Part shown: one piece after another, positions 1 to 64,000 of the stretch
Numbering within the stretch: the first letter of the stretch is position 1
How the letters are laid out: every line of letters starts with the position of its first letter
Source of the DNA: an uncultured Alkaliflexus sp.
Lineage (GTDB): Bacteria; Bacteroidota; Bacteroidia; Bacteroidales; Marinilabiliaceae
NCBI GenBank assembly: GCA_964396555.1
Contig: CAYNFX010000001.1
Coordinates: forward strand, 14,685 to 78,684
Direction of reading: 5' to 3'
DNA: 64,000 nucleotides
Position numbers and translations under genes: made by a program
The notes under the pieces: model-generated
What the model was told of the DNA's origin: nothing
The model's database searches: none
Seen by the model: only the letters and a program-made list of their open reading frames with translations

Positions 1-906
1 AAAGAACGTTGTGATGCAGGTTACGGAGTGGGTGCCACAGGACTTGCTGTGTACCTTGACTTCAAAGAATCTATCGAGCGTTTGGGTATTGACGCCATTC
101 GTGCAAGATATGGTAACCTCTTCCAGATGTATGAAAAGATTGTTGACGACAATCCATATGAAACCCCAATGATGATTTATCCTGCTATTCACTATACCAT
201 GGGTGGTATCTGGGTTGACTATGAATTGCAAACATCTATACCTGGTCTGTTCTGCGCAGGAGAGGCCAACTTCTCTGACCACGGTGCTAACCGCCTTGGA
301 GCATCAGCCTTGATGCAGGGTCTGGCTGACGGATACTTTGTATTGCCTTATACAGTACAAAATTACCTGGCAGATCAAATCCGTACTCCGCGTATGACAA
401 CTAATGAGAAAGAGTTTGTCGAAGCAGAAAGGGAATCTTCTGAAAGACTTACAAAACTACTTTCTGTAAATGGTAAGCGTTCAGTTGACAGCATTCACAA
501 GGAGCTGGGTCTTGTAATGTGGGATTTCGTAGGTATGGCCCGCAACGCTGACGGACTTAAGAAAGCTGTTGAGAGAATCAAAGAGATCAAGAAGGAGTTT
601 TGGACAAACGTTAGAATCCCCGGATCAGATGAAGGTATGAACATTGAACTTGAAAAAGCCAACCGCCTGGCTGATTTTATTGAAATTGGTGAGTTGATGG
701 CTTTGGATGCACTGCAGCGCGAAGAGTCCTGCGGAGGTCACTTCCGTGAAGAGCATCAAACTGAAGAAGGTGAGGCTTTGAGACATGATGATAAGTACGC
801 CTATGTAGCATGCTGGGAATTTAAGGGTGACAACCAAGAACCTGAAATGCACAGGGAGGAACTTAAGTATGAAGAGATCAAGGTGGCTCAACGTAACTAC
901 AAATAG
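1..906 (+). CDS. sdhA: Succinate dehydrogenase/fumarate reductase flavoprotein subunit, C-terminal part (5' end outside window)
   Basis: Frame is open from base 1 ([11 protein letters not shown]...). Contains [24 protein letters not shown] and [10 protein letters not shown] flavoprotein motifs. Directly upstream of the Fe-S subunit. Confidence 0.95.
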
Positions 907-943
907 TAGGTAAGCAAGTTCAATTTTAACTGGAGTATCGATT

Positions 944-1699
944 ATGGAAAAAATGATAAATATTACACTTAAAGTTTGGAAGCAAAAAAACTCCCGCGAG
1001 AAAGGGCGTTTTGAAACCTTTAAGTTGTCAAACGTCTCAACAGACAGCTCCTTCCTTGAAATGATGGACATCCTGAATGAACAGCTTATCAATGAAGGAA
1101 AAGAACCCGTAGCATTTGACCACGACTGCCGCGAAGGTATCTGCGGTATGTGTTCACTATACATTAATGGTCACCCGCATGGACCTGATGATGGTGTTAC
1201 AACCTGCCAGCTTCACATGCGTAAGTTTAAGGACGGTGATGTGATCACTATTGAGCCATGGCGTTCAGCTGCATTCCCGGTAATTAAGGATCTTATCGTA
1301 GACCGTTCTGCTTTTGATAAGATCATCATGGCTGGCGGTTATGTTTCTGTTAGTACCGGAGGTGTGCCTGATGCAAACGCAATACCGATTCCAAAGGACG
1401 CAGCTGACGAAGCTATGGATGCAGCATCTTGCATCGGTTGCGGTGCCTGTGTAGCCGCTTGTAAGAATGGTTCAGCCATGCTCTTTGTTTCTGCAAAGGT
1501 AAGCCAACTTGCATTGCTGCCTCAGGGTAAAGTAGAAGCGGCAAGAAGGGCTAAAGCTATGGTTGCTCGTATGGACGAACTTGGCTTTGGTAACTGTACT
1601 AACACTGGTGCCTGCGAAGTAGAATGCCCCAAGGGTGTTTCAATTGCCAATATTGCCCGTCTTAATCGCGAATATCTTGTAGCAAAGATCAAAGATTGA
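944..1699 (+). CDS. sdhB: Succinate dehydrogenase/fumarate reductase iron-sulfur subunit
   Basis: CREGICGMC 2Fe-2S motif, [11 protein letters not shown] and [12 protein letters not shown] Fe-S motifs. Confidence 0.95.
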
Positions 1700-1726
1700 T
1701 TTTGCTGTAACACCAATACTGATGAT

Positions 1727-1759
1727 TCCCCGGCAGCTATTGCTGCCGGGGATTTTTTT
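1727..1759 (+). terminator. Intrinsic terminator after sdhB
   Basis: 11-bp stem TCCCCGGCAGC/GCTGCCGGGGA, 4-nt loop, then T7. Confidence 0.85.
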
Positions 1760-1908
1760 CTTTATGCAGGAATATTTTACTCTGGCGTATGCCGCTTGTT
1801 TTGAAATAATTGTCCCATGAGGAAATATTTTAGTGATATTTGCATTCAGTATTAAAACGTGTTATTTATTCTATTTTTGCTGAAGCACTAAACAGTAAGT
1901 CTGTTTAT

Positions 1909-3258
1909 ATGTCAAATAATTCCAGTCCTGTTGAGCTGGGCTCAAAGAATATCTGGCCCTTGCTTATCCAGTATGCTGTACCTTCGGTGATCGCGATGAC
2001 TTCCACATCACTGTACAATATTACGGGTAGTATTTTTATTGGTCAGGGTGTAGGTGCTTTGGCTATTGCCGGACTAGCAGTAACCTTTCCTCTGATGAAT
2101 CTTGGCGCTGCATTTGGTTCTCTAGTTGGGGTAGGTGCCTCCACTCTTATGTCGCTGCGTCTTGGGCAGAGAGATTATGAATCGGCCAATAGCATTCTGG
2201 GAAATGTATTTGTTCTAAACCTGATAATTGGCTTAGCCTATACCGTGGTGATTCTTATTTTTATGAATCCCATCCTGCACTTCTTTGGGGCCAGCGATGC
2301 TTCTCTACCCTTTGCCCGCGACTACATGGTGATAATTTCACTGGGTAATATATTCACGCACATGTTTCTTGGCCTAAATGCCTTATTAAGGGCAACAGGT
2401 AAGCCAAAGATATCAATGTTTACCACTATCTGCTCAGTGATTATTAATATAGGCCTTACAGCGCTTTTTATCTTTGTTTTTAAGTGGGGTATAAGAGGAG
2501 CGGCACTGGCAACTGTTATTTCGCAGGTGCTTATGCTTTTATGGCAGATAGCGATTTTCAGTGATAAGAGAGAGTTTATTCACCTCCAGAGAGATACGTT
2601 CCGCCTGAAAAAGAAGATTGTTAAAAATTCCCTTGTGATTGGACTTTCTCCGTTTCTGATGAATGCTGCAGCCTCACTTGTTGTAATCTTTGTCAACAGA
2701 CAGTTGGCTGCTAATGGTGGTGATATGGCTATTGGAGCCTATGGTATTATTAACCGTTTGGTAATGCTCTTTGCCATGATCGTCATGGGACTTAACCAGG
2801 GAATGCAGCCTATTGTTGGGTACAACTATGGTGCGGGTAACATTGAAAGGGTGAAGAGTGCCTTTGGAAAAACTCTTTTACTGGCATTCTGTGTTTTGGC
2901 TCTTGGCTATATTGTAGGGAAAACTTTCCCAACACAGATTGCCGAGTTGTTTACAAATGATGAAGAGCTGATAGGGCTGGCTTCCTCAGGACTGATTATA
3001 GTGATGACCTTTTTCCCCCTTGTCAGTGTTCAGATGGTTGTATCCAACCTATTTCAGAGTATCGGAAAGTCAGGACCTGCAATATTCCTGTCGCTTACGC
3101 GTCAGGTATTGTTCCTGCTCCCATTGATGATCATCCTTCCTGATTTATACGGCGTCAATGGTGTGTGGTACAGTATGAGAACAGCTGACCTTATGTCATT
3201 TTGTGTTGCACTTACATTACTTATCATTCAGTACCGTAGATTAGTGAGTAGCAGTTAA
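1909..3258 (+). CDS. MATE family efflux transporter
   Basis: About 12 hydrophobic segments in two repeats, typical MATE motifs (GIRGAALAT, QGMQPIVGYNYGA). ATG at 1909 preferred over the TTG at 1840 because a TATTTTTG -7 box lies at 1872-1879. Confidence 0.85.
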   Translation: MSNNSSPVELGSKNIWPLLIQYAVPSVIAMTSTSLYNITGSIFIGQGVGALAIAGLAVTFPLMNLGAAFGSLVGVGASTLMSLRLGQRDYESANSILGNVFVLNLIIGLAYTVVILIFMNPILHFFGASDASLPFARDYMVIISLGNIFTHMFLGLNALLRATGKPKISMFTTICSVIINIGLTALFIFVFKWGIRGAALATVISQVLMLLWQIAIFSDKREFIHLQRDTFRLKKKIVKNSLVIGLSPFLMNAAASLVVIFVNRQLAANGGDMAIGAYGIINRLVMLFAMIVMGLNQGMQPIVGYNYGAGNIERVKSAFGKTLLLAFCVLALGYIVGKTFPTQIAELFTNDEELIGLASSGLIIVMTFFPLVSVQMVVSNLFQSIGKSGPAIFLSLTRQVLFLLPLMIILPDLYGVNGVWYSMRTADLMSFCVALTLLIIQYRRLVSSS

Positions 3259-3281
3259 GACTTGAACATAATGAATATACC

Positions 3282-3908
3282 ATGTCAACAAATATTATTA
3301 CTATAGGTCGCCAACCAGGCAGCGGAGGAAGACTCATTGCCGCGCGTCTTTCGGAGATGCTTGGGTACAAGGTCTATGACAAGAACCTGCTTAACATTGC
3401 TTCCAGAGAAAGCGGACTTAGCAGAGAATTTTTTGAGAAATTTGATGAAAAAGCCAGCTTTAGTATTTTTGGCAGCTGGTTTGGAATTCATGACAATGTC
3501 ACCGATGAGATTTACTCAGGTAGTTACCTGAGTAATGAATCTCTGTTTCAGATTCAGAGCAGTGTTATCAGGAAAATTGCAGAGAAGGAGTCGGCTATTT
3601 TTTTGGGACGTTGTGCAGATTATGTTCTAAGTGATCATCCGGGTGTGTTAAGTGTTTTTGTGACGGCTTATTTGCCAGACAGGATTAAAAGGATGTCGGA
3701 GTATAAAGATATTAATGAACAGAAGGCCAGGGAGTGGGTAGTCAGATCTGACAAAAAGAGAAGATCCTATTACAACTATTTTAGCAACAAGGAGTGGGGA
3801 CATGCTTCGGCTTATAACCTGTGTATTAATACTTCAGAATTTGGAATTGAGAAGGCAACTGAACTTATATACAAGCTTGCAGTTGATCGGTTCGGACTGA
3901 AACGGTAA
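3282..3908 (+). CDS. Cytidylate kinase-like family protein
   Basis: IITIGRQPGSGG P-loop-like start, IFLGRCADYVL, and the C-terminal D..R..YY.YF...WG...Y.LCINTS pattern of this family. Confidence 0.8.
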   Translation: MSTNIITIGRQPGSGGRLIAARLSEMLGYKVYDKNLLNIASRESGLSREFFEKFDEKASFSIFGSWFGIHDNVTDEIYSGSYLSNESLFQIQSSVIRKIAEKESAIFLGRCADYVLSDHPGVLSVFVTAYLPDRIKRMSEYKDINEQKAREWVVRSDKKRRSYYNYFSNKEWGHASAYNLCINTSEFGIEKATELIYKLAVDRFGLKR

Positions 3909-3943
3909 TCGACAAGAAAGATTATCAAAAGCCTTACGAATAA

Positions 3944-5038
3944 ATGAAAGGAATACTGACAATAATTCTGGCCCTTGCCTTTTCTGCCTCTGATATTCTG
4001 GCATGGTCTGATCTGTGGCATCCTTTGGCTCCCGGCAGAGATAAGAATGATATTGGAAAACTTCACTGGGGGCTCAATGGATCTATGTTTTTTATAAACA
4101 ATGAGTATTTCGGCGATATAGTGGAAGGCTATACAATGCCCGGGCATTATGTTGAGCCCTATGCAAAGTACAATCTGTCTGAGCACTTTAGTCTTAAAGC
4201 CGGTTTTAATATTTTGAAGTATTACGGCATGGATGAGGATGCAGAGTTTTATCCCGTATTGGCAGCAACCATAAAGTTTAGCGAGATGTTGGAGCTAACA
4301 ATGGGTGGAATAGATGCCAATGCAGATTATGACCTGTCTGACATTCTTATGTATAAGGAAGATAATTACAGATCACCTGTAAATAATGGTTTTCAGTTGC
4401 GCTACCTGGGAGACGTTTTTAAGGGAAGTGCATGGATAAGCTGGGATCAGTTTATTAGAAAGGGGGATACTATACCGGAAATTTTTACGGCTGGGGTAAA
4501 CCTAAGGCCGACTTTGTTGAAAAGTGAAAGTGGTTGGACTCTTGATGTCCCTTTTCAAATGACGGTTTTTCACAGGGGAGGTCAGATAAGTAATTTCTCA
4601 GAAAAAGGTGCGAGCATTATCAATCTGCTCGCCGGCCTTGAGGCTGGCAGGACCTTAAATGGAAAGTTAGATTACCTGGAGTTGTTTGCTCACTATCTTG
4701 CATATAAAGACATTAAAGAAGAGAACAACTTCGGAATAAACAAGGGCAATGGCTTTTTTGGAGGTGTGAATCTTGGAGCAGGTTCACTAGAACTTCTTGT
4801 TGCATACTGGCGTGGGAAAGATTTTTTGTCATCTCAGGGGAACCCTATGTTTAATTCCGTATCAGACTATAAAATTGGCCTTGATTTTAGTAATCGGGAA
4901 ATGCTTAGGTCTCAGTTGATGTGGAGCCGATATGTGACTGAAAGAGTTGTTTTTTCATTTTTGATGGATTCTTATTACGACACAAAAAGTAGTCAATTTG
5001 ACTATGGCTGGGGTTTACATATAAGCTTCGCATTGTAA
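3944..5038 (+). CDS. Hypothetical exported protein, probable outer-membrane beta-barrel
   Basis: N-terminal signal peptide; alternating aromatic/hydrophobic strand pattern ending in YGWGLHISFAL. Confidence 0.55.
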   Translation: MKGILTIILALAFSASDILAWSDLWHPLAPGRDKNDIGKLHWGLNGSMFFINNEYFGDIVEGYTMPGHYVEPYAKYNLSEHFSLKAGFNILKYYGMDEDAEFYPVLAATIKFSEMLELTMGGIDANADYDLSDILMYKEDNYRSPVNNGFQLRYLGDVFKGSAWISWDQFIRKGDTIPEIFTAGVNLRPTLLKSESGWTLDVPFQMTVFHRGGQISNFSEKGASIINLLAGLEAGRTLNGKLDYLELFAHYLAYKDIKEENNFGINKGNGFFGGVNLGAGSLELLVAYWRGKDFLSSQGNPMFNSVSDYKIGLDFSNREMLRSQLMWSRYVTERVVFSFLMDSYYDTKSSQFDYGWGLHISFAL

Positions 5039-5173
5039 CGGCCCTAAAATAGTTTTAAGCAAGTATCTGAAGATCATATTTGGGGTGTATTGACATGATG
5101 GGCAATGCATAACTATTTGGATTTGGTTTATCAATTTATTGCTTAATGCATTGGTAGTTACAAAAAATAGTGC

Positions 5174-5181
5174 TAATTTTG
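5174..5181 (+). promoter_or_regulatory. Bacteroidota sigma70 -7 box for the rplM operon
   Basis: TAATTTTG matches TAnnTTTG, followed by GC, upstream of rplM. Confidence 0.65.
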
Positions 5182-5346
5182 CGGCCGATTATTATCCATA
5201 CACAAGTGTAAGTGGACTGTATCTCAGGAGTTTTACACCGGCTCGAACAGCAGTGCCCGACTGTTGTGCGGGGTGGGAGATATGGTTTACACTAATTGCA
5301 ATTGTTTTAATTATTTGTAGGTCGAATCTAAAATTGTAAAGAGAAA

Positions 5347-5802
5347 GTGGATACCTTAAGTTTTAAGACCGAATCTGCAACAAAGGCAAGTATTCAAAAG
5401 GAATGGCTTGTAGTTGATGCGACTGACCAGGTACTTGGCAGACTCGGAACAAAGGTGGCTATTATCCTGAGAGGGAAACATAAGCCCAATTATACGCCCA
5501 ACCTGGATTGTGGCGACAACGTTATCATTATTAATGCCGATAAGGTAAAACTGACAGGCAAAAAATGGAGCGATAGAGTATTTTTCTATCATAGCGGTTA
5601 TCCTGGTGGACAAAGGGAAGTAACTCCTGCTATGCTTTTTGCTAAGAGTCCGGAACAATTAGTTCTGCGCACTGTAAAGGGAATGTTGCCCAAGGGTACA
5701 TTGGGCAGGAAGGTTTTGTCTAATTTGTTTATTTATTCCGGCCCTGAGCATAAGCATGAGGCTCAGCAACCAAGGGCTATTGATTTGAACGCTATTAAAT
5801 GA
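5347..5802 (+). CDS. rplM: 50S ribosomal protein L13
   Basis: WLVVDA...LGRL, LRGKHKPNYTP..DCGD, SGYPGG, VKGMLPK; GTG start. Confidence 0.98.
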   Translation: MDTLSFKTESATKASIQKEWLVVDATDQVLGRLGTKVAIILRGKHKPNYTPNLDCGDNVIIINADKVKLTGKKWSDRVFFYHSGYPGGQREVTPAMLFAKSPEQLVLRTVKGMLPKGTLGRKVLSNLFIYSGPEHKHEAQQPRAIDLNAIK

Positions 5803-5807
5803 TTGTT

Positions 5808-6194
5808 ATGGAAGTAATTAATGCCATTGGAAGAAGAAAAACTGCCGTAGCCCGCATTTATCTGAGTGAAGGCAAGGGACAAGTAAGCATAAACAAACGT
5901 GGACTGGAAGAGTATTTTCCAGAAAAGACCCTGCAGTATATAGTTAAACAACCTTTGGAACTACTTGGTGTAGCTGGTAATTACGATATCAAGGCAAACC
6001 TTGATGGAGGCGGTATCAAGGGTCAGGCCGAAGCTCTTCGTTTAGCTATTGCACGTGCACTTGTAAAGATCAATGCCGAGGTTAAGCCATCTCTTCGCGC
6101 TAAAGGTTTTCTTACCCGCGATTCAAGAGTGGTTGAAAGGAAGAAGCCGGGTCGTCCGAAGGCTCGTAAGAGATTCCAGTTCAGCAAGAGATAA
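5808..6194 (+). CDS. rpsI: 30S ribosomal protein S9
   Basis: GRRKTAVAR, GGGIKGQAEALRLAIARAL, ERKKPG..KARK..QFSKR; start at second ATG. Confidence 0.98.
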   Translation: MEVINAIGRRKTAVARIYLSEGKGQVSINKRGLEEYFPEKTLQYIVKQPLELLGVAGNYDIKANLDGGGIKGQAEALRLAIARALVKINAEVKPSLRAKGFLTRDSRVVERKKPGRPKARKRFQFSKR

Positions 6195-6298
6195 TACGGC
6201 ACAGGTGCGTTTAGTATCTAAACCGGTGAGATTTCTTACATGGAACTACTTATCGGTTGCCTGACAAAAAAGAATGTAAACGACTTAATTAAAGAACA

Positions 6299-7156
6299 AT
6301 GCCAAAAATTGGATTTCAAGAATTACTTGATGCCGGAGTACATTTCGGCCACCTTACCAGAAAGTGGAACCCCGCAATGGCTCCGTACATCTTCATGGAG
6401 CGCAACGGTATCCATATTATTGACCTGCACAAGACAGCTGCAAAAATTGATGAAGCTGGCGCAGCGTTAAAACAAATTGCAAAATCGGGACGCAAAATTT
6501 TGTTCGTAGCCACAAAAAAGCAGGCTAAGGAAATTATAGCCAATAAAGTTGGTTCTGTCAATATGCCTTACGTTGTTGAACGTTGGCCAGGTGGTATGCT
6601 TACCAACTTTCCAACTATACGTAAGGCTGTCAAGAAGATGACTTCAATCGACAGAATGATGACTGATACAAGCTGGACTAGCCTTTCAAAAAGGGAAAAG
6701 CTGCAAATCTCACGTCAACGTGCTAAGCTGGAAAAGAACCTTGGTAGTATTGCCGACCTTAACAGACTTCCTGCTGCAATGTTTGTAGTGGATGTTATGA
6801 AGGAACACATTGCTGTTAAAGAGGCTATTCGTTTGGGTATCCCTGTTTTCGCAATGGTTGATACTAACTCGGATCCAGGCAACGTTGACTTCGTAATCCC
6901 TGCTAATGATGATGCGTCAAACTCTATCGAACTGATCATTGGCGCAATGGTTGATGCCATCAAGGAAGGTCTTACCGAACGCAAAGCTGACAAGGAAAAT
7001 GAAGCTCCTGCAAAGGATAAGAACTCTAAGGGAGGTAGAAAAGGTGAATCTAAAGCCAGAGTGAAAGGTCGCAAGGAAGATGAAGAGGCTGATGAGGCTG
7101 TAGAAGTTGAAGCCGCAGATAAGGCTAATGATATTGATGCCGAAGTTCAGGAATAA
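6299..7156 (+). CDS. rpsB: 30S ribosomal protein S2
   Basis: LLDAGVHFGH, WNPAMAPYIF, RWPGGMLTNF, DTNSDP, PANDDA. Confidence 0.98.
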   Translation: MPKIGFQELLDAGVHFGHLTRKWNPAMAPYIFMERNGIHIIDLHKTAAKIDEAGAALKQIAKSGRKILFVATKKQAKEIIANKVGSVNMPYVVERWPGGMLTNFPTIRKAVKKMTSIDRMMTDTSWTSLSKREKLQISRQRAKLEKNLGSIADLNRLPAAMFVVDVMKEHIAVKEAIRLGIPVFAMVDTNSDPGNVDFVIPANDDASNSIELIIGAMVDAIKEGLTERKADKENEAPAKDKNSKGGRKGESKARVKGRKEDEEADEAVEVEAADKANDIDAEVQE

Positions 7157-7240
7157 ACTCTTTGGGATTCTACTAACTACTTAAAATAAAAGTTTGGGGA
7201 GTCATTTCCCCAAACTTATCATCTTTAAAAAGGAGATATT

Positions 7241-8068
7241 ATGGCTATTACAGCAGCAGACGTAAGCAAACTTAGGAAAATGACCGGCGCAGGTATGATG
7301 GACTGCAAGAATGCCCTCACCGAAGCCAACGGCGATTTCGATGCAGCGATCGACATCATTCGCAAAAAAGGACAGGCAATTGCCAACAAACGTTCAGACC
7401 GCGAAGCTTCTGAAGGTGTAGTCCTTGGGAAGGTAACTGCTGACGGAAAGAAGGGTGCAATTTTGGTTTTAAATTGCGAAACTGACTTTGTTGCAAAGAA
7501 TGAAAGCTTTATTGCTCTGACACAATCGATCCTTGATCTGGCACTTAACAGCAACGTTACTACTGTTGAAGATGTATTAGGCCTCTCACTGGATGGTATT
7601 GCTGTTAAGGATGTTATCACACATCAAATTGGTGTTATCGGCGAAAAGCTTGAATTGCCTTACTATGATGTTATCAAGGCTGAGAGTGTTGTAGCTTATA
7701 TTCACCCAGGTAACAAACTCGCTACTCTAGTTGGGTTTAACAAAGGAGGTGTAGAAATTCAGGTTGGTCGTGACGTAGCTATGCAGGTTGCTGCCATGAA
7801 TCCAGTATCTGTGGATCGTGACTCAGTACCTCAGTCAGTTATTGATAAGGAACTTGAAATTGCCAAGGAACAAACTCGTCTTGAAGGTAAGCCAGAAGAA
7901 ATGGTCGAAAAGATCGCTCTTGGTCGTCTCAGCAAGTTCTTTAAGGAAAGCACTCTACTTGAACAAATCTTTGTAAAAGACGGAAAGATCAGCGTACGTG
8001 AATATGTACAAAAGGCTGACAAAGAACTTACAGTAACTGAATTTAAGCGTTATTCTCTGAATAACTAA
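7241..8068 (+). CDS. tsf: Elongation factor Ts
   Basis: LRKMTGAGMMDCKNAL, NCETDFVAKN, AMQVAAMNP. Confidence 0.98.
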   Translation: MAITAADVSKLRKMTGAGMMDCKNALTEANGDFDAAIDIIRKKGQAIANKRSDREASEGVVLGKVTADGKKGAILVLNCETDFVAKNESFIALTQSILDLALNSNVTTVEDVLGLSLDGIAVKDVITHQIGVIGEKLELPYYDVIKAESVVAYIHPGNKLATLVGFNKGGVEIQVGRDVAMQVAAMNPVSVDRDSVPQSVIDKELEIAKEQTRLEGKPEEMVEKIALGRLSKFFKESTLLEQIFVKDGKISVREYVQKADKELTVTEFKRYSLNN

Positions 8069-8088
8069 TTTCAACAAGATATTGATAT

Positions 8089-8124
8089 AAAAGAGGTTGC
8101 CCCGAAGGGCAACCTCTTTTTTTT
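8089..8124 (+). terminator. Intrinsic terminator after tsf
   Basis: AAAAGAGGTTGCCC-CGAA-GGGCAACCTCTTTT plus further T run. Confidence 0.9.
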
Positions 8125-8250
8125 GATTGATGCCGGCACAATTCTATGGTTTAGAGGTCAAGTTACATGTAACAAAATTCCTTAAGGAATACTTTATCTC
8201 CGAAAAACGGCCTATTTTTGAAAATTAGTTGCTAATTATAAAAGTTTATC

Positions 8251-8958
8251 ATGCAATATAAAAGGATACTGTTGAAGTTGAGCGGCGAATCGCTAATGGG
8301 TAAACAAGGCTACGGGATCGATGCCCAACGCCTGAACGACTATGCTGAACAGGTGGCGGAAATTGCCGCAATGGGAGTTGAAATTGGAATAGTAATAGGT
8401 GGTGGCAATATATTCAGGGGCCTTAGTGGAGCCTCCAAGGGCTTTGACCGTTACAAGGGCGATCAGATGGGTATGTTGGCCACAGTGATTAATGCATTGG
8501 CTCTGGCTTCTGCATTGAATGCACTTGGGACAAAGGCTCGTGTCCTGACTGCCATTCGTATGGAACCAGTTGGTGAGTATTATTCCAAACCCAGAGCCAT
8601 GGAGGCTCTCAACGCAGGCGAGGTTGTAATTCTGGCCGGAGGTACCGGCAATCCATATTTTACTACAGATACTGGTTCAGCTCTTAGAGGCATCGAGATT
8701 GAAGCTGAAGTAATGCTTAAAGGAACCAGGGTGGACGGTGTATATACTGCGGATCCAGAAAAAGATCCTACTGCGACAAGATTTGACAAGATATCATTCG
8801 ACGAGGTATATACAAGGGGTCTTAAGATAATGGATCTTACTGCTACAGCAATGTGCAACGAGAACAATTTGCCGGTGCTGGTATTTAATATGGATGTAAA
8901 GGGAAATCTTAAGAAGGTACTTTCTGGAGAAAAAATCGGGACCTTTGTGCATCCCTGA
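8251..8958 (+). CDS. pyrH: UMP kinase
   Basis: RILLKLSGE, IVIGGGNIFRG, GTGNPYFTTD, DGVYTADP, GLKIMDLTA. Confidence 0.97.
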   Translation: MQYKRILLKLSGESLMGKQGYGIDAQRLNDYAEQVAEIAAMGVEIGIVIGGGNIFRGLSGASKGFDRYKGDQMGMLATVINALALASALNALGTKARVLTAIRMEPVGEYYSKPRAMEALNAGEVVILAGGTGNPYFTTDTGSALRGIEIEAEVMLKGTRVDGVYTADPEKDPTATRFDKISFDEVYTRGLKIMDLTATAMCNENNLPVLVFNMDVKGNLKKVLSGEKIGTFVHP

Positions 8959-8981
8959 TCATACGGATAAGTGGCAGAGCC

Positions 8982-9416
8982 TCAGGCTCCTGCCATTTGC
9001 CTGTCTCCTCTTATGATATCCCTGATATCTGCAACTATCATAAGAGCTTCTTCACGTACTTCATACGGGAGGTTTATGTTGCGCAATTGTAAGCTGCGCA
9101 GCCAGCCTGCCACTTCCTCATCGCGCATTGTGTATAGTATTCCCTTGAATTCGTCGATCTGTTCTTTCTGGTAGTCTTCAGGTCTTACCCCGGCATACTT
9201 GTCCAACTCCTCATCATCATAGTAAACTATCGCCGCAGATGTGGCAAGCAGACTATCCTTATCGCATACCTCATGTGCACCGCAACAACCCTCGCTGTCA
9301 TCGGCCGCATTTACAGGAGTGGCCTCTGCGCTGCCTTCCTTTGATAATGCTGAGATCCTACTCCTAGCATAGACGAGTATCCCGACTGCTACAATTATTA
9401 AAATAGTCAACCACAT
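8982..9416 (-). CDS. Membrane-anchored hypothetical protein with CCGxHxxC motif
   Basis: N-terminal TM helix, CCGAHEVC, YYDDEELD; resembles a conserved Bacteroidales hypothetical family. Confidence 0.7.
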   Translation of the reverse strand: MWLTILIIVAVGILVYARSRISALSKEGSAEATPVNAADDSEGCCGAHEVCDKDSLLATSAAIVYYDDEELDKYAGVRPEDYQKEQIDEFKGILYTMRDEEVAGWLRSLQLRNINLPYEVREEALMIVADIRDIIRGDRQMAGA

Positions 9417-9579
9417 AGTGCAAAGTTACATTGTTTTAAGGAGGGCCTTCTCTAATTTGAGTTAAAAATATTGAATCAGACCGGGTTTGAGAACTGAAAA
9501 AGAAATGTACTTTTGATCCGCATTAAGTTTGTTGCCTGAATACTAGCACTTGGCAGCAGTATACAATTAATCTTGCGAT

Positions 9580-10245
9580 ATGAGCAGAGCAATGGAGTAC
9601 TGGCATAAGAACAGGAATTTTGTGTTTGTCCTGTTCCTAAGCCTGTTTTTTTTGGTCCTATGTAATCGGGTTTTTAACACCGAAACAGAAAATGAGGCGA
9701 GGGAGGTTGCCGGTAACTCAGTAACTGAGGGGGACAGGTATCAGCCTCTTAGCCTTGAGGAAGTTGAGAGATATAAAAAGTCCGCAGAGCATTCTGACGA
9801 CAGTTCCTTTATCAGGATTTTGCTGCTTGCAATGGCCCTGATTCTGTTTGTAAAATTCGGTTTTAAAAAGGGTTGGTTCGCTTACCTTATGCCGCAGGTG
9901 GTGCATTTCAAAGCCTCTTTGCGTAGGAGTCGCAAGACAGGACGTCTACTGATAAGGATCTCGTTTTACAACAATACTCCCCAAAGTAAAACCTTTAATG
10001 CCCCTTATGTGTTTTTTAAGAGGGGATCTGCTGTAAGGAATTTCGTCATCCGAAACGACTACTTCCCTCTTACACTTCCATCCGGAAGCTCACATATAAT
10101 GCTGATTGACGTGGAACAATTTTGGGAAAAGGTCGCAGGGCTGGAGAGTTACAAAAGGGTCGGTGCTGCGATAGAAACTACATCGGGAGAGAGATTCAGA
10201 TCCTTGTCTTTGCCCAGATGGTTAGTAATTTTCAAAGCTGAGTAA
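9580..10245 (+). CDS. Hypothetical membrane protein
   Basis: Two hydrophobic helices then a soluble domain; TACTTTTG -7 box at 9508-9515; abuts the TlpA gene. Confidence 0.6.
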   Translation: MSRAMEYWHKNRNFVFVLFLSLFFLVLCNRVFNTETENEAREVAGNSVTEGDRYQPLSLEEVERYKKSAEHSDDSSFIRILLLAMALILFVKFGFKKGWFAYLMPQVVHFKASLRRSRKTGRLLIRISFYNNTPQSKTFNAPYVFFKRGSAVRNFVIRNDYFPLTLPSGSSHIMLIDVEQFWEKVAGLESYKRVGAAIETTSGERFRSLSLPRWLVIFKAE

Positions 10246-10246
10246 G

Positions 10247-10855
10247 ATGAAAAAGGGCATATTAAAAGAACGATGGAACAAATACAGAAAGAGGAAACGT
10301 TGGTGGAGTATCCTGTTCGATTTCCTTTTTCTTGTGCTTATTGTGGGAATGCTTATCCCACAGAGCAGAAAAAGTATATCATCCTTTGTTGTAAGGCAAA
10401 CCTTGTTAGCTCCCCGGGAGTCATCAAATACAGTTATTCTTGGTAAAGAAGATTGGGAAATGCATTTGCGGGATAGTGAAGGGAGAATTGTGCAATTGTC
10501 AGATTTTCGTGGGAAACCTGTATTTATTAACTATTGGGCAAGTTGGTGTCCACCCTGCATAGCCGAGATGCCCTCAATTAGTAATCTATACGACAATTAT
10601 AAAGACTCCGTTAACTTCATTTTTATTTCTACAGAATCGCTTGAAAATGCAGCAAGGTATTTAGAAAAGAACTCTTACAACTTCCCTGTGTTTACAACTG
10701 CTGGCGAGATCCCTGAAGCCCTCATAACAACAACTATCCCTACAACAATACTTATTAGTAAAGGTGGCCGTCTTGTCATGTATAAGACAGGAGCTGCCCG
10801 TTGGGATTCAAGGGATGCCTTTAAAATATTCGATAGGCTGCTAAGTGAAATGTGA
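10247..10855 (+). CDS. TlpA/ResA-like thiol-disulfide oxidoreductase
   Basis: N-terminal anchor, FINYWASWCPPCIAEMP CxxC motif, IPTT cis-Pro loop. Confidence 0.9.
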   Translation: MKKGILKERWNKYRKRKRWWSILFDFLFLVLIVGMLIPQSRKSISSFVVRQTLLAPRESSNTVILGKEDWEMHLRDSEGRIVQLSDFRGKPVFINYWASWCPPCIAEMPSISNLYDNYKDSVNFIFISTESLENAARYLEKNSYNFPVFTTAGEIPEALITTTIPTTILISKGGRLVMYKTGAARWDSRDAFKIFDRLLSEM

Positions 10856-10916
10856 GTTTTTTGGTGTAGGCCAAACAGGGATCCAAAACTAGGTGTATTT
10901 CAAATTGAAACAGTAT

Positions 10917-10951
10917 AAAAAAGAGGCTGACTCTGCTGAGTCAGCCTCTTT
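10917..10951 (-). terminator. Intrinsic (probably bidirectional) terminator between tlpA and tRNA-Gln
   Basis: 13-bp stem AAGAGGCTGACTC/GAGTCAGCCTCTT flanked by A6 and T tracts. Confidence 0.85.
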
Positions 10952-10952
10952 G

Positions 10953-11023
10953 TTGTCCCGCAAGGATTTGAACCCTGACTAGATGGACCAAAACCATCTG
11001 TGCTACCATTACACCACAGGACA
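10953..11023 (-). tRNA. tRNA-Gln (TTG)
   Basis: Reverse complement folds as a cloverleaf: acceptor TGTCCTG/CGGGACA (U1-A72), anticodon arm GATGG-TTTTGGT-CCATC, T-loop GGTTCAAATCC. CCA not encoded. Confidence 0.95.
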
Positions 11024-11055
11024 ATTACTTCGCCTTTGTTTTGTCAAAAGCGATG

Positions 11056-11087
11056 CAAATATAGATGGTTTTACTATATCTTTCAAA
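11056..11087 (-). promoter_or_regulatory. Consensus Bacteroidota promoter for tRNA-Gln
   Basis: On the minus strand TTTG-N20-TATATTTG. Confidence 0.8.
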
Positions 11088-11296
11088 AAAAACTCTACTA
11101 AAAATGCTTTCATCAGCCTAATTTTGTTTTATCTGATTGTGATACAGCCTGAAAATTAGTTTCGGTTTAGGCTAATCACGAATGATATTTACTGTGGAAG
11201 GCTTATTCATTATCCGATAACCCTAATCTTTTACAAGATTATTGTATTTTTGGCAAACATGCAGTTTTAGTTTATCGAATTTGTAAACGTTCAGTT

Positions 11297-14200
11297 ATGC
11301 AGCATTATAATCGCTTTAATAATATTTTTGGGTGGCTTGCCTTTCTGGTTTCGGCAGTTGTTTACATCCTGACCATTGAACCTACTACCAGTTTCTGGGA
11401 TTGCGGTGAGTTTATATCTTCAGCATATAAGTTGCTTGTCGGACACCCTCCGGGAGCGCCTTTTTTTATGCTTTTGGGTCGTTTCTTTACATTGTTTGCA
11501 GGTGATCCATCCAAGGTTGCGCTTACAATCAATATTATGTCCGCTCTGGCTAGTGCATTTACAATCATGTTCCTTTTCTGGACTATTACACATCTTGCCC
11601 GTAAGTTATTTATTGATGGAGTTGAGAATGCCGAATCATGGAGGATTATTGCTGTAATTGGTGCAGGCTTTGTCGGTGCCATGGTTTATACATTTTCTGA
11701 TACCTTCTGGTTTTCAGCAGTAGAGGGTGAAGTTTATGCTCTTTCCTCATTGTTTACAGCTGTGGTTTTCTGGTGTATTCTAAAGTGGGAGAATGTCGCA
11801 GATGAGCCTCATTCCAACCGCTGGCTTATACTGATTGCATATCTGATGGGACTGTCTATTGGTGTTCACTTATTGAACCTGTTGACAATTCCTGCAATTG
11901 TAATGGTTTATTATTTTAAAAAGTACGATGTTTCTCTTAAAGGTTCCTTCAAGGCACTTCTTTTATCATTTGTAATTCTTTTAGTAGTGCTTTATGGCGT
12001 TATTCCTATGATAGTAAGTCTTGCCTCCAAGTTTGAACTTTTGTTTGTAAACGGTTTAGGGCTTCCTTTCAACAGTGGTGTTGCGGTGTTTGCTATAATC
12101 CTTATTGGGGCAGTAGTATTTGGAATCTATATTACATATATAAGGGATTATCCTATTGCAAATACAATAATTACAGCGTTTGCCGTAATTCTGTTGGGCT
12201 ATTCTTCATATGCTACAATAGTGATAAGATCTCTTTCAAATCCTACAATGGATCAGAATTCACCTGAGGATGTCTTTTCATTAATGAGCTACCTCAACAG
12301 GGAACAATACGGTAACAGGCCTCTGGTTTCAGGACAGTACTACAGTTCCCCTATTGACTGGGATGCATTGAGAAATGACAAGGGGAAACCGATCTATGTA
12401 AAAGGCAAGGATAAGTATGAGATAGTAGATTATAGGCCAGACTACAAGTATAATGACCTTACTACTACACTATTTCCCCGTATGTATAGCAGTGAGCCTT
12501 CACATATAAGTGAGTATAAGGCCTGGGGAAGGGTTAAGGGCAGAAATATCTCGGTTGTTGGCAGCAATGGAAGGAGAGAGTCGGTTGAATTGCCCACTTT
12601 TGGCGAGAACCTTAGGTTTTTTATGAGCTATCAAGTAGGACATATGTACTTAAGGTACTTTATGTGGAATTTCTCGGGCAGACAAAATGATATTCAGGGC
12701 CATGGCGAGATTCATAAGGGAAACTGGATATCGGGAATTCCTTTTATAGATAATTTCCTTTATGGGGATCAGGATTTATTGCCTGATTCATACAAGAATA
12801 ATCCAGGACGTAATAAGTACTATATGCTTCCCTTGCTATTGGGTCTGATAGGCTTGTTTTATCAGTATGGTGCTGGGACCAAAGGCAAGAGGGACTTCTC
12901 TGTTATAATGTTACTGTTCTTTTTTACCGGTCTTGCTATTGTTCTTTATCTGAACCAGACTCCACTTCAGCCACGTGAAAGGGATTATGCTTATGCAGGT
13001 TCATTTTATGCATTCTCAATCTGGATTGGACTTGGGGTACTTCAGCTTGTTGAGCTATTGAAGAAAAGCAAAATATCAGGTGTGTTGGCTGCATCTGCAG
13101 TATCAGTTACCTCCCTTATAGTTCCCGGTATTATGGCAGCAGAAAACTGGGATGATCATGACAGGTCACGACGTACAATATCCCGTGACTTTGCATACAA
13201 TTATCTAAATACTGTTGGAGAAAACGGTGTGATATTTACTAATGGGGATAATGATACATTTCCTCTGTGGTATGCTCAGGAAGTTGAAGGAGTAAGGACT
13301 GATGTAAGGGTTTGTAATCTTAGTTACTTGCAAACTGACTGGTATATTGACCAGATGAAGCGTCCTTCATATGAGTCGAAGCCTCTGCCTATCTCTATGG
13401 AAAGGAAACAGTATATATTGGGTAAGAGGGATGTTGTTTATCTATTTGAAAGAGTTCAGGGCTATGCCGACCTAAAAGAGGCACTCAAGTTCCTGGCAAG
13501 CGATGATCCTCGTACCAAAAACATTCCCAACTATGGGTTGGTGGAACATTTCCCATCCAACAAATTTTCACTCAAGGTAGACTCTGCGAAGGTTATAGAG
13601 AATGGTATGGTAAGTAGTAGATATGCACATCAGGTAAAGTCTGAGATAAATATTACTATTGACAAGGAAAGAATACTCAAGAACGAGGTTATGGTTCTTG
13701 ATATGCTTGCTACAAACGACTTTAATAGGCCGATTTACTATGCGGTTACTGTTGGCAGTGACAACTATGTAGGGCTTGAAAGATACTTCCAGCTTGAAGG
13801 ATTCGGTTATCAGATTGTTCCAATTGACGCTCAGGCAGGCGACGGACAGTATGGAAGGGTCGATACTCAAAAGATGTATGACAATGTGATGAACAAGTAT
13901 ATATTCACTGGATGGGATGATCCAAGGGTATACCTGGATGAAAATCACAGAAGGATGGGGTTGAATCTGCGTAATAATATGACAAGACTTGCAAGTGCAC
14001 TCTTAATTGAGGGTGATACTGCAAAGGCTGTTGAAGTGCTTGACATGATTGTAGCAATTATGCCCCATGACAGAGTACCTCATAATTTCTTTTCATTGTT
14101 TATCTCAGAAAACTATTACAAAGCTGGAGAGTTTGAAAAAGGGGATCAGGTTATTAAGGAACTTTCCGAAGAGAATATCCAAGAGCTTAGGTTCTTTGCA

Positions 14201-14371
14201 GCTTTAGGAAGATCTTTCAAGGTAAATGATTCAGATGATTTTCAGTTAGGCCTGGCAATTTATGCAAACATCATCGATATGCTTGAGAAATATAACAGGG
14301 AAGATTTAAAGAGTGAGCTAGGCTTAGGATATGAGTCAGTTTTTAGTGGGTTGTCATTTTTGCATAAATAG
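11297..14371 (+). CDS. DUF2723 / TMEM260-like GT-C membrane glycosyltransferase
   Basis: PTTSFWDCGEFI acidic first loop, HPPGAP, WFSAVEGEVY, ERDY, GDNDTFPLWY.QEVEG.R.DV motifs; many TM helices plus a large soluble C-terminal domain. Confidence 0.85.
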   Translation: MQHYNRFNNIFGWLAFLVSAVVYILTIEPTTSFWDCGEFISSAYKLLVGHPPGAPFFMLLGRFFTLFAGDPSKVALTINIMSALASAFTIMFLFWTITHLARKLFIDGVENAESWRIIAVIGAGFVGAMVYTFSDTFWFSAVEGEVYALSSLFTAVVFWCILKWENVADEPHSNRWLILIAYLMGLSIGVHLLNLLTIPAIVMVYYFKKYDVSLKGSFKALLLSFVILLVVLYGVIPMIVSLASKFELLFVNGLGLPFNSGVAVFAIILIGAVVFGIYITYIRDYPIANTIITAFAVILLGYSSYATIVIRSLSNPTMDQNSPEDVFSLMSYLNREQYGNRPLVSGQYYSSPIDWDALRNDKGKPIYVKGKDKYEIVDYRPDYKYNDLTTTLFPRMYSSEPSHISEYKAWGRVKGRNISVVGSNGRRESVELPTFGENLRFFMSYQVGHMYLRYFMWNFSGRQNDIQGHGEIHKGNWISGIPFIDNFLYGDQDLLPDSYKNNPGRNKYYMLPLLLGLIGLFYQYGAGTKGKRDFSVIMLLFFFTGLAIVLYLNQTPLQPRERDYAYAGSFYAFSIWIGLGVLQLVELLKKSKISGVLAASAVSVTSLIVPGIMAAENWDDHDRSRRTISRDFAYNYLNTVGENGVIFTNGDNDTFPLWYAQEVEGVRTDVRVCNLSYLQTDWYIDQMKRPSYESKPLPISMERKQYILGKRDVVYLFERVQGYADLKEALKFLASDDPRTKNIPNYGLVEHFPSNKFSLKVDSAKVIENGMVSSRYAHQVKSEINITIDKERILKNEVMVLDMLATNDFNRPIYYAVTVGSDNYVGLERYFQLEGFGYQIVPIDAQAGDGQYGRVDTQKMYDNVMNKYIFTGWDDPRVYLDENHRRMGLNLRNNMTRLASALLIEGDTAKAVEVLDMIVAIMPHDRVPHNFFSLFISENYYKAGEFEKGDQVIKELSEENIQELRFFAALGRSFKVNDSDDFQLGLAIYANIIDMLEKYNREDLKSELGLGYESVFSGLSFLHK

Positions 14372-14989
14372 GTGAACAAGATTAAGATCAGACCGCCGTG
14401 GTGGCTTAGGATCCTGTTTCCGGGGGTCACATGGCGTGGAGATAAAAGCAGGAAATGTGTTTACTTAACCTTCGATGACGGTCCCATACCTGAAGTGACA
14501 CCTGCTGTTTTGGAAATTTTAGGTAGCAGGGATGTTAAAGCGACTTTTTTCTGTGTGGGAGAAAATGTAGAAAAGTATCCTGAAGTATATGCCATGCATG
14601 CAAGGTATGGCATGAAAACCGGGAACCATACCTTTTCCCATTCCAAGGCTTTTTCAATGTGCAAAGAGGAGTACTTCAAGGATATTGATAGGGCTCAGGA
14701 ACATATCGATTCAAAGTTTTTCAGGCCTCCTCATGGACAACTCTACCCATGGTACCTTCTTCGCTTAAAGAAAAAGTTTGAGAAGGTAGTGATGTGGGAT
14801 CTTATTACTGAAGATTACAGGAAGGACCTGGATGCTGAAGATATTTTCAACCGAGTTGTTAAATTTGTAAGGCCTGGTTCTGTGATAGTTTTTCATGACT
14901 CTTTAAAGGCCTGGCCAAGGCTCGAAAAAGCCTTACCCAGGACTTTGGATTATCTCATAGGTGAGGGTTATTTTTTTAAATTGCTTTAG
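14372..14989 (+). CDS. Polysaccharide deacetylase (NodB/CE4 family)
   Basis: YLTFDDGP, GNHTFSH, FRPPHG, IVFHD motifs; GTG immediately follows the DUF2723 stop. Confidence 0.9.
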   Translation: MNKIKIRPPWWLRILFPGVTWRGDKSRKCVYLTFDDGPIPEVTPAVLEILGSRDVKATFFCVGENVEKYPEVYAMHARYGMKTGNHTFSHSKAFSMCKEEYFKDIDRAQEHIDSKFFRPPHGQLYPWYLLRLKKKFEKVVMWDLITEDYRKDLDAEDIFNRVVKFVRPGSVIVFHDSLKAWPRLEKALPRTLDYLIGEGYFFKLL

Positions 14990-15041
14990 GGCACGAGTAG
15001 TGATTAATAAACCAATAAGGACAACATAAATCTGAATTCTG

Positions 15042-16316
15042 ATGAATATTCTAATAGTTGGCTCAGGAGGTCGTGAACATGCATTTGGCTGGCATTTAAA
15101 GCGCAGTCCATTGACTGACAAACTTTTTTTTGTTCCAGGAAATGCAGGAACTGCAACTATTGGCGAAAATCTTTTTGTCTCTACTAAGGATTTTGATGCA
15201 ATCAGGGATGCTGTCCTGAAGAATGATGTGAAACTTGTTGTTGTTGGCCCGGAGGAGCCTCTTGTTAAGGGGATTGTTGATTATTTCAAGGCAGAACCAT
15301 CTCTGTCAGGAGTAAGGATTGTTGGACCAGATTCGAGTGCTGCTGCACTAGAGGGTAGCAAAGATTTCGCAAAACAATTCATGCAGAAGTATAATATTCC
15401 TACAGCCGGATACTTTACTGTTACTTCTGAGAATGTTGCCGAGGGCAGGCTATTTATGGCGTCTCTCACTGCTCCGTATGTTTTGAAGGCAGATGGACTT
15501 GCTGCAGGTAAAGGTGTACTTATCATAAATGATTATGATGAGGCATGTGAGGAACTTGACAGAATCCTTGGAGGTAAGTTTGGGGCTGCTGGCAGCAGAG
15601 TTGTAATTGAGGAATTTCTTAGCGGAATTGAGCTCTCAATGTTTGTCCTTACAGATGGCAAGGATTATGTTTTGCTTCCCGAAGCAAAGGATTACAAGCG
15701 GATAGGGGAGGGAGACCAAGGTCTAAATACAGGTGGTATGGGAGCCGTTTCTCCTGTTCCTTTTGCAACACCAGAGTTTAAGAAGAAAGTTGAGGAAAGG
15801 ATCATTAAACCTACTATTGAAGGCATAGAAAAGGAAGGACTTTATTATAGGGGCTTTGTTTTCTTTGGACTTATTAAAGTAGGTGATGAGCCTTATGTTA
15901 TAGAATACAATGTAAGGATGGGAGACCCAGAAACTGAGGTTGTGATGCCTCGTTTGAGAAATGATCTCGTTGAACTCCTTTGTGCTACAGCTGATGGTAA
16001 ATTGGGAGGCATTGTGACGGAGTACGATCACCGAACTGCAGTAACTATTGTGATGGTATCTGGTGGTTATCCAGGGCAGTTTGCAAAAGGTCTTGAGGTA
16101 AAAGGTTTTGACAAGGTGGATGGAAGCCTGGTCTTCCATGCGGGGACTGAATTGTCAGGTACTAAGGTTTTGACTGTTGGGGGACGTCTTCTAGCTGTTA
16201 CTTCTTTCGGGGAGAGTATAAGTGAGGCTTCGGAGCGTTCTCGCAAGAACGCTTCCTTGATTGATTATGAGAATAAGTACTACAGGAGAGATATTGGATT
16301 TGACCTACTAGATTAG
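15042..16316 (+). CDS. purD: Phosphoribosylamine--glycine ligase
   Basis: GSGGREHA, VVVGPE.PL, LEGSK, KADGLAAGKGV, NTGGMGA, EYNVRMGDPE. Confidence 0.97.
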   Translation: MNILIVGSGGREHAFGWHLKRSPLTDKLFFVPGNAGTATIGENLFVSTKDFDAIRDAVLKNDVKLVVVGPEEPLVKGIVDYFKAEPSLSGVRIVGPDSSAAALEGSKDFAKQFMQKYNIPTAGYFTVTSENVAEGRLFMASLTAPYVLKADGLAAGKGVLIINDYDEACEELDRILGGKFGAAGSRVVIEEFLSGIELSMFVLTDGKDYVLLPEAKDYKRIGEGDQGLNTGGMGAVSPVPFATPEFKKKVEERIIKPTIEGIEKEGLYYRGFVFFGLIKVGDEPYVIEYNVRMGDPETEVVMPRLRNDLVELLCATADGKLGGIVTEYDHRTAVTIVMVSGGYPGQFAKGLEVKGFDKVDGSLVFHAGTELSGTKVLTVGGRLLAVTSFGESISEASERSRKNASLIDYENKYYRRDIGFDLLD

Positions 16317-16324
16317 AAATAACA

Positions 16325-17311
16325 ATGTTGTTTAGATCTCTGCATAATAACTCTATAAATGCTGCGCTGGCTACATCGCTGGGTGTGGCACTGTTGTGGT
16401 TGCGATATTTTGCAGTTGATATTACACACTATACAGCATTAGATAGTCCGTCAATGCCGCTTTGGGATGTGGTTATCAATCCGTTGTTTGGTTATTCTGC
16501 ATTCACTGCAGCCCTGTCTTCTTTAGGACTTGTGTTTCTTAATGGGTTGTTTCTTAATAGAATGGCTGCTAGGTATGCGTTGATACAGCGTCAAAGCCTT
16601 ATTGTATTGTTGGTTTATGCAATGTTTAGTTCAGCCTTTCTTTCAGTGCAGAAACTAAGTCCTGTGTGGGTTTTTGTTTTGTTCTTTGTTTTGGGATTGG
16701 ATAATCTTTTTGCAGCAGTAGATCGTCGTAACCCTTCAGTGAAGTGTTTTGATGCAGGGCTCTTGCTGGGTTTTGCTTCGCTATTCTATGCCAAAGGCGT
16801 TTTCTTTTTCCCTCTCTATATTCTTGCAATGGGAGTATTGAGACTCCATTCATTCAGGTCAGTGGCTGCATCATTCATGGGACTTCTTTTCCCATTTGCA
16901 ATGAGTTTTGCCTATTATCTTTTCCTTGACAAAGGAGCTTTTTTTTATGAGATATTAGTTGAGAACTTAGTTGCCAATCCTGGTCAATACAGCCATACTT
17001 TGTACTCCAGAATATATATGGCATTTTTGATTCTGATTACTGGTGTTTCCCTTCTGGTATGTATCAGGCAGATGAATGTTCAGAAAATAATAGTAAGGCG
17101 TTATTTCAGGATCTTTATATGGATTATACTTGTCAATGCAGCTGTGGTAATGAGCCCGTTCTTTTCAATGGAACTTATGCCACTTTCTGTAAGTGCACTT
17201 GCTCTGGTAGTTTCGAAATGGTTTGAAGTAATGCAGCGTGACAGGGTGAGAGAAATTGTATTCCTTGTTTTCGTTATTGTAACAGTAGCAGGACAGTTTT
17301 TGCTTTACTAG
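16325..17311 (+). CDS. Multi-pass membrane hypothetical protein (DUF6427-like)
   Basis: About 9-10 hydrophobic helices directly after purD, a position recalled for DUF6427 in Bacteroidia. Confidence 0.65.
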
Positions 17312-20300
17312 CCCTGCTTTTTAATCCATTTGGTTAGTATGTTTTCCAAAGTCTCGAAACGTACTGGTTTCCCGATATAATCATTCATTCCGGCTTCAAT
17401 GCATATTTCTCGATCTCCCTTAAGGACATTGGCTGTCATAGCAATGACAGGAAGCCTGAACCCTCTTGATCTAAGTTCCTTAGTTGCATCCAGACCATTA
17501 AGCTCCGGCATTTGAACATCCATCAGAATAAGGTTGAACTCACTGCCCTTTTTGTCCATCAGATCTACTGCCTCCCTGCCGTTGGTAACGATAGTGACTT
17601 GATAGTCTAGTTTCAGGAGCATTTTCTCAGCTATCTTCTGGTTTATCGGATTGTCTTCTACGAGCAGAATGTGCTTTTTGCCCATATTTGTCTTATCATC
17701 TTCAGTGTTGATTTCGACGCTTTTATGCTCCAGGTTTTCTGTCCCTATATTGAAAAGCTCTGCTGTTGCAGCAAATAGAGTCGAATGCTTAACAGGCTTA
17801 TGTAATATCTTGTCAAATCCTTTGAAATTGTGAGGAGTAATAGTTTTTGGATTTGCTACAAGAAGCAATGCTTTAATAGAGGGTGACAATTCCTTTACCT
17901 CCTGAATAAACTTGTTTTCTATCTCTCTTAGCAAATGATTGTCTGCTATCAGCATGTGATAATTGGGGTACTTGCTCATGAACTGGATACCTTCCTGAAC
18001 TGTTGCAGCTGTAGTAACATTCATGCCCCAAATAGTAAGAGTCTTGCCTAAAAGCTTGGTGTTGGTTTCGTGGTCATCAACTATTAGCACATTAAGGCCA
18101 CTGAACCTCCCTTTGAATGAATTGATTGAAGGAGTTTGAATATCTATTTTAAAGGGTAGGACGAAGTGGAAGACACTCCCCGGGTTGGTTTTGGACGAAG
18201 AATAGGTCGGATTTGGACTTTCAATCCAGATTTTGCCATGCATAAGCTCAACCAGCATTTTTGAGATACTTGTTCCCAGTCCAGTTCCTCCGTATTTCCT
18301 GGTAGTTGATCCATCAAGCTGGGTGAAGGAGTCAAAGACCTTTTCTAGCTTTCCAGCAGGTATTCCAATTCCAGAATCCTGAACTTTGAAATGAAGGCTA
18401 ATATCATCCCCTTTGCGAGATACAACAGCTACAGACAGAATGACCTCACCCTGGTCTGTGAATTTGACGGAATTCCCCAAAAGATTGGTGAGTACCTGAA
18501 CAAGGCGTCCCTCATCACCAATAAGGATTGAAGGTATGTTCTCGTCAAGGTCGACATTAATCTCAAGACCTTTTTCATTTGCCTTAAATGATATCTGATC
18601 TAGCAGGTATTCTACAGTGTCGTTAATGTTGAAAGGCTGATATTCGATCTTCATCTTACCAGCTTCTATCTTTGAGAAGTCGAGTATATCATTGATGATT
18701 GAGATCAGGTTGTCGCATGATTTGGATATTACCGACAGAATGTTACGTTGTTCCTTCTCAAGATCAGTATTTGCCAGAAGCTCGGAAGCTCCAACAATAC
18801 CGTTCATTGGGGTACGAATCTCATGACTCATATTGGCAAGGAATTCTGATTTAGCTTTATTGGCTTCGGCTTCCTTCTGTTGAAGTTCCTTTTGAGCCGT
18901 GATATCCATAAATGCCTCAAGCCTTACTGATTCGTTGTTTAGCTTAATTGGTATTATATTCTTGAGGACTGTTCGGGAAATATTGTTTTCAGGAACAGTT
19001 AATTGTTCCTCACGGGTTTGAACGTTCAGCCCTGAGTTTATCTGGTGATAGTGGTTTTCAGAGTTTAACTTAAAAAACTGACTGTATGAATGGGTATTTA
19101 TATAAAGGCGAGCATCATCAAGGCTGTCAAAACCCATGGTTTTGGCAGCTGTCTGGTTAATTTCAATAATTTTCTGCTTGTCGTCTACGACCATAATACC
19201 TACAGGCAGGTTCTCGGTTATATTTTTCAGGTTTTCAATAGATTCGTTGAGAGACTCAGTAAGTAAACGTTTCTCTGTGATATCTTCCCTGATAATAATG
19301 AAATTGGATATAGTGTTTGCTTCATTAAATACTGGAGAGATCTGAACCCTTTCCCAGTATGTCATTCCTGCTTTGTTGCGAGTCTCTATTTCACCGCTCC
19401 ATGTATTACCAACTTGAATGGTGGCCATCACTATCTCAGAGAAATCATAGATACCGTTGTTGCTGAAAAAATATGGACGTGTACCAATCACCTCCTCCTT
19501 TAAATATCCAGTCTTTAATACATAGCTTTCATTAACGTATTCGGTAACCCCTCTGGTGTTGGTAATCATTATAGCCACCGGACTCTGCTCGACAGCCATC
19601 AACAGTTTTTTGCTGTTGAGTTCAGCTTTTTGTCTGGTTAGGATGACCTTTGAAATCTGGATTATTACAATGTAGGTGATACCTCCTGCGAAAAATGTAA
19701 AAAGGATCAGGCTTATGTATTTAAGTCGATTATATCGTTTCAGTACATTAATACTGGTCTCACTTACTGACAGTACATTTTTTTGTATATCAAAAGAAAT
19801 TTTCCTTTCTATTTCGAAGATTCTGTTGAAGATCCCATCTACTTGTTTCATGTAAAAGGCAAGAGTCTCATTAATCTGATCCCTTACGTTTACTGCACTG
19901 TCAGATGCGGCCTTGATTGTTGCGTTGATTCTGGAGGAAAGGGACTGTAGGTCGCTTATCGCCGGGTAGAGTTGCCTTACTTCGCTTATTGTACCTGTAT
20001 ACCAGTCTGCTTCATAGACAATCAGCTCGATTATTTCATCGGCTGAAGCCAGATTGGCAGAATTATGGTACTCGTACATTCCTCCTTGATCCAATATCCT
20101 AAGGATGTTCAGACACTCGTCAATCTTTAGACCTATCTGCGAATGTATATTTGATAGTTGCTGCGGGTGTGTTGCTGAAAGGTAAGTTGTGAATGCTATC
20201 TGGGTGTTGAGAAGCTGTTCCTTAAGTATAAAGTCAAGTTTCTGTTTCTGCTCCTGGTTACGTATCATCTGCTGATAGCGGAGCGTATAGTTTTTGTCAA

Positions 20301-20472
20301 AGTAGTTTTCTATAAACAGAATAATGAAGATAGTAAACAGGAAAATGCCAAGAAGCCAAAACAACTTATTAATTACCGGTTCTTTTATGAACGGCAATAG
20401 GCTGTCCCTGTACTTAAGCTTAAATAGCCTTTTACTTGAAGCAAGTTTCGTTTTAATTCCTGCTTTTATCAT
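17308..20472 (-). CDS. Hybrid sensor histidine kinase (2 TM, periplasmic domain, PAS/PAC, PAS-like, HisKA, HATPase, two receiver domains)
   Basis: [31 protein letters not shown]-box, [22 protein letters not shown], receivers VLIVDD...IAD and LLVED...LMDVQMP. Confidence 0.93.
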
Positions 20473-21331
20473 CTTCGGGCATTACATTGCTTTGAAATTC
20501 AAGCTGACTTTTTCTGTATATCCCATGAGATTTGAAAATGTCGGTTCCAACAGGAGAGTTTAGCATTGACATAAAAGTGTGAGCCAGTCCGGGATACCTT
20601 GATGTTTTTAGTACAGATGCATAAACATCGTATTTTGTATCAGGCATGTTCAGACTGATAGTATCGACTTTTTCGATATTACCGTTGTAGAAGAAACTTG
20701 ATGTCCAATCAAGTCCCAGACTTGCCTCTCCGTTATAAATCCTTCTAATTATCCCTCTATTATCAACAGACAGTGCTATACTGTTGTTTAATACTTCAGA
20801 ATAAACTCCTGCATAACTTAGTATCTGTTTTGTTACAAAGCCCAGGGAGCTGGTCTCTGGATTGGCAATAATGACAGCATATTTTTCTTCTTGCATGGAT
20901 GTGAGATCACCCCCGAAGCCTTCCGGGTTACCTTTAGAAACCACAAAAACCAGTCTGTTGGTGCCTATGTATAAAGAATCGCCAATTATGTTTGGCTGTA
21001 TTTCCCTTAGAATGTCAAATCCTGATCTAATATCGGGAATGAAGAGATCGCCAGTCTGAGTATCAGCAATAATACTTACAAGATTTCTGATATTACCGTT
21101 TTGTATTGTAATACGGCATTTGTACATTCTTTCAAATTGCTTGCATATTGAATCCAGTGGAGCTGAGACCCCGTTTTCACAATATAATACCAGCTCAGGG
21201 ACAATAGTTTCCTGAACCTGTCTGTCGGATTTCCTTTTTTTTTGCCCGCAGGCAAGAAAAAATACGATAAAAATCGTAATCATAAGTCCGGCAAAAAACT
21301 TAGATAGTATGCCTCTAAGAGCTTTCTCCAT
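20453..21331 (-). CDS. ModA/WtpA-like substrate-binding lipoprotein with divergent binding motifs
   Basis: Lipobox FLAC; [27 protein letters not shown] segments match the molybdate-binding protein fold. Its 3' end overlaps the kinase start by 20 nt. Confidence 0.7.
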
Positions 21332-21575
21332 AATTTCCCCTTAATCCTGTAACGTTTAACACACAAACCATTCCGGTCAAATGGTAAAAGTTTTGTCAAC
21401 ACACATCTTCTGAAACTGTAAACGTTTCATAGACCCAAAATCGTATTATGACTAAAGAGATTTTGTAACCGGATACTCAGCACGAATACCTTGCATTCCG
21501 CAAATTAGGTAAAGGGGAGATAAAATGCTTTTGTTTTATCACTAAAAACCGATTATTTGTCAAAAATAATCGAAT

Positions 21576-22643
21576 TTATCTGGTGATAATGTGCCTTTTA
21601 ATCCATCTGGGGACTACAAAAACACCAATCAGAAGGTAAGAATAGTAGCTTATAAGTCTCCAAATAAATGCAAGTGCTATTCCGGTGCCAGCGGGGATAA
21701 GATAACCCAGAAAGCCGTGAAAAGCATATTCGGCAAAGCCGCTTCCTCCGGGAGTGGGACTTACCAACATCATTATCCATATTACCAGCTGCTTTCCGAA
21801 GACCAGTATATGTCCTTCCGGATCAAGCAAACGGAAGCCGAAGAATGCAACAATGAGTGCATTAACTAGCCAGTAGCGTGCCGTCCAGCTAATTGCAGTG
21901 GCCATAAAGGCCTTTATCCAGTTGCTGACCGGCCAATGCTTGAATTCATTTGAGGCCTGAATAAGTTCGGAACCAGATTCATTTGCCTGTGGTCTCCACT
22001 TACGGATAAAGGAAAGTTTGAAAATCCACAACAGCAGCAGTTTTAAACCCCTGGGGTTTACGAAAAGCCCATAGACTACTGCAAGTATGTATAAGAATTT
22101 TATGCTGTAACCTACCAGAGCAAAGACTACAAAGGGATTCTTATACCAAATTATGGCTGTTTCGGAAGGACTTAGTGAGAACAAGGAGAGACCTCCTGCA
22201 ATAAGGAATATTGCAGGCAAAGCAATAATGAAATACAACTCGTCAAGGAATGAAGTAAGTAGCACTATTGCGGTGCTTCTTCCTAATCGTATGCCTTCCT
22301 TGTTGATAAAAAATACTGCTACGCTGGTACCTCCAACTACCGAGGGAGTTATTGCTGATGTAAATTCCCAAAGCATAATTATATTGAACACCTTTCGCCA
22401 GCTTAGTTTTTTTTCGCTCAGGATACGTAAGCGAAGCATATAACCAAAATCACGTATTGTCATAAATAGTACTGCGACCAACAACCAAAATGCAGTATGA
22501 AGGTTGAAAGTAAGCAGGCTAAGCGATCCGGGCTCATATTCCTTGTACATCAGATAACCAGTTACAGCAATTCCTATTGCGATTGGCAAAATAATTTTTA
22601 CAGGGCTTATGCTCTTAAGGACTTTTGCTGAATTATCAGTCAT
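21576..22643 (-). CDS. Lysylphosphatidylglycerol synthase TM / UPF0104 flippase-like membrane protein
   Basis: R..R...L, ITPS.VGG, PTPGGSGFAE, IWR..SYY motifs; multiple TM helices. Confidence 0.8.
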   Translation of the reverse strand: MTDNSAKVLKSISPVKIILPIAIGIAVTGYLMYKEYEPGSLSLLTFNLHTAFWLLVAVLFMTIRDFGYMLRLRILSEKKLSWRKVFNIIMLWEFTSAITPSVVGGTSVAVFFINKEGIRLGRSTAIVLLTSFLDELYFIIALPAIFLIAGGLSLFSLSPSETAIIWYKNPFVVFALVGYSIKFLYILAVVYGLFVNPRGLKLLLLWIFKLSFIRKWRPQANESGSELIQASNEFKHWPVSNWIKAFMATAISWTARYWLVNALIVAFFGFRLLDPEGHILVFGKQLVIWIMMLVSPTPGGSGFAEYAFHGFLGYLIPAGTGIALAFIWRLISYYSYLLIGVFVVPRWIKRHIITR

Positions 22644-22751
22644 CTTCTGGTGTTCTTGTAGCGGATTATTATCTGGATACTACAGGAATTAGGATTCCAT
22701 TGCTTCTGCAGTGTTGTTACCTAACAAACTGTGTGCAGAATTTGTTTGTGC

Positions 22752-22791
22752 AAAATAAAAAAGCCCGTCGACTGACGGGCTTTTTTATTTT
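22752..22791 (-). terminator. Bidirectional intrinsic terminator downstream of tRNA-Ala
   Basis: Perfect 18-bp inverted repeat AAAATAAAAAAGCCCGTC-GACT-GACGGGCTTTTTTATTTT. Confidence 0.88.
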
Positions 22792-22805
22792 GCCTCTTGG
22801 TTTTG

Positions 22806-22879
22806 TGGAGACAAGGGGAGTCGAACCCCTGACCTTTTGGCTGCCAGCCAAACGCTCTAGCCAACTGAGCTATGCCCCC
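22806..22879 (-). tRNA. tRNA-Ala (GGC)
   Basis: Cloverleaf with acceptor GGGGGCA/TGTCTCC including the G3-U70 alanine determinant, anticodon arm TTTGG-CTGGCAG-CCAAA, GGTTCGACTCC T-arm. Confidence 0.95.
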
Positions 22880-22896
22880 ATGCTTTTTAGCGCTTG

Positions 22897-22928
22897 CAAA
22901 TATATTTTTTTCCGGGATAAGTAACAAG
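22897..22928 (-). promoter_or_regulatory. Promoter for tRNA-Ala
   Basis: Minus strand CTTG-N20-TATATTTG. Confidence 0.7.
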
Positions 22929-23208
22929 ATATTCATGTGAATTTATTCTGAGAGGCAATTTGTCTGGCCTGTACTTTTATATAAATACAGATAAATGCTT
23001 GTTATATTATGTTTTGAGCTTTTGTGGAGATTACATTTACACTCGTTAATAAATTTTAAAAAACACCCCTGGCTTTAATTTTAAGTTTAATTGCTTGTAA
23101 TATGTTTGCATAAAGATTAATTTTAGGCTCTCTTTACTGAGGAATTTTTAGGGAAAAATAATAGGGAGCCCGGTATTGTTAAGTTAACAAACAAATTACC
23201 ATTTTATT

Positions 23209-23901
23209 ATGATAGAGGTTAAGAAGTCACCAAAGGCCAATTTGGAGAGCAAAAAGCCGATTTTTACCCAGATCGGCCTTGTTGTAGTCCTATCATTGGT
23301 TCTTGTTGCATTTGAATGGACATGGACCGACGTAAATGTCGATCTTCAAGAGACTACTGATGAGGTTGCAGTTGAAGAAGAAATTGTGCCAATTACTCGT
23401 CAGGATGAGACCCCACCGCCCCCACCGCCCCCACCGGCAGTTACAGATGTTCTGAACATTGTTGACGACAATGCTGATATTGATATTGAGTTGGAGATTA
23501 TGGACTCTGAGTTGGATGAGACTGCAATGATCGATTTCACCCAAGTTGTTGCAACTGAGGAAGAACGTGATAATGAAGGCGAGATCTTTATGATTGTTGA
23601 AGAGATGCCTGAGTTTCCAGGTGGACAAGAAGCCCTTCAAAAGTATCTTGTAGAAAACATTCGTTATCCAGTTATTGCTGAAGAAAACGGTATTCAAGGC
23701 CGTGTTTTTGTCAGCTTTGTAATTAACCAAAAGGGTGAGGTTACAAATGCTACAGTAATGCGTGGTGTTGACTCTCACCTGGATCGTGAGGCTCTTCGTG
23801 TGATTCAGGCTATGCCTAAATGGAAGCCCGGAAAGCAAAGAAATTCACCTGTAAGGGTATCATGCGTAGTTCCTGTAAACTTTGTACTAAGGCAACGATA
23901 A
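23209..23901 (+). CDS. tonB: Energy transducer TonB (paralogue 1)
   Basis: TM helix, poly-Pro/acidic linker, EEMPEFPGG, YPVIA...IQGRV.V.F, LDREALRV, WKPG TonB C-domain. Confidence 0.92.
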   Translation: MIEVKKSPKANLESKKPIFTQIGLVVVLSLVLVAFEWTWTDVNVDLQETTDEVAVEEEIVPITRQDETPPPPPPPPAVTDVLNIVDDNADIDIELEIMDSELDETAMIDFTQVVATEEERDNEGEIFMIVEEMPEFPGGQEALQKYLVENIRYPVIAEENGIQGRVFVSFVINQKGEVTNATVMRGVDSHLDREALRVIQAMPKWKPGKQRNSPVRVSCVVPVNFVLRQR

Positions 23902-23926
23902 GCCTGAATTTCAGGTTTTAGATAAT

Positions 23927-23959
23927 AAAAAGGGGCTGCCGTAAGGTCAGCCCCTTTTT
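23927..23959 (+). terminator. Intrinsic terminator after tonB1
   Basis: AAAAAGGGGCTGCC-GTAA-GGTCAGCCCCTTTTT. Confidence 0.8.
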
Positions 23960-24109
23960 GTGCAGGGATTTGAACAGAAAGTTGATTTTTTTGTTCGGTT
24001 TTTGTTTACTTTTAGGTTTGTATTTCGTACATTATTACTAGTATCAAGGCCCAAATATATTGATTGGATCCTGTTTCATAAGGAGTTAACCTATTAAAAT
24101 TTGTGCGTC

Positions 24110-24805
24110 ATGATAGAAGTAAAGAAATCACCTAAGGCTGATCTTGAAAAGCGGAAACCAGTTTTTACTGAGATAGGCTTAGTAGTAGTCCTTTCTTTGG
24201 TGCTTGTTGCCTTTGAATGGACATGGACAGAAGTCAATGCTAAAGTTATTGCAGCTGAAGGTCTTGTAGATGTAGAAGAGGAGATTGTCCCTATAACACG
24301 ACAGGAAGATAATACGCCTACCCCTGCAGTGCCAAAAGCATTTGATATCCTTACTATTGTTGAAGATATCTATGATATAGATGAAGATCTTGATTTCCTG
24401 AACTCCGATTTTACTGAAGATGCAGCAGTTGATTACAATCAGATTTATCAAGCTACATATGATGATGCGAGAGTGGAGAGTGATGAGATTTTTAGAATTG
24501 TTCAGGAAATGCCTGAATTTCCCGGAGGGGAAGGGGCTCTTTTCAAGTACATAGCAAACAACATAAGGTATCCTGTTATTGCTGAAGAGAATGAAATACA
24601 AGGTCGCGTGTATGTACAGTTTGTAGTTAATGAGAGGGGTGAGGTTACAAATGTTGAGTTATTTCGTGGAGTTGATACACACCTAGACCGTGAAGCTTTA
24701 CGTGTAGTTCAGTCTTTACCTAAGTGGAAACCCGGAAAACAAAGGAACATGTATGTTAAGGTAGCATTTATTATTCCTGTTAACTTTGTCCTTCAACAAA
24801 AGTGA
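24110..24805 (+). CDS. tonB: Energy transducer TonB (paralogue 2)
   Basis: Same architecture; ATG at 24110 gives MIEVKKSPKA like paralogue 1; lacks the poly-Pro run. Confidence 0.92.
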   Translation: MIEVKKSPKADLEKRKPVFTEIGLVVVLSLVLVAFEWTWTEVNAKVIAAEGLVDVEEEIVPITRQEDNTPTPAVPKAFDILTIVEDIYDIDEDLDFLNSDFTEDAAVDYNQIYQATYDDARVESDEIFRIVQEMPEFPGGEGALFKYIANNIRYPVIAEENEIQGRVYVQFVVNERGEVTNVELFRGVDTHLDREALRVVQSLPKWKPGKQRNMYVKVAFIIPVNFVLQQK

Positions 24806-24825
24806 GCCTGATTGAAGAATTTGCA

Positions 24826-24859
24826 GAAGGGCTGTCAGTAGAACAGCCTCTTTTGTTTT
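24826..24859 (+). terminator. Probable intrinsic terminator after tonB2
   Basis: GAAGGGCTGT...ACAGCCTCTTTT imperfect stem followed by T-rich tract. Confidence 0.6.
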
Positions 24860-24894
24860 GATGTGCTGTTTTTATTTTAAAATTTAGTTTTTAT

Positions 24895-25581
24895 ATGGAA
24901 GTTAAGAAATCACCAAAAGCAAACCTTGAAAGCAAGAAAGCGGTTTTTACACAGATCGGGCTTGTAGTGGTTCTTTCTATTGTGCTTATTGCTTTTGAAT
25001 GGACCTGGTCGGATTACAGTGTTGACATTGATGTTACAGATAGTGAGGCGAGCGTTGAGGAAGAGATTATACCTATTACTCGGCAGGATGACACACCGCC
25101 TCCACCGCCTCCACCACCGGCCGCTGCTGACATTCTCAGTATAGTAGAGAATGATGCAGAACTTGATGCAGAACTTGAGATTTTTGATTCAGAGTTGGAT
25201 CAGGCTGCAGCTGTTGATTTCAATCAGGTCTATCAGATAGTTGAGGATGAAAGAGATGAAAGCAATGAAATTTTTGTGTTTGCTGAGGAAATGCCTGAAT
25301 TTCCAGGAGGTCAAGTTGCTATGCAAAAGTTTATAGCTGAGAATATTAAGTATCCAGTTATAGCTAAGGAAAACAGAGTTCAGGGCAGGGTTTACGTTGA
25401 GTTTGTAGTTAATGAGAAGGGTGCTGTTACAAATCCCAGAGTAATGCGTGGCGTGGACCCTAATCTTGACCGTGAAGCCCTTCGTGTAGTTCAGGCTATG
25501 CCAAACTGGAAACCTGGTAAACAAAGAAACAAGGCAGTTAAAGTTTCTATTACTCTTCCTGTAAACTTTAAGATTGAGTAG
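24895..25581 (+). CDS. tonB: Energy transducer TonB (paralogue 3)
   Basis: MEVKKSPKANLE start, poly-Pro run, TonB C-domain motifs. Confidence 0.92.
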   Translation: MEVKKSPKANLESKKAVFTQIGLVVVLSIVLIAFEWTWSDYSVDIDVTDSEASVEEEIIPITRQDDTPPPPPPPPAAADILSIVENDAELDAELEIFDSELDQAAAVDFNQVYQIVEDERDESNEIFVFAEEMPEFPGGQVAMQKFIAENIKYPVIAKENRVQGRVYVEFVVNEKGAVTNPRVMRGVDPNLDREALRVVQAMPNWKPGKQRNKAVKVSITLPVNFKIE

Positions 25582-25604
25582 TAGGATTGATGAATTGAAT
25601 TTAT

Positions 25605-25642
25605 CAGAAGGCTGTTTCACAAAAAACAGCCTTCTGTTTTTT
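25605..25642 (+). terminator. Intrinsic terminator after tonB3
   Basis: 13-bp stem CAGAAGGCTGTTT/AAACAGCCTTCTG then T6. Confidence 0.75.
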
Positions 25643-25740
25643 GTGAAACAACCTTTGCTGGTTATAATATTGCAATAATTTCCTTAAACAGGGAGCTAGT
25701 CGTATTTTTTTGAAGTAATTTTAAGCAAACTGATTTACAG

Positions 25741-27000
25741 ATGGGTGAACTACTTTCCATTGATCAAGATTTTGAAAAAGTCATTTTAGCAGCTGTGCGT
25801 ACTCCAGACCTTTCAGAAGGAATGGTCATCGAGCATCTGGATGAACTTGCGTTTCTTGCTGAGACTGCTGGTGCTGTAACTGTCAGGCGTTATGTTCAGT
25901 CACTTCCAATACCTGATAACAGGACATATCTGGGCAGTGGCAAACTGCAGGAGCTAAAGGAGTTTCTGCTTATGAATGAAGATATAACGGCTGTTATCTT
26001 CGATGATGAGCTTTCTCCTTCGCAACTAAAAAATATAGAAAATGTACTTAAGGTAAAAATAGTTGACAGGACTGGTCTGATCCTAATAATATTTGCAATG
26101 CGGGCCAGGACTGCGCACGCTAAGACTCAGGTCGAACTGGCTCAGTACCAGTATATGCTTCCAAGGTTGACCAGGATGTGGACCCACCTTGAACGTCAAC
26201 GTGGTGGTATCAACATGAGGGGGCCCGGTGAAAAGGAGCTTGAGACTGACCGCCGTATTATACGTGACATAATTGCCAAGCTTAAGAAAGATTTGGAGAA
26301 GATAGACAGGCAGATGGCTACTCAGAGGAAGAACAGGGGAAAGCTTGTAAGGGTTGCACTTGTGGGGTATACAAACGTAGGAAAGTCAACTCTGATGAAC
26401 ACCCTTAGCAAGAGTGAGGTTTTTGCTGAGAACAAGCTGTTTGCTACCCTAGATACGACTGTTAGGAAGGTAGTGGTTCGTAATCTACCATTCCTGCTTA
26501 CCGACACTGTTGGTTTTATAAGAAAACTGCCTCACCATCTTGTGGAATCTTTTAAGTCGACACTTGATGAGGTTCGTGAAGCTGACCTTCTGCTTCATGT
26601 TGTTGATATTTCTCACCCCGGATTTGAAGACCAGATAAAAGTTGTTGAGTCAACCCTTAGGGAGATTGATGACCGGGAGAAGCCGGTTATTATGGTTTTC
26701 AATAAGGTAGATGCTTTTACTCATGTTGAGAAGGAGGACGACGATTTAACTCCTGTAAAACGTGAGAATATTACAATTGAGGAGCTGAAGGGAACCTGGA
26801 TGAACAAGACTACCTCGGTGTTTATTTCGGCCTTAAAGAAGGATAACTTTGATGAATTCAGGGATCTCGTGTACAGCGAGGTAATGAAGATTCATGTTAC
26901 CAGGTTTCCATACAATGATTTCTTATTTCCAGATCTAAATGTTGAGGAACTTGAGATGGAAGATTCTGAGGATAACGACTCTGAAGAAATAGACTCTTAA
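25741..27000 (+). CDS. hflX: GTPase HflX
   Basis: G.GK..EL, FDDELSPSQ, GPGE..LETDRR, GYTNVGKST, LFATLD, DTVGFI, NKVD. Confidence 0.97.
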   Translation: MGELLSIDQDFEKVILAAVRTPDLSEGMVIEHLDELAFLAETAGAVTVRRYVQSLPIPDNRTYLGSGKLQELKEFLLMNEDITAVIFDDELSPSQLKNIENVLKVKIVDRTGLILIIFAMRARTAHAKTQVELAQYQYMLPRLTRMWTHLERQRGGINMRGPGEKELETDRRIIRDIIAKLKKDLEKIDRQMATQRKNRGKLVRVALVGYTNVGKSTLMNTLSKSEVFAENKLFATLDTTVRKVVVRNLPFLLTDTVGFIRKLPHHLVESFKSTLDEVREADLLLHVVDISHPGFEDQIKVVESTLREIDDREKPVIMVFNKVDAFTHVEKEDDDLTPVKRENITIEELKGTWMNKTTSVFISALKKDNFDEFRDLVYSEVMKIHVTRFPYNDFLFPDLNVEELEMEDSEDNDSEEIDS

Positions 27001-27018
27001 GCTTCCTTGTATTATAGG

Positions 27019-27064
27019 ACAACCCCCTCTAGTTTTTCAAAGCAGAGGGGGTTTGTTTTTTTAT
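27019..27064 (+). terminator. Intrinsic terminator between convergent hflX and fhs
   Basis: ACAACCCCCTCT...AGAGGGGGTTTGT stem followed by T run. Confidence 0.7.
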
Positions 27065-27129
27065 AAACTAAGGTCTTTCCGGTGTCTGGCCGATCTAAAA
27101 AATTGCTTGTAATCAAACCATGAATAGGA

Positions 27130-28800
27130 TCAGAAAAGCCCTTTAATCCGGCCTTCTGAATCTATGTCAATCTTTTCAGCAGCCGGATATTCTGGCAAAC
27201 CAGGCATGCGCATTATATTTCCTGTGATTGGAATAATAAATCCTGCTCCTGCTGCAATCTCTATCTCTCTTACGGTTACAATGAAGTTTTCCGGCCGTCC
27301 CAACAGCTTGGGATTGTCCGAAAGGGATTTCTGTGTCTTGGCAATGCAAACAGGCAATTTGTCAAGTTTAAGGCTTTCGATCTTCTTCAGGTCATCTTTG
27401 GCCTGTGATGTATAGTCTATGGCATTGGCTCCGTAAATTTGTTTGGCAATGGTTTCGATCTTGCGCTCAACACTCCAGCTCCAGTCATAGAGTGGTTTGA
27501 AGTCCGATTTACATTCGTTTAATACCTCAACGACAGCTTCTGCAAGTTCTACTGCTCCGCTGCCACCCTCTGCATGGGCTGTGATAATGGCTGATCTGAT
27601 TCCGAGCTTCTTGCACAGGTTTCTTACAACTTCTATTTCTTCAGCAGTGTCGTCGGTAAATTTGTTGATTGCAACAACAGGGCAAATATTGAATTTGAGA
27701 ATGTTTTCTATGTGTTTTTCAAGGTTTTCAAGTCCGCTCTCTACTGCCTTGGCATTTGGTTTCTTGATTTCGTCAAGTTTAACCCCACCATGGTATTTGA
27801 GTGCTCTGATAGTGGCTACAAGAACAGCAACACCTGGCTTTAAACCAGCCGATACACATTTTATGTCGAGGAATTTCTCTGCACCTAGGTCAAATCCAAA
27901 ACCAGCTTCAGTTACAACATAATCTGACAGAGACAGTCCCATCTTGGTAGCCAGTACTGAGTTGGTTCCCTGAGCAATATTTGCAAATGGTCCTCCATGG
28001 ATGATTGCAGGATTTCCTTCAAGGGTTTGTACAAGGTTGGGCTTGATTGCATCTTTAAGCAGTGCTGCCATAGCCCCTTCAGCCTTAAGGTCACGGGCAA
28101 AGACAGGAATCTTGTCATAGGTGAAGCCAACAAAAATATTACCCATCCTGTGTTTCAGGTCGTCAAAGTTTTCACTGAGGCACAGGATTGCCATGATCTC
28201 AGATGCTGCCGTAATGTCAAATCCGGTTTCCCTTGGCACACCTGAGGTGGTGCCCCCAAGGCCGATAATAATATGTCTAAGGGCACGATCGTTCATATCC
28301 ATCACCCTTTTCCAGTGTACGGTTCTTGGGTCAATTCCAAGGGTACTATTCTTGTTTTGGATATTGTTGTCTATAAGTGCGGCCAGCAGGTTGTTTGCTT
28401 TTTCAATTGCAGGAAAGTCTCCAGTGAAGTGGAGGTTGATATCCTCCATAGGAACTACCTGCGAATAGCCTCCGCCGGCAGCCCCTCCCTTGATGCCAAA
28501 TACGGGTCCCAGACTGGGTTCGCGGAGAACAACAGTGGTCTTTTTACCTATCAGGTTTAATCCCTCGCAAAGGCCTATGGAAACAGTTGTCTTTCCCTCG
28601 CCTGCAGGAGTAGGAGAGATGGCTGAAACAAGGATAAGTTTCTTTCCGGGGATTTTTTCAGGATCGATAAGAGAAAGGGGGAGTTTGGCTTTGTAGTGGC
28701 CATAAGATTCCAGAATTAATTCAGGAATTCCAAGTTTGCCTGCAATCTCCCTGATATTTTTAATTTTCGCGCTTTGAGCAATTTCCAAATCAGACAGCAT
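27130..28800 (-). CDS. fhs: Formate--tetrahydrofolate ligase
   Basis: PTPAGEGKTT, LREPSLGP.FG.KGGAAGGGY, INLHFTGD, HGGPFANIAQG, TEAGFG.DLG.EKF, MPGLP. Confidence 0.97.
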   Translation of the reverse strand: MLSDLEIAQSAKIKNIREIAGKLGIPELILESYGHYKAKLPLSLIDPEKIPGKKLILVSAISPTPAGEGKTTVSIGLCEGLNLIGKKTTVVLREPSLGPVFGIKGGAAGGGYSQVVPMEDINLHFTGDFPAIEKANNLLAALIDNNIQNKNSTLGIDPRTVHWKRVMDMNDRALRHIIIGLGGTTSGVPRETGFDITAASEIMAILCLSENFDDLKHRMGNIFVGFTYDKIPVFARDLKAEGAMAALLKDAIKPNLVQTLEGNPAIIHGGPFANIAQGTNSVLATKMGLSLSDYVVTEAGFGFDLGAEKFLDIKCVSAGLKPGVAVLVATIRALKYHGGVKLDEIKKPNAKAVESGLENLEKHIENILKFNICPVVAINKFTDDTAEEIEVVRNLCKKLGIRSAIITAHAEGGSGAVELAEAVVEVLNECKSDFKPLYDWSWSVERKIETIAKQIYGANAIDYTSQAKDDLKKIESLKLDKLPVCIAKTQKSLSDNPKLLGRPENFIVTVREIEIAAGAGFIIPITGNIMRMPGLPEYPAAEKIDIDSEGRIKGLF

Positions 28801-28834
28801 ACCGTTTTGTTTAATTATTCAAGCCGAAAGGTAC

Positions 28835-28875
28835 AAAAAAAGAGGCTGCCCTGCTTTTATGGCAACCTCTTTTTA
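28835..28875 (-). terminator. Intrinsic terminator after asd
   Basis: Minus strand AAAAAAGAGGTTGCC...GGCAGCCTCTTTTTTT. Confidence 0.7.
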
Positions 28876-28953
28876 TATTCTGACAGCCCTGAAACCTAAC
28901 GGGATTTCAGGTGCTAAATGATCATCACCGATAGGACGAGCTTATAAAATAGC

Positions 28954-29964
28954 CTACTTAATCAGACCCACTTCAAGCATATACTCTGCTATTTGAACAG
29001 CATTAAGGGCAGCTCCCTTCTTGATCTGGTCAGAAACAGTCCAGAATGTCAGTCCGTTGGGATTTGTAAGATCCTTACGGATACGACCTACAAATACCTC
29101 GTCACGTCCTGCAAGGAACAGAGGCATGGGGTACTGGCTATTGGCATTATCATCAATAACGATTACACCTTTGGCTTTTGAGAATGCCTCACGAGCCTCT
29201 TCAAGGCTTATAGGGCGATCTGTTTCAATCCAGGTTGCCTCTGAATGTGCACGCATTACAGGTACCCTAATACAAGTTGCGCTTACTTCGATATCAGTAC
29301 CCATTATCTTGCGTGACTCATTATACATCTTCATTTCCTCCTTTGTGTAACCGTTGTCGGTAAATACATCAACCTGAGGAATAAGGTTCATTGCAAGCTG
29401 GTACTTGAATTTATTAACTGTGGGTTCTTCTCCCTTTACAAGCTGTGCAGTTTGTTCCACAAGTTCATCCATTGCTGCAGCACCTGCGCCGCTAGCTGCC
29501 TGATATGTGGCAACATGTACCTTCTTGATATGTGCAATGTCTTCAATAGCTTTCAGTGCAACTACAAGCTGAATAGTAGTACAGTTGGGGTTTGCAATTA
29601 CGTTGCGGGGAAGGTTCCTGCATTGCTCTGCATTTACCTCTGGTACAATAAGGGGCACGTCATTGTCCATACGGAATGCACTTGAGTTGTCTATCATTAC
29701 TGCACCGTATTTTGTAAACGTCTTTTCAAACTCTTTTGATGTTGATGCCCCGGCAGAGGTCCAGACTATGTCTATACCTTTAAAGTCGTCATTGTGTTTG
29801 AGCTCCTTAACGGTCAGTCCCTTACCCTTGAATGTGTATTTTTTCCCTGCACTACGGGCTGAACCAAATAATACTAACTCGTCCAAGGGGAAGTTTCTTT
29901 CTTCCAAAACGCGGAGGAATTCCTGTCCTACCGCTCCACTAGCTCCTACAATTGCTGCTCTCAT
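28954..29964 (-). CDS. asd: Aspartate-semialdehyde dehydrogenase
   Basis: [36 protein letters not shown]...[17 protein letters not shown]. Confidence 0.97.
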
Positions 29965-30088
29965 TTTCTGTCAAACTAATTTAGGTTTACATCAACTAAA
30001 AAATTGCTTAAATTTTCGTTGTAATTGCTTACGATCAGGTAAGCCAAGAGCAACAAATGTAAGTATTTATAACCATAACCGCTAGCCG

Positions 30089-32431
30089 ATGTTGAAAGTT
30101 TTTCCCCTCTTTTTGATCAGTTGCTTAAATCTTAATGCCCAAAGCAAAGATGACGTATGTCATGGTAACATCCTTTCTGCGACCGAATGGCTTGGTGACA
30201 CTGATCGCTATATTTTTGAACCTGGTAATCAGAGCTTCAGGCTGGATGCCCCGGCAGAAGCTGGTGCATCATGGATTTACACCAGGCTAGATGCCATTGA
30301 AGATGCCAGATGGGAGCTGCACTTTAGTTTCGGTTTCAACCCTTCGTCTTCCAACTATTCTCAGGTTTGGCTTGCTATGGACGCTTCTTCCAGGGATGAG
30401 GTCCAAAATGGTCTGTACCTCGTCATTGGTTCCACTGCAGATAATATCTCATTGTGGCGGGTCAAGGATGGTAAGAAGGAACAGCTTATTGCCGGCATGG
30501 AGAAGATACTGGATAACTCGGCACCTTCAGCTGATATTAGGGTTACAAGATATAGAGGTGGTGTAACGATCTTGGAAACAGATCTGGGAGAGGGTTATCG
30601 TGAGGAAGGTCGTGCTATTATTGAGGGCTTTGAATCGCAGTGCCTTGGCATAGCGTCAGTCTATACGGCTACTCGAAGCAATCTTTTCTGGTATGAGATT
30701 CTGAATGTGTGCGGTGAAGCCTTTACCGATACTCTTCCACCTGAGCCATCGCCATATATGGGCAGGCTACATGATATTGTAATAACTGAGGTGATGGCTG
30801 ATCCATCACCTGCTGTTGGGCTTCCTGTTAATGAGTATATAGAGCTTTTTAACAGAGGTGATGAGGTAGTCAACCTTGCTGGGTGTATAGTGGAAGCTTC
30901 GTCTGGCAGTATTGCGCTCGGCAAACACCTGCTTTTTCCGGGTGATTATTTACTTGTGATACCTCCGGGTAAAGGATCTGAGTGGAACTTTGTAGATAAT
31001 GTTTTTGAGGCTTTATCGTGGTCCTCACTGCCTGATGGTGGAGGACTGCTGGTACTAAGGGATAGTTTTGGAGCCATGGTTTGTGCCTTGCAATATAACA
31101 GGGATTATGGTAGTGAAGGGTTTAAGAAGGATGGTGGCTGGTCTCTTGAGATCAGAGATCCTGATAATGTATCAGGGGATCAGGCAAACTGGGGCTTTTC
31201 TGTTGATCTATCAGGGGGGACCCCTGGCTATGCAAACTCGATAGACGGGCATTTTCCGGATTCTAAGTCTCCATCACTTTTGTCTTACTATCTTGAAAGC
31301 GATTCTGTTCTTGTTCTGGTCTTTTCCGAGCCGATAGACAGCACTTTTGTTAGAGATATGGCCATTACAGCACTGCAGTTGGTAACTGCTCCTCCCGAAG
31401 TTGCAGATATAAAGCTACAAGGAGTATTCTATAATGAGCTGCGCTTAACTTTTGCTGAAGCAATGCCTGAAAATAGAGCTTTCAGGCTGGATTTTGGAGA
31501 ACTGCCTAAGGATCTTAGTGGAAACCTTTTACATGGGCAGCCTTATGTGCTGTTTGGCATTCCACTGCATGCAGAGGCAGGGGATGTGGTGATTAATGAA
31601 CTCCTTTATGAGCCCCCGGAAGGTGGAAGTGACTTTGTGGAGTTGTACAACCGTTCGCAAAAACTAATTGATCTTTCATTGCTCTACATTTCCAGAGGCG
31701 ATGCGGCTGGTGTGCCCGAGAAACTTTTTAAACTTGGCCAGTACAGAAGGGCATTTATGCCTGGAGCTTATTTGGTCATTACTGTAGACAAGTTATGGCT
31801 TCTTGATTATTATGACATTGAAGATAATGCAGAGGTAGTTGAACCTGAAGGCATGCCGAACTTTGCCAATGCCGGAGGCACTGTGCTTTTGACTAATAAC
31901 AGGGCTCAACCCATTGATGCCTTCGGCTATAGTGATGAGTTTCATATGACCTTGCTTAGGTCTACCAAAGGAGTATCACTTGAGAGGATAGATCTTTTTG
32001 GGGAGAGCAATAATAGGTATAACTGGCACTCTGCATCTGCCGAACATAGGTATGCAACTCCGGGGAAAAGGAATTCGCAGACAAAGATTCCGGATGAAGG
32101 GGAGGATGAAGCTGTGTACACAGAACCTGAGATCTTCACCCCTGATGGTGATGGTGTGGATGATCTTTTATTTATCAGATATAAGTATAATAAGCCTGGT
32201 TACCTCTGTACCATCAGAATCTATGATAGAGCCGGACAGCTTGTACGCAATCTTCTTAACAATGTGCCAGTTTCGGTTGATGGTAGATGTTACTGGGACG
32301 GAACAAAGGATAATGGAGCATTGGCTCCGGCCGGCGTTTATATTGTTTTTATCCGTAGTTTTCACCCTGAAGGTGGAGCGGCCTATGAAGGTAAAAAGGC
32401 TGTTGTTCTTGGTATCAGTCCGAAAAAGTAA
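30089..32431 (+). CDS. Secreted lamin-tail-domain protein with gliding-motility-type (type B) T9SS C-terminal domain
   Basis: Signal peptide; two LTD starts (IVITEVMADP...EYIELFN; VVINELLYEP...DFVELYN); C-terminal FTPDGDGVDD...IYDRAG...WDG...GVY pattern. Confidence 0.8.
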   Translation: MLKVFPLFLISCLNLNAQSKDDVCHGNILSATEWLGDTDRYIFEPGNQSFRLDAPAEAGASWIYTRLDAIEDARWELHFSFGFNPSSSNYSQVWLAMDASSRDEVQNGLYLVIGSTADNISLWRVKDGKKEQLIAGMEKILDNSAPSADIRVTRYRGGVTILETDLGEGYREEGRAIIEGFESQCLGIASVYTATRSNLFWYEILNVCGEAFTDTLPPEPSPYMGRLHDIVITEVMADPSPAVGLPVNEYIELFNRGDEVVNLAGCIVEASSGSIALGKHLLFPGDYLLVIPPGKGSEWNFVDNVFEALSWSSLPDGGGLLVLRDSFGAMVCALQYNRDYGSEGFKKDGGWSLEIRDPDNVSGDQANWGFSVDLSGGTPGYANSIDGHFPDSKSPSLLSYYLESDSVLVLVFSEPIDSTFVRDMAITALQLVTAPPEVADIKLQGVFYNELRLTFAEAMPENRAFRLDFGELPKDLSGNLLHGQPYVLFGIPLHAEAGDVVINELLYEPPEGGSDFVELYNRSQKLIDLSLLYISRGDAAGVPEKLFKLGQYRRAFMPGAYLVITVDKLWLLDYYDIEDNAEVVEPEGMPNFANAGGTVLLTNNRAQPIDAFGYSDEFHMTLLRSTKGVSLERIDLFGESNNRYNWHSASAEHRYATPGKRNSQTKIPDEGEDEAVYTEPEIFTPDGDGVDDLLFIRYKYNKPGYLCTIRIYDRAGQLVRNLLNNVPVSVDGRCYWDGTKDNGALAPAGVYIVFIRSFHPEGGAAYEGKKAVVLGISPKK

Positions 32432-32486
32432 GAATCGCCGTTTGGTGTGATTACTGTTTTAAGGATTGATAGTTTGTAAGAAAAGT

Positions 32487-32532
32487 AAAAGCTCCAACCT
32501 GATACCAGTATTGGTCTCAGGTTGGAGCTTTG
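32487..32532. terminator. Bidirectional terminator between convergent LTD gene and punA
   Basis: AAAAGCTCCAACCTGA...TCAGGTTGGAGCTTT long stem. Confidence 0.75.
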
Positions 32533-32580
32533 TATTATCATGAAGCAGAGCAGGAACACTTATCTGCTTGGTTTTACATT

Positions 32581-33393
32581 TCAAAGAGTGCCTAAAAGTT
32601 CGGCGATAAGCTTGGTCATCTTGGGTTCTGCTTCTGAGGCAACCTTTTGTACTTCCTCGTGAGATACCTCAACAATCTGGCCTGGCACTCCTGAATCTGT
32701 GATTATTGAGATACCAAAGCAGGTAAGGCCACTGTGACGGGCAGCGATTACTTCCGGAACTGTTGACATTCCTACTGCATCTCCTCCAATGATTCTGAAG
32801 AATCTGTACTCAGCAGGAGTCTCGAATGTAGGACCTGCAGTTCCCACATATACCCCCTGTTTTACTTCAATACCTTCCTTAACAGCAATATCATGAACCC
32901 TTGCAATAAGTTCTTTGCTGTATGGCTCACTCATATCAGGGAAGCGTGGCCCCGTCTCTGCAAGGTTAGGACCTATAAGAGGATTGTTACCAAACATATT
33001 TATGTGGTCATCAATAATCATAAGGTCACCAACTTTGAATGAGGGGTTCAGCCCTCCGGAAGCATTTGATACAACGAGAGTCTTTATTCCCATTTGTTTC
33101 ATTACTCTTACAGGAAAGGTTACCTGTTGCATATTGTATCCTTCATAGTAATGAAAGCGTCCCTGCATGGCCATTACCGGCTTGCCTTTAATACGGCCAA
33201 AGATTAGGCGTCCCTGATGCCCTTCCACTGTAGATACAGGGAAATTGGGAATCTTGCTGTAAGATATGCTTGTATCTATATCAATTTCCTTGACCAGTCC
33301 ACCAAGACCGGTGCCAAGGATTATCCCTATTTCGGGATTCAATGTCTGCAACGACTTAAGAAAATCGGCAGTTTCATTTATGGCTTTCAACAT
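32581..33393 (-). CDS. punA: Purine nucleoside phosphorylase (PNP type I)
   Basis: IILGTGLG, VEGH.G, QGRFHYYEG, GPRFPDMS, GPTFETPAE, VGMSTVPEV. Confidence 0.95.
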   Translation of the reverse strand: MLKAINETADFLKSLQTLNPEIGIILGTGLGGLVKEIDIDTSISYSKIPNFPVSTVEGHQGRLIFGRIKGKPVMAMQGRFHYYEGYNMQQVTFPVRVMKQMGIKTLVVSNASGGLNPSFKVGDLMIIDDHINMFGNNPLIGPNLAETGPRFPDMSEPYSKELIARVHDIAVKEGIEVKQGVYVGTAGPTFETPAEYRFFRIIGGDAVGMSTVPEVIAARHSGLTCFGISIITDSGVPGQIVEVSHEEVQKVASEAEPKMTKLIAELLGTL

Positions 33394-34444
33394 AATCTGT
33401 AATTATCTTTTCAAATATTTCCTGTTGATCGAACAAAATTCTTATCCTTATTGGAATATACCACAGGCGCTCTTTTAGTGACTCTGGTAAAAGTCCGGCA
33501 GAGAACATGCGAACGGCATCTTTTTCTGTCGTGACAACCTCTGGTCGCCTTGTTGTTTTGCCACTTCCTTCTTCTGCTATCTTTTGAAGATCGGTTTGGT
33601 CAAAGTTGTGATGATCTCTAAAGCTAAGGGTCTTCAAAGGTACACGATATTGTCTGAGACTTTCAAAAAAAGGCAGAGGATTGCCAATTCCAGCCACTGC
33701 TACCAATACATCCCCATTGTCAGCCAGTTTATCCCTAAAGCTAAGCTTATTGTTGGTATTTCCCAAACAATGGGGCTCTTCATATTGTATAGCACTGAAA
33801 AACACCTGCTGGTGAGATGCAGGCTTAAGCTTTTTACGTAGGTGGTCAGCCTCTACTTTATTCAGGTTGTCAGGACATTTGTTTACCAGGATTATATCGG
33901 CACGTTTGAGTCCCGATATTGGCTCCCTAAGATTTCCAGTTGGAAGGCAGAAATCCGCCCATGGTGGTCTGTGGTAGTCAATTACAAGAATTGAGAGGCC
34001 TGGTTTTACATATCTGTGCTGGTAAGCATCGTCAAGAAGGACGACTTCGGGTTTTTCGTCAAGACCAAGTAGTCTCGCCATGCCCTCCACTCTTTTTTCA
34101 GCCACGGCTATTGTGATGCCGGGGAACTTGAGTTTCATCTGCATTGGCTCATCGCCAATAGTATTGCAGTTATCTGTTTCTCCTGCCAGAATCACTCCAT
34201 GGGTTTTTCGTCCGTAACCTCTTGACAAGGTGGCACACTTGTATTTATCACCCAGTGTGTGTAACAGCAGTTCGGTAACAGGAGTCTTACCGGTTCCTCC
34301 AACTGTGATGTTGCCTATAGAAATTAAAGGAAGGTTGTAAGACTGAGACTTGAGTATTTCCAAATCGAAAAGCTTGTTTCGGATCGTGCTTACAGCACAA
34401 TAGACAAGTGAAAAAGGGAACAAAAACAACCGAAACAATCGCAT
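33374..34444 (-). CDS. lpxK: Tetraacyldisaccharide 4'-kinase
   Basis: IGNITVGGTGKTP, LSRGYGR, GDEP, LLDDAYQH, GNLRE, F.DHH, TTEKDAV. Confidence 0.96.
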   Translation of the reverse strand: MRLFRLFLFPFSLVYCAVSTIRNKLFDLEILKSQSYNLPLISIGNITVGGTGKTPVTELLLHTLGDKYKCATLSRGYGRKTHGVILAGETDNCNTIGDEPMQMKLKFPGITIAVAEKRVEGMARLLGLDEKPEVVLLDDAYQHRYVKPGLSILVIDYHRPPWADFCLPTGNLREPISGLKRADIILVNKCPDNLNKVEADHLRKKLKPASHQQVFFSAIQYEEPHCLGNTNNKLSFRDKLADNGDVLVAVAGIGNPLPFFESLRQYRVPLKTLSFRDHHNFDQTDLQKIAEEGSGKTTRRPEVVTTEKDAVRMFSAGLLPESLKERLWYIPIRIRILFDQQEIFEKIITDYVESHK

Positions 34445-34503
34445 GGCAGAAAAATGAATTGGGAACAGATTGCTCTGTTCCCAATGTAATAAGACTCTAG
34501 CTA

Positions 34504-36273
34504 TTAGTTAACTGAAATATCATAGGGTATCCTGGCCTGTATTGGGTACGCATTTTCAAGGGCCTTTACAGATTTCAGGATTTTGTATTCTTCTCCAAGG
34601 AAGGTCTCAATATATCGGGCCATTGCATTCCCGGAGAAGCTTTGCATTATTTGGTCAATAGCAGATAATTCCTCAGGCAGTTCAACTACTCTGTAGCTAT
34701 CTATTCCGGCCATATTTGCTGCAACGGCTACGGCATCATCAATCCCGCCTAGTTTGTCAACCAGGTTGATATCAATAGCATTTTCACCGCTCCAGACACG
34801 TCCTTCCCCAATCTTGGCTATTGCTTCCTTTTCAACTTGTCTGCCATCAGAGCAACGGGTAAGGAAGACATCATAGAAGCGTTCGATATATGCTTGCATT
34901 ATCCTCTTTTCATCAGCAGAAAACTGACGGTCCAAGGACGGGAAGTCGGCAAATTGGTTGGTTACAACTCTGTCAGTTGTGATACCGACCTTGTTGAGTA
35001 GTTTCTGAGCATTAGGTATTACGCTGAATACTCCGATACTTCCTGTTAGAGTAGTAGGATGTGCTATAATTGTGTCAGCAGCACAGGCAATATAATAACC
35101 GCCAGATGCGGCATAGTCACCCATTGAAACGACAAATGGTTTTGTTTCTTTGGCAAGTTTTACTTCTCGCCATATAATTTCAGAACCTAGACCTGATCCA
35201 CCGGGTGAATTTACTCTAAGAACTATAGCCTTGATACTACTGTCGCGACGGGCTTCACGGATAGTGCGTGAAAGTTTTTCTGAGTCTATTCCACCTGTTG
35301 AAGCTGCGTCGTCAATTGCTCCTTCAGCATAGATAATGGCGATCTTGTTCTTCTCAAGACCTTTTTTCTTCTCACTAGGCAGGTAAACGGAGCTGTATGC
35401 ACTGATGCCAATTGCATTTAGATCATCTTTTTCTTCGGTGTCTGTAAGCTCTTTTAGTTCACTTAAAACTTCATCCTTGTACTTGAGTGCGTCGATAAGT
35501 TTGTTTGCCAAAAGTTCATCTGCCGGAGTCATAGCCGGTAGTGCAGATGCTGCTTTGTTAAGATCCTCAACAGAAAGACCGCGGCTTGTAGAAATTGATT
35601 TCAGGATATGATTCCACATCGAGTTAAGGTAAACTTCAGCCTGAAGGCGAGCTGCATCGCTCATCTTGTCAAGAATGTAAGGTTCAACTGCAGATTTAAA
35701 CTCCCCGTGTTTGAATACCTGTATTTCAAGCCCAAGTTTTTCAAGTAATCCTTTGTAAAAGGTGTAGGAGCCTGCTATACCCTGAAAGTCAAGCATTCCT
35801 TCAGGATTAAGATAGACCTTGTCAGCTGCAGTAGCCAGATAGTAACCTTTTTGTGTATAAGTTGAATTGTAGCTGTAAATAAATTTACCTGAGGAACGGA
35901 AATCCAACAGTGCGTTTCTGATTTCTTCTATTGTGGCATAACCGGTACTTGGCATTCCACTTTCCATGTAGATTCCTTTGATGCGATCATCATCCTTTGC
36001 CTTTTTGATAGCTTTAAGGATTTGATTAAGTCCGACTGATGCATCTTGTCCAGCCAGCTCTGAAATTAAATCTCCAAACAGGTCGTCACTTTTACGTTCG
36101 GTAATCTCTCCGTTTAGATCCAATAAAAGGATTGAGTTGTCCTTTACTTTGACCTCCTGACTTGAAGAAGAAGCCAGGCTGCCAATGATTAGGAAGAAGC
36201 CCATGGTTATAAAGAATGAAGATACCAGGCCTCCTGCGATGACTGCGAGTAAATACTTAAAAAACTTATTCAT
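34504..36273 (-). CDS. sppA: Signal peptide peptidase SppA (67 kDa type)
   Basis: Y.LAT.AD, G.FKSAVEP, LRVNSPGGS, SMG.YAASGGYYIA, TLTGSIGV, GRVWSG. Confidence 0.95.
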   Translation of the reverse strand: MNKFFKYLLAVIAGGLVSSFFITMGFFLIIGSLASSSSQEVKVKDNSILLLDLNGEITERKSDDLFGDLISELAGQDASVGLNQILKAIKKAKDDDRIKGIYMESGMPSTGYATIEEIRNALLDFRSSGKFIYSYNSTYTQKGYYLATAADKVYLNPEGMLDFQGIAGSYTFYKGLLEKLGLEIQVFKHGEFKSAVEPYILDKMSDAARLQAEVYLNSMWNHILKSISTSRGLSVEDLNKAASALPAMTPADELLANKLIDALKYKDEVLSELKELTDTEEKDDLNAIGISAYSSVYLPSEKKKGLEKNKIAIIYAEGAIDDAASTGGIDSEKLSRTIREARRDSSIKAIVLRVNSPGGSGLGSEIIWREVKLAKETKPFVVSMGDYAASGGYYIACAADTIIAHPTTLTGSIGVFSVIPNAQKLLNKVGITTDRVVTNQFADFPSLDRQFSADEKRIMQAYIERFYDVFLTRCSDGRQVEKEAIAKIGEGRVWSGENAIDINLVDKLGGIDDAVAVAANMAGIDSYRVVELPEELSAIDQIMQSFSGNAMARYIETFLGEEYKILKSVKALENAYPIQARIPYDISVN

Positions 36274-36379
36274 AATTTCTTTATAATTTTGAGTTTTGGA
36301 ATGCTAAGGTACAAAAATGAATTAAATCAATTTGATAGCCTGTAAATTTTAGTTGGTAGCCTGTAAATTTTTGATAGTT

Positions 36380-36880
36380 ATGCGAGTATTGATTCTACTT
36401 GGTGGAAATGAAGGAGACACTCCTCACTTTTTTCGAAAGGCTATTGAGATAGTTGAAAGGAAGGCCGGTCGGATTGTTGTTGTTTCATCCTTGTATGAAA
36501 GCATCCCTTGGGGGTTTGAAGCCGAGAGGAATTTCCTCAATTGTGTGGTGGAGCTTGAGACTGCATTGGAACCAGAAACTCTGCTTGAAATACTTTTGGG
36601 AATAGAGACAGAGCTTGGACGAAAAAGGCCGGAAGGCAACGGTTATGCCTCCCGGCCAATAGATATTGATATCCTTTTTGTTGAGGATTTTGTAATTGAC
36701 TCAGATACTTTAAAAGTTCCCCATCCTCGTCTTCACCTTCGCCGTTTTACATTAATGCCGCTAAATGAACTTTGGACCGGATGGTATCATCCGGTACTTG
36801 AAAAAACAGTCGGCGAACTGTTACAGGACTGTGAAGATGAGGGTATGGTCAAACTCTGTTCTCAGAGTTTGGAGCCATAG
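36380..36880 (+). CDS. folK: 2-amino-4-hydroxy-6-hydroxymethyldihydropteridine diphosphokinase
   Basis: LLGGN.G, SSLYES.PWG, FLNCV, IE..LGR, R.IDIDIL, VPHPRL..RRF.L.PL; ATG at 36380. Confidence 0.93.
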   Translation: MRVLILLGGNEGDTPHFFRKAIEIVERKAGRIVVVSSLYESIPWGFEAERNFLNCVVELETALEPETLLEILLGIETELGRKRPEGNGYASRPIDIDILFVEDFVIDSDTLKVPHPRLHLRRFTLMPLNELWTGWYHPVLEKTVGELLQDCEDEGMVKLCSQSLEP

Positions 36881-37515
36881 GCAAGGTCTCCAGCATCACC
36901 CAAACCGGGAACAATGTAGGATTTAGCATTCAGTTCCTCATCAACGGCTGCAAGCCACAGGGTGACAGGCTCTCTACCCATCGCGTTGCTTATGTAATCC
37001 ACTCCTGCCTGACTGGCAATTATGCTGACAATATGCACATGAGACGGGCTACCCTTTGAAAGCAGAGCCTTGTATGCTAACTCGAGCGATGCTCCTGTTG
37101 CAAGCATTGGGTCTGCAAGTATAACAGTCTTGTCATTAAGGTCGGGAGATGAAATGTATTCTATGTGAATCTCAAACTTTCCTGCCTCGTCATACTTCCT
37201 ATAGGCTGAAACAAATGCGTTCTCACTACGGTCGAAGATGTTGAGGATGCCGTTGTGTAAAGGAATTCCGGCACGGAGGATTGACGCAATAACGACTTTG
37301 TCATCCAGAACAGATTCTTTTGCTATTCCAAGTGGGGTTTGGATGTCCTTCTCTTTGTAGTTAAGGACCTTACTTACCTCATAAGCGAAGATTTCACCAA
37401 TACGTTCAAGATTGCGGCGAAAGCGCATGGGATCGGACTGGATGTCCCTATCTCTTATTTCAGCTATGAACTGGTTGAAAATCGATGCAGGTTTGTTAAT
37501 TATGTTGATCTTCAT
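36862..37515 (-). CDS. upp: Uracil phosphoribosyltransferase
   Basis: RFRRNLERIG, SILRAG, ADPMLATG.S, YIVPGLGDAGD; ATG at 37515; TAACTTTG -7 box at 37528-37535. Confidence 0.95.
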   Translation of the reverse strand: MKINIINKPASIFNQFIAEIRDRDIQSDPMRFRRNLERIGEIFAYEVSKVLNYKEKDIQTPLGIAKESVLDDKVVIASILRAGIPLHNGILNIFDRSENAFVSAYRKYDEAGKFEIHIEYISSPDLNDKTVILADPMLATGASLELAYKALLSKGSPSHVHIVSIIASQAGVDYISNAMGREPVTLWLAAVDEELNAKSYIVPGLGDAGDLAYGSKL

Positions 37516-37560
37516 CGGTTTTTGTTGCAAAGTTAGTTTGAAATATCAAAATTTTGGTGG

Positions 37561-38559
37561 TCAACTGGTTATTTGTGATATTCTTTTTACTCGCCTAAGT
37601 AGTTCCCATATTTTCAGGAGTAACCTGTTTTCATAGGTCGGGTAATACTCAATATGGGCTCCGAAGCCTTCGTAAAAACGTTTGACTCCTGATATATTTG
37701 AGCCTTCAAAATCAAGAACAACATCGGTTCCTGCATATTTCCTGATTACATGGTCTATGATTGAAAACATGCTTCTATGTTCAAAGCCCTGCTGGGATGA
37801 GGTGCCTGAAAGAAAGGTCAAAAGCCCGTACTTATTGAGAAAGAAGGCCATTGCCAGTGGCTCTCCATCGTTATTGTTACATGAAATAATAAACCCGCAA
37901 TTACGCTGTAGTGCTCCATTGACAAGCTCCTTTAGTATATTCAAAGCCTTGCCAGAGGTGCTGTAGTTAAGGTGTTTTTTTGTGAAATCAATGAATTGCT
38001 TTGATGAACTGCATGTCTCAATACTAGATGATCGCAGTTGGGATGTTTTCAGATTGCGCCTGCAATTATCCGAGTAGTTTTCTGCCAACTGTTTATAGGA
38101 GCTTGTAAGCGAAAGAATGCAGTTTCCCTTTTGGCTGACGGATGTTCTGGCAATCGAAATAAAGCCTTTAATAGAGCATTTCGTTGGAAAATTATGTAGG
38201 CCCTCAGTGAACTGCTTGGTAAAACCAACCAACATAGAAGAGTTTCCGTTGAGGTTCCCAACTGGATAAGGAAGTAGGTGCAGCACATTCTTTAGTACAA
38301 CTGGGTCTGGGATATGTTTGGAAAAAATGCCTAGTTGCTGGATAAATAGAGGTTGCATTACTAGTGGCAGAACAACGGATCTATTCAAAGGGACCGGGAA
38401 AAGAAGGTCATAGTCGACGTCGACTATGGCGGACCAACCCGGAGAACAAATGTCAAGATACCAACTTTCGGCAAAGACCATAGGATTGAGGGAGGAACTA
38501 ATCCCCTTGTCCCAAAGTACCCTGTCTATCTCCTTATTGTTTAGAAATATTAGTTCCAT
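37561..38559 (-). CDS. Hypothetical GNAT/FemAB-like acyltransferase-fold protein
   Basis: WD..I, SWYLD, RRNLK, LDFEGS.I.GV.RFY.GFGA C-terminus typical of GNAT_6/FemAB-like proteins. Confidence 0.6.
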   Translation of the reverse strand: MELIFLNNKEIDRVLWDKGISSSLNPMVFAESWYLDICSPGWSAIVDVDYDLLFPVPLNRSVVLPLVMQPLFIQQLGIFSKHIPDPVVLKNVLHLLPYPVGNLNGNSSMLVGFTKQFTEGLHNFPTKCSIKGFISIARTSVSQKGNCILSLTSSYKQLAENYSDNCRRNLKTSQLRSSSIETCSSSKQFIDFTKKHLNYSTSGKALNILKELVNGALQRNCGFIISCNNNDGEPLAMAFFLNKYGLLTFLSGTSSQQGFEHRSMFSIIDHVIRKYAGTDVVLDFEGSNISGVKRFYEGFGAHIEYYPTYENRLLLKIWELLRRVKRISQITS

Positions 38560-38574
38560 CAATTGTCTCTCTGA

Positions 38575-39273
38575 CTATATCATGTTTTCGTCAGCAAAGC
38601 TAAAGTAGGAATTATCCGTGACAATGATGTGGTCTATAACAGGAACATCCATGATTTTGGCAGCATCTCTGAGTTTCTCTGTTATCTTAGTATCTGCGTC
38701 GCTAGGCCTTGTATTACCTGAGGGGTGGTTATGTACCAGAATCAGTGATGAAGCTCTGGTTTCAAGAGCCCGTTTCATAACCATTCTTACGTCTATAACG
38801 GTTCCGGTCATTCCTCCCTTACTCAGGTTGTACTGGTGAATCAGTCTGTTAGATCTGCTTAGCATCAGAATCCAGAACTCTTCATGAGGCAGGTCTCCGA
38901 TTATGGGGTTCATTATGTTGAAGGCATCAGTACTGCTCCTGATAAATGGTTTTTCGAGCGACTCTTCGAGTCTTCTCCTGCGACCGAGTTCCATAGCAGC
39001 AATTATAGAAACTGCCTTTGCTTTGCCAATGCCATGGAAACTGCCGGTTAGTTCGTTTACCTCGACCTTCCCTAGTTCATTCAGGTTATTGTTATATTCG
39101 GCCATTATCTTTCTTGCCAGGTCCACTGCTGATTCCTTCCGGCTTCCTGATCCAATGAGTATTGCAAGCAGTTCAGCATCAGAAAGGGAGGCTATCCCTT
39201 TGTTAAGCAGCTTTTCGCGTGGACGGTCTTCCACGGCAAGTTCCTTAATAGTTAGTTTCGTGTATTGAGCCAT
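38575..39273 (-). CDS. radC: RadC-family JAB domain protein
   Basis: DRPREKL, LS..ELLAILIGSG, GIG.AKA, EEFW, HNHPSG...PS.AD, DHII; ATG at 39273. Confidence 0.95.
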   Translation of the reverse strand: MAQYTKLTIKELAVEDRPREKLLNKGIASLSDAELLAILIGSGSRKESAVDLARKIMAEYNNNLNELGKVEVNELTGSFHGIGKAKAVSIIAAMELGRRRRLEESLEKPFIRSSTDAFNIMNPIIGDLPHEEFWILMLSRSNRLIHQYNLSKGGMTGTVIDVRMVMKRALETRASSLILVHNHPSGNTRPSDADTKITEKLRDAAKIMDVPVIDHIIVTDNSYFSFADENMI

Positions 39274-39435
39274 GGTTAAAGTTTTGCCATTCAAGCTAAT
39301 AAATTTGCAGATATTTGGCAATGGGGATATGGTCGGCTCTTATGTAGATGATGACAAAGGGAACAAACCGCGGAGTATTAAGAATACGATGAAAGGGCAG
39401 CTCATTGCTGCAGTAGAGGAAATTGGGATAGTTGA

Positions 39436-39467
39436 AAACAAGAAAGGCCGTCTTTAAAAGACAGCCT
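39436..39467 (-). terminator. Intrinsic terminator of the tRNA-Glu/rpsT operon
   Basis: Minus strand AGGCTGTCTT-loop-AAGACGGCCT (one G-U pair) followed by TTCTTGTTTT. Confidence 0.65.
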
Positions 39468-39473
39468 GTTTTG

Positions 39474-39545
39474 TAGTCCCTAGGGGAATCGAACCCCTGT
39501 TTCCAGAATGAAAATCTGGCGTCCTAACCCCTAGACGAAGGGACC
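39474..39545 (-). tRNA. tRNA-Glu (TTC), copy 2
   Basis: GGTCCCT/AGGGACT acceptor, CCAGA-TTTTCAT-TCTGG anticodon arm, GGTTCGATTCC T-arm. Confidence 0.95.
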
Positions 39546-39559
39546 GGTTTCTCGGACGA

Positions 39560-39814
39560 TTAAGCCAGAGAATTAATATGGTTTGCCAAACTGGACTTTA
39601 GGTTTGCAGCCTTATTCTTGTGAATAATATTCTTCTTAGCCAATTTGTCAATCATGGACGCCACTTTCGGGTAAAGCTCTGATGCAGCAGCTTTCTCCGT
39701 GGTCAGACGCAGAACCTTGATAGCATTACGTGTAGTCTTTGCGTAATACCTGTTCCTCAAGTTACGGGTAAGGGTCTGCCTGATCCTCTTCTTTGATGAT
39801 TGATGATTTGCCAT
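39560..39814 (-). CDS. rpsT: 30S ribosomal protein S20
   Basis: [26 protein letters not shown]. Confidence 0.97.
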
Positions 39815-39852
39815 CTCAGTTGTATAAATAAAGTTCTAATTGTTTTTACCTG

Positions 39853-39924
39853 TAGTCCCTAGGGGAATCGAACCCCTGTTTCCAGAATGAAAATCTGGCG
39901 TCCTAACCCCTAGACGAAGGGACC
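39853..39924 (-). tRNA. tRNA-Glu (TTC), copy 1
   Basis: 72 nt identical to 39474-39545. Confidence 0.95.
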
Positions 39925-39965
39925 AATAATGGATACAATAAAAAATCGCTTTTCAATTGCGGATG

Positions 39966-39996
39966 CAAAGATATATCAAATTTGTTTTCTTCCAAA
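39966..39996 (-). promoter_or_regulatory. Consensus promoter for tRNA-Glu-rpsT-tRNA-Glu
   Basis: Minus strand TTTG-N19-TATCTTTG. Confidence 0.8.
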
Positions 39997-40173
39997 TTTA
40001 AGAAACAAAAAAGTTGATTTTTACCTATCGGCTAGTCTATGAAACTTTTATGCAGTTGGTCAAAAATTCCGGCAGATTGATTACACCATTACTGTTAGTC
40101 ACATACCTTTGTTATTTTATTTGTCTCATTTTAGCAAACATTAGATCGGACATAACCTAAAACATTGATTGAC

Positions 40174-40971
40174 ATGGAGAATCAAACTATTATCTGGCAG
40201 CAAACAAAGGTTGCTACACAAATTTTCGAAGCACCGGAAGAGGGTGCAAAATATGTAGCTGCCAAAGTTGCTGATTTTATTCGTAAGAGAAACAGTGAAG
40301 GACATTCCACAGTATTGGGACTAGCTACTGGCAACACCCCAATTCCTTTATATAGGGAACTTATAAGGCTTCACCAGGAAGAAGGGTTGAGTTTTAAAAA
40401 TGTAATAAGTTTCAATCTTGATGAGTATTATCCTATATCCCCTGAGGATCCAAACAGCTATCACAGCTTTATGTTCAGGAATCTATTTTCACATATAGAT
40501 ATTGACAAGGCAAATGTTCATATTCCTGTAGGCACTTTAGCTGAACAACTAATTGGTGAATATTGCGATGGGTATGAAAGGATGATAAGAGAAGCAGGAG
40601 GTATTGATATCCAGATACTTGGAATAGGTCGAGCTGGTCATATTGGCTTTAATGAGCCTGGATCTCAGCTTGATGATATTACTCGTCTTGTCACACTAAA
40701 TCCGATGACAATAAAAGATGCAGCAGGTGATTTTGGAGGTGCTGAGTTTGTGCCAAGGCAGGCTTTAACCATGGGCGTAAAGACAATTATGGAAGCCAGG
40801 AAGGTGTTTTTACTTGGATGGGGAGAGAAGAAGGCTGGGATACTTGCCAGGGCTATTGAAGGACCTGTGGGTACAGACGTTCCTGCTTCCTTTTTGAAAA
40901 AGCATAAGGACACTGAGTTTATTCTCGACAGTGGTGCTGCATCAGGGTTAAGCAGTTGTAAAGCTCAATAG
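40174..40971 (+). CDS. nagB: Glucosamine-6-phosphate deaminase
   Basis: LGLATGNTP, FNLDEYY, GGIDIQILGIG..GHIGFNEPGS, ALTMGV.TI; TACCTTTG -7 box at 40104-40111. Confidence 0.93.
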   Translation: MENQTIIWQQTKVATQIFEAPEEGAKYVAAKVADFIRKRNSEGHSTVLGLATGNTPIPLYRELIRLHQEEGLSFKNVISFNLDEYYPISPEDPNSYHSFMFRNLFSHIDIDKANVHIPVGTLAEQLIGEYCDGYERMIREAGGIDIQILGIGRAGHIGFNEPGSQLDDITRLVTLNPMTIKDAAGDFGGAEFVPRQALTMGVKTIMEARKVFLLGWGEKKAGILARAIEGPVGTDVPASFLKKHKDTEFILDSGAASGLSSCKAQ

Positions 40972-41067
40972 TAGAGAAAAACGCGCTGGACATCGACATA
41001 AGCTTAACATATTTATGATTTCAAGCTCTGTTAATTTAATTTTTTTTCGTTCCTTTGTCTGTAACTA

Positions 41068-41116
41068 AAGTGGAGGGATTTGGCCGATTGCAACCACTCA
41101 AAAAAAATGCTAAAAC
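41068..41116 (+). ncRNA. SAM-II (SAM-alpha-like) riboswitch aptamer upstream of metK
   Basis: GTGG-agg-GATTTG-GCCG-a-TTGCA-ACCAC-TC-A8-T-GCTAAAA matches the SAM-II pattern (GUGG/CCAC P1, GAUUU, CCG, UUGCA, A-rich linker, GCUAAA). Lies just after a TTCCTTTG -7-like box (41050-41057) and before metK. Confidence 0.8.
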
Positions 41117-41211
41117 GCATCTTTTTGTTTGTCGACTTATAAATCCCTTGGAAGAATTTGTTTAACCGTGCTTTTGGCCTTCAGGCCAAAAGGCTATAAT
41201 GTATTTTCGTT

Positions 41212-42462
41212 ATGGGATATTTATTTACTTCAGAGTCTGTTTCGGAAGGACATCCGGACAAAGTAGCTGATCAGATTTCAGATGCAATACTTGATGAACT
41301 GCTTCGCCAGGATCCGGATTCACGTGTGGCATGCGAAACGTTTGTTACAACCGGTTTGGTAGTGGTTGGAGGCGAAATAAAAACAAGTGGCTATGTACCG
41401 GTACAAAAGGTTGTAAGGCGCGTAATTGAGCGTATAGGTTACAACAAGTCGGAGTATAAGTTTGATGCCGGCTCATGTGGTGTTATTTCTGTAATTCATG
41501 AACAGTCAGAAGACATCAACAGGGGTGTAGACCGCGACTCGGAAGAGAATCAGGGAGCCGGTGACCAGGGTATGATGTTTGGCTATGCTTGCAAAGACAC
41601 TGAGGACTATATGCCGCTTGCGCTTCATCTGTCACATCTGTTGCTTCTCGAACTGGCAGACATTCGTCGTGAAGGTAAGGATATGACCTATCTGAGACCC
41701 GACTCCAAGTCACAGGTCACATTGGAGTATTCAGATGATAATAAGCCTTTAAGGGTTCATACTATTGTAGTTTCTACTCAGCACGATTCTTTTGATAATG
41801 ATGAGGTGAGGATGCTTGCAAAGATCAAAGAAGATGTGCAGAATATTCTGATCCCAAGGGTAATTAAAAAACTTAACTCATCAATTGCAGGTCTTTTCAG
41901 GGATTTCATTCTTCATGTCAATCCTACAGGCAAGTTTGTAATTGGTGGCCCTCATGGTGATACCGGACTTACGGGTCGCAAGATAATTGTGGATACTTAT
42001 GGCGGTAAAGGTGCTCACGGCGGGGGAGCCTTTTCAGGTAAGGATAGCTCTAAGGTGGATCGTTCAGCTGCATATGCAGCACGTCATATTGCTAAGAATA
42101 TGGTGGCAGCAGGGGTGGCAGACGAAATGCTTGTTCAGATAGCTTATGCGATTGGTGTGGCTCAACCTGTAGGTGTTTATGTAAATACCTATGAAACTTC
42201 AAAAGTTAAGTTGAGTGATGGGGAAATCGCAGCCCGCATTCAAAAAATCTTTGATCTTCGTCCTGGTATGATAATACGTCGCCTGGGATTGAAGAATCCA
42301 ATCTTTGAAGCCACTGCAGCCTATGGTCACATGGGACGCAAACCTTATAAGGAGGTCGTGACCTTCAATGATAAAGGCAAGGAGGCAAAGAAAGAGGTTG
42401 AATTCTTTACCTGGGAGAAACTTGATTATGTTGACTCAATAAAGAAGGAATTTGGATTGTAA
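41212..42462 (+). CDS. metK: S-adenosylmethionine synthetase
   Basis: [54 protein letters not shown]. Confidence 0.98.
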
Positions 42463-42520
42463 GAGGCTTTCTTCAAAAATTAGAAGTTTGACGAATTTAA
42501 GCTGACTATTATGACGAAAT

Positions 42521-43582
42521 ATGCATAATTTTATGCTTATGAAGCCTCTATTGCTATCGGTTGACTATGAGTTGTTTTATGGGGATGATGCAGGCACTGT
42601 TGAGAACTGTATGATTCGACCCTTGAACCACTTGATGGAAATATTGGAGCCAAGTGGGTCAAAAATGACGGTCTTTGTCGACGTTTTACATTATTACAGG
42701 TTGAAGGAGCTGGAACGTGAAGTTCCAGATCTTCGTTTTGACCGTGAACTGATTGAGAAGCAGGTTTCTGTTTTACTGAAAAGAGGCCATGATATTCAGA
42801 TGAACATTCATCCGCACTGGTTGGATGCCAGGTGGGAGAACAATAAGTGGCGCTTTTCATACAATCGTTTTACAATACATCGCCTCTGGGATGAGGAAGA
42901 TGAGACTGATATAAATACTATTACCGGTTGTATCACACAGAGCCGCATCCTCCTTGAGGAATTAGTCCGGAAAACTATCCCTGACTACAAAGTCAGGGTG
43001 TTCCGGGCCGGCGGATACAGGATTGAACCCTTTGGTAAAATCGCAGCTGCTCTTAAACAAAATGGAATAAGGGTGGATTCCTCTGCTGCCTATGGTATGG
43101 AGAGCTATAGTCCTGAGTTTTATTTTGACTATAGGAAGATGCCTTCAGGTATTCTTTATCGGTTTGAAAACAGTGTACTTAAGGAATCTAAGGAAGGATA
43201 TTTCTGGGAATTTCCCAAAGGGACCGTAAAGGTTCCCTTTCACAGGAGAGCCCAGTTTTATATTCTGTGGAATTTTGTTCACACCAACAAGGGCACCTAC
43301 GGAGATGGTAAGCGACTAGGTTTCTTAAAGAAAGAGCAGTCAGGTCACCTATGGTCAAAGTTGGGAAGCAGGTATTATATGTTTAGTGCTGAAGGTACGG
43401 ATTCAATAAGGTGGAAGTATCTGTACATAAGTAGCAGGCCATATTCACAGGTTGTGATCAACCTTAAGAACATGAGCCCTTTTGCCATGGAGGTCGTTAA
43501 GGACTCACTGAACAAGGAAGATATCTACTTTGTTTCTTTGCTTGACCGCATCAAAGAGCTTGGTGTATATAACGATTTATGA
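42521..43582 (+). CDS. Polysaccharide deacetylase-like hypothetical protein
   Basis: SVDYELF.G, T.FVD, HPHW, FRAGG, VDSS motifs of NodB-like/WalW-like proteins; exact start (42521-42539) uncertain. Confidence 0.65.
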   Translation: MHNFMLMKPLLLSVDYELFYGDDAGTVENCMIRPLNHLMEILEPSGSKMTVFVDVLHYYRLKELEREVPDLRFDRELIEKQVSVLLKRGHDIQMNIHPHWLDARWENNKWRFSYNRFTIHRLWDEEDETDINTITGCITQSRILLEELVRKTIPDYKVRVFRAGGYRIEPFGKIAAALKQNGIRVDSSAAYGMESYSPEFYFDYRKMPSGILYRFENSVLKESKEGYFWEFPKGTVKVPFHRRAQFYILWNFVHTNKGTYGDGKRLGFLKKEQSGHLWSKLGSRYYMFSAEGTDSIRWKYLYISSRPYSQVVINLKNMSPFAMEVVKDSLNKEDIYFVSLLDRIKELGVYNDL

Positions 43583-43664
43583 CGTTCATCAAAGCATGAT
43601 TCTTATTTTCAATCTTAGTAAAGGCAATTTTGTAACTTGCCCCTCATAAAACAATAAGGAGATT

Positions 43665-44954
43665 ATGTTTCAGCAGTTAATTGATAAAAAGGCAGTATTG
43701 TCCGTAACCGGTCTTGGATATGTAGGACTTCCAATTGCGCTTGAGTTTGCGCGTAAAATGAAGGTAATAGGTTTTGATTTGAACAGCGAAAGGGTCGAGC
43801 TTATGCGTAAGCATTTAGATCCTAGCAACGAGTTGGATGCCTCAGCATTTGAAGGTTGTGATATCGAGTTTACTAGCAATCCTGCAGATTTGGCCAAGGC
43901 AAGTTTCCATATTGTTGCGGTACCTACTCCAATCAATGAACACAAACTGCCAGATCTTAAACCTTTGCTAGGTGCTACCACATCAGTTGGTAAGGCTCTG
44001 AAGAAGGGTGACTACGTTGTGTTTGAATCAACAGTATATCCTGGATGTACCGAGGAAGACTGCGTCCCTATCCTTGAGGGAGAATCCGGGTTGAAGTTCA
44101 ATGCCGATTTCAAGGTTGGTTATTCACCAGAACGGATCAATCCAGGTGATAAAGAGCATACACTTACCAAAATATTGAAGATTGTCTCCGGTTGCGATGA
44201 TGAGTCTCTAAAGGAAATATCAAAGGTCTATGGAGCGATCATAAGGGCAGGTATCTATGAGGCTAGCTCCATAAAGGTTGCTGAGGCTGCCAAGATTATA
44301 GAAAACACTCAGCGTGATGTCAACATCGCGTTAATGAACGAACTATCACTGATATTCAACAAGCTTAATATAAATACTTACGAGGTGCTTGAGGCTGCCG
44401 GTACGAAGTGGAATTTCCTTAAGTTTTCTCCAGGTCTTGTTGGTGGACACTGTATAGGTGTGGATCCTTATTACCTGACTTACAAGGCTAACGAACTAGG
44501 CATTCACTCAAGGATTATTAATGGAGGACGCATGATTAATGACGACATGGCGTCTTATATTGCTAATCAGATAGTAAAGCGCCTGATTTCTGCAGGTCAT
44601 GCTATCAATGGTTCAAGGGTACTTGTGATGGGAGCTACGTTTAAGGAAAATGTAAGTGATATACGCAATTCAAAAGTTGCCGATATGGTATATGAGCTGA
44701 AATCCTTTAGTGTCAATGTTGAAGTGGTGGACCCGCATGCATCTTCTAAGGAACTTTTAAAGGAGTATGGCTTTGGACTCGTTGATGCACCTACAGGTAA
44801 ATATCATGCTGTTGTGGTTGCCGTCAACCACAACGAGTTTATGAAGATAAGCGATGAAGAGCTCAGAAACCTTTGCGTTGAAAACGGACTTTTTGTTGAT
44901 ATAAAAGGAGCCTTCCGCAAAAGGGATATTGGCCTTGAATATCTGAGCCTTTAA
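43665..44954 (+). CDS. Nucleotide-sugar dehydrogenase (UDP-GlcNAc/GalNAc 6-dehydrogenase, TviB/WbpO/WecC type)
   Basis: GLGYVGLP, VAVPTP, ESTVYPG.TE, YSPERINPGD, ENTQRDVNIA, GGHCIGVDP, FKEN..DIRNSK. Confidence 0.92.
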   Translation: MFQQLIDKKAVLSVTGLGYVGLPIALEFARKMKVIGFDLNSERVELMRKHLDPSNELDASAFEGCDIEFTSNPADLAKASFHIVAVPTPINEHKLPDLKPLLGATTSVGKALKKGDYVVFESTVYPGCTEEDCVPILEGESGLKFNADFKVGYSPERINPGDKEHTLTKILKIVSGCDDESLKEISKVYGAIIRAGIYEASSIKVAEAAKIIENTQRDVNIALMNELSLIFNKLNINTYEVLEAAGTKWNFLKFSPGLVGGHCIGVDPYYLTYKANELGIHSRIINGGRMINDDMASYIANQIVKRLISAGHAINGSRVLVMGATFKENVSDIRNSKVADMVYELKSFSVNVEVVDPHASSKELLKEYGFGLVDAPTGKYHAVVVAVNHNEFMKISDEELRNLCVENGLFVDIKGAFRKRDIGLEYLSL

Positions 44955-45007
44955 TATAGGATTACAGTTTGGTTATACCGGACACATTATTTGGTATAAA
45001 GCAGGTT

Positions 45008-45490
45008 ATGAAGATAAATGCCGGGGATCTTAGTGTGCAAGACATTAGCATTGACGATGCCGATGCTTATCTTGAGATATTTGGCAACCCGGAGGTTGCC
45101 AAATATGATGATTTTCAACCAATAACAAGGGATGACCTGGATGCAGATATGTCACGTCTCTTGAGACAGACTGATAAAAGCCGCATACAGGAGTATGGTG
45201 TCAGGTTACACCCCGATGACAAGATGATCGGGGTGATCACCATTGAGAGAAAGCGTCTGTACTACTATCTTGGATATCATTTCAATCCTGCCTTCCAAGG
45301 TAAAGGATATGCTGTTAGTTCAGTGCGAGCCTTTGTTAATGCATTGGATACTGAAAAGCAATCACGTCTCAGACTGGTGTCTGATCCTGAAAACAAAGCT
45401 TCGCTTGCTCTGGCTGGCAAGCTAGGATTTAAGTTTCTGAAGAGACGCAAGAACAAGGGAGCCCCAGAGCTGGTGTTTGTTTACAGATAG
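45008..45490 (+). CDS. RimJ/RimL-like GNAT acetyltransferase
   Basis: LGY.F.P.FQGKGYA and N.AS..L..KLGF motifs; start uncertain (TTG 44969 or ATG 45008). Confidence 0.75.
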   Translation: MKINAGDLSVQDISIDDADAYLEIFGNPEVAKYDDFQPITRDDLDADMSRLLRQTDKSRIQEYGVRLHPDDKMIGVITIERKRLYYYLGYHFNPAFQGKGYAVSSVRAFVNALDTEKQSRLRLVSDPENKASLALAGKLGFKFLKRRKNKGAPELVFVYR

Positions 45491-45496
45491 CTATTC

Positions 45497-46501
45497 CTAC
45501 TGCTGTCTAAACCATCTTGCCGCATTTTCAACGGCTTCAGTTATCGGTAGGAAGTGATAGTCAAACTGCTTGGAAAATTTCTCCGCAGAGTAGTATGATT
45601 CTGAATGTGCAGTGCGGGCAGTGTCCTTTGTAATTGCCGGAGCCTTTCCTGCAATGGAGCATAAAACGAGATTAATTCTCCATCCAAGTTCTGTGATCCA
45701 TCGTGTGGCTTTAATATAAGGAGGTCTTTTGCCCAGTGCTTGCGCTACGATGGTGAAGAATTCCCTGTATGTTAAGTTCTCGCTGTTAAGGATGTAGCGT
45801 TCGTTGACTACGTCACTTTCCATAAGCATTATAGCAGCGTGAACTACATCACGTACATCTACAAATCCTGCTCCCCCGTTTGTGTAGAATGGCATTCCCT
45901 TTTGTACTGAGTAGAATAGACGTCCGCTGCTTCGTTTCCAGTTTACAGGGCCTATTACTACTGCAGGATTAACTATTACGACAGGAAGTCCTTCCTTGGA
46001 TGCGCGCCACACTTCCATTTCAGCTCTGAACTTGCTGTATGAATACGCAGAACGGTAATCATCAGGTTGCCATTCCACGTTCTCGTCAATAATTTTGCTT
46101 TCAAGCTTCTTGCCAAGGGAGGAAACTGAACTCACATAACAAACCTTTTCTATTCCAGCCTGCAGGCATGCATTCATAAGGTTGGCAGTTCCCTCAGTAT
46201 TTACCCGAAGCATTAGCTCAGATTCACCGGGATTGAACGAGACCCTGGCTGCAGCATGATATACGTGTTTGATTCCTTTAAGTGCATCCTCAAGGACGTA
46301 ATAGTCAGTCACATCTGCTTCAACCCATTCTATTAGGTCAAGTTGCTTTTGTACATCTTCCTTATAAAACCTGAAGATTTTTTCTGTTTCAATGATATTC
46401 TTTCTATTTCTGTAAATTGCTCTGACAGGATAGCCCTTTTCAGTAAGAAGATACAACAAATGTGACCCAACCAATCCTGTTCCGCCGCTTACTAATATCA
46501 T
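45497..46501 (-). CDS. NAD-dependent epimerase/dehydratase
   Basis: GGTGLVG, HAAA, N.EGT, VSSV, YSYSK catalytic YxxxK. Confidence 0.88.
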   Translation of the reverse strand: MILVSGGTGLVGSHLLYLLTEKGYPVRAIYRNRKNIIETEKIFRFYKEDVQKQLDLIEWVEADVTDYYVLEDALKGIKHVYHAAARVSFNPGESELMLRVNTEGTANLMNACLQAGIEKVCYVSSVSSLGKKLESKIIDENVEWQPDDYRSAYSYSKFRAEMEVWRASKEGLPVVIVNPAVVIGPVNWKRSSGRLFYSVQKGMPFYTNGGAGFVDVRDVVHAAIMLMESDVVNERYILNSENLTYREFFTIVAQALGKRPPYIKATRWITELGWRINLVLCSIAGKAPAITKDTARTAHSESYYSAEKFSKQFDYHFLPITEAVENAARWFRQQ

Positions 46502-46594
46502 AACCTCAGTTTATCTGTTTCAGAAATTGTTACTAAATTAGCAAATAAAATTATTTGGTAGTTCAAATGCCGAATATGATTAAACAATGAATTT

Positions 46595-47203
46595 ATGTTT
46601 TCTGGAATAGTTGAAGAGGCTGCAACAGTTGTTGCGTTAGAAAAGGAAGAGGGTAATCTCCATATAACCTTGAAGAGTTCGTTTACAAACGAGCTGAAAA
46701 TAGATCAGAGCGTCGCACATAATGGAGTCTGTCTTACGGTTGTGAAGACAGACGGTAATGTTTATACAGTGACTGCAATTTCTGAAACCCTTCAGAAGTC
46801 TAATCTTGGTTTGCTTGCTATAGGAGACAAGGTCAATCTAGAGCGCAGCATGCCTATGAACGGCCGTCTGGATGGGCATATTGTTCAGGGACATGTGGAC
46901 CAAACTGCTGTATGTACCGAAGTAAAGGAAGCAGACGGAAGCTGGTATTTTACGTTTAAGTATGACTTTGATAAAGCTAAGGCAGAACTGGGTTACATGA
47001 CCGTTGAGAAAGGCTCAGCGTGCGTGAACGGTGTAAGTCTGACTGTAGTAAATAGCCGTATTGATAGCTTTTCAGTAGCTATAATTCCTTATACTTATCA
47101 CCATACCAATTTCCATCAAATCCAAGCTGGTACTGTCGTTAACCTTGAATTTGATATTGTCGGTAAATATATTAGCAGGATGATGGCTCTCAGGAATTCC
47201 TGA
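46595..47203 (+). CDS. ribE: Riboflavin synthase (alpha chain)
   Basis: MFSGIVE, SVAHNGVCLTV, VNLER, GHIVQGHVD, VNGVSLTV, VNLEFD. Confidence 0.96.
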   Translation: MFSGIVEEAATVVALEKEEGNLHITLKSSFTNELKIDQSVAHNGVCLTVVKTDGNVYTVTAISETLQKSNLGLLAIGDKVNLERSMPMNGRLDGHIVQGHVDQTAVCTEVKEADGSWYFTFKYDFDKAKAELGYMTVEKGSACVNGVSLTVVNSRIDSFSVAIIPYTYHHTNFHQIQAGTVVNLEFDIVGKYISRMMALRNS

Positions 47204-47207
47204 GAGC

Positions 47208-48641
47208 TTAGTCAAGCCTCCTGTGCTTTACATATTTCACTCTAAAAACTGGGTTGCCAGATGCTACATTATTAAATAGGACTACCCTGTTAAAATTGAA
47301 TTGAGCTGAAGGAAGTTGAAGGTACAGAATAGGAACTTCGACTTTTCCCAATGCTGCATCTTCGAAAAATGCCTGGTTAAGTTTGAATGTATAAGTAAGG
47401 GTACTTACATCAAAGGCTGCGGCAGAGGTTATAAACATTGCAACTTCATCTCCATCACTATCTATATAGGTGGGAGTTTTCATTATTCCCCTGCTGTCCT
47501 TCATTTTTATCTGAAGTACATTGCTGGCTGGGGTAAACAGCCCGTTTACTTTGGTAAGTGTGTCAGCTATGAAAGTTAGATCTACTCCACTGATACCTAT
47601 CTGTAGGTCTCCCGAGTTATTTTCCAATGAATCCTTCCATTCATATACTAAGGAACTAATATCAAATTCAGCATAACTGCCTGCCAGACCCTGTATCATT
47701 AACATCGAAGCATCAGTTGTTCCAGTTACAATAGAGCTTGAGAATGAATGAGAATACATGTTGAAGAATCTTGAGGAATGATCTATAGGGAAATTATATT
47801 CGTACTTTTTTATAGAGTCATTGGTGATTTGCTTGTGGTAATGCAAAACAAGTTTCGCATCCCTGTTGTAAAGGTTAAACAGAAGCAGAGAACCTGCTGA
47901 TGAAGGATTAGAAGGAGTGGTTATATAAAGGCCATTAAAGGCTTCCTTGAAAAGCTCATCACTGCTTAACTGTTCTGATGTCAGATTGAATAGCTTGTCA
48001 GCAACTTCGTCAGCAAGTTTTATCTTCATCGTATATAGACCTTGTAAAGTATTCCATGTCGAGTCTGTCAGGGTATCGCCAACTCCGCCATGTACAGTAT
48101 ATTCCTTCTCCGCAAGCAGGTTGGCATAGTATTTACCCATTATTTCATAGTCGTTATAATATCTGGTATTGGAGGATGCTTTTTCGAGTCTCTCACTCAA
48201 CTCATAAACATGTAGCTTTTGTTTGGCATCTAATTTCCCAAACCAGTCCTGATAGAAGTAAGGAAGGTGGAGAATTACGGAGTCTGGAAACATTTTCTCT
48301 TGCGCGGGTGTTTTTGTATCCGGATCATAAAAGAATGGATCAATACCCGCTTTTGATAATGAAAACTCTGAAACGAAGTCGGCCTTTGCAGGACCGAAGA
48401 TTGGATCGCTGAAATATCCAAGGATTGCAGTAGCTCCATTTGAGTGGCTGTCAGTAATAACCCTATCGGGTATTATATTCTTAGCATAAAAATCTTTGCT
48501 TACACTATTTGCATGAATCATATCTGATTTAGGCATGGTGTCAAGCCCAATGTTTGCAGGATCATTACTGCATGAAGCGAAAACAGCAGGCAACAGGCAT
48601 AAAGCTGTCAGTTTGAAAAGCCCAGATATTTTGTTTGACAT
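47208..48641 (-). CDS. DUF4270-like lipoprotein
   Basis: Lipobox FASC, G...DPIFG...A.F motif, lies beside the glgA-like gene as recalled for DUF4270 in Bacteroidota. Confidence 0.7.
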   Translation of the reverse strand: MSNKISGLFKLTALCLLPAVFASCSNDPANIGLDTMPKSDMIHANSVSKDFYAKNIIPDRVITDSHSNGATAILGYFSDPIFGPAKADFVSEFSLSKAGIDPFFYDPDTKTPAQEKMFPDSVILHLPYFYQDWFGKLDAKQKLHVYELSERLEKASSNTRYYNDYEIMGKYYANLLAEKEYTVHGGVGDTLTDSTWNTLQGLYTMKIKLADEVADKLFNLTSEQLSSDELFKEAFNGLYITTPSNPSSAGSLLLFNLYNRDAKLVLHYHKQITNDSIKKYEYNFPIDHSSRFFNMYSHSFSSSIVTGTTDASMLMIQGLAGSYAEFDISSLVYEWKDSLENNSGDLQIGISGVDLTFIADTLTKVNGLFTPASNVLQIKMKDSRGIMKTPTYIDSDGDEVAMFITSAAAFDVSTLTYTFKLNQAFFEDAALGKVEVPILYLQLPSAQFNFNRVVLFNNVASGNPVFRVKYVKHRRLD

Positions 48642-48691
48642 ATAGTCTTGTTAATATTATTGATTAAGTCTCCTATCTCCACTCTATCTTC

Positions 48692-49492
48692 TTACAACGC
48701 ATCATAAAAGTCATTGTAAGCATCTACATAATCTTCTTCCCCCTGGTAGTCCAAAAAAGGTTTACCGCATTCCTTTGCATATTTCTCAACTTCAGGATCC
48801 ACCACGCTACTTGCCTTTATAACGCCATCCGACATATTTATTGCTAGCTTGCTAAGGCTCGCATAAGATGGATCATCTAGCAGTTTAAGATCCTTCTCCG
48901 AAACTCCCATGGCTTTGATTTTTGCTTTGATCCCTTTGTCCAAAGGCTGTGTAAAAGCATCATTATATAGAGTATATACAACCTTTGCCTTTGCAAAGAA
49001 GGGGTCGTCATGCATGGTCTTCTTGATAAGGACCGGAGCAAGTGCAGTGAACCAGCCGTTACAATGAACCACATCAGGTGCCCATCTAAGCTTCTTAATA
49101 GTTTCCAAAACCCCGCGGGCAAAGAATAGTACACGCTCATCATTGTCTGCAAATTCAGTGCCATCGTCGTCTGCTGTCGTGCATTTCCTTTGAAAATAAT
49201 CGTCGTTGTCAATGAAGTAAACCTGCATTCTTGCAGCTTGTAGTGAAGCAACTTTTATAATGAGTGGGTGGTCTGTATCATTGATGATAAGGTTCATTCC
49301 CGAAAGACGAATGACTTCATGGAGTTGATTTCTTCTTTCATTTATGGAACCAAAGCGCGGCATAAAGGTTCTGATCTCTTTGCCCCTTTCCTGGATCCCC
49401 TGCGGAAGATTGCGTGCCAGTACTGATTGCTCGTTTTCTGGAAGGAAAGGAGAAATTTCCTGGGAGATAAATAGGACTTTGCTTTTTTCCAT
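48692..49492 (-). CDS. Glycogen/starch synthase N-terminal-domain-only protein
   Basis: E..PF, RTFMPRFG.INERRNQLHEVIRLSG, YFIDN..YF, PDVVHC.GW motifs; ends at 266 aa. TACTTTTG -7 box at 49520-49527. Confidence 0.8.
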   Translation of the reverse strand: MEKSKVLFISQEISPFLPENEQSVLARNLPQGIQERGKEIRTFMPRFGSINERRNQLHEVIRLSGMNLIINDTDHPLIIKVASLQAARMQVYFIDNDDYFQRKCTTADDDGTEFADNDERVLFFARGVLETIKKLRWAPDVVHCNGWFTALAPVLIKKTMHDDPFFAKAKVVYTLYNDAFTQPLDKGIKAKIKAMGVSEKDLKLLDDPSYASLSKLAINMSDGVIKASSVVDPEVEKYAKECGKPFLDYQGEEDYVDAYNDFYDAL

Positions 49493-49689
49493 TGCACTTT
49501 AAAAAAATAAGTTGTCTGACAAAAGTACAAAAAATATGCTTCTAAAACAAAGCCTGTTATCCTTGTATCTACTTGCTTATTACCGTATATTTAGGCCCAA
49601 GGGTTTGATTTTTGTTTTTTTTTGTTGTCTAATTTTTATTGTTTGGTATTTATTCCTTTATTTTGCCGCGTTTTTATTTTTGAATGTTA

Positions 49690-50538
49690 ATGGAAATAAT
49701 TACAACTTCATCTTCAATCTCTTCAAGGATTGAAGAGTTAAAAAAGGCAGGGAAAACTATCGGCTTTGTTCCTACTATGGGAGCACTGCATGAAGGTCAT
49801 CTCTCGCTTGTAAGGATAGCATCAAATCATTGCGATGTTGTTGTTGTAAGTATTTTTGTAAACCCTACCCAGTTTAATGATCCAAAGGATCTGGAGCGTT
49901 ATCCTCGTGACATTCAAAAGGATGCGGAGCTGCTTTCAGGTACACCCTGTGAACTTATTTTCGTGCCGACTGTTCATGATATATACCCCGAGCCCGATAC
50001 AAGGGTATTTGACTTCGGGCTAATTGACAGGGTGATGGAAGGAAAGTACAGGCCTGGTCATTTTAACGGGGTTGCGCAGGTTGTGAGCAGGTTGTTTGAT
50101 ATTGTTAAGCCTCACAAAGCATTTTTTGGGGAAAAAGATTTTCAGCAGCTTGCCGTGATTAGGGAGATGGTAAGACAGTTGAAGCTGGCGGTGGAGATCG
50201 TTGCCTGCCCAATAGTTAGGGAAGCTGACGGACTTGCCATGAGTTCAAGGAATCTTCTTTTGAGTGAAAAGCGGAGAAATAGTGCACCTTTAATTGCACG
50301 AACATTGTTTGAATCTTGTAAATTTGCCGCAACTCATAATGTTGGGGATACGGTAAAATATGTTATTGATAGTGTCAATAGTTCACCGGAGATGGAAACT
50401 GAGTATTTCTGTATTGTTGATGGAAACACTCTTCAAGAGGTGAGTTCATGGGATGACAGCGATTATATCGTTGGATGTATCGCCGTTTATACCGGTGAGA
50501 TAAGGCTTATTGATAATGTTGTTTACAAAAAAGCTTAA
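49690..50538 (+). CDS. panC: Pantoate--beta-alanine ligase
   Basis: [52 protein letters not shown]. Confidence 0.97.
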
Positions 50539-50540
50539 TC

Positions 50541-50891
50541 ATGCTTATCCACGTTGTTAAATCAAAGTTACATAATGTAACTGTAACTGAGGCAAATCTC
50601 AACTATGTCGGTAGTATTACTATCGATGAGGAGCTGATGGAAGCCGCCAATATTTTCGAGAACGAAAAGGTTCAGGTGGTAAATAATAACAATGGTGAGA
50701 GAATTGAGACCTATGTTATTAAGGGCGAGAGGGGTTCCGGAGTAATATGCCTGAATGGTGCTGCAGCCCGCAAAGTTGCAGTAGGTGACGTTGTCATTAT
50801 TATTACATATGCAATAATTCCGGTTGAGGAGGCAAATGGACACAAGCCTATCTTTATCTTTCCCGATACTGCTACTAACAGGCTTATCTAA
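50541..50891 (+). CDS. panD: Aspartate 1-decarboxylase
   Basis: [13 protein letters not shown] (G-S cleavage site), [14 protein letters not shown]. Confidence 0.97.
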
Positions 50892-50956
50892 AAGCATGCT
50901 GCCTGTCTTTTTATAAAGAGCTTGGACATTTTCACAGGTGAGGGTTAAACCAAATA

Positions 50957-51000
50957 AGCTTTAACTGAGCCACAATAGTGGTGCAGTTAAAGCTCTTTTT
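50957..51000 (+). terminator. Intrinsic terminator after panCD
   Basis: AGCTTTAACTG...CAGTTAAAGCT 11-bp base stem with inner CCAC/GTGG pairing, then CTTTTT. Confidence 0.75.
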
Positions 51001-51083
51001 ATGCCCGTAGGTGATTTCACAACTCCTGAATCGCAAGTCTGAAACTATTTGTAAATTGCAGGATAGATTACATATTTTTGAAG

Positions 51084-52454
51084 ATGGCCAAGATAAAAAC
51101 CGTTTATATCTGCAGTAACTGCGGTACTGAATCTCCCAAGTGGATAGGCAAGTGCTTTTCCTGTGGTGAGTGGAATACTTTTGTTGAAGAGGTTGTGCAG
51201 ACTGGCAAGAGTAGCCTGCGATCTCAGGCTTCACCTGGTGAGATAACCAGAGCAACTCCTCTTCCGGTAAGTGGGATAGACACGCAGCAGATGCCTAGGA
51301 TTGATACGGGGATCGAGGAATTGAACAGGGTGCTTGGAGGAGGAATGGTTCCCGGATCGCTTGTTCTTCTTGGTGGTGAACCAGGGATTGGTAAATCAAC
51401 CCTTGTCCTTCAAATGGCGCTGAATCTTACAAAGTATAAAGTGCTTTACGTTTCAGGTGAAGAAAGTCCCGGCCAAATCAAGCTAAGGGCTGACCGTCTA
51501 TTGCTTGGTCATGGAGATTATTGCCTTATTCTGTGTGAAACGTCGGTTGAGCAGATCATCACTCATATATATAATGAGAAACCGGATATCCTGATTATAG
51601 ATTCGGTCCAGACCCTTGAGAGGGAAGGTGTGGAGTCAGCTCCTGGAAGCGTTACCCAGGTACGTGAGTCATCAGCTGCCATACTCAGGGTTGCAAAGGA
51701 GCAAAACCTCCCGGTTTTGCTTATTGGGCACATCAACAAGGAAGGTAGCCTTGCAGGACCCAAGGTTCTGGAACATATGGTGGATGTTGTACTGCAGTTT
51801 GAAGGTGACCGCCATTATATGTACCGCATTATTCGCTCAGTAAAGAACCGTTTCGGTTCGACCTCGGAGATAGGAATCTTCGAGATGGAAAGCGGAGGGT
51901 TGAGAGAAGTTTCAAACCCAAGTGAGATGCTCCTTGCGCATCAGGATGAGGATATGAGCGGGATTGCAATCTGTGCTGCCATCGAGGGAGTGCGTCCATT
52001 TCTAATAGAAGTTCAGGCTCTCGCCAGCACCGCTGCCTATGGAACGCCGCAGAGATCTTCAACGGGTTTTGACTTACGCAGGCTTAACATGCTGCTGGCT
52101 GTGCTTGAAAAGCGTGCCGGGTTCAAACTTGCAGCGAAAGATGTGTTCCTTAATATTGCAGGAGGATTGAAGGTCACCGATCCCGCAATTGATCTGGCAG
52201 TTGTAAGTGCTATTTTGTCATCTAATACAGACCTGCCCGTATCACGAGAAATTTGCCTGACAGGAGAGGTGGGGCTTTCAGGCGAGATACGACCAGTTAC
52301 CCGTATAGAACAGCGCATTATTGAGGCGGAGAAGTTGGGATTTAAAACGATAATAATACCTCGATACAACAAGGGTATTAACTTCAAGAAGTTTGATATA
52401 CGGATACAACAGTGCGGTAAAATAGAGGAGGCATTCCGGAGCCTTTTCAGCTAA
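51084..52454 (+). CDS. radA: DNA repair protein RadA/Sms
   Basis: C..CG......W.GKC..C zinc finger, GEPGIGKST, IDSVQT, KNRFG, Lon-like C-terminal domain. Confidence 0.97.
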   Translation: MAKIKTVYICSNCGTESPKWIGKCFSCGEWNTFVEEVVQTGKSSLRSQASPGEITRATPLPVSGIDTQQMPRIDTGIEELNRVLGGGMVPGSLVLLGGEPGIGKSTLVLQMALNLTKYKVLYVSGEESPGQIKLRADRLLLGHGDYCLILCETSVEQIITHIYNEKPDILIIDSVQTLEREGVESAPGSVTQVRESSAAILRVAKEQNLPVLLIGHINKEGSLAGPKVLEHMVDVVLQFEGDRHYMYRIIRSVKNRFGSTSEIGIFEMESGGLREVSNPSEMLLAHQDEDMSGIAICAAIEGVRPFLIEVQALASTAAYGTPQRSSTGFDLRRLNMLLAVLEKRAGFKLAAKDVFLNIAGGLKVTDPAIDLAVVSAILSSNTDLPVSREICLTGEVGLSGEIRPVTRIEQRIIEAEKLGFKTIIIPRYNKGINFKKFDIRIQQCGKIEEAFRSLFS

Positions 52455-52508
52455 TCCGGAATGCCTCAATTATTTTCAGCTTGCCTGTTGTGTATCAGAT
52501 CAAAGGCA

Positions 52509-54860
52509 TTAAAAAAGCTCGTCACCCATCACAGTTTCTATTTCGATCTCTTCTTCTGATACCGGGACATATTCATCCGGGCAGAACAGATTGATATTGA
52601 AGCCTGCAGGAGCTTCAAAACTATCTTCCAGTGAGTAAGGCAACTCCGGGTTTGAATAAGTCGGCGTCATATACAGAGCCCAGATTGGAAGGGCAAGATT
52701 TGCACCCTGTCCCAAAGAGATATTATCAAAGTGTATATCCCTTTCTTCACCACCAACCCATACTCCGGTCACCAGGTTTGGTGTAACACCAATAAACCAA
52801 CCGTCTGAATTGTTTTGAGTAGTTCCGGTTTTGCCTCCTATGCTACCTTTTAGGCCGTATTTCAGTCTCAGACGTACACCGGTTCCCGTATTGACAACAC
52901 CTTGAAGAAGGTTTATCATAAGATAGGCATTATGCTCGTTGATAGCCTCATTCTTCTGAGGTGTGAAGGAATCAATCACATTGCCGTAACGGTCTTCTAT
53001 CCTGGTCACAAATAAAGGTTCAACATGTACTCCCTTGTTTGCAAATGTTCCATAGGCAGCTACCATCTCTTTAAGCGTGAAGTCTGGAGTTCCCAATGAC
53101 AAAGCGGGAACGGGATCCATTGGACTTTTGATTCCAAGAGTACGACAAATTCTTACCACAGCCTCAGGATTGTACTGCTTCATAATCCAGGCCGTAATAT
53201 TATTGTTGGATTGAGCCAGACCCCACTTAAGTGATACCATTTCACCTGATCTTTTATCTGATGAATTGCGTGGTGTCCAGGTATCTCCTGTTGGCAGGTA
53301 GAAGGTTTGAGGTACATTTGGTACAAGATCACATGGCGTCAATCCTTCCTGCATGGCCAGGGTATAGATAAAAGGTTTGATTGTTGAACCAACCTGACGC
53401 TTTCCATCTGTTGCCATGTCATACTTGAAATGCTTGTAGTTGACACCTCCAACATAGGCCTTTACATGACCAGTAAGGGGATCCATGGAGAATAGGCTTG
53501 ACCTGAGGAAGCTCTTGTAGTAATGAATTGAGTCAAGAGGTGTCATTACAGTGTCAATCTCACCCTTGTATGAGAATACCCTCATCTTCACGGGTGATTT
53601 GAAGGCCTTCATTATTGAGTCCTCTGAGGCACCAAGACTTTTTAGTATCCTGTAACGATCGGTCTGCTGAATAGCCCTTTTTATAATTCCGGAATATTGA
53701 TCCTGTGAAATATGCTGAGTATAGGGTGCACGTGTACGTCCCTTCTTTTCGTTTGAAAACTTAGGCTGGATGTCCTTGGACATATGTTCCACAACTGCCT
53801 GCTCAGCATTTTCCTGAAGTCTCGAATCTATAGTAGTATAAATCTTCAAGCCGTCACGGTATATGTCATATATGGAGCCGTCACCTTTTAGGCGTTTGTT
53901 AACCCAGCCATACAGAGGATTGGTTGCCCATTCTACACTGTCTTCCCTAAATCTCTGCATCTGCCATGATGCATAATTCTCACGTGCCGGTTCCTTTGCC
54001 GTAAGCGTAAGCCTCAGATATTCCCTGAAATATGGAGCTAGTCCTCCAACATGGTCAGAACGGTTGAAGTTGATGACCATAGGAAGGTTTTTCAGAGAAT
54101 CATATTCAGCTCTTGTGAGATGCTTGGTCTTCATCATCTGGTTAAGTACCACGTTACGTCGTTGCTGTGTGAGCTCAGGTCTCCTGACAGGGTTGTATAG
54201 CGATGGGTTTTTAAGCATACCTATCAACACTGCTGCTTCCTCAACCTTCAGGGAATCAGGATAGGTATTGAAAAATGTTGAAGCTGCAGACTTGATTCCA
54301 TAGGCGTCATAAATGAACGGCGCCTTGTTGAGATACATTGTCAATATCTCATCCTTTGTATAGCTCCGTTCCAGTTTTACAGCAATAACCCATTCCTTGA
54401 GTTTTTGCATAAGACGTTCCAACTTGCTTTTGGCGGGTGTGTGAAACAACAACTTTGCAAGTTGCTGGGTGATAGTAGAACCACCTCCCGAACTTTCTTC
54501 CCTGAGCATAACTGTCTTTACCAATACTCGCATAAGTCCCCTTCCATCAATACCGGAATGGTCGTGAAATCGTTTGTCCTCAGTAGAGATCAGCGCGTTA
54601 ACTACATTGGGAGATATTTCATCATATTCAACGCGGCTCCTGTTTTCAAGAAAGAACCTTCCCAGTAGCACTCCGTCGGCAGAATAAACTTCAGTCGCCA
54701 GATTGCTTTCCGGATTCTCGAGTTCTTCAAAACTAGGCATGAAGCCAAGTGCCCCGGCCGATATCAGAAAGAAAAGGAGTACCAGAAATACTATTCCGGC
54801 AAGGAAGATGCCGTACATATACTTCACTATCTTCTTTACTCTTGGTGTATTTTCCATCAT
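52509..54860 (-). CDS. mrcA: Class A penicillin-binding protein (PBP1A)
   Basis: TEDKRF..H.G.D, GGSTITQQLAK, ERKL-like/KLKE, transpeptidase STIK, SNN and KTG motifs. Confidence 0.92.
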   Translation of the reverse strand: MMENTPRVKKIVKYMYGIFLAGIVFLVLLFFLISAGALGFMPSFEELENPESNLATEVYSADGVLLGRFFLENRSRVEYDEISPNVVNALISTEDKRFHDHSGIDGRGLMRVLVKTVMLREESSGGGSTITQQLAKLLFHTPAKSKLERLMQKLKEWVIAVKLERSYTKDEILTMYLNKAPFIYDAYGIKSAASTFFNTYPDSLKVEEAAVLIGMLKNPSLYNPVRRPELTQQRRNVVLNQMMKTKHLTRAEYDSLKNLPMVINFNRSDHVGGLAPYFREYLRLTLTAKEPARENYASWQMQRFREDSVEWATNPLYGWVNKRLKGDGSIYDIYRDGLKIYTTIDSRLQENAEQAVVEHMSKDIQPKFSNEKKGRTRAPYTQHISQDQYSGIIKRAIQQTDRYRILKSLGASEDSIMKAFKSPVKMRVFSYKGEIDTVMTPLDSIHYYKSFLRSSLFSMDPLTGHVKAYVGGVNYKHFKYDMATDGKRQVGSTIKPFIYTLAMQEGLTPCDLVPNVPQTFYLPTGDTWTPRNSSDKRSGEMVSLKWGLAQSNNNITAWIMKQYNPEAVVRICRTLGIKSPMDPVPALSLGTPDFTLKEMVAAYGTFANKGVHVEPLFVTRIEDRYGNVIDSFTPQKNEAINEHNAYLMINLLQGVVNTGTGVRLRLKYGLKGSIGGKTGTTQNNSDGWFIGVTPNLVTGVWVGGEERDIHFDNISLGQGANLALPIWALYMTPTYSNPELPYSLEDSFEAPAGFNINLFCPDEYVPVSEEEIEIETVMGDELF

Positions 54861-55070
54861 GTTTATTGAGTAATAGATTTTCCGGGTAAATTTATGAAAA
54901 TATAGGGCTATATTTTATTTTACTGTAGTAAAGATAAGTTTTTGCTTACTTGTACGTTCATTTTGTTTATACTGGTAGCGTAGATTTATTTTAGACCATA
55001 GTAATTAATATTTTATAAATTTGCCCGGCGGAAACTACAATTTCCGCTCATGTAATAATGCATAGCTGCA

Positions 55071-57521
55071 ATGGAGCAAAAAGGAAAAGGGAAGGGGAAG
55101 AACCTTCTGATCGTGGAGTCACCATCTAAGGCCAAGACAATTGAGAAATTTCTTGGTGAGGATTTCGTAGTCAAGTCCAGTTACGGTCATATTCGTGATT
55201 TGTCCAAGAAAGATTACGGAATTGCAATTGAGAAGAATTTTGAGCCTCAGTATGTAGTGGCCCCGGAAAAGAAGGAGTTGGTAAATGAGCTGAAGACCCT
55301 TGTGAAGAAGTCGGATACAGTGTGGCTCGCTTCCGATGAGGACCGTGAAGGAGAGGCAATCGCCTGGCATCTTGCTGAAGTTCTGGAGTTGAAACCGGAT
55401 AAGACCCGACGCATAGTTTTTCATGAAATTACGAAGCCCGCTATACTAAATGCCATACAGACTCCCAGGAATATTGACAGGAATCTTGTTGATGCCCAAC
55501 AGGCAAGGCGTGTGCTTGACCGTCTCGTTGGTTTTGAGCTTTCCCCGGTTCTTTGGAGAAAGGTAAAACCTTCGTTGTCTGCCGGAAGGGTTCAGTCTGT
55601 GGCAGTTCGTCTATTGGTTGAACGAGAAAGGGAGATTTTCAGCTTCCAGTCTGAGTCCTCATTCAGGGTGACAGCCAGATTTTTGGTTACAACCGAGGAT
55701 GGGCGAACTCATGAGTTCAAAGCTGAACTCAATAAGCGTTTTATAACAGAGAAGGAAGCAGAGGAGTTTCTTGAGCATTGCAAGAAGGCCTCTTATGAAG
55801 TGGATGAGGTGGTTCGCAAACCCCTTATCAAGTCCCCTGCTGCACCGTTCACTACATCGACTCTGCAACAGGAGGCATCACGTAAGCTTGGCTTCTCTGT
55901 TGGACAGACTATGTCCATTGCACAACGCCTTTATGAAGAAGGAAAGATTACCTATATGCGTACCGACTCTGTCAATCTTTCCGATTTTGCAATTAAATTG
56001 GCTGCGGATCAGATCAGGAAGGAAATGGGTGAGGAGTATGTAAAGACCCGCAAATATAAGACAACATCCAAGGGGGCACAGGAGGCTCACGAGGCTATTC
56101 GTCCAACCTACCTTGATAAGCCCTCGATTAGTGGTACATCGGCTGAACAACGTCTGTATGACCTTATCTATAAGCGCACTATCGCCTCTCAGATGAGTGA
56201 TGCAAAAATCGAAAAGACCTCTGTAAATGTTAAGGTAAGCGGTTCGACTTTTGTATTTCAGGCATCAGGAGAGGTCATCCTGTTTGATGGTTTTCTGAAA
56301 GTATATATTGAGTCGACAGATCATGAAAAGGAGGATGAGGAAGCTCCCGGCTTTTTGCCTGCAATGAAAAAGGGAGATAAGCTTGAACGTGGAATGCTTG
56401 ATGCCAGGGAACGATGGTCGCAAAAGCCCCCTCGATATTCAGAAGCAAGCCTGGTTCGCAAGCTTGAAGAACTAGGCATAGGTCGTCCCTCGACCTATGC
56501 TCCTACAATAAGCACAATTCAGCAACGGGGTTATGTTGTTAGGGAAGACCGTGAAGGTTCACCCCGCCAGGTTCGTTCACTTACCCTAAAGGGAGATAAG
56601 ATAACGGCGAAGACTCTTACAGAGATTACAGGTAGCGAGAGATCCAAGCTGTTTCCAACGGATATAGCGATGGTAGTGAATGATTTTCTTGTCAGACACT
56701 TCCCCGACATAGTTAATTATGACTTTACAGCCAAGGTTGAGAAGGAGTTTGATAGCATTGCAGCCGGGGAACTTAAATGGAATGATTCGATAGCCAGTTT
56801 TTATCATGCCTTCCACCAGAAAGTAGAAGAGACTCTTGAAAAGTCGGAACGCAATAGCGGAGAGAGGGTGTTGGGAACAGACCCCCGCAGTGGCAAAGCG
56901 GTTTTGGTCAGGATTGGACGTTACGGTCCAATGGCGCAACTTGGTGATGGTAATGAAGGAGAAGATAAGCCCGTATTTGCCAGCCTTGTAAAAGGTCAGC
57001 ATATTGAAACCATCTCTCTGGAAGAAGCTCTCAAATTATTTGAACTACCCCGTACTCTTGGAGAATATGAAGGTAAGACTGTGGTTGTGGGAGTAGGACG
57101 TTTTGGTCCTTACATCAGACACGACGGCAAATTTACCTCTCTCAAAAAGGGTGTTGATGACCCCCTTGAGATTTCACTTGAGAGGTCTATCGAATTAATT
57201 GAAGAAAAAAGAGAAAAAGACAATAATAGGATTATTAGGACGTTTGAAGAGGAGCCAGAGTTGCAAATTCTTAACGGACGATGGGGTCCATATATTAGTT
57301 TTAACAGTGCTAATTATAAGATACCCAAAGGGACTGAGGCATCGGACCTGACACTCGATGAGTGTCGAAAGATTATCAGTGAAGGGGATGCTAAATCCGG
57401 AGGAAAAAGGAAAGCTCCGTCCAGAAGTGTGAAGAAGAACGCAAAAGTGTCAGGCACTGAGGTTAAAGCAAAGTTAAAAGCTAAGACTAATGTTAAGCCC
57501 AAGGCTAAGACCAAGAAATAG
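55071..57521 (+). CDS. topA: DNA topoisomerase I
   Basis: IVESPSKAKTI, S.GHIRDL, ASDEDREGEAIAW, SAGRVQS, LYE.G.ITYMRTDS, EAHEAIRP, GIGRPSTY; C-terminal repeats and Lys-rich tail. TAAATTTG -7 box at 55016-55023. Confidence 0.97.
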   Translation: MEQKGKGKGKNLLIVESPSKAKTIEKFLGEDFVVKSSYGHIRDLSKKDYGIAIEKNFEPQYVVAPEKKELVNELKTLVKKSDTVWLASDEDREGEAIAWHLAEVLELKPDKTRRIVFHEITKPAILNAIQTPRNIDRNLVDAQQARRVLDRLVGFELSPVLWRKVKPSLSAGRVQSVAVRLLVEREREIFSFQSESSFRVTARFLVTTEDGRTHEFKAELNKRFITEKEAEEFLEHCKKASYEVDEVVRKPLIKSPAAPFTTSTLQQEASRKLGFSVGQTMSIAQRLYEEGKITYMRTDSVNLSDFAIKLAADQIRKEMGEEYVKTRKYKTTSKGAQEAHEAIRPTYLDKPSISGTSAEQRLYDLIYKRTIASQMSDAKIEKTSVNVKVSGSTFVFQASGEVILFDGFLKVYIESTDHEKEDEEAPGFLPAMKKGDKLERGMLDARERWSQKPPRYSEASLVRKLEELGIGRPSTYAPTISTIQQRGYVVREDREGSPRQVRSLTLKGDKITAKTLTEITGSERSKLFPTDIAMVVNDFLVRHFPDIVNYDFTAKVEKEFDSIAAGELKWNDSIASFYHAFHQKVEETLEKSERNSGERVLGTDPRSGKAVLVRIGRYGPMAQLGDGNEGEDKPVFASLVKGQHIETISLEEALKLFELPRTLGEYEGKTVVVGVGRFGPYIRHDGKFTSLKKGVDDPLEISLERSIELIEEKREKDNNRIIRTFEEEPELQILNGRWGPYISFNSANYKIPKGTEASDLTLDECRKIISEGDAKSGGKRKAPSRSVKKNAKVSGTEVKAKLKAKTNVKPKAKTKK

Positions 57522-57536
57522 TAAAAGTATATAGAT

Positions 57537-58745
57537 GTGGGTCCTTATTTTGAGCCATATAAAAAGAACGGCAACTCAGGCTTAACCGGTATCCCGGTTG
57601 GAGAAAGCCTTGCAGGCAAGGTGTCATTTTACAAGGGTCAGAATGACTGGTTTAAGGATCCGTCTTACAGTGTTGTAATAATTGGAGCAGGAGAGGCTCG
57701 GAACTCAGCTGATAACAAGGACTGTGGCGCTGCTCCTGATATGATACGTAAGTATTTGTATTCGCTGGCTGTACCTGCCGGTTGTCCTCTAATAGGAGAT
57801 GCCGGGAATATTAGGGGTAGCAGTCTAAATGACAGGTATCTTGCCCTGGAAGAGGCTGTAGCGTGGTTTGTCAAACAAGGCAAAAGCGTAGTGGTACTCG
57901 GAGGGAGTCAGGATCTTTCCCTTCCAATGACAAAAGGTTTTTTAGCCGGAAGTGGGAATGAAAGGATAAACCTGTCAGTTGGAGATTCGATGCTTGATAT
58001 TGATGCAGAGGATGATGATTTTTCATCGCGGACCTGGCTAGGTTATCTGGTTAAGGAACTCGATAAGGTAACGGAAGATGTTACAGTTTTTGGGATTCAG
58101 AGTTATCTTTCTGCGGCTTCTCAACTTGATTTCCTTGGCTCACATTTTTATGAATATGTAAGGCTGGGAGATATCAGGGGCGGTAATTTACATCGTGTAG
58201 AACCGTTGATACGGGATGCAGATGTGTTGAGTCTTGACTTTAGGATGATGCGGTTTCAGCCTCAGTTTGGCAATGGCCTTATTAGTGCTCATGGCATAGA
58301 ACCCTTTGAAATGTGTAGGATTTTACGTTATTCAGGACTTTGTCATAAAGTTAGGCTTACAGGTATTTTTGAAATGCCAGTCAACGAAGGAGGAGACAAT
58401 AATGCAATGTTGGCCGCGCAGCTTGTGTGGCATTTCCTTGATGGTTTTGCAGGAAGATCTGTTGATCAACCAGATGAAGTGTCAGGCTTGTACAGGCAGT
58501 ATGTAGTTCCGGTTGAAGCTTTTGACGAGCAGTTGTATTTTTGTCGAAATACTTCGAATGACAGATGGTGGGTAAAATCTCCCGCTACTGATAGCAGATG
58601 GATTGCATGTGGTCGGGAAGACTACAGGTCTGCATTGCGAAATGAGCTTCCACCCAGATGGTGGCGAATGTATGTGAAGCATTCGACAATTGTCAATAAT
58701 GATAAAAAAAATAACCATTCCCAAAATAAAAAATGTAACCTTTAA
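57537..58745 (+). CDS. Arginase/formimidoylglutamase-fold protein with degenerate metal ligands
   Basis: IIGAGE.R, IR..LY.L, D.GNI, LGGSQDL, G.Q.Y, RLG.IR, GI.PFE.C pattern; located between topA and porP. Confidence 0.7.
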   Translation: MGPYFEPYKKNGNSGLTGIPVGESLAGKVSFYKGQNDWFKDPSYSVVIIGAGEARNSADNKDCGAAPDMIRKYLYSLAVPAGCPLIGDAGNIRGSSLNDRYLALEEAVAWFVKQGKSVVVLGGSQDLSLPMTKGFLAGSGNERINLSVGDSMLDIDAEDDDFSSRTWLGYLVKELDKVTEDVTVFGIQSYLSAASQLDFLGSHFYEYVRLGDIRGGNLHRVEPLIRDADVLSLDFRMMRFQPQFGNGLISAHGIEPFEMCRILRYSGLCHKVRLTGIFEMPVNEGGDNNAMLAAQLVWHFLDGFAGRSVDQPDEVSGLYRQYVVPVEAFDEQLYFCRNTSNDRWWVKSPATDSRWIACGREDYRSALRNELPPRWWRMYVKHSTIVNNDKKNNHSQNKKCNL

Positions 58746-58762
58746 AGAATAAGTTTACGTAT

Positions 58763-59839
58763 ATGGAATTAGTGTCCAAAATCAAGTACAGTAGCGGTTT
58801 AAAGGTGCATTATAGAGATTTGCGGAGCTTTTTTTTTCGTGATTTTAGATATGCAGGTAAAGGTATCTGCCCCTATTTTAAATTGCTGTGCTCTGGTTCT
58901 TTTGTGTTTTTTATTTTATTTTGCACGAATTACGAGGCATTGGCGCAATATGAGCCTCAGTTCAGTCAGAATATGTTCAGCAGGGTAGTGTATAATCCTG
59001 CATTTGCTGGTAGTACCGGTAGAACAAACCTGACTGCACTTGACAGGAGCCAGTGGGTAGGTATGGATAATGCTCCCAGAACAACGGTTTTTGGTGGCGA
59101 TATGGCTCTGAATATTTTGGGAAGTAAAAGTGGTGTGGGGCTGATAGTGATGAATGATGTTGCCGGGTTTGCAAATACGCTCACGATAAGCGGTCTTGTA
59201 TCGAGGCATTATTTTCTTGATGAGTCTCTGTTGAGTATTGGAGCAAGTGTTGGATTTGTAAATAGTGCCTTTGATGGTACTAAACTAGTGTTCAAACCAT
59301 CAGACAGTAATTATCATGATGAAACAGACCCGGCTGTTGCAAAAAGCAAGCAAACGGCTATTACCACGGATGCTGGATTTGGTGTGAGTTTTTTACACCC
59401 GGATTTTTATGCCGGCATATCTTTTTTACATTTATTTGCCCCAAATGCAAACTTTAATGATCAGCTAAACGTATATATTCCACGTTCTTTTTTCTTCACT
59501 GCTGGCTATTTCTATCAGTTTGTTGAGAACCCGATAGAGCTAAGACCTTCAATATTAGTAAAAAAGAGTGGGCCTGCATGGCAGACAGATTTGAATGTAA
59601 AACTATACTGGCAGGATAGGTACTGGGGAGGATTGACATACAGGATTGAGGAAGCTTGGGCAGTGATGGCAGGACTTGAGCTTTCTAATGGAATAAGGGT
59701 TGGTTATTGTTATGACATAAGCAATTCTGATTTAAGCAGAGCGGGTAGCAACGGTACCCATGAGATAATGTTAGGGTATTCATTTGATCTCTCGCTTGAC
59801 AAGAGAGATAAGCGATATAAGAGTGTTAGATTTTTGTAA
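58763..59839 (+). CDS. porP: PorP/SprF family T9SS outer-membrane barrel
   Basis: AQ..PQFSQ.M......NPAFAG, R.QW.G...AP, G.CYD, G.HEIMLGY motifs; true start uncertain. Confidence 0.88.
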   Translation: MELVSKIKYSSGLKVHYRDLRSFFFRDFRYAGKGICPYFKLLCSGSFVFFILFCTNYEALAQYEPQFSQNMFSRVVYNPAFAGSTGRTNLTALDRSQWVGMDNAPRTTVFGGDMALNILGSKSGVGLIVMNDVAGFANTLTISGLVSRHYFLDESLLSIGASVGFVNSAFDGTKLVFKPSDSNYHDETDPAVAKSKQTAITTDAGFGVSFLHPDFYAGISFLHLFAPNANFNDQLNVYIPRSFFFTAGYFYQFVENPIELRPSILVKKSGPAWQTDLNVKLYWQDRYWGGLTYRIEEAWAVMAGLELSNGIRVGYCYDISNSDLSRAGSNGTHEIMLGYSFDLSLDKRDKRYKSVRFL

Positions 59840-59889
59840 ATAAATAAGAAATTGATTATAACAGTACTGATTAAGAATATTCGAAGACT

Positions 59890-61221
59890 ATGAAAAAAGT
59901 ACTTGCCCTTGGTATCGTTTTACTCACGATTTTATCCGGATGTGGGAAATCAGGAAACGGAGAGCTCGTTGGCGTCTCTCGCAGTGGATCATTCTATGAG
60001 CCTGATCCTTTCGGAATGGTTTTCATTCCACAAGGAAGTTTTAACATGGGCTTGAATGACCAGGACCTGACAAATTCAATGACGACCCAGACTCGGACCT
60101 TGTCTATCCCTTCATTCTGGATGGATGAGACTGAGATCACAAACAGTGAGTATCGCCAGTTTGTATATTGGGTACGTGACAGTATAGCTCGCCGTATGCT
60201 TGGTGAGCAGTTTGAGGAAGAGTTTCTCTTCACAGAGGATGAGTTTGGTAACCCACTGGAAAATCCAATTATTAACTGGAATTCCAGACTTGAATGGGAC
60301 AATGAGGAGTATGCCGAGATACTTGAAGAGCTCTACCTGCCTGAGAATGAAAGATTTTTTCGCAGGAAAGAAGTCGACACTCGTAAGTTAAATTATGATT
60401 ATGAGTGGGTAGATTTGCAACAAGCGGCAAAGCGTACTAATCGGTATAATTTTGAAACCAACTCCTATGAGGGTGAAGTTGCAAATCAATTTGGTGAGAT
60501 TATACCTATTAACGACCGTTCTGCCTTTATTCTTAAGGATAGGGTAAATGTATATCCTGATACACTGGTTTGGATAGCAGACTTTACTTATTCCTTCAAT
60601 GAGCCATGGACAGAGATGTATTTCTGGCACCCTGGTTTTGATGAGTATCCTGTTGTAGGTGTAACCTGGAAGCAGGCTAATGCTTTCTGCGTATGGCGCT
60701 CTCAATTGCTTAACAACTTCCTGACATCAAAGGGTCAGCCTCCGGTAATGGATTACCGTCTGCCAACCGAGTATGAATGGGAATATGCTGCACGAGGTGG
60801 ACTTAGCAACAATATTTATCCTTGGGGAGGACTTTATACACGGAATGATAAGGGATGTTTCCTGGCCAACTTTAAGCCTTTGAGGGGTAGGTACGGAGAT
60901 GATGGTGGTATGTATACCATGAATGTGGCCTCTTTCCATCCAAATGATTTCGGATTGTATGATATGGCAGGTAACGTTGCAGAGTGGACATCAAGTGCTT
61001 TTGATGAATCTTCGCCGGTATTTATGCACGACATAAGCCCAACATATCAGTATAATGCACTTCCCGGTGACCATCACGTAATGAAGCGTAAGGTGATTCG
61101 TGGAGGTTCCTGGAAGGATATAGCACTTTTCCTTCAAAACAGTACCCGTACATATGAGTACCAGGATTCGGCCAAGTCCTATATTGGATTCAGGTGTATC
61201 CGCGATTATATTGGAAATTAA
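59890..61221 (+). CDS. gldK: GldK/PorK T9SS ring lipoprotein
   Basis: Lipobox LSGC, GELVG, FWMDETEITN, YPDTLVW, PVVGVTW.QA, RLPTE.EWEYAARGG, FGLYDMAGNV.EW (FGE-sulfatase fold). Confidence 0.95.
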   Translation: MKKVLALGIVLLTILSGCGKSGNGELVGVSRSGSFYEPDPFGMVFIPQGSFNMGLNDQDLTNSMTTQTRTLSIPSFWMDETEITNSEYRQFVYWVRDSIARRMLGEQFEEEFLFTEDEFGNPLENPIINWNSRLEWDNEEYAEILEELYLPENERFFRRKEVDTRKLNYDYEWVDLQQAAKRTNRYNFETNSYEGEVANQFGEIIPINDRSAFILKDRVNVYPDTLVWIADFTYSFNEPWTEMYFWHPGFDEYPVVGVTWKQANAFCVWRSQLLNNFLTSKGQPPVMDYRLPTEYEWEYAARGGLSNNIYPWGGLYTRNDKGCFLANFKPLRGRYGDDGGMYTMNVASFHPNDFGLYDMAGNVAEWTSSAFDESSPVFMHDISPTYQYNALPGDHHVMKRKVIRGGSWKDIALFLQNSTRTYEYQDSAKSYIGFRCIRDYIGN

Positions 61222-61251
61222 CTTAATTCGCCCACACTAAAAGATTAAGTC

Positions 61252-62211
61252 ATGAGTGGAAGTGGTTTTTTTGCTAGCCCCCTCTATAAGAAGATTATGG
61301 CCAAGGTTTATGGCATTGGTGCCTCTGTTGCTATCCTTGGTGCATTATGGAAAATTCTTCACCTTCCGGGTGCTAGTTATATGTTGATTGCCGGTCTGGG
61401 AACAGAAGCAATAATCTTTTTCCTTTCGGCTTTTGAGCCTCCGCATGAAATGCCTGACTGGAGTCTGGTTTTTCCTGAGCTTGTAGGACTGGAGCCACGA
61501 TATAATGTCGGTGGTGGAGGAGGTGGTGGAAGTGAACTGGCTGCTTTGATTCAGTCAGGTTCCATCGATACTTCAACAGTTGAGCAATTGGGTTATGGAC
61601 TGAAGAAATTGTCTGATACTGCTAGTGGTTTATCGCAGTTAAACGATGCCAGTCTGGCTACTCAGGCTTATCTGGAAACTATGAAGTCTGCTGCTAAAAG
61701 TGTGGGTGATTTGTCATCGGTTCAGGCAAACCTTGGTCAATCTGCTGAAGCTCTTGCAGGTAGTTACCAATCAACAGCTAGAATCGTTGCCGACAGTGGT
61801 GCTAAGTTTTCTGAGGACTTGTCAAAAACAGGTAATGACTTTATTGAAACAATAAAATCAACAGGCGATAACCTTGTTAAATCATATCAGGCAATAGGCG
61901 AATCTATGAACCAACAGGTTAATAAGATTGCCGCTGATGGAAAGAAGTATACTGAGGGTCTTGCAGAAGCAAACCAGAAGTTGACTTCAATAAATTCTGC
62001 TTATGAACTTCAATTGACCAGCATCAATGCTCAGGTTAGTTCATCGCAGGAGCTTTCTCAAAGCCTTAGTGAAATTAGCAAGCATTTAAATCAGTCTGTT
62101 GCCGATACTCAGGTATACAAACAGGAGGTTGCCAACCTGTCTAAGACTCTAAGTGAGCTTAATACAATTTATGGCAATATGTTGAGCGCGATGAGTGGGG
62201 GCGGTAAGTAA
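61252..62211 (+). CDS. gldL: GldL/PorL T9SS motor subunit
   Basis: YGIGASVAILGAL.K..H, GLGTEA.IF.LSAFEP, DWSLVFPEL, coiled-coil tail, IYGNMLSAM. Confidence 0.95.
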   Translation: MSGSGFFASPLYKKIMAKVYGIGASVAILGALWKILHLPGASYMLIAGLGTEAIIFFLSAFEPPHEMPDWSLVFPELVGLEPRYNVGGGGGGGSELAALIQSGSIDTSTVEQLGYGLKKLSDTASGLSQLNDASLATQAYLETMKSAAKSVGDLSSVQANLGQSAEALAGSYQSTARIVADSGAKFSEDLSKTGNDFIETIKSTGDNLVKSYQAIGESMNQQVNKIAADGKKYTEGLAEANQKLTSINSAYELQLTSINAQVSSSQELSQSLSEISKHLNQSVADTQVYKQEVANLSKTLSELNTIYGNMLSAMSGGGK

Positions 62212-62245
62212 ACAGATTAGTTCAAAACCTAAAGAAGAATAGAAT

Positions 62246-63790
62246 ATGTCTGGTGGTAACTGTCCTGAAACGCCGCGGCAAAAGATGATAGGCATGATGT
62301 ATCTCATGCTTACAGCTATGCTTGCTTTGAACGTGTCAGGTGAATTATTGAATGCATTTCTTCTGGTTGATAGAAGTATTCTTCAGGCCAAGGAATCTGT
62401 AGAAAAGAAAAATGCCTCCTTGTATGATGACTTTTATCAGGCTCATGCCACCAACCCTAATAAAGTTGAGACAAGCCTGCAGAAGAGCCTTCAGATAAAG
62501 GAAAAGGCAGATGCTCTGGTTAGCCATATTGACAGTTTAAAATATCTATTTGTCAGAACTGCCGATGGTCCTGAAGCAACACCTGAGAATTATAAGAATG
62601 TAAGCAACCAGGATATAGCCGCACAGTTGATGATTACTGAAAGGAGTGCTGCCAGGAGTAAGGAGTTAAAGGGCATGATCGATGAATACCGGGAGCTGCT
62701 GAAGAGTTATATTGACGATGATAAGTTCAAGGAGAATATTGAAAAAGTTCTTTCAACAGCTGCCCCTGAGAATAACGCTGATAACAGGTCCTGGGAAAGT
62801 GAAAAGTTTGAACACATCCCGATGGCTGCTTCTATGGCAATATTAAGCCAGATCCAGACATCAGTTAGAAATATGGAATCGGATGTTGTAAACAGGCTAT
62901 TTATTGGTATAGATGAGGATGCATTCAAGTTTAATTCCATTGAAGCGTTGGTTTTACAGCGTTCGGATTATGTGATTCAAGGTGATGAATATTATGCAGA
63001 GATTATGGTTGCTGGTCGTGATACGACCCAGCCCCCTATTGTAACTATCAACGGTACGGAATTGCAGACAATTGCAGGTCGTGGTATTTACAGGGTCCCT
63101 GCATCAAATGTTGGTGAGAAGTCATGGGAAGGTGATGTTATAATTAAAGGTCCTGATGGTACAGACCGTCATTTTCCAATAAAAGGAAAATACCTGGTTT
63201 CTGCTCCCAATGTCGTGATTTCTCCTACCAAGATGAACGTTTTTTATGAGGGTATCGCGAACCCGGTTGAAATATCAGTTCCAGGTATCCCGAGTGAGAA
63301 TCTAAATGTTACTATAAGCACCGGTAAGATTACCCGTAGAGGTGGTGGTTATATTGTAGAACCGGCCCCCGGTACCGCAGGACGTGAAGCTGTGATTTCT
63401 GTTTCTGCTAAGGTAAATGGCACTACTGCACGTAACCTTGGTAAGAAGAATTTTCGGATCCGTAGGATACCTGACCCGGTTGCAAAGGTTAATAATCAGA
63501 GGGATGGTGCAATTCCAAAAGCTTTGTTACTAGCACAGCTTGGAGTTGTTGCAGATATGGAAGACTTTGAGTTTGACCTTCAATTTAAAGTTACTGAGTT
63601 TACAGTGGCGATATTAAGGAATGGTTACCTGGTTGATGCCAAGTCGAACAATAACTTGTTTACGCAGGAGCAGAAAGATATGATGAGATCCTTGTCCAGG
63701 GGACAGAGAGTTATGATTCAGGATATTCAGGCGATGGGACCAGACGGACGTCGTCGCTCATTAGGATCAATTACTTTGGTCATTGACTAA
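62246..63790 (+). CDS. gldM: GldM/PorM T9SS motor subunit
   Basis: PRQKMI.MMYL.LTAMLALNVS, KMNVFY.G..NP, C-terminal Ig-like domains. Confidence 0.95.
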   Translation: MSGGNCPETPRQKMIGMMYLMLTAMLALNVSGELLNAFLLVDRSILQAKESVEKKNASLYDDFYQAHATNPNKVETSLQKSLQIKEKADALVSHIDSLKYLFVRTADGPEATPENYKNVSNQDIAAQLMITERSAARSKELKGMIDEYRELLKSYIDDDKFKENIEKVLSTAAPENNADNRSWESEKFEHIPMAASMAILSQIQTSVRNMESDVVNRLFIGIDEDAFKFNSIEALVLQRSDYVIQGDEYYAEIMVAGRDTTQPPIVTINGTELQTIAGRGIYRVPASNVGEKSWEGDVIIKGPDGTDRHFPIKGKYLVSAPNVVISPTKMNVFYEGIANPVEISVPGIPSENLNVTISTGKITRRGGGYIVEPAPGTAGREAVISVSAKVNGTTARNLGKKNFRIRRIPDPVAKVNNQRDGAIPKALLLAQLGVVADMEDFEFDLQFKVTEFTVAILRNGYLVDAKSNNNLFTQEQKDMMRSLSRGQRVMIQDIQAMGPDGRRRSLGSITLVID

Positions 63791-63822
63791 TTTGAATAAG
63801 GAAATATTTAAACAATACAACG

Positions 63823-64000
63823 ATGAGAAAACAGTGGATTTATTTCATAGGCCTGGTGGTTTTGGGTGTTGCGTTATCAGTTAATGATAGCTCTGCGCAG
63901 CGTACTTCCAAACCAATAGACAATATTGTGGAAAAGGAACATGTTAGTAATAAGAAACCGGTGCCTTATCCATCCCTACGTGAAGCTGACATTCTATGGT
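63823..64000 (+). CDS. gldN: GldN/PorN, N-terminal part (truncated by window end; absent from the ORF track)
   Basis: MRKQWIYFIGLVVLGVALSVNDSSAQ signal peptide, then KKPVPYPSLREADILW, matching the GldN P.PY...READ..W motif; follows gldM. Confidence 0.85.
   Translation, partial: MRKQWIYFIGLVVLGVALSVNDSSAQRTSKPIDNIVEKEHVSNKKPVPYPSLREADILW

Follow-up and report, generated by a model that had tools for sequence, protein, structure and literature searches.

A ModA-fold lipoprotein without a transporter as a probable input to an adjoining hybrid histidine kinase in Marinilabiliaceae

Few binding-protein-dependent receptors have been characterized (PMC8050422). In Staphylococcus aureus, HptA, a member of the SBP_bac_11 family, drives the kinase HptS, and binding proteins likewise act as kinase input in TorT/TorS, LuxP/LuxQ and XylFII/LytS; the sensor domain of LytS is a four-helix bundle that its binding protein contacts side-on (PMC8050422). 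We analysed a stretch of 64,000 nucleotides from an uncultured Alkaliflexus sp. (the window), in which the gene for a ModA-fold lipoprotein runs directly into that of a hybrid histidine kinase (Table 1). Together the two genes probably encode a two-part periplasmic sensor, with the lipoprotein as input to the kinase. A first-pass annotation of the window had proposed such a repurposed input, and every comparative test that we ran (co-occurrence, gene order, tree, distances and RNA) supports this reading.

The reported overlap of the two genes was confirmed by the open reading frame coordinates: the TAA stop codon of the binding-protein gene lies at 20455-20453, and the kinase starts at the ATG at 20472, with no other in-frame start within its first 24 codons. 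Both genes are covered by metatranscriptome contigs of four runs that extend across the overlap, among them X25#6 (20407-20732) and X27#22 (20349-20579); these are assembled contigs and may contain DNA. The binding-protein and kinase genes are co-transcribed, and the locus has the arrangement of binding-protein-dependent kinases, a transporter-less binding protein adjoining the kinase and sharing its transcript. The suggested translational linkage holds at the window, where the genes overlap by 20 nt, but not across the family: elsewhere in Marinilabiliaceae the gap runs from -41 to +214 nt, and gene overlap (translational coupling) is confined to the window's subclade.

Table 1 Features of the locus, with positions in the window.
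Feature	Position	Strand	Details and basis
Flippase-like membrane protein (LPG_synthase_TM, TIGR00374)	21576..22643	minus	Next gene upstream in all 51 family loci
Leader of the binding-protein/kinase transcript	21332..21483	minus	RNA contig ends
Orphan SBP_bac_11 (ModA-fold) lipoprotein	20453..21331	minus	292 aa; Pfam, profile, fold model
Binding-protein pocket motifs			YCENGV 50-55, QNGNIRNL 77-84, ANPETSSLG 156-164, VDNR 189-192, DWTSS 208-212
Overlap of binding-protein 3' end and kinase 5' start	20453..20472	minus	20 nt; RNA contigs span it
Hybrid sensor histidine kinase	17308..20472	minus	1054 aa: TM, periplasmic, TM, PAS, PAS, HisKA, HATPase_c, REC, REC
TM helix 1, residues ~38-58	20299..20361	minus	Sequence; continuous helix in the model
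Periplasmic sensor domain, residues 59-252 (~195 aa)	19717..20298	minus	Four-helix bundle, beta-hairpin 130-154
TM helix 2, residues ~253-275	19648..19716	minus	Sequence; model
Two cytoplasmic PAS domains, residues 294-400 and 414 to ~520	18913..19593	minus	Pfam
Kinase core, HisKA 540-605 and HATPase_c 652-775	18148..18855	minus	Pfam
Receiver 1, residues ~795-905, degenerate	17758..18090	minus	Sequence, Pfam, comparison with L120
Receiver 2, residues 935-1045, canonical	17338..17670	minus	Pfam

The binding protein matches SBP_bac_11 at 97 bits (Pfam), and its gene is the only one of that family (PF13531) in the genome. Its AlphaFold model (pLDDT 88) is two-lobed and has the ModA-type fold of type II periplasmic binding proteins; the best Foldseek match was ModA 1wod (TM 0.86, E 1e-16), with the top ModA structures at TM 0.84-0.87. 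A lipobox (FFLAC28, Cys28 at least 90% conserved) followed by no acidic surface-export signal predicts that the protein is anchored in the periplasm. Fold, Pfam family and nearest solved structures are thus common to this protein and ModA/WtpA, which bind molybdate and tungstate. Unlike them, it scores below the curated equivalog cut-off for modA (TIGR01256, 42.1 versus 62.5 bits), has its anion residues replaced, lacks ModBC and falls outside the ABC-linked branches. In Escherichia coli ModA (1AMF/1WOD), we take the oxyanion ligands to be Ser12, Ser39, Ala125, Val152 and Tyr170. A profile alignment to the solved ModA 8zj6 bore out the first-pass observation that CENGV and GNIRNL stand in place of ModA motifs: YCENGV aligns with YAAASL and QNGNIRNL with YAGSSTL. 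The ligand equivalents in the same alignment are changed, Ser12 to Gly54 (after an invariant Glu52-Asn53), Ser39 to Ile81, Ala125 to Leu163, Val152 to Asn191 and Tyr170 to Trp209. Invariant or nearly so are E52, N53, N78, NPETS157-161, D190, W209 and S211, and conservation within the lipoprotein peaks along the lining of the inter-lobe cleft, which argues for a bound ligand. Given the rebuilt anion loops (AAASL to CENGV with the Glu-Asn pair, GxSG to GNIR), this ligand is most likely a small molecule that is neither molybdate nor an oxyanion.

As in HptA/HptS(/HptR), where HptA is the ligand-binding input, the gene of a transporter-less SBP_bac_11 lipoprotein lies next to that of a membrane histidine kinase (PMC8050422). 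This precedent from the same Pfam family was absent from the first-pass annotation. The ligand of HptA is a sugar phosphate. The two systems differ in the kinase, classical in HptS and hybrid here, and in origin, Gram-positive there and Bacteroidota here. The HptS sensor is dCache-like, whereas that of the window kinase consists of a helical bundle plus a hairpin. A PDB sequence search with the binding protein (E up to 10) returned only ModA proteins and no HptA, and the pair has neither the sequence homology nor the dCache sensor of the HptA/HptS family.

The ModA fold and the ModA top match could also mean that the lipoprotein is a transport component serving a distant ABC importer, its adjacency to the kinase being mere synteny. 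Several relatives carry the public name 'molybdate ABC transporter substrate-binding protein', a recurrent misannotation that the present analysis corrects, and modB occurs in 46 of the 82 Marinilabiliaceae genomes with the binding protein versus 4 of the 51 without it. That association, however, tracks genus and genome size; 36 genomes have the binding protein and no modB, one of them closed (G338), and where a modB exists it is adjoined by its own, weakly similar ModA (for example, G354 C4). The binding protein itself scores under the modA cut-off, has lost the equivalents of Ser12 and Ser39 and carries an invariant Glu in the first loop. A profile search of the window's contig, the 2.17-Mb assembly and closed G338, of the same genus, gave no modB above the cut-off, in agreement with the orphan status first assigned to the binding-protein gene; the gene is neither encoded with modB and modC nor in a genome with them. 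Conserved pairs without ABC genes were likewise recovered: neither modBC nor a permease adjoins the homologue in any of 51 family loci, within 5 kb of the binding-protein gene, all 80 loci of a sister clade (below) are free of ModB-like permeases, and the ABC-linked relatives fall outside this clade. We consider a transport role very improbable.

Pfam and the structural model upheld the kinase layout read from the letters, a helical periplasmic domain between two TM helices, as in binding-protein-dependent kinases, followed by PAS domains and two receivers; Pfam found no HPt or DNA-binding domain in the 1054 aa. The periplasmic domain, conserved at NQ72-73, GG130-131, N140, D145, D156, E164, P170, R217 and E220, matches no Pfam or NCBIfam model, and the sensor domain of the whole family lies outside those collections. 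Receiver 1 keeps the acceptor Asp843 but no longer has the MPxMdG loop or the conserved Thr/Ser; the first receiver of the L120 kinase, used for comparison, is canonical. HPt domains in the genome occur only within ORFs of 694 and 1425 aa, and we found neither a stand-alone HPt in the genome nor a response regulator near the locus.

TorS and BarA were among the closest matches of the kinase core by whole-protein profile score. The locus resembles TorT/TorS (trimethylamine N-oxide (TMAO); E. coli, Vibrio) in its orphan binding protein, all-helical periplasmic domain and receiver-bearing hybrid kinase, and the docking that we propose is that of TorT. TorT, though, has a type I fold (Peripla_BP_1) and the window protein the ModA type II fold, and TorS has a double four-helix bundle as sensor and its own HPt, which the window kinase lacks. 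The Foldseek comparison with the TorS sensor (IPR037952; 3O1H/3O1I) gave E about 0.1 and TM 0.15-0.21, which does not place the window domain in that family. In XylFII/LytS (Clostridium beijerinckii) and LuxP/LuxQ (Vibrio), a transporter-less binding protein controls its kinase by way of the periplasmic domain; XylFII and LuxP, in contrast, are Peripla_BP_4 proteins that bind sugars or AI-2, and for the window sensor domain sequence searches gave no match and fold searches none of significance. In the mechanism that we propose, the lipoprotein would dock in a ligand-dependent manner on the four-helix-plus-hairpin domain of the kinase, and docking would shift the TM helices and so set the balance of autokinase and phosphatase activity. 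The periplasmic signal may then be combined with what the two PAS domains contribute in the cytoplasm, and the C-terminal receiver may pass it to a partner encoded at another locus.

Among 133 Marinilabiliaceae genomes, 82 have both genes, 7 the kinase alone, none the binding protein alone and 44 neither. The binding protein has been lost with the kinase kept in at least three lineages, genus g2 (G218, G351), G305 and G314, and is thus not indispensable. Each loss is a clean gene deletion, and the periplasmic columns of the partner-less kinases show no clear relaxation relative to held-out clades that retain the binding protein. The kinase can therefore work alone, and its periplasmic domain may receive a separate input. 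These losses fit a lipoprotein that is a ligand-independent kinase subunit (a stabilizer, constitutive inhibitor or activator), the signal entering through the kinase bundle or PAS domains, as do hairpin motifs (GG...N...D, E...L.P and R..E) whose conservation throughout the superclade is what an intrinsic site would predict. QseG is reported to act as an accessory lipoprotein in this manner, activating its kinase QseE (abstract of PMC12691602). The strong conservation of the inter-lobe cleft and the retention of the two-lobed fold at high model confidence speak against such a subunit, which we regard as unlikely. The preferred reading, a binding protein as kinase input, can be followed in a natural experiment, since lineages that keep the binding protein have sisters that lack it, and in cultured hosts (Geofilum, Alkaliflexus, Natronoflexus, Saccharicrinis and Carboxylicivirga).

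The family has a sister group of binding proteins with the motif YCG[I/T]TM, for which metagenome loci were picked by a clade-specific peptide pattern. In 56 of the 62 loci with enough DNA, a signalling protein lies directly downstream on the same strand, with intergenic gaps of about -58 to about +210 nt, mostly below 60 nt. The outputs vary (33 HisKA plus HATPase, 27 REC, 9 HPt, 6 GGDEF, 4 EAL and 1 HD), and the window kinase and the sister-clade kinases, GGDEF, EAL and HD proteins have a periplasmic helical domain of about 190 aa in common. A profile HMM of this domain, built from Marinilabiliaceae sequences only, matched nearly all 56 downstream proteins (26-120 bits). One sister-clade binding protein exceeds the modA cut-off (68.4 versus 62.5 bits). 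In a maximum-likelihood tree of 111 binding proteins, every one of the 73 sensor-linked rows falls into a single clade (100/99) that excludes the 11 ABC-linked ones, with the window's family (100/100) sister to the YCG clade. By tree position and the sensor-domain protein directly downstream, the window pair represents the Marinilabiliaceae within a larger SBP_bac_11 clade (motif YC[G/E]) that is devoted to signalling. One YCG-type pair (L120) has a kinase 39% identical to that of the window over 1039 aa and a binding protein 30% identical.

Across 65 pairs, binding-protein distances correlated with those of the sensor domain (r = 0.73) more than with those of the kinase core (r = 0.39); the partial correlation with the sensor domain given the core was 0.72 (Mantel p = 0.001). 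In the YCG subset, r was 0.60 with the sensor domain and -0.14 with the core. Such correlations are no proof of contact, because adjacent genes are co-inherited anyway. The adjacency itself could be meaningless, with unrelated genes held together by slow rearrangement, as a single bacterial family is the source of all close homologues. Yet the pair is kept in 51 loci whose surroundings differ a great deal on either side, with at least 20 distinct neighbours upstream and at least 10 downstream, and the binding-protein clade and sensor domain recur on unrelated contigs with differing outputs. G646, from another class of the phylum, has a stop-to-start gap of only 2 nt and also matches the periplasmic-domain profile; a cytoplasmic relative (P0247) and a PAS kinase form a direct fusion. 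Divergence of 40-60% among the sister-clade metagenome loci further argues against a single recent mobile element. Chance adjacency is hardly credible.

These loci, at least 173 in metagenomes, point to a whole family of binding-protein-dependent receptors, a widespread group of two-part periplasmic sensors of which we found no description in the literature searched. A broader reading, to which we give slightly less than even credence, is that they form an undescribed, large, monophyletic, signalling-only ModA-fold lineage whose members are co-inherited with their own helix-hairpin domain. The unit would feed histidine kinases, hybrid kinases with or without HPt, diguanylate cyclases and EAL/HD phosphodiesterases across phyla. 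As part of this reading, the Marinilabiliaceae pocket would have been retuned from CGITM/GGSG (oxyanion-like) to CENGV/GNxxN (acidic-polar), presumably for a new, non-anion ligand, and this branch would tolerate loss of the binding protein. If true, it would be a general-purpose two-part extracytoplasmic receptor with a range like that of the LuxP/LuxQ or TorT/TorS families. The family also offers a tractable case for studying how a transport protein turns into a signalling input and has its pocket retuned afterwards.

Within Marinilabiliaceae, the order flippase-like gene, binding protein, kinase was found in all 51 fetched loci, and the flippase-like gene still adjoins the kinase where the binding protein has been lost. 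The lipoprotein might on this account be the partner of the flippase-like protein, acting on a lipid or glycan of the envelope while the kinase is a bystander, and envelope genes do lie nearby (a TMEM260-like GT-C enzyme and a CE4 deacetylase). However, 88 of 201 genomes of the order have an orthologue of the flippase-like protein (40-58% identity) that is flanked by neither member of the pair, and upstream of 42 sister-clade loci we found 80 Pfam families, none of them conserved. RNA contigs start at about 21483, in the intergenic region, and none covers 21554-22174. Such a partnership is accordingly highly unlikely, and the flippase-like gene is probably a separate transcript outside the core module formed by binding protein and kinase. 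The 5' end of the leader of that module is tentative because it comes from assembled contigs: those of two independent studies end at exactly 21483 and one contig of a third at 21472. Near it is an imperfect Bacteroidota -7 box (CTAATTTG, 21508-21501). In two outgroups (L081 and L098) the flippase-like gene abuts TM328-purD, so that the binding-protein/kinase pair looks like an insertion beside it.

The binding protein and the hybrid histidine kinase sit in a locus of three co-directional genes, all on the minus strand, together with a flippase-like gene (see the table). The kinase starts at an ATG at 20472, and the binding-protein stop codon (TAA, 20455-20453) lies 20 nt into the kinase frame; no alternative in-frame start occurs among the first 24 kinase codons. 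A signal peptide and then a lipobox, FFLAC28, form the N terminus of the binding protein. Surface-export signals of Bacteroidota lipoproteins consist of acidic residues, unlike the basic GQKKRK that follows the lipobox cysteine here, which makes a periplasmic location likely. In the kinase, two transmembrane helices flank a domain of ~195 amino acids, followed by two PAS domains, HisKA, HATPase_c and two receivers, the first degenerate and the second canonical; Pfam detected no HPt or DNA-binding domain. ORF and Pfam analysis thus found the first-pass annotation accurate in its description of the pair, including the 20-nt overlap, the domains and the lack of an HPt or DNA-binding output. No response regulator is encoded near the pair, and the only HPt domains of the genome are inside a 694-aa ORF and a 1425-aa ORF.

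Features at and upstream of the binding-protein/kinase locus (window coordinates)
Feature	Position	Strand	Remarks
Hybrid histidine kinase, 1054 aa	20472..17308	-	Pfam domains
Binding protein, 292 aa	21331..20453	-	Pfam SBP_bac_11, 97 bits
Flippase-like membrane protein, 355 aa	22643..21576	-	Pfam LPG_synthase_TM, TIGR00374
20-bp palindromic bidirectional terminator hairpin	22750-22793		After tRNA-Ala, just upstream of flippase-like gene
tRNA-Ala (GGC)	22805-22879	-	Bacteroidota -7 box upstream
Perfect Bacteroidota -7 box, TATATTTG	22903-22896		Upstream of tRNA-Ala
Three tandem paralogous TonB genes (230, 234, 228 aa), then hflX	23209-25581	+	TonB_C

An AlphaFold model of the binding protein built from 31 homologues (pLDDT 88) had ModA as its closest solved structures (1wod, TM 0.86, E = 1e-16), and the protein scored 42 bits against the modA equivalog TIGR01256 (cut-off 62.5). 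In a profile alignment, the ModA motif YAAASL corresponded to YCENGV in the Marinilabiliaceae binding proteins, YAGSSTL to QN(G/D)(N/C)xxNL, the PAG loop to ANPETSSLG, EDVR to VD(S/N)R and IVYxxD to (I/L)DWxSS. Equivalents of ModA Ser12 and Ser39 were absent, and an invariant Glu52-Asn53 stood at the oxyanion position, in agreement with the earlier claim that the anion-site motifs of ModA have been replaced. The cleft residues are the best-conserved region of these proteins, which suggests that the pocket keeps a ligand, one that would be non-anionic. NCBI records already label several Marinilabiliaceae binding proteins ModA.

No transporter partner was found. The 2.17-Mb assembly has no other SBP_bac_11 gene and no modB at or over the cut-off, and 36 of 133 GTDB genomes of the family, one of them a closed genome from the same genus, carry the binding protein without modB. 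In family genomes with modB, a separate ModA adjoins it, weakly similar to the orphan binding protein. The absence of a transporter noted in the first pass also extends to the YCG clade, the sister group of binding proteins outside Marinilabiliaceae: none of its 80 loci, scanned to 5 kb, had a ModB-like permease. Across the family, modB was present in 46 of 82 genomes with the orphan binding protein and in 4 of 51 without it. This correlation is probably phylogenetic, tracking genus and genome size, but it may instead reflect Mo or W physiology.

Close homologues of the binding protein formed 36-138 clusters among 5.8 billion proteins, all from Marinilabiliaceae (Geofilum, Alkaliflexus, Natronoflexus, Alkalitalea, Saccharicrinis, Carboxylicivirga, Labilibacter, Plebeiibacterium and Thermophagus). 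All 51 retrieved family loci had the flippase-like gene, binding protein and kinase in that order on the same strand, although the flanks were diverse, with at least 20 kinds of upstream neighbour and at least 10 kinds of downstream neighbour. Spacing between the binding-protein and kinase genes ranged from -41 to +214 nt, so the overlap is peculiar to the window's subclade.

Among the 133 family genomes, 82 had both genes, 7 the kinase only, none the binding protein only and 44 neither. In four genomes (G218, G351, G305 and G314) the kinase directly follows the flippase-like gene with no binding-protein gene between them and no homologue elsewhere in the genome; G218 and G351 share one genus, and G304, a congener of G305, keeps the gene. 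Because the sister clade also carries the pair, these absences are losses, at least three in number. Kinases lacking the partner deviated at 3-10 conserved periplasmic columns; deviations in held-out divergent clades that retain the partner numbered as many as 10. N108 and D128 were the only such columns altered repeatedly in partner-less kinases. With no clear excess of degradation in these columns, the kinase would appear to keep its function without the binding protein, and its persistence after partner loss weighs most heavily against an obligate co-receptor role.

An exhaustive profile search with the binding protein returned 90 representatives with E below 1e-30. Just outside the family lies the YCG clade, defined by the motifs YCG(I/T)TM, GGSGxL, NPxxGSIG, TDS(K/R) and INW. 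A 50-sequence alignment (A3) contained no stretch conserved enough for a pattern scan, and the scan of metagenome contigs was based on a tighter alignment (A4); it yielded 173 relatives, for which 80 loci were retrieved. Downstream DNA of 750 nt or more was available at 62 YCG loci; in 56 of them a large same-strand ORF with the sensor domain lay immediately downstream of the binding protein, at gaps of about -58 to about +210 nt, mostly <60 nt. These 56 ORFs differed in output (HisKA plus HATPase_c in 33, receiver in 27, HPt in 9, GGDEF in 6, EAL in 4 and HD in 1), and none was a component of an ABC transporter. The search for conserved pairs without ABC genes, which the first-pass annotation had proposed as a check, favoured a sensory pairing, with no ModB-like permease within 5 kb at the 80 YCG loci. 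ModA-like motifs, for example CAAxM and AGAAS, occur in the relatives whose genes adjoin those of a permease and an ATPase. The pairing is also seen in a genome from another class of the phylum (G646), where 2 nt separate the binding protein from a non-hybrid kinase downstream.

Several architectures were seen among the relatives. At one locus (L115, G646:C56), a YCG binding protein is flanked by a cytoplasmic multi-PAS kinase (943 aa) and a sensor-domain membrane kinase (665 aa), an arrangement that hints at a branched pathway. Two metagenome proteins, P0247 and P0246, carry a cytoplasmic version of the YCG-type binding domain, with neither signal peptide nor transmembrane helix, in direct fusion with PAS repeats and a histidine kinase, so here a periplasmic binding fold has come to serve inside the cell as a sensor domain. 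Many relatives of ~500 aa have two tandem SBP_bac_11 domains (P0250, P0267, P0290, P0301, P0315 and P0323), and in P0290 an ABC ATPase domain is fused ahead of them. A plasmid search for sister-clade relatives returned clostridial modA genes alone.

In a maximum-likelihood tree of 111 binding proteins, one clade (support 100/99) held all 73 sensor-linked rows and none of the 11 ABC-linked rows, together with 21 rows of unknown context, mostly from short contigs. Marinilabiliaceae binding proteins (100/100) were sister to the YCG clade (98/87). The window kinase and the kinase of a YCG pair, L120, share 39% identity over 1,039 residues and the same architecture, and the binding proteins of the two pairs are 30% identical; the two-gene unit therefore predates Marinilabiliaceae. 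The L120 binding protein (L120:5001-5762) scored 68.4 bits on TIGR01256, exceeding the modA cut-off, so automatic pipelines would name it ModA, though a hybrid kinase comes next.

Across 65 non-redundant pairs, binding-protein distances correlated with those of the sensor domain at r = 0.73 and with those of the kinase core at r = 0.39; the partial correlation with the sensor domain given the core was 0.72 (Mantel P = 0.001). The YCG subset gave 0.60 (sensor domain) versus -0.14 (kinase core). By this measure the binding protein follows the sensor domain rather than the output. Linkage, tree and distance co-variation together lend strong comparative support to the proposal that a ModA-fold protein was repurposed as a kinase input.

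The model of the sensor domain (kinase residues 59-252; pLDDT 82) is a four-helix bundle running on from both transmembrane helices, with a beta-hairpin at 130-154. Pfam gave noise alone at E up to 10, and NCBIfam models covered the kinase core and left the sensor domain uncovered. Foldseek against the PDB returned nothing under E = 0.01, its best matches being generic bundles, a 4HB chemoreceptor domain and TorS at E ~0.1. An HMM built from Marinilabiliaceae residues 59-252 matched nearly all 56 YCG downstream proteins at residues ~40-230 (26-120 bits). Landmarks common to both groups are NQ at the start of helix 1, the hairpin GG...N...D...I.Y, E..L.P and R..E. A phylum-wide search with an N-terminal kinase profile mostly matched the 40-residue linker and PAS cap (model positions 253-299), and three genomes alone matched the periplasmic part.

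Kinases fed by binding proteins are already known in principle, and ChvE/VirA and AioX/AioS are established cases. So are LuxP/LuxQ, TorT/TorS and XylFII/LytS, and in HptA/HptS an SBP_bac_11 protein feeds a kinase (PMC8050422). The window kinase has an unnamed helical-hairpin domain, whereas HptS has a dCache and TorS a TorS-type sensor domain, and the window-type module differs from the known systems in recurring with interchangeable outputs. Sequence kinship of the window binding protein to HptA was considered and none was detectable. We found no description of the module in the literature searched (PF13531/SBP_bac_11 or ModA-like proteins with kinases; Marinilabiliaceae), a limited search that is no proof of absence. 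The window pair alone is of moderate interest; the wider family it reveals is of higher interest.

The window sequence was found in bioreactor, digester, wastewater, compost and faecal metagenomes, and contigs from four metatranscriptomes covered both genes, two of them crossing the gene overlap. Contigs ended at exactly 21483 in two independent studies and at 21472 in a third, and no RNA contig covered 21554-22174; these assembled contigs tentatively suggest that binding protein and kinase share a transcript of their own, initiated ~150 nt before the ATG. A sigma-70 promoter scan did no better than shuffled sequence (21 versus 17.1), as expected for Bacteroidota. RNA contigs of three runs carried G>A at 21290 and 21291, and one run had an additional A in the A-run at 21256, in the signal-peptide region of the binding-protein gene; strain variation in the metagenomes or homopolymer error is the most likely source. 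Very high RNA depth at 22796-23200 was due to the tRNA-Ala.

We rejected the flippase-like gene as a third component, since it is widespread without the pair, apparently has its own transcript and has no conserved counterpart upstream in the YCG clade. In the order, 88 of 201 genomes have an orthologue (40-58% identity) with neither the binding protein nor the kinase next to it, and upstream genes in the YCG clade were mutually unrelated (80 Pfam families at 42 loci). In two outgroups the flippase-like gene abuts TM328-purD, the genes flanking the kinase in the window, so the pair appears to have been inserted here in the ancestor of the family. The nearest genes to the pair are the three TonB paralogues, hflX, purD, a CE4 deacetylase and a TMEM260-like GT-C enzyme. 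The first TonB paralogue is 61-69% identical to the other two, and in G218 (locus L071) the flippase-like gene also has a TonB homologue upstream of it.
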